A stretch of DNA of 10,779 bases from Fidelibacterota bacterium (GCA_002729175.1 PBTS01000041.1:2591-13369), one strand, 5' to 3'. Counted from the first letter of the stretch, positions 1-10,779 are shown. Notes: generated by a model not told the origin, from the letters alone. A program made the numbers and translations.

Positions 1-333
1 AGCGCCGCACTGTCGCCTGAAAACATGGACGCGATCGTCGAAGAAGCGGCCCGTATAGCCAAACGGAATAACGTCGAAATCTACCGGGAAAACGACTTCC
101 TGGTGACGGACCTGTTCCCCGCATCCATTACAGAAGGTAAACATGTGCTGGTGATATACAAGGGAGAGACAAGACAGGAATATCTGGACCTTAAAATACG
201 AAAGGGACAACTGGTCGCATCAAACCAATATACCGGTGAAGCCCGTAAAGAAATTGCCCGCCAATTTGGTGCGATGCTGAGTTACCCCGAGTGGAAGATA
301 GACGGACTGATCGGTAATAATAGTTCCGGGTGA
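1..333 (+). CDS. Hypothetical protein, C-terminal part (5'-truncated by the window edge)
   Basis: Frame 1 is open from base 1 (SAALSPENMDAIVEE...) to TGA at 331-333, so the ATG at 25 is probably internal. The composition is protein-like, but I recognise no functional motif. Confidence 0.7.
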   Translation, partial: SAALSPENMDAIVEEAARIAKRNNVEIYRENDFLVTDLFPASITEGKHVLVIYKGETRQEYLDLKIRKGQLVASNQYTGEARKEIARQFGAMLSYPEWKIDGLIGNNSSG

Positions 334-388
334 AAAGTTCCGCGTTTCAAACTGTGATCTGGAATTCAAACAACTCGGAACTTTTCAC
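330..388. repeat. Inverted repeat spanning the gap between two convergent genes (bidirectional terminator or small MITE/REP-like element)
   Basis: GTGAAAAGTTCCG (330-342) and CGGAACTTTTCAC (376-388) are perfect 13-bp reverse complements. They extend inward by GTT/AAC after one mismatch. Confidence 0.75.
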
Positions 389-1374
389 TGTTCTTTCAAT
401 ATCTTCAACAGCTCTTCATTCACCGGAACATCATTAAACACATCCCATTCTATATAATATCCTTCGGGATCGTAGCCGACAAACGCACGGTATTCCGGAC
501 TCCCATCTTCAATCTTTAGGGAACGCATCTTAATGGCTTCGTGGGTGCTGGCGTAGGCGTACCAATCGTCGAGACTATCCGTCCAGAATGACATTGTTAC
601 GGCCTTCTGCTCCGTGAAGTTATGCATGCCGCGTTGTTCGTCGACCAGACCGAAATAGCCAGACGGCGAAATGGGATAGATCTTCGCCCACCCCTGATCC
701 ACGATCAGATCGAAGCCCATCACGTCCTCATAAAAACGCTGAATACCTTCCATATCCTTGTAATAGAACCAGACCACGGTGGCCTTAAAACCAAGCCCCG
801 GCGGGACAGTTGAATTCTGATCGCTTGGCGGAAAAATAGTGGGCGATTTATCCAGTACAGGGCTCAACTTTTTATTTTCCTCATGGATGTTAAACCGTTC
901 GAATTCAAGAAAATATCCTTCGGGATCAATCACGACAAAGCCGTGATGAGGCCGTCCTTCTTCAGGATTGTAAGGAGACTTGATTTCGACATCCTGTTTC
1001 TCGATATAATCCCACCACTCATCCAACTGATCCGTTATCAGGGCAATCGCCACGCTTTTGGGCTCACTGGACTTGTGCATCCCTTTGGTTTCATCAACCA
1101 GTGTTATGAACGAAGTCGGCGCGACCTGAAGAATCTTGGCAAACCCATAATCTGCAGCAACGTTCAACCCTAGTGTCTCAGTATAAAATTGGGTTGCCCG
1201 AGCAAGGTTGGTATAATAGAAAAAAACATTACTGGCCGTCATACCGAAATCATTCATAGGATTTACGGTCACGTGGTATTCTCCTTTTTCATTCCGTCCT
1301 CCCTCATACTGTATTCTTGAAGCACAGGATGCCAGAAACAGGGTGAGTATCATTAGCAGCAGGTACTTTTTCAT
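385..1374 (-). CDS. Tandem VOC (glyoxalase/bleomycin-resistance fold) domain lipoprotein
   Basis: Two homologous halves (FYYTNLARATQFYTETLGL...FVVIDPEGYFLEF and FYYKDMEGIQRFYEDVMGF...FVGYDPEGYYIEW) carry the VOC signatures FY..xLG and DPEG..xE. The N-terminus is MKK, a hydrophobic stretch and lipobox LASC (Cys17). Confidence 0.88.
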   Translation of the reverse strand: MKKYLLLMILTLFLASCASRIQYEGGRNEKGEYHVTVNPMNDFGMTASNVFFYYTNLARATQFYTETLGLNVAADYGFAKILQVAPTSFITLVDETKGMHKSSEPKSVAIALITDQLDEWWDYIEKQDVEIKSPYNPEEGRPHHGFVVIDPEGYFLEFERFNIHEENKKLSPVLDKSPTIFPPSDQNSTVPPGLGFKATVVWFYYKDMEGIQRFYEDVMGFDLIVDQGWAKIYPISPSGYFGLVDEQRGMHNFTEQKAVTMSFWTDSLDDWYAYASTHEAIKMRSLKIEDGSPEYRAFVGYDPEGYYIEWDVFNDVPVNEELLKILKEQ

Positions 1375-1376
1375 TT

Positions 1377-1393
1377 TTTTCAGCTGCTGAAAA
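1377..1393. repeat. Short palindrome immediately upstream of the VOC gene start
   Basis: TTTTCAGC-T-GCTGAAAA has 8-bp arms and ends 2 nt before the minus-strand ATG at 1374. Confidence 0.5.
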
Positions 1394-1523
1394 CCCTCTT
1401 ATAAGGGCGAGTTGATCTCACCGCATCTGCTTCATTATGACTCATTAATGGTGGGGTGCCCAGCTTCATAAGCCAATGTCTTACATCTGCGACAACCTTC
1501 GACTCTCGAATAATCCAAGTGTA

Positions 1524-2606
1524 TTAATAGAATATTCCTGTGACTTTTGTTGAATAACCACCGACTACACATTCCTTCCAGGAAGTTGAGGGGGAAATGT
1601 TTCCGCATGAGAGGCTGTGGGCGCGGTCTGAATCAGTCCAGAGTGTTTTAGCCACCCATTTCCCGTTTTTCAAAGAAATCATAATGACATTTTTCGAGTA
1701 GCCGAAGATGACCACTTCATTGCCAGGCAAGTTAGGCTGGATGTTGTCTACTGCTACACCTCGCAGTCCGTCGTTATCTCTGAATATTTCTTCAGAACTC
1801 CAGACCCCTTCTTCCTGTTTCAACAAATATGTACCCCCTTCATCACCCACAATAACAACCTCAGGTCCCGGGATATTTCCAAGGATTTCACCCGCTGCAA
1901 CCCGCCCCAGTGCCTCTGAGGATTCGTTGATTATCTTGGTCTTCCAATTACCGTTTTCTACATATACCTGTATGACTTTACCTGAGGTACCGACCACAAG
2001 TGCTTCCAGTCCCGGGTGAGTCCCGTCAAAATCTCCAATAACTGTATCCCTCAGACGGCCTGTGTCTTTGAGAAGAAGAGAGGATTCCCAGTCCTCATCT
2101 TTAAAAAGAACAAAGAGATTCCCATCCTCATCCACAGCCACCACTTCCTGAGAGGAATAGGCTGCATTGAGTTCTGCTACTGAGAGGCCATGAATGGAAC
2201 CTCCTTTGTCAAATATTGTCTGGTGTTTCTTGGTATCAAACTGGATTAATTCCACATGGCCTTTCTCACCTCCGACTATGATCTCTCTGCCCGGATGGGC
2301 GGCATCCAATTCACCGACGGCCGCTCCTGTAAGAGATTTAGTGTCAACCCAGAGAATATCGTTTGCCCACTGACCAGCGGACTCATATATATAGACCACT
2401 TCACCATTTGAAGCTACAGAAATGATTTCGTCTCCGCTATGCTCGGGATCGATATCGGCAACGATGACTCTCTGGATCTTTTCTTCACTCTCCCAAAGGG
2501 TCTTGGCTTTCCAGTTTTGTGGCGCCTCCTGTCTCTGTGTCTGTATTTGTGGGACGCAGGATGCCACAAACAGGGTGAATATCAATAGCGGCAGCAGTTT
2601 TTTCAT
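1524..2606 (-). CDS. FG-GAP/VCBS-like repeat beta-propeller lipoprotein (7 repeats)
   Basis: Lipobox VASC (Cys17) and SD-like GAAGGA just upstream. Seven repeats of about 45-48 aa: VADIDPEHSGDEII, VGELDAAHPGREII, VAELNAAYSSQEVV, IGDFDGTHPGLEAL, AGEILGNIPGPEVV, VDNIQPNLPGNEVV, CGNISPSTSWKECV. Confidence 0.8.
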   Translation of the reverse strand: MKKLLPLLIFTLFVASCVPQIQTQRQEAPQNWKAKTLWESEEKIQRVIVADIDPEHSGDEIISVASNGEVVYIYESAGQWANDILWVDTKSLTGAAVGELDAAHPGREIIVGGEKGHVELIQFDTKKHQTIFDKGGSIHGLSVAELNAAYSSQEVVAVDEDGNLFVLFKDEDWESSLLLKDTGRLRDTVIGDFDGTHPGLEALVVGTSGKVIQVYVENGNWKTKIINESSEALGRVAAGEILGNIPGPEVVIVGDEGGTYLLKQEEGVWSSEEIFRDNDGLRGVAVDNIQPNLPGNEVVIFGYSKNVIMISLKNGKWVAKTLWTDSDRAHSLSCGNISPSTSWKECVVGGYSTKVTGIFY

Positions 2607-2629
2607 TTTCCTTCCCCCAAAAAATTATA

Positions 2630-3307
2630 TCACGATGTGGGTGCTTCTTTCATCCCGCTGTGTTTCTTTTCTTCTTTGATGTCTTTCATTTCTTCTATAC
2701 GCAGTACCACATTGCCTGTAGGATCGGGACAGAGCACGTGTGAGTCCTCCTTCATCCAGTCGCCGTCCTCGAGGGCGCGCTGCTTGGCCGGAAGAAGCGG
2801 CAGGGCGGCCTGCAGGGCGTAGAGACAGAAGTGACAGCCCTCCGGGATGTAGAGCCGTCCGCTGCGCAATTGAAAAGAATCTCCGGGCTCCATTCGGGAT
2901 GTACAATGTCCCTTGAACGATTCCACCTCGATGCGCAGAGTTTTCAGACCCTCTTCTTCGGAGGGGATGCTGTTGATTGTCTTCGGCGCCTGATGTTCCG
3001 CCTCTTCTCGATCATTCCTATCGACGTTTCCGGTCCGTTCGATCTTAAAGATCACGCGGCCCTTAGGGTCGGGACACTGGGCGTGATGCACCCGCCACAT
3101 CCAGTCTTCATCCTGTTCTTCAGTGATTTCACGTTCTTTCGGAGTGATCAACGGCATCAAGCTCTGCAGGGCCCACAGGCATATGTAGCCGCCCTCGGGG
3201 ATCTGGATGTCGCCGTCGCTCACCGTGAAATAGTCGCCCGACTTCATGGCAGGTTCTGCCGTACACTCGCCCATCACCTTTTTAACGGTCACCTTCAGTT
3301 CATACAT
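2630..3307 (-). CDS. TIGR04076-like protein with two tandem Cys-rich domains
   Basis: Two copies of the pattern L.V.V....G.C...GD.F...IPEG...CLxAL...P...K.R...DWM...CPDP.G.V...IE, each with three conserved Cys. A good SD (AAGGAG) precedes the ATG at 3307. Confidence 0.8.
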   Translation of the reverse strand: MYELKVTVKKVMGECTAEPAMKSGDYFTVSDGDIQIPEGGYICLWALQSLMPLITPKEREITEEQDEDWMWRVHHAQCPDPKGRVIFKIERTGNVDRNDREEAEHQAPKTINSIPSEEEGLKTLRIEVESFKGHCTSRMEPGDSFQLRSGRLYIPEGCHFCLYALQAALPLLPAKQRALEDGDWMKEDSHVLCPDPTGNVVLRIEEMKDIKEEKKHSGMKEAPTS

Positions 3308-3535
3308 GATGGCTCCTTTATAGACAGCATGATCTGCGGGAGAACAAAAAAATAAAACAATTGCTGGTTTGGCACCTTCATAATTCTTGCTCTACAAGGT
3401 GTGTGCCCTTTTCATTTTATCAGGTACCCGGGTCTATTGTTGATCCGGTTGAGAGCATTAGGTTGAAGGTCTAGATTGAAATTGAAGTGTGTCCACATTT
3501 AGGTATTATATGTTTTAATTTGACTCTCTTTGGCT

Positions 3536-3564
3536 AACCTAAGGCTAGATAACGGGAAAGTCAA
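3536..3564 (-). promoter_or_regulatory. Putative sigma70 promoter facing the leftward gene cluster
   Basis: The minus strand reads TTGACT (3564-3559), a 17-nt spacer and TAGGTT (3541-3536). The -35 is a 5/6 match and the -10 fits TAnnnT. Confidence 0.4.
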
Positions 3565-3578
3565 CTATCGACAGTATA

Positions 3579-3608
3579 TAAAGAATAAACCCCTCATTAA
3601 GAGGGGTT
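3579..3608 (-). terminator. Rho-independent terminator downstream of the tRNA fragment
   Basis: Perfect 8-bp inverted repeat AACCCCTC-ATTAA-GAGGGGTT (3588-3608). On the minus strand the GC stem is followed by TTTATTCTTT. Confidence 0.7.
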
Positions 3609-3617
3609 AATCCGGTG

Positions 3618-3643
3618 TGTGCCCGATAGGATTCGAACCTGTG
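3618..3643 (-). mobile_element. Isolated tRNA 3' fragment (T-arm and acceptor 3' strand), probable att-site scar
   Basis: The minus strand reads C-ACAGG-TTCGAAT-CCTAT-CGGGCAC-A: a T-stem with one mismatch, a canonical T-loop, a 7-nt acceptor strand and a discriminator. No complementary 5' acceptor strand (GTGCCCG), D-arm or anticodon arm is found upstream. Confidence 0.65.
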
Positions 3644-3733
3644 GGAACGGCTTCAAAGGACCTTGATATACTAAGGAGGATACTACTCTTGTGTCCCCCA
3701 AAAAGGAAAACTAATTTCGGAAACTCCTGATTC

Positions 3734-4495
3734 ATGTTCGATATTATTCATAGCTATTCACTGCAACTGCCAGAATTATCACTGATCTTTCTTAGCGCTG
3801 TGGCTATTGGCATGGCAAAGACAGGTTTGGGCGGTTTCGGTATGCTGACGGTAGCGATCATGGCGGACATTTTCGGGGCTAAGCCTTCAACAGGTATTGT
3901 CCTTATTCTTCTGATATTTGCTGATTTCTTTGGTGTCTGGTTTTATCACAGGCATGCCAATATAAAAATGATCCTGAAACTTTCGCCCAGTACGATTTTT
4001 GGTATATTGCTGGGGATTGTCATTGGAGACAGAATCAGTGATGTTCAGTTCACGGTTCTGTTGGCGGGAATACTGATCCTCAGTGCGTTGGTCATGGGGG
4101 CAAACCTAAACAATAATCTAAAAGTCAAACCGAGCTTTTCACTCTCATTTATCACTGGTTCTGTAGCAGGCATTTCAACAATGATCGGCAATTCGGCCGG
4201 ACCTATCATGTCTATCTACTTTCTTGCTATGGGTTTAAAGAAAAACAGTTTCATCGGCACCGGCGCCTGGTTTTTCCTGTTTGTGAATCTGTTCAAACTC
4301 CCTTTTCACATATTCATCTGGGAGACTATCAATGTAAAAACTTTCTTGTTTGATCTGGTCCTTATTCCTGCCATTGTTCTTGGTGCCTTTGCTGGGGTCT
4401 GGATCGTAAAAAAAATCCCCGAAAAGCCGTACCGTGTGATCATTATCGTCTCAGTGGTGTTGGGCGCTCTTCAAATGAGCCTGAAGAGTTTTTAG
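3734..4495 (+). CDS. Sulfite exporter TauE/SafE (TSUP/DUF81) family membrane protein
   Basis: 253 aa, highly hydrophobic with about 8 TM segments. Motifs GMAKTGLGGFG and GISTMIGNSAGPIMSIY...FIGTGAWFFLFVNLFKLPF are typical of this family. Confidence 0.88.
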   Translation: MFDIIHSYSLQLPELSLIFLSAVAIGMAKTGLGGFGMLTVAIMADIFGAKPSTGIVLILLIFADFFGVWFYHRHANIKMILKLSPSTIFGILLGIVIGDRISDVQFTVLLAGILILSALVMGANLNNNLKVKPSFSLSFITGSVAGISTMIGNSAGPIMSIYFLAMGLKKNSFIGTGAWFFLFVNLFKLPFHIFIWETINVKTFLFDLVLIPAIVLGAFAGVWIVKKIPEKPYRVIIIVSVVLGALQMSLKSF

Positions 4496-4602
4496 GATTG
4501 ATGAGGATGAGTTTGCGTATCTATCAAGCGAAGTAAAACTATATTATGGTGCATCAGACACTCATATTAGACTGGCAATATCTACAATAAAGGAATTGAT
4601 CG

Positions 4603-5658
4603 ATGCGTGTTTTGCTTAAGCTTGTTCTCTTTTTTCCCATAATTTCAGGACAGCAATTGTCAACGCCTAAAATTAAATATGCACCAAGGTCCTACGTTTG
4701 TTATAAAGTATCTGCACCGATTGTGGTCGATGGAAAAATCAATGACGTGTCATGGCAAAAAGCTAACTGGTCAGAATCATTCGTTGATATTGAAGGAGAT
4801 CTAAAACCAAATCCATTTTTCGATACTAAAGTCAAAATGTTATGGGATGAGAATTATTTCTATTTTGGTGCACAAATGGAAGAGCCCCATGTATGGGCGA
4901 CCCTGAAAGACAGGGATGCCATTATTTATAAGGATAATGATTTTGAAATATTCCTAGATCCCGATGGTGATACGCACCACTACTATGAACTGGAAGTCAA
5001 TGCTTTGGAAACAGAGTGGGATCTGCTCTTATTAAAACCTTATCGTGACCAAGCGAAAGTTGCTGTGGATTCCTGGGATATCCCGGGCCTTATCACAAAG
5101 GTTTATGTGGATGGAACTATAAATAACCCATCAGATAAAGATCGAGGTTGGATTGTAGAGATCGCCATCCCTTGGAAAGCACTGGAGGAGTGCGCTCCAA
5201 ATTTCCATCCCCAAGAAGGTGAACAATGGAAGGTCAATTTTTCCCGAGTTCATTGGGAAACCAACATTGAAAATGGCCAATACCTCAAAACTAAACTACC
5301 TGCGTACAATTGGGTCTGGTCACCCCAAGGAATTATTGCCATGCATTATCCAGAAATGTGGGGATTGGTGCAATTTACAGAAACGATTGTGGGGGAAGAA
5401 CTGGTAAAAATTCAGGCAAATGAACTGGATCAGATCAAATGGGCACTCCGCCAATTATATTACCGCGAGAGAAGCCACTTTGAAAGCTATGGTGATTTCA
5501 CAACTTCATTAAAAAAATTAGAGCTCATTGAAACACCCGTTGCTGATGTCCCCTGGCCGCCACAATTATCTTTAACACCTTCCGGCTGGGAAGCATTCAT
5601 TAAAAAGGACGGACAGAAAGTCTTTATCCGAAAAGACGGAAAAGTATGGTTAGAATGA
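4603..5658 (+). CDS. Carbohydrate-binding family 9-like (CBM9/DOMON-like) protein, probably exported
   Basis: Motifs PIVVDGKINDVSW, TKVKMLWDENYFY, DNDFEIFLDPDGD...YYELEVNAL, WIVEIAIPW, WKVNFSR and MHYPEMWG. Short hydrophobic N-terminus, with SD AAGGA upstream. Confidence 0.88.
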   Translation: MRVLLKLVLFFPIISGQQLSTPKIKYAPRSYVCYKVSAPIVVDGKINDVSWQKANWSESFVDIEGDLKPNPFFDTKVKMLWDENYFYFGAQMEEPHVWATLKDRDAIIYKDNDFEIFLDPDGDTHHYYELEVNALETEWDLLLLKPYRDQAKVAVDSWDIPGLITKVYVDGTINNPSDKDRGWIVEIAIPWKALEECAPNFHPQEGEQWKVNFSRVHWETNIENGQYLKTKLPAYNWVWSPQGIIAMHYPEMWGLVQFTETIVGEELVKIQANELDQIKWALRQLYYRERSHFESYGDFTTSLKKLELIETPVADVPWPPQLSLTPSGWEAFIKKDGQKVFIRKDGKVWLE

Positions 5659-5701
5659 ATTTATCTGTATTGACTGGCTAATTGTTTTGGACTTCCAACA
5701 A

Positions 5702-7408
5702 TTATCCACCTGCAATAGCGAACATTAATCCAACTAATATTGCAACAAAAATCCAACTGACGATAAATCCAATAATGGATATTTTTGAAGGTCTTAATAT
5801 TTCCAAATTATTGGTGGAAAATAGTTTTTTGGCTTTTGAAACAGTAACATTTTCTGGAATTGTACAAGGTTTACTAATGAAAGATTCATTGGCTAATACA
5901 GGTGTTCGAGCCAAAGCATAAAAATTATCCAGCTTTTGTTTCTCAACAGGCTGAGTGAACAAACTGACAGCTATACCGGTACAGACTCCTGTGATTAAAT
6001 AAAATATCATTTGCCAGGGAAGATAGATTTCAGCTCCTGTAGCTTTTTCTACAACAAATCGGGCATTGTCAGCAATGGGTAATGATCCGATTAATGAAAT
6101 AAATGTGGGCAGGGTTGTTATCCACCACATAAAAAATGCGGAAAAGGTCGCAGCCCAGGCACCTGCAACCGTTGCTCTGCGCCAAAATAGGCCGAGCCAA
6201 AAAACGATTCCCATCATAGGTGAAATCTTCCAAAATATTTCTAATCCTTTCACAACACCAGGCAGCCAGAAGGCAAAACTAACTCCACCCGCAACGATTA
6301 TTAATGATGCGATGCGACCAATCTGAATATAATGTTTAGATGATTTTTTTGGCATGAAGGGACGATAAATATTTTCAGTAAAAAGCGCTGAAGATGCGAT
6401 CATGAAAGAATCACACGAACTCATAACTGATGCCAATAATGATGCCAGAAAAATTCCTAAAAGTCCCGGCATGATTTGTGGTAAAAAGTCGCGAGCCATT
6501 AAACCATACACTTTATCGGGATCAATGTTGTCTCCGATCAGATAAGCTACCGCTGCCAAGCCGGTCAGGCTCCAGGCCACAGTGCAAAAACGTTTGATAA
6601 AATTCCCGCATGTAACTCCAATCCGACCATCCATTTCAGTTTTGCCCGCGGCACAGTTTCCCATTGTGTGTGGTTGCGTTACCCACCCAACCAATCCATT
6701 GATGGAAATAACGACAATGTAGAAAATACCAATTTCTTCAGGAGCGATAAGTGAAAACATATTCGGATCAGTAATGGTTCGATGCATTCCTTCTAAGCCA
6801 CCTACCGCACTTAAAACAAATGGCAAAAGAAAAAACGAAAAAATAATCGTTAGAATCCCTTGGATAAAATCAGTGACAATTGCCGCGGTCAACCCTCCTG
6901 CTATACCATATATTAGAAAAAGGATTGTCATGATAACAATAATGGTTGAGGAGGATATTGTCTCTCCAAATGTTGCTGAAATAATAGCACTGGATCCCTT
7001 CAGAATGAGACCAATATTCACCATCAGATTTACCATGCCTATGAACGCATATAACATCCCCACACTTTGATCGTATCTTGCAACGAAAACATCCGCCATG
7101 GTTATAGCACGAAATCGCCGAAGTAACGGTGCGATCAACCAGTAGAAGGGTGTAACAAAAAGCCATAACCATTGATACCAAATTCCTGATAAACCACTAC
7201 TGAATGTTTTGGATGCAACACCAACAGCCTGATCTGAATGAGTTCCTGTTCCAAAGCCATGCATCATTAAAGAAAATTTTCCAAATTTCCGTGGCATAAA
7301 AAAATCATCAACTGTCTTGATCTTTTTCGAAGTCCAGATACCAATGACAGTAATCCCCAAAAAATAAAGGATCAATACTATAAAGTCAGTTATATGTAAT
7401 CCAGACAA
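5702..7408 (-). CDS. Sodium:solute symporter (SSS/SLC5-like) family transporter
   Basis: 568 aa polytopic membrane protein with N-terminal DFIVLILYFLGITVIGIW and SSS motifs YGIAGGLTAAIVTDFIQG and GLLGIFLASLLASVMSS. The start codon is TTG. Confidence 0.93.
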   Translation of the reverse strand: MSGLHITDFIVLILYFLGITVIGIWTSKKIKTVDDFFMPRKFGKFSLMMHGFGTGTHSDQAVGVASKTFSSGLSGIWYQWLWLFVTPFYWLIAPLLRRFRAITMADVFVARYDQSVGMLYAFIGMVNLMVNIGLILKGSSAIISATFGETISSSTIIVIMTILFLIYGIAGGLTAAIVTDFIQGILTIIFSFFLLPFVLSAVGGLEGMHRTITDPNMFSLIAPEEIGIFYIVVISINGLVGWVTQPHTMGNCAAGKTEMDGRIGVTCGNFIKRFCTVAWSLTGLAAVAYLIGDNIDPDKVYGLMARDFLPQIMPGLLGIFLASLLASVMSSCDSFMIASSALFTENIYRPFMPKKSSKHYIQIGRIASLIIVAGGVSFAFWLPGVVKGLEIFWKISPMMGIVFWLGLFWRRATVAGAWAATFSAFFMWWITTLPTFISLIGSLPIADNARFVVEKATGAEIYLPWQMIFYLITGVCTGIAVSLFTQPVEKQKLDNFYALARTPVLANESFISKPCTIPENVTVSKAKKLFSTNNLEILRPSKISIIGFIVSWIFVAILVGLMFAIAGG

Positions 7409-7414
7409 TTACTA

Positions 7415-8191
7415 CTACAGGAGTAAAGATTTAATAATTTCGTCAGCCTCTTTATATGACTCCATGTCTCCAATATCTAAACGGCCTTTATCAGAAAAAA
7501 ATGCATTTACTGTTTCCACTTGGCACAAATAGTCAACAAAATTACCCATTTCATTGTTTGCTCCTTCATTACTCAAATATTTTGTTAATTGGTGTTTAGC
7601 AGTCGATTTCAGGAAGTACAAGAGGGGACAAAATTGATTCGATGGTGGGTTGGTTGGTTTTTCGTATATACGTAAAACCTGATTCTCTTCAGAGAGCAAT
7701 AAGACACCTGTGCGGCGAAGACGCTCTTTATCCTCATCCATTAATGCCATAACAAAATGATCTTTCTTATTCAAAAATGATAACCAATACTCTTTTAACC
7801 TAAAAAGAGGGATGTTATCTCCCCCTACTACAAGAACTTCGGAGAAATGGGAAGTCTGTTGAAAAACAAAATCCAAATCCTTAGCTACTCCTAACCGGTT
7901 ATCATTAGATGTTGATCCATCATTTATAAGATGGATGGATTTGCCCATTTTCTTCATTGGAGTATCCCAATTCGTTTCCCATTCAATGAAGTGTTTAACA
8001 AACCGATCATTGGTTACTATATAAATATCATTTATTTCTTGCAGACTCATTATCTCTTCTATTAAATAATCTAAAGCCGGCTTACCTCCCACGGGGAGCA
8101 AAGGCTTAGGTCGATTTTTTGTTAGTGGATACATCCGTGTGCCATATCCCGCACATAAAATGACAGCGAATCTATTCTTTTTAAGACTCAC
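7415..8191 (-). CDS. Sugar-1-phosphate nucleotidyltransferase (NTP_transferase family)
   Basis: Signature AVILCAGYGTRMYPLT...PKPLLPVGGKP, plus GGDN, YEKP and C-terminal LDIG. The likely start is GTG at 8191, overlapping the kinase stop codon (TAGTG), rather than 8236. Confidence 0.92.
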   Translation of the reverse strand: MSLKKNRFAVILCAGYGTRMYPLTKNRPKPLLPVGGKPALDYLIEEIMSLQEINDIYIVTNDRFVKHFIEWETNWDTPMKKMGKSIHLINDGSTSNDNRLGVAKDLDFVFQQTSHFSEVLVVGGDNIPLFRLKEYWLSFLNKKDHFVMALMDEDKERLRRTGVLLLSEENQVLRIYEKPTNPPSNQFCPLLYFLKSTAKHQLTKYLSNEGANNEMGNFVDYLCQVETVNAFFSDKGRLDIGDMESYKEADEIIKSLLL

Positions 8192-9789
8192 TATTTGAGA
8201 GTTCTCAATACAGACGCACCTGAAATTGGATAACAAATGTGTGCATCAAATGGAATGTTTTGAGGTTGATAATACTGATCCCGTAGTTCATGAAGGACAT
8301 GTTCTGCACAATTATCTTTTGCCAAAATGGTCATATTCCCTCCCATACCAGCTCCGGCAAGTTGGGCGCCAACCGTCCCCGTGACACGATTAGCAATATC
8401 TACCATTTGGTCTATTTCCTTTGTGCTACAGCCATAATTTCCTGGAATGGAAGTGAGGGATGTTTCATTTTCTTCCATTTCCGCAAGATGACCCATTGTT
8501 GCAGAATGGTCGAAATCAAAAAAATCGCCACGATTGTTAAATGAAAATAGCCTGTCACCATTATGACTGGTATCAATGATGTTCTTTATTTCATTAAGAT
8601 CGCCTTTTAAAAGGTATTTATGAAAAGACTCACTTCTGGCACATTCACTCAATCCAAAAAGAATTACACCAATAAGGTCGTAAGTACCGGGATCTTTATG
8701 TGTCATGAAGATATCGGTCAATAATTCTTTCTGATCATCACCCAAAATATGGGTGATCTTTTCTCTAGTTGGATAAACTGGTAAACTAGAAACAGCCTTA
8801 AAGATATTTTTTACAGGGACATTTAATCTTTGAGGTATTAAATCTCGTAAATGGTGAACATTTTTTGCCGCCCCCCACTGTTGACGTAAAATCATCATTG
8901 CCAGTTTATAACACGCAACTCGCTGGTTAAAAATATCCTTTTTACTACCCACTTTTTTTGCAGCTGTACCACTGTAAGCAATAATTACTTTCAAATTTTC
9001 AGGCATTGGTGTATTGGATGAAATATGAAGTGGGAAAAATCCGATGGTAGAGACCATCCCTTTTTCAGCGGTAATAATGGCAGCCGGATCAGCTTTCCCT
9101 CCATGAAATCCAAGAAATAATTCAGATTCACCAATCATTTCAATTAACAGATCTTTTGAGATGTGAATATTGTTAAGTGTAAGGAGTGCTTGCGAAAAAG
9201 CGACTCCAAGGGCACTGCTGGATGATAGTCCTGATCCAACGGGTATATTCCCACTGAAAATACAATCTATCCCTTTTAGTCGAACATCCGGGAAATGGAG
9301 TTGTAAGCGATAAAAAGCTGCAAGAATGTACATGCTCCAATCATCAGGTATAGACTTGTTCAAATTCTGAACTTGGCTTGATCTTACAAATGTTTCCCAA
9401 TCCGAAAATGTTGCAATATCTAGTAATGTATTGGGTTTTAATTTTCTGGCTGGGAATTGTGTGGAATTCACATTTTTTATATTAATAATATTATCTTTGC
9501 GTGGTGATGCTACGAGTAAGATTTCTTTATCAATTGCTATTGTGTTAACGTACCCGCCTTGGTGATCTATATGTCGCCCCATTAAATTCACACGAGCTGG
9601 GGCTCTTGAAATTATTATTTTTTTCTTCTCGTTATAGACTTTGATAAAGTGCTCAACCAGTTTAGTGATGGCGCTCAGTCGTTCATTATTCACGGTCAAT
9701 TGCTCTCCGTAGATATCAGCAAATTCCCGCTGGATATCACCCGCTTTAGAGTTCAACTTATTTAGGCATCGTGAAGCAGTTGTAATCAA
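8191..9789 (-). CDS. Galactokinase-like GHMP sugar kinase with an atypical sugar-binding motif
   Basis: Motif I APARVNLMGRHIDHQGG, ATP loop IPVGSGLSSSSA, putative catalytic Asp in GGKADP and motif III GAQLAGAGMGG. The TTG start is uncertain. Confidence 0.9.
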   Translation of the reverse strand: MITTASRCLNKLNSKAGDIQREFADIYGEQLTVNNERLSAITKLVEHFIKVYNEKKKIIISRAPARVNLMGRHIDHQGGYVNTIAIDKEILLVASPRKDNIINIKNVNSTQFPARKLKPNTLLDIATFSDWETFVRSSQVQNLNKSIPDDWSMYILAAFYRLQLHFPDVRLKGIDCIFSGNIPVGSGLSSSSALGVAFSQALLTLNNIHISKDLLIEMIGESELFLGFHGGKADPAAIITAEKGMVSTIGFFPLHISSNTPMPENLKVIIAYSGTAAKKVGSKKDIFNQRVACYKLAMMILRQQWGAAKNVHHLRDLIPQRLNVPVKNIFKAVSSLPVYPTREKITHILGDDQKELLTDIFMTHKDPGTYDLIGVILFGLSECARSESFHKYLLKGDLNEIKNIIDTSHNGDRLFSFNNRGDFFDFDHSATMGHLAEMEENETSLTSIPGNYGCSTKEIDQMVDIANRVTGTVGAQLAGAGMGGNMTILAKDNCAEHVLHELRDQYYQPQNIPFDAHICYPISGASVLRTLK

Positions 9790-9833
9790 TGAGTCTCGTG
9801 CCCCGCTTTGGTTTTATAAATTAAATTCCAGTC

Positions 9834-10778
9834 TTACAGATTATAATCATCTTTCCAATTCAAAACGGAGCTGTTTTCAATAGCATCCAGCGACATTTGT
9901 ACCATGATGGAAGCCTGAGCCCCTGTCAATTCATTGGAAATTGGCTTTGTATTATTGATGACGCTATCTCTGAAATCGATTATTGCCTGAAGTGTTGGAT
10001 CTATATGGTCAATCTCAATTGGATATCCTTTCGCTTCATCCCATTTTACGGATGCTCCCGTCACGCCATCTATAATACCCTTTTCCGGATCTTTCTTTAT
10101 TTCCGGATAAAACCAAGCTTCCCTATAGTCAAGTGTAATTGTACCCTCTTTACCTAATACTTTTATTTGGTAGTCCCCAAGAGCATTCGTTGTCAGAGAG
10201 GTAAATTTTGCTTTAACACCAGATGGGTATTCAAAAATGATGTGCACGTTGTCATAGGTTTCTCTGCCATCCTTCCAATAGTCTATGCCACCGGTTCCCA
10301 TAATCTTGGTGGGAGGACTTCCAAGCATCCAATTGGTAATATCCATTTGATGAGAGCATAATTCTGCAACCAACCCTCCGGAATATTCTTTATACATACG
10401 CCAGTTAATTAGGCGTTCCCATTTCGGGTCGGGCACTTCTCGTCTCCAGTCACCATTCCTGTTCCACTGACACGAGATGGCAGCAATTTCTCCAAGATCG
10501 CCTTCCTTAATCTTTTCAACTACGTGGGTATACAGCCTTGAACTGTGCCACTGATGCCCGGTCTGAAAGATTTTTCCCATAGACGAAACCTTATCTACCA
10601 CCTTTTTGGTTTCTTCTATCCCTTTTACCATTGTTTTTTCACAATACACATGCTTGCCGGCATCCAAGGCATCGATTGCCATGTGCCCATGTTCACTAAA
10701 TGGGGTTGATATGAACACACAATCTATGTCTTTATTGTCCAGTAATTTTTTATAGTCCTCGTATCCCTTTACTTTTCC
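9834..10778 (-). CDS. Gfo/Idh/MocA family NAD(P)-dependent oxidoreductase (5'-truncated by the window edge)
   Basis: The frame is open to the window end (GKVKGYEDYKKLLDNKDIDCVFISTP). Motifs AGKHVYCEK, FQTGHQ, NWRMYKEYSGGLVAELCSHQMD and GTGG are present. Confidence 0.93.
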   Translation of the reverse strand, partial: GKVKGYEDYKKLLDNKDIDCVFISTPFSEHGHMAIDALDAGKHVYCEKTMVKGIEETKKVVDKVSSMGKIFQTGHQWHSSRLYTHVVEKIKEGDLGEIAAISCQWNRNGDWRREVPDPKWERLINWRMYKEYSGGLVAELCSHQMDITNWMLGSPPTKIMGTGGIDYWKDGRETYDNVHIIFEYPSGVKAKFTSLTTNALGDYQIKVLGKEGTITLDYREAWFYPEIKKDPEKGIIDGVTGASVKWDEAKGYPIEIDHIDPTLQAIIDFRDSVINNTKPISNELTGAQASIMVQMSLDAIENSSVLNWKDDYNL

Positions 10779-10779
10779 G

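Follow-up and report, generated by a model that had tools for sequence, protein, structure and literature searches.

A conserved kinase-nucleotidyltransferase-symporter gene trio of Marinimicrobia as a candidate module for import and activation of a free sugar

Three consecutive minus-strand genes encoding a GalK-like GHMP kinase, a nucleotidyltransferase (NT) and an SSF symporter form a conserved trio in Marinimicrobia, which does not include the adjoining Gfo/Idh/MocA oxidoreductase gene. The genes lie in a stretch of 10,779 nucleotides (GCA_002729175.1 PBTS01000041.1:2591-13369) from a marine member of the Marinimicrobia, hereafter the window. With moderate confidence we read the genes at 5702-9789 as an "import and activate" module that would convert a free sugar, most likely of the N-acetylhexosamine (HexNAc) type, into an NDP-sugar. 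The symporter would import the free monosaccharide with Na+, the kinase would use ATP to phosphorylate its anomeric hydroxyl, and the NT would couple the resulting sugar-1-phosphate to an NTP, for which UTP is the likeliest candidate. The NDP-sugar would then presumably be used to build the envelope or glycans, or an epimerase would interconvert it, so that the predicted direction of the pathway is anabolic.

Gene arrangement and conservation of the trio

The genes considered here are arranged as follows.

9834..>10778, minus strand: Gfo/Idh/MocA oxidoreductase gene; C-terminal 314 amino acids, running past the window edge
8191..9789, minus strand: GalK-like GHMP kinase gene; 532 amino acids, TTG start
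7415..8191 or 8236, minus strand: NTP transferase (NT) gene; PF00483, 258 amino acids from GTG 8191
5702..7408, minus strand: SSF symporter gene; PF00474, 568 amino acids, TTG start

All four domain assignments were confirmed by scanning 10 window ORFs against Pfam and NCBIfam, and reading of the sequence bore out the four-gene minus-strand run described in the first-pass annotation. Between the last base of the Gfo stop codon TAA (9834) and the kinase TTG at 9789 lies a gap of 44 nt; the kinase stop codon TAG (8193-8191) overlaps the NT start codon GTG at 8191 by 1 nt (TAGTG); and the NT stop codon TAG ends at 7415, with a 6-nt gap to the TTG of the SSF gene at 7408. The longest NT ORF would start at TTG 8236 and give 273 amino acids. 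We favour GTG 8191, since NT orthologues overlap the kinase gene by 1 nt (L004) or 4 nt (L005) at their start. Promoter and terminator scanning of 5400-10779 revealed no excess over shuffled sequence (14 promoter-like sites versus 17.9 expected, 5 terminator-like sites versus 4.1 expected), and operon boundaries are thus based on spacing only.

Sampling of 301 genomes of the phylum yielded the kinase in 6, indicating that the module is rare. In all five checkable Marinimicrobia genomes with a kinase orthologue (G000, L003, L004, L005 and L095), kinase, NT and SSF genes occur together and overlap or nearly abut. Kinase identity was 98% for the near-identical genome L003/G284; for L004/G174, L005/G172 and L095/G191, identities were 53-54% (kinase), 52% (NT) and 67-75% (SSF), the NT orthologues of L004 and L005 being found in the same position with 52% identity. 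SSF orthologues (at least 67% identity) were present in exactly these five genomes and in no other of the 301 sampled. Given that the order recurs in four further genomes, chance adjacency of kinase, NT and SSF genes is unlikely. The initial proposal of a common pathway had been staked on linkage of the genes in other genomes, and such linkage was found for the trio.

The Gfo/Idh/MocA gene behaves differently. A close homologue is located next to the trio in L003 only; no Gfo homologue was found beside the trio in L004 or L005, and the upstream side in L095 ends at the contig end. The Gfo protein matches PF01408, PF02894 and PF22725, in the PDB it is most similar to DgpA and to glycoside or glucuronide 3-dehydrogenases, and the BT_2158_fam model scored 62.8 bits versus a cut-off of 750. 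The L003 orthologue has 398 amino acids and an N-terminus (MTIMKRRKFIKLGIFG...) with an RRKFIK twin-arginine signal. In view of this signal, the likeness to glycoside 3-dehydrogenases and the lack of a counterpart in L004 and L005, the suggestion that the enzyme makes the kinase substrate found no support.

Genes for glycan degradation are located close to the trio. Upstream in this genome are a GH20 gene, a gene for a double DUF1080 protein and genes for two Gfo enzymes with TAT signals, and the trio of L004 is accompanied by genes for a GH109 protein with a CHB_HEX_C domain, a DUF1080-HEAT protein and a protein with a sub-threshold match to GH20b (PF02838). The sugar might be freed outside the cytoplasm by these neighbouring GH20, GH109 and DUF1080 proteins and exported Gfo dehydrogenases. 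Elsewhere in the window, a TauE/SafE gene was noted at 3734-4495. Sulfoquinovose, considered as substrate because of this gene, was dropped, as the gene is not beside the trio in L003, L004 and L005.

The kinase family, its nucleotidyltransferases and the symporter

All three Pfam domains of the kinase (PF10509, PF00288 and PF08544) scored above their cut-offs and, together with its motifs and its modelled fold (AlphaFold, pLDDT 91.5, GHMP fold), place the protein in the galactokinase-like branch of the GHMP superfamily. Human GalNAc kinase (2a2c) was the top PDB sequence match (E = 1.3e-32), galactokinases matching with E = 1.7e-17 or weaker, and 2a2c/2a2d were also the top Foldseek matches of the model (E = 2e-28, 27% identity). 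PDB 9ulx "AbGHMP", for which a literature search found no paper, matched weakly, and ESM Atlas matches were only to unnamed GHMP clusters. The top NCBIfam match, galactokinase TIGR00131, reached 151.7 bits versus a cut-off of 226.65, and the signature GEHxDY is replaced by RVNLMGRHIDHQGG; by both measures, the protein falls outside canonical GalK.

The kinase keeps what we take to be the catalytic Asp234, Arg66 and the ATP motifs GSGLSSS and GAGMGG, and D234, R66, G187-S192 and G479-G484 are conserved in a 24-sequence alignment. The sugar-binding signature differs from that of GALK2, the GEHIDY of which reads GRHIDH in the window kinase (Glu to Arg72); Arg occupies the position of the signature Glu in 23 of 24 aligned homologues (family alignment A1). 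At a second site, GTEGGGMDQ of GALK2 corresponds to GFHGGKADP here and to GSRGGxxDH in most family members, the GALK2 Glu being replaced by His229 and Lys232 in the window kinase and by Arg in most of the family. Phe287 corresponds to the GALK2 Phe in the FNxR motif. In galactokinase structures, the signature Glu presumably makes contact with the sugar at its C6 end. The apparently more basic sugar pocket argues for an anionic group on the substrate and, the signature being unlike that of GALK2, the sugar need not be GalNAc.

The family of GalK-like GHMP proteins to which the kinase belongs is uncharacterised; it was detected in at least 478 species-level genomes from a wide range of phyla, and literature searches found no paper describing it. 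In 71 of the 80 best loci, all from other genomes, the kinase makes up the C-terminal portion of a protein whose N-terminal domain is an NT. Remaining loci comprise two that are cut by contig ends and carry NT remnants and one that is split (L062), and in one of the 80 (L014) a separate NT gene adjoins the kinase gene; overall, an NT is fused to or adjoins the kinase in 78 of 80 related loci. Among 120 listed homologues, 85 have a length of 785-929 amino acids, 82 of them with an NTP-transferase Pfam domain, and in nine ORFs of 937-1454 amino acids no Pfam domains other than NT and kinase were found. The only names given to the 120 listed homologues are "hypothetical", "NTP transferase domain-containing", "galactokinase" and "galactokinase family protein", as well as "N-acetylgalactosamine kinase", which is a name by transfer. 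GlmU uridylyltransferase models were the best NT match in all four fused proteins scanned (E between 1e-29 and 1e-39, with matches spanning about 250 residues). The occurrence of NT fusions across the kinase family supports the logic of salvage by a kinase plus a pyrophosphorylase.

Flanks of the fused homologues are heterogeneous, and most flanking genes are unconnected with sugars. GH123, GlmS and NagA-like genes adjoin some fused homologues; neighbours further include genes for a polysaccharide deacetylase and for an L,D-transpeptidase that carries a PG-binding domain, and a NagA-like gene is found together with an MFS transporter gene. For several fused homologues, the surroundings are a cluster for polysaccharide biosynthesis that includes Wzx, Wzy, Wzz, GT4 or UDP-GlcNAc 2-epimerase genes.

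The window NT is assigned to the sugar-1-phosphate nucleotidyltransferases on the basis of its PF00483 score (95.9 bits versus a cut-off of 21.2, residues 24-267) and of the GYGTRMYPLT loop and YEKP read in its translation, which we take to be the characteristic motifs. Its only Pfam matches were PF00483, PF12804 and PF01128, and it is thus not of the UDPGP type (USP). Nearest among the NCBIfam models were Arch_glmU, RmlA_long and AglF, all far under their cut-offs, and the protein scored far below each equivalog cut-off for GlmU, RmlA, GalU, GlgC and MurU; the top PDB matches were YngB and Sulfolobus ST0452. The window NT is not GlmU-like and is distant from the fused NT domains. Its only homologue of greater length, P0121, carries a fused GHMP kinase whose N-terminal motif, we presume, resembles glucuronokinase.

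The symporter is an SSF member (TC 2.A.21) by PF00474 (127.8 bits), while the superfamily model TIGR00813 remained below its cut-off (138.8 versus 184 bits). SGLT1, SGLT2 and vSGLT were its top PDB matches, SiaT being weaker, and the protein is presumed to be the importer of the free sugar. Paralogues with 47-49% identity adjoin β-glucuronidases in two of five genomes (G125 and G202, paralogues of 48-49% identity; β-glucuronidase scores of 574 and 604 bits versus an equivalog cut-off of 544), GH88 or KduI being encoded nearby.

As the first-pass annotation had noted, neither GalT nor GalE is present among the 10 scanned window ORFs. In the genome as a whole (93% complete), no GalT was detected and GalE is present on another contig, leaving the Leloir set of GalK, HIT-type GalT and GalE incomplete. 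The conservation of the trio and the fused or adjoining NT in the kinase family sustain the originally proposed logic of import, anomeric phosphorylation and NDP-activation without GalT.

Candidate sugars and the fate of the product

As the likeliest substrate we regard a sugar of the N-acetylhexosamine type (GalNAc or GlcNAc), perhaps derivatised with an anionic group. An N-acetylhexosamine is favoured because GALK2 is the closest characterised relative of the kinase, because the fused NT domains are GlmU-like and because GH20 and GH109 are encoded nearby, while an anionic group is suggested by the changes of two Glu to Arg or His and by the symporter paralogues beside β-glucuronidases. Both sugar and nucleotide are predicted from relatives of about 27% identity, since none of the enzymes scores above an NCBIfam equivalog cut-off. 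A search of this genome (93% complete) did not reveal NagA, whereas GlmS, MurA and GalE are present, which fits an anabolic fate of the sugar, although the pathway could feed catabolism instead of biosynthesis.

The first-pass annotation had proposed a uronic acid or another anionic sugar. The anionic substituent is retained as a possibility (Arg72, His229/Lys232), but the uronate itself is disfavoured by the GALK2 likeness, the GlmU-like fusions and the GH20 and GH109 genes. Uronic acid salvage, in which the symporter would import GlcA or GalA, the kinase would yield uronate-1-phosphate and the NT UDP-uronate, would explain the basic residues at both Glu positions and the SSF paralogues beside β-glucuronidases and GH88 or KduI (G125 and G202), and it would fit the fusion of P0121 to a kinase with a presumably glucuronokinase-like N-terminus. 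There is also a eukaryotic precedent for an NT-GlcA-kinase fusion, as described in PMC3938481. However, the window kinase contains the GalK signature domain and has GalNAc kinase as its nearest characterised relative instead of being of the glucuronokinase type, and the trio neighbours GH20 and GH109 genes and no uronate enzymes. A fragment of an NDP-sugar dehydrogenase in this genome further indicates that a de novo route to UDP-uronate probably exists, and we consider uronate salvage rather unlikely.

An anionic amino sugar (MurNAc, a HexNAc-uronic acid or a sulfated HexNAc), salvaged by a GHMP/GlmU-type functional analogue of AmgK-MurU, would reconcile the HexNAc-type evidence with the basic substitutions in the pocket, and housekeeping or envelope genes surround many of the fused homologues. 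For MurNAc, bacteria have an established route in which import is followed by the action of an anomeric kinase and a uridylyltransferase (PMC7670621). This explanation nevertheless appears distinctly unlikely to us, since the window NT is far below the MurU cut-off, the presence of MurA argues against MurNAc auxotrophy, and nothing points directly to any one such sugar. In a search for MurU, none of five genomes with the fused gene passed the cut-off, but neither did any control genome, so that this search carries no weight either way.

A catabolic use of the same three steps, Leloir-like or of the Isselbacher type, would have GalE epimerise the NDP-sugar for re-entry into central metabolism, as in the Bifidobacterium NahK pathway. 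The trio adjoins glycan-degrading genes, GalE is present and, NagA not having been found, HexNAc carbon would need another entry route. Yet activation by the NT uses one NTP per sugar, several fused homologues lie inside polysaccharide biosynthesis clusters, and no gene was identified for the return of UDP-HexNAc to central metabolism, making this use quite improbable. That the kinase is an ordinary galactokinase for neutral galactose and lies beside an unrelated NT and transporter by accident is very improbable, since its TIGR00131 match (E = 2.6e-44) stays under the cut-off, Glu and Tyr of GEHxDY are replaced, GalT was not found, adjacency is kept at 53% kinase identity and the NT is fused elsewhere in the family.

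Beyond the reading as a HexNAc-type import and activation module, we tentatively suggest a wider one. The GRHxDH kinases may constitute a new, broad bacterial class of anomeric kinases for an anionic sugar (MurNAc, HexNAc-uronate or glucuronate), the GlmU-fused members representing an unrecognised one-protein route from free sugar to UDP-sugar, and Marinimicrobia may have split the fusion, swapped the transferase and added a Na+ symporter. If so, the GlmU-like uridylyltransferase domain of the fusion may be the only one of its kind in some genomes, and the Marinimicrobia module would scavenge the sugar from seawater organic matter.

Comparison with known salvage systems

Plants and animals offer well-documented examples of direct salvage of free sugars to nucleotide sugars; from bacteria, to our knowledge, only a few cases are known (Fkp, AmgK-MurU and NahK). 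Naming the sugar of the kinase would give a large family its function and could show how streamlined marine heterotrophs save on amino-sugar or uronate synthesis by drawing building blocks from dissolved organic matter. As one-pot biocatalysts for UDP-sugars, the natural NT-kinase fusions may also be of use.

The zebrafish fusion of glucuronokinase and UDP-GlcA pyrophosphorylase and the plant enzymes GlcAK/GalAK with USP follow the same salvage by a sugar-1-kinase and a pyrophosphorylase. P0121, with its presumed glucuronokinase motif, distantly ties the window NT to such a zebrafish-like NT-kinase fusion. The NT domain of the zebrafish protein is described as bacterial PF00483-like in PMC3938481. 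The glucuronokinase domain (357 amino acids) lacks the GalK signature, in contrast to the window kinase, and literature searches found no bacterial example of a glucuronokinase/pyrophosphorylase.

AmgK-MurU resembles the module in its order of an imported or recycled sugar, a C1 kinase and a uridylyltransferase. AmgK, however, is not known to be a GHMP kinase, and the window NT scores well under the MurU cut-off (40.5 versus 250 bits). In Pseudomonas and Tannerella, AmgK-MurU phosphorylates an amino sugar at C1 and then uridylylates it, bypassing de novo synthesis (PMC7670621).

Human GALK2 salvage shares with the module the long GalK-like GHMP fold (Foldseek TM 0.84 on the target) and the logic of an anomeric kinase followed by a pyrophosphorylase. 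The kinases have 27% identity, and the two Glu of the GALK2 sugar motifs are Arg and His in the window kinase. A PF00483 or GlmU-type transferase and an operon with a Na+ symporter are features of the bacterial system, whereas the human UDP-HexNAc pyrophosphorylase is, we assume, of the eukaryotic UDPGP type.

Bacteroides Fkp combines an N-terminal NT with a C-terminal GHMP kinase, the same domain order as in the fused homologues, albeit with a different kinase subfamily and NT type (17 bits for the Fkp model versus a cut-off of 721). Whereas Fkp is one polypeptide, the window encodes the two activities in separate genes, the kinase followed by the NT.

Gene run and flanking genes

The window corresponds to C63:2591-13369 in the host genome G000 (1.83 Mb, 93% complete, 7% contaminated). 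The contig's flanks (L001, L002) contain many ambiguous bases, with X scattered in translations; the window itself is clean.

Open reading frames noted in the window
385-1374, minus: predicted lipoprotein
1524-2606, minus: predicted lipoprotein
2630-3307, minus: 225-aa protein, two TIGR04076 family domain copies (E 1.4e-39), no Pfam match
3734-4495, plus: TauE/SafE-type anion exporter, convergent to the symporter
4603-5658, plus: secreted CBM9-like protein, convergent to the symporter
5702-7408, minus: SSF sodium symporter, 568 aa, TTG start
7415 (end), minus: nucleotidyltransferase (NT); longest ORF from TTG 8236, alternative GTG 8191
8191-9789, minus: GHMP kinase, 532 aa
9834->10778, minus: Gfo/Idh/MocA enzyme

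One lipoprotein carries two glyoxalase/VOC domains, the other weak β-propeller lectin-like matches. All four family assignments of the Gfo-to-symporter run were upheld by Pfam and NCBIfam, and no enzyme of the run reached an NCBIfam equivalog cut-off. The first-pass annotation had described four minus-strand genes in a window lacking GalT and GalE, and both points were borne out by the Pfam/NCBIfam scan of the window ORFs and by inspection of the junctions: a 44-nt gap separates the Gfo and kinase genes, the kinase stop codon overlaps a GTG start codon by one base (TAGTG), and 6 nt lie between NT and the symporter TTG. Since the NT orthologues at L004 and L005 overlap the kinase gene at their starts by 1 nt and 4 nt, GTG 8191 rather than TTG 8236 is likely the NT start. 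Promoter and terminator scans returned sites not above shuffled-sequence level.

Linkage of kinase, transferase and symporter

Among the matches listed, the closest kinase homologues carried the source name Candidatus Marinimicrobia. The kinase was detected in 6 of 301 genomes sampled from the phylum (G000 counted), representing 4 of 103 genera. Symporter orthologues (67-98% identity) were confined, within this sample, to exactly the five genomes with a kinase orthologue (54-98% identity), and the order kinase-NT-symporter was retained in five of five genomes (window, L003, L004, L005 and L095), the neighbourhood conservation that the first-pass annotation had proposed looking for. Given this rarity, the matching distributions and the constant order, the three genes are a rare accessory module whose members move together.

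The Gfo enzyme, previously suspected of making or converting the substrate, is a neighbour of this trio and no member: its full-length N-terminus (MTIMKRRKFIKLGIFG...) is a twin-arginine-type signal, and a close homologue lies next to the trio solely in L003 (98% identical). Among solved structures, DgpA and glycoside/glucuronide 3-dehydrogenases match it best. Farther upstream, G000 encodes another Gfo enzyme with a TAT signal, a protein with a double DUF1080 domain (3-keto-disaccharide hydrolase family), a GH20 member and an M20 peptidase. Three proteins are encoded by divergent neighbours at L004: one of DUF1080-HEAT type, one of GH109 that also carries CHB_HEX_C and PA14 domains, and one of 1076 aa that shows GH20b and CBM_56 matches, both sub-threshold; L005 likewise has a DUF1080-HEAT protein. 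These neighbours look like exported glycan-processing enzymes, which could provide free sugar to the trio.

Downstream of the symporter, a giant cadherin-like/Big_9 repeat protein (1370-1710 aa) is encoded at L004:12035-17167, L005:7097-12229 and L095:3336-7448, ending in a Por_Secre_tail (T9SS) sorting domain in L004 and L005. At this position the window has instead the CBM9-like gene on the opposite strand; L003 has this gene in common with the window, not TauE/SafE.

A wider scan of the kinase family, with one genome per species, gave at least 708 pattern matches, with at least 478 proving to be relatives; the 80 best-ranking loci were analysed.

Kinase and transferase arrangements at the best 80 loci
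71: longer ORF, NT domain at its N-terminal and kinase at its C-terminal end
3: Marinimicrobia form, PF00483 NT downstream
2: cut by a contig end, NT remnants kept
1: fusion split or frameshifted (L062)
1: separate NT directly upstream of the kinase (L014)
1: cut locus, not assessable (L009)
1: no NT nearby, kinase after a GH38 gene (L018)

Among the homologues listed, 85 of 120 were 785-929 aa long, and 82 of these 85 contained an NTP-transferase Pfam domain. The fusions run from NT to kinase, the window genes from kinase to NT, and the window NT has only remote similarity to the fused NT domains. Because two different transferases realise the same partnership, these comparisons are strong evidence that the transferase would act on the kinase product. 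One Phycisphaerae locus (L048) also encodes a standalone GalK-like GHMP kinase (5119-6756; 545 aa, weak PF10509 match) directly upstream of, and overlapping, the fused gene (6744-9614).

Nature of the sugar

Import, anomeric phosphorylation and nucleotidyl transfer, as proposed in the first-pass annotation, are thus well supported by the fusions and the conserved trio, and we hold this logic with considerable confidence. A uronic acid, which that annotation proposed as substrate alongside other anionic sugars, fares less well. An N-acetylhexosamine-type sugar, neutral or acidic, has about an even chance of being the substrate. The top solved sequence relative of the kinase is human GalNAc kinase, GALK2 (E 1.3e-32; galactokinases 1.7e-17 or weaker), and its AlphaFold model (pLDDT 91.5) first matched the GALK2 structures 2a2c (E 2e-28) and 2a2d (3.5e-26), followed by yeast Gal1p and human GALK1. 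All four fused NT domains scanned matched GlmU uridylyltransferase models (E 1e-29 to 1e-39), with RmlA and AglF models much poorer. Trio neighbours in Marinimicrobia include GH20 and GH109, and some fused homologues adjoin GH123, GlmS, a NagA-like amidohydrolase or UDP-GlcNAc 2-epimerase; a NagA-like gene after the Acidobacteriota fusion (L036) scored 208.8 bits (cut-off 225.65).

GlmS, MurA and GalE are present in the 93% complete G000 genome, in which NagA and GalT were not found and no bifunctional GlmU exceeded the cut-off (the best match, at 62.6 bits, was to an ORF comprising NT alone); one contig end carries an NDP-sugar dehydrogenase fragment. As a lead only, nothing but the fusion matched GlmU at E 1e-20 or better in two of five other fused-gene genomes, G301 (L036, an Acidobacteriota chromosome) and G302 (L051, Phycisphaerae).

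Other features point to an anionic group. In galactokinase structures, the signature Glu touches the C6 end of galactose. The signature GEHxDY reads GRHIDH in the window kinase, and the Arg recurs in 23 of 24 aligned homologues and in all 78 loci whose motif could be read, the latter count being circular because the loci were retrieved partly via the same motif. Most family members also have Arg in place of a second GALK2 Glu, which belongs to GTEGGGMDQ, immediately ahead of the catalytic Asp; the window kinase has His229 at this position, with Lys232 near. Five other Marinimicrobia genomes contain symporter paralogues (47-49% identity), all in sugar-acid or amino-sugar loci. Two of these paralogues (48-49% identity; G125, L100:5637-9214, and G202, L101:5765-9333) stand directly beside a β-glucuronidase whose score exceeds the NCBIfam equivalog cut-off, with GH31/KduI or GH88 close by, and are probably uronate or glucuronide transporters; those in G019 and G025 adjoin NagA, an aminotransferase, a Gfo enzyme and a KDG-kinase-like gene, and that in G134 a NagB-like gene and a heparinase-like lyase. 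The window NT has a single longer homologue, P0121 (750 aa, public assembly), which combines a PF00483 transferase (26% identity to the NT) with a GHMP kinase devoid of the GalK signature, an arrangement like that of zebrafish glucuronokinase/pyrophosphorylase. A plain uronate seems an unlikely substrate, and the remaining probability falls to some other sugar.

Our literature searches turned up no paper describing a natural fusion of GalK-like and GlmU-like domains, nor any on a glucuronokinase or galacturonokinase from bacteria. Known analogues of the module are GALK2 with UDP-HexNAc pyrophosphorylase, Fkp, AmgK-MurU (PMC7670621) and the zebrafish enzyme (PMC3938481).
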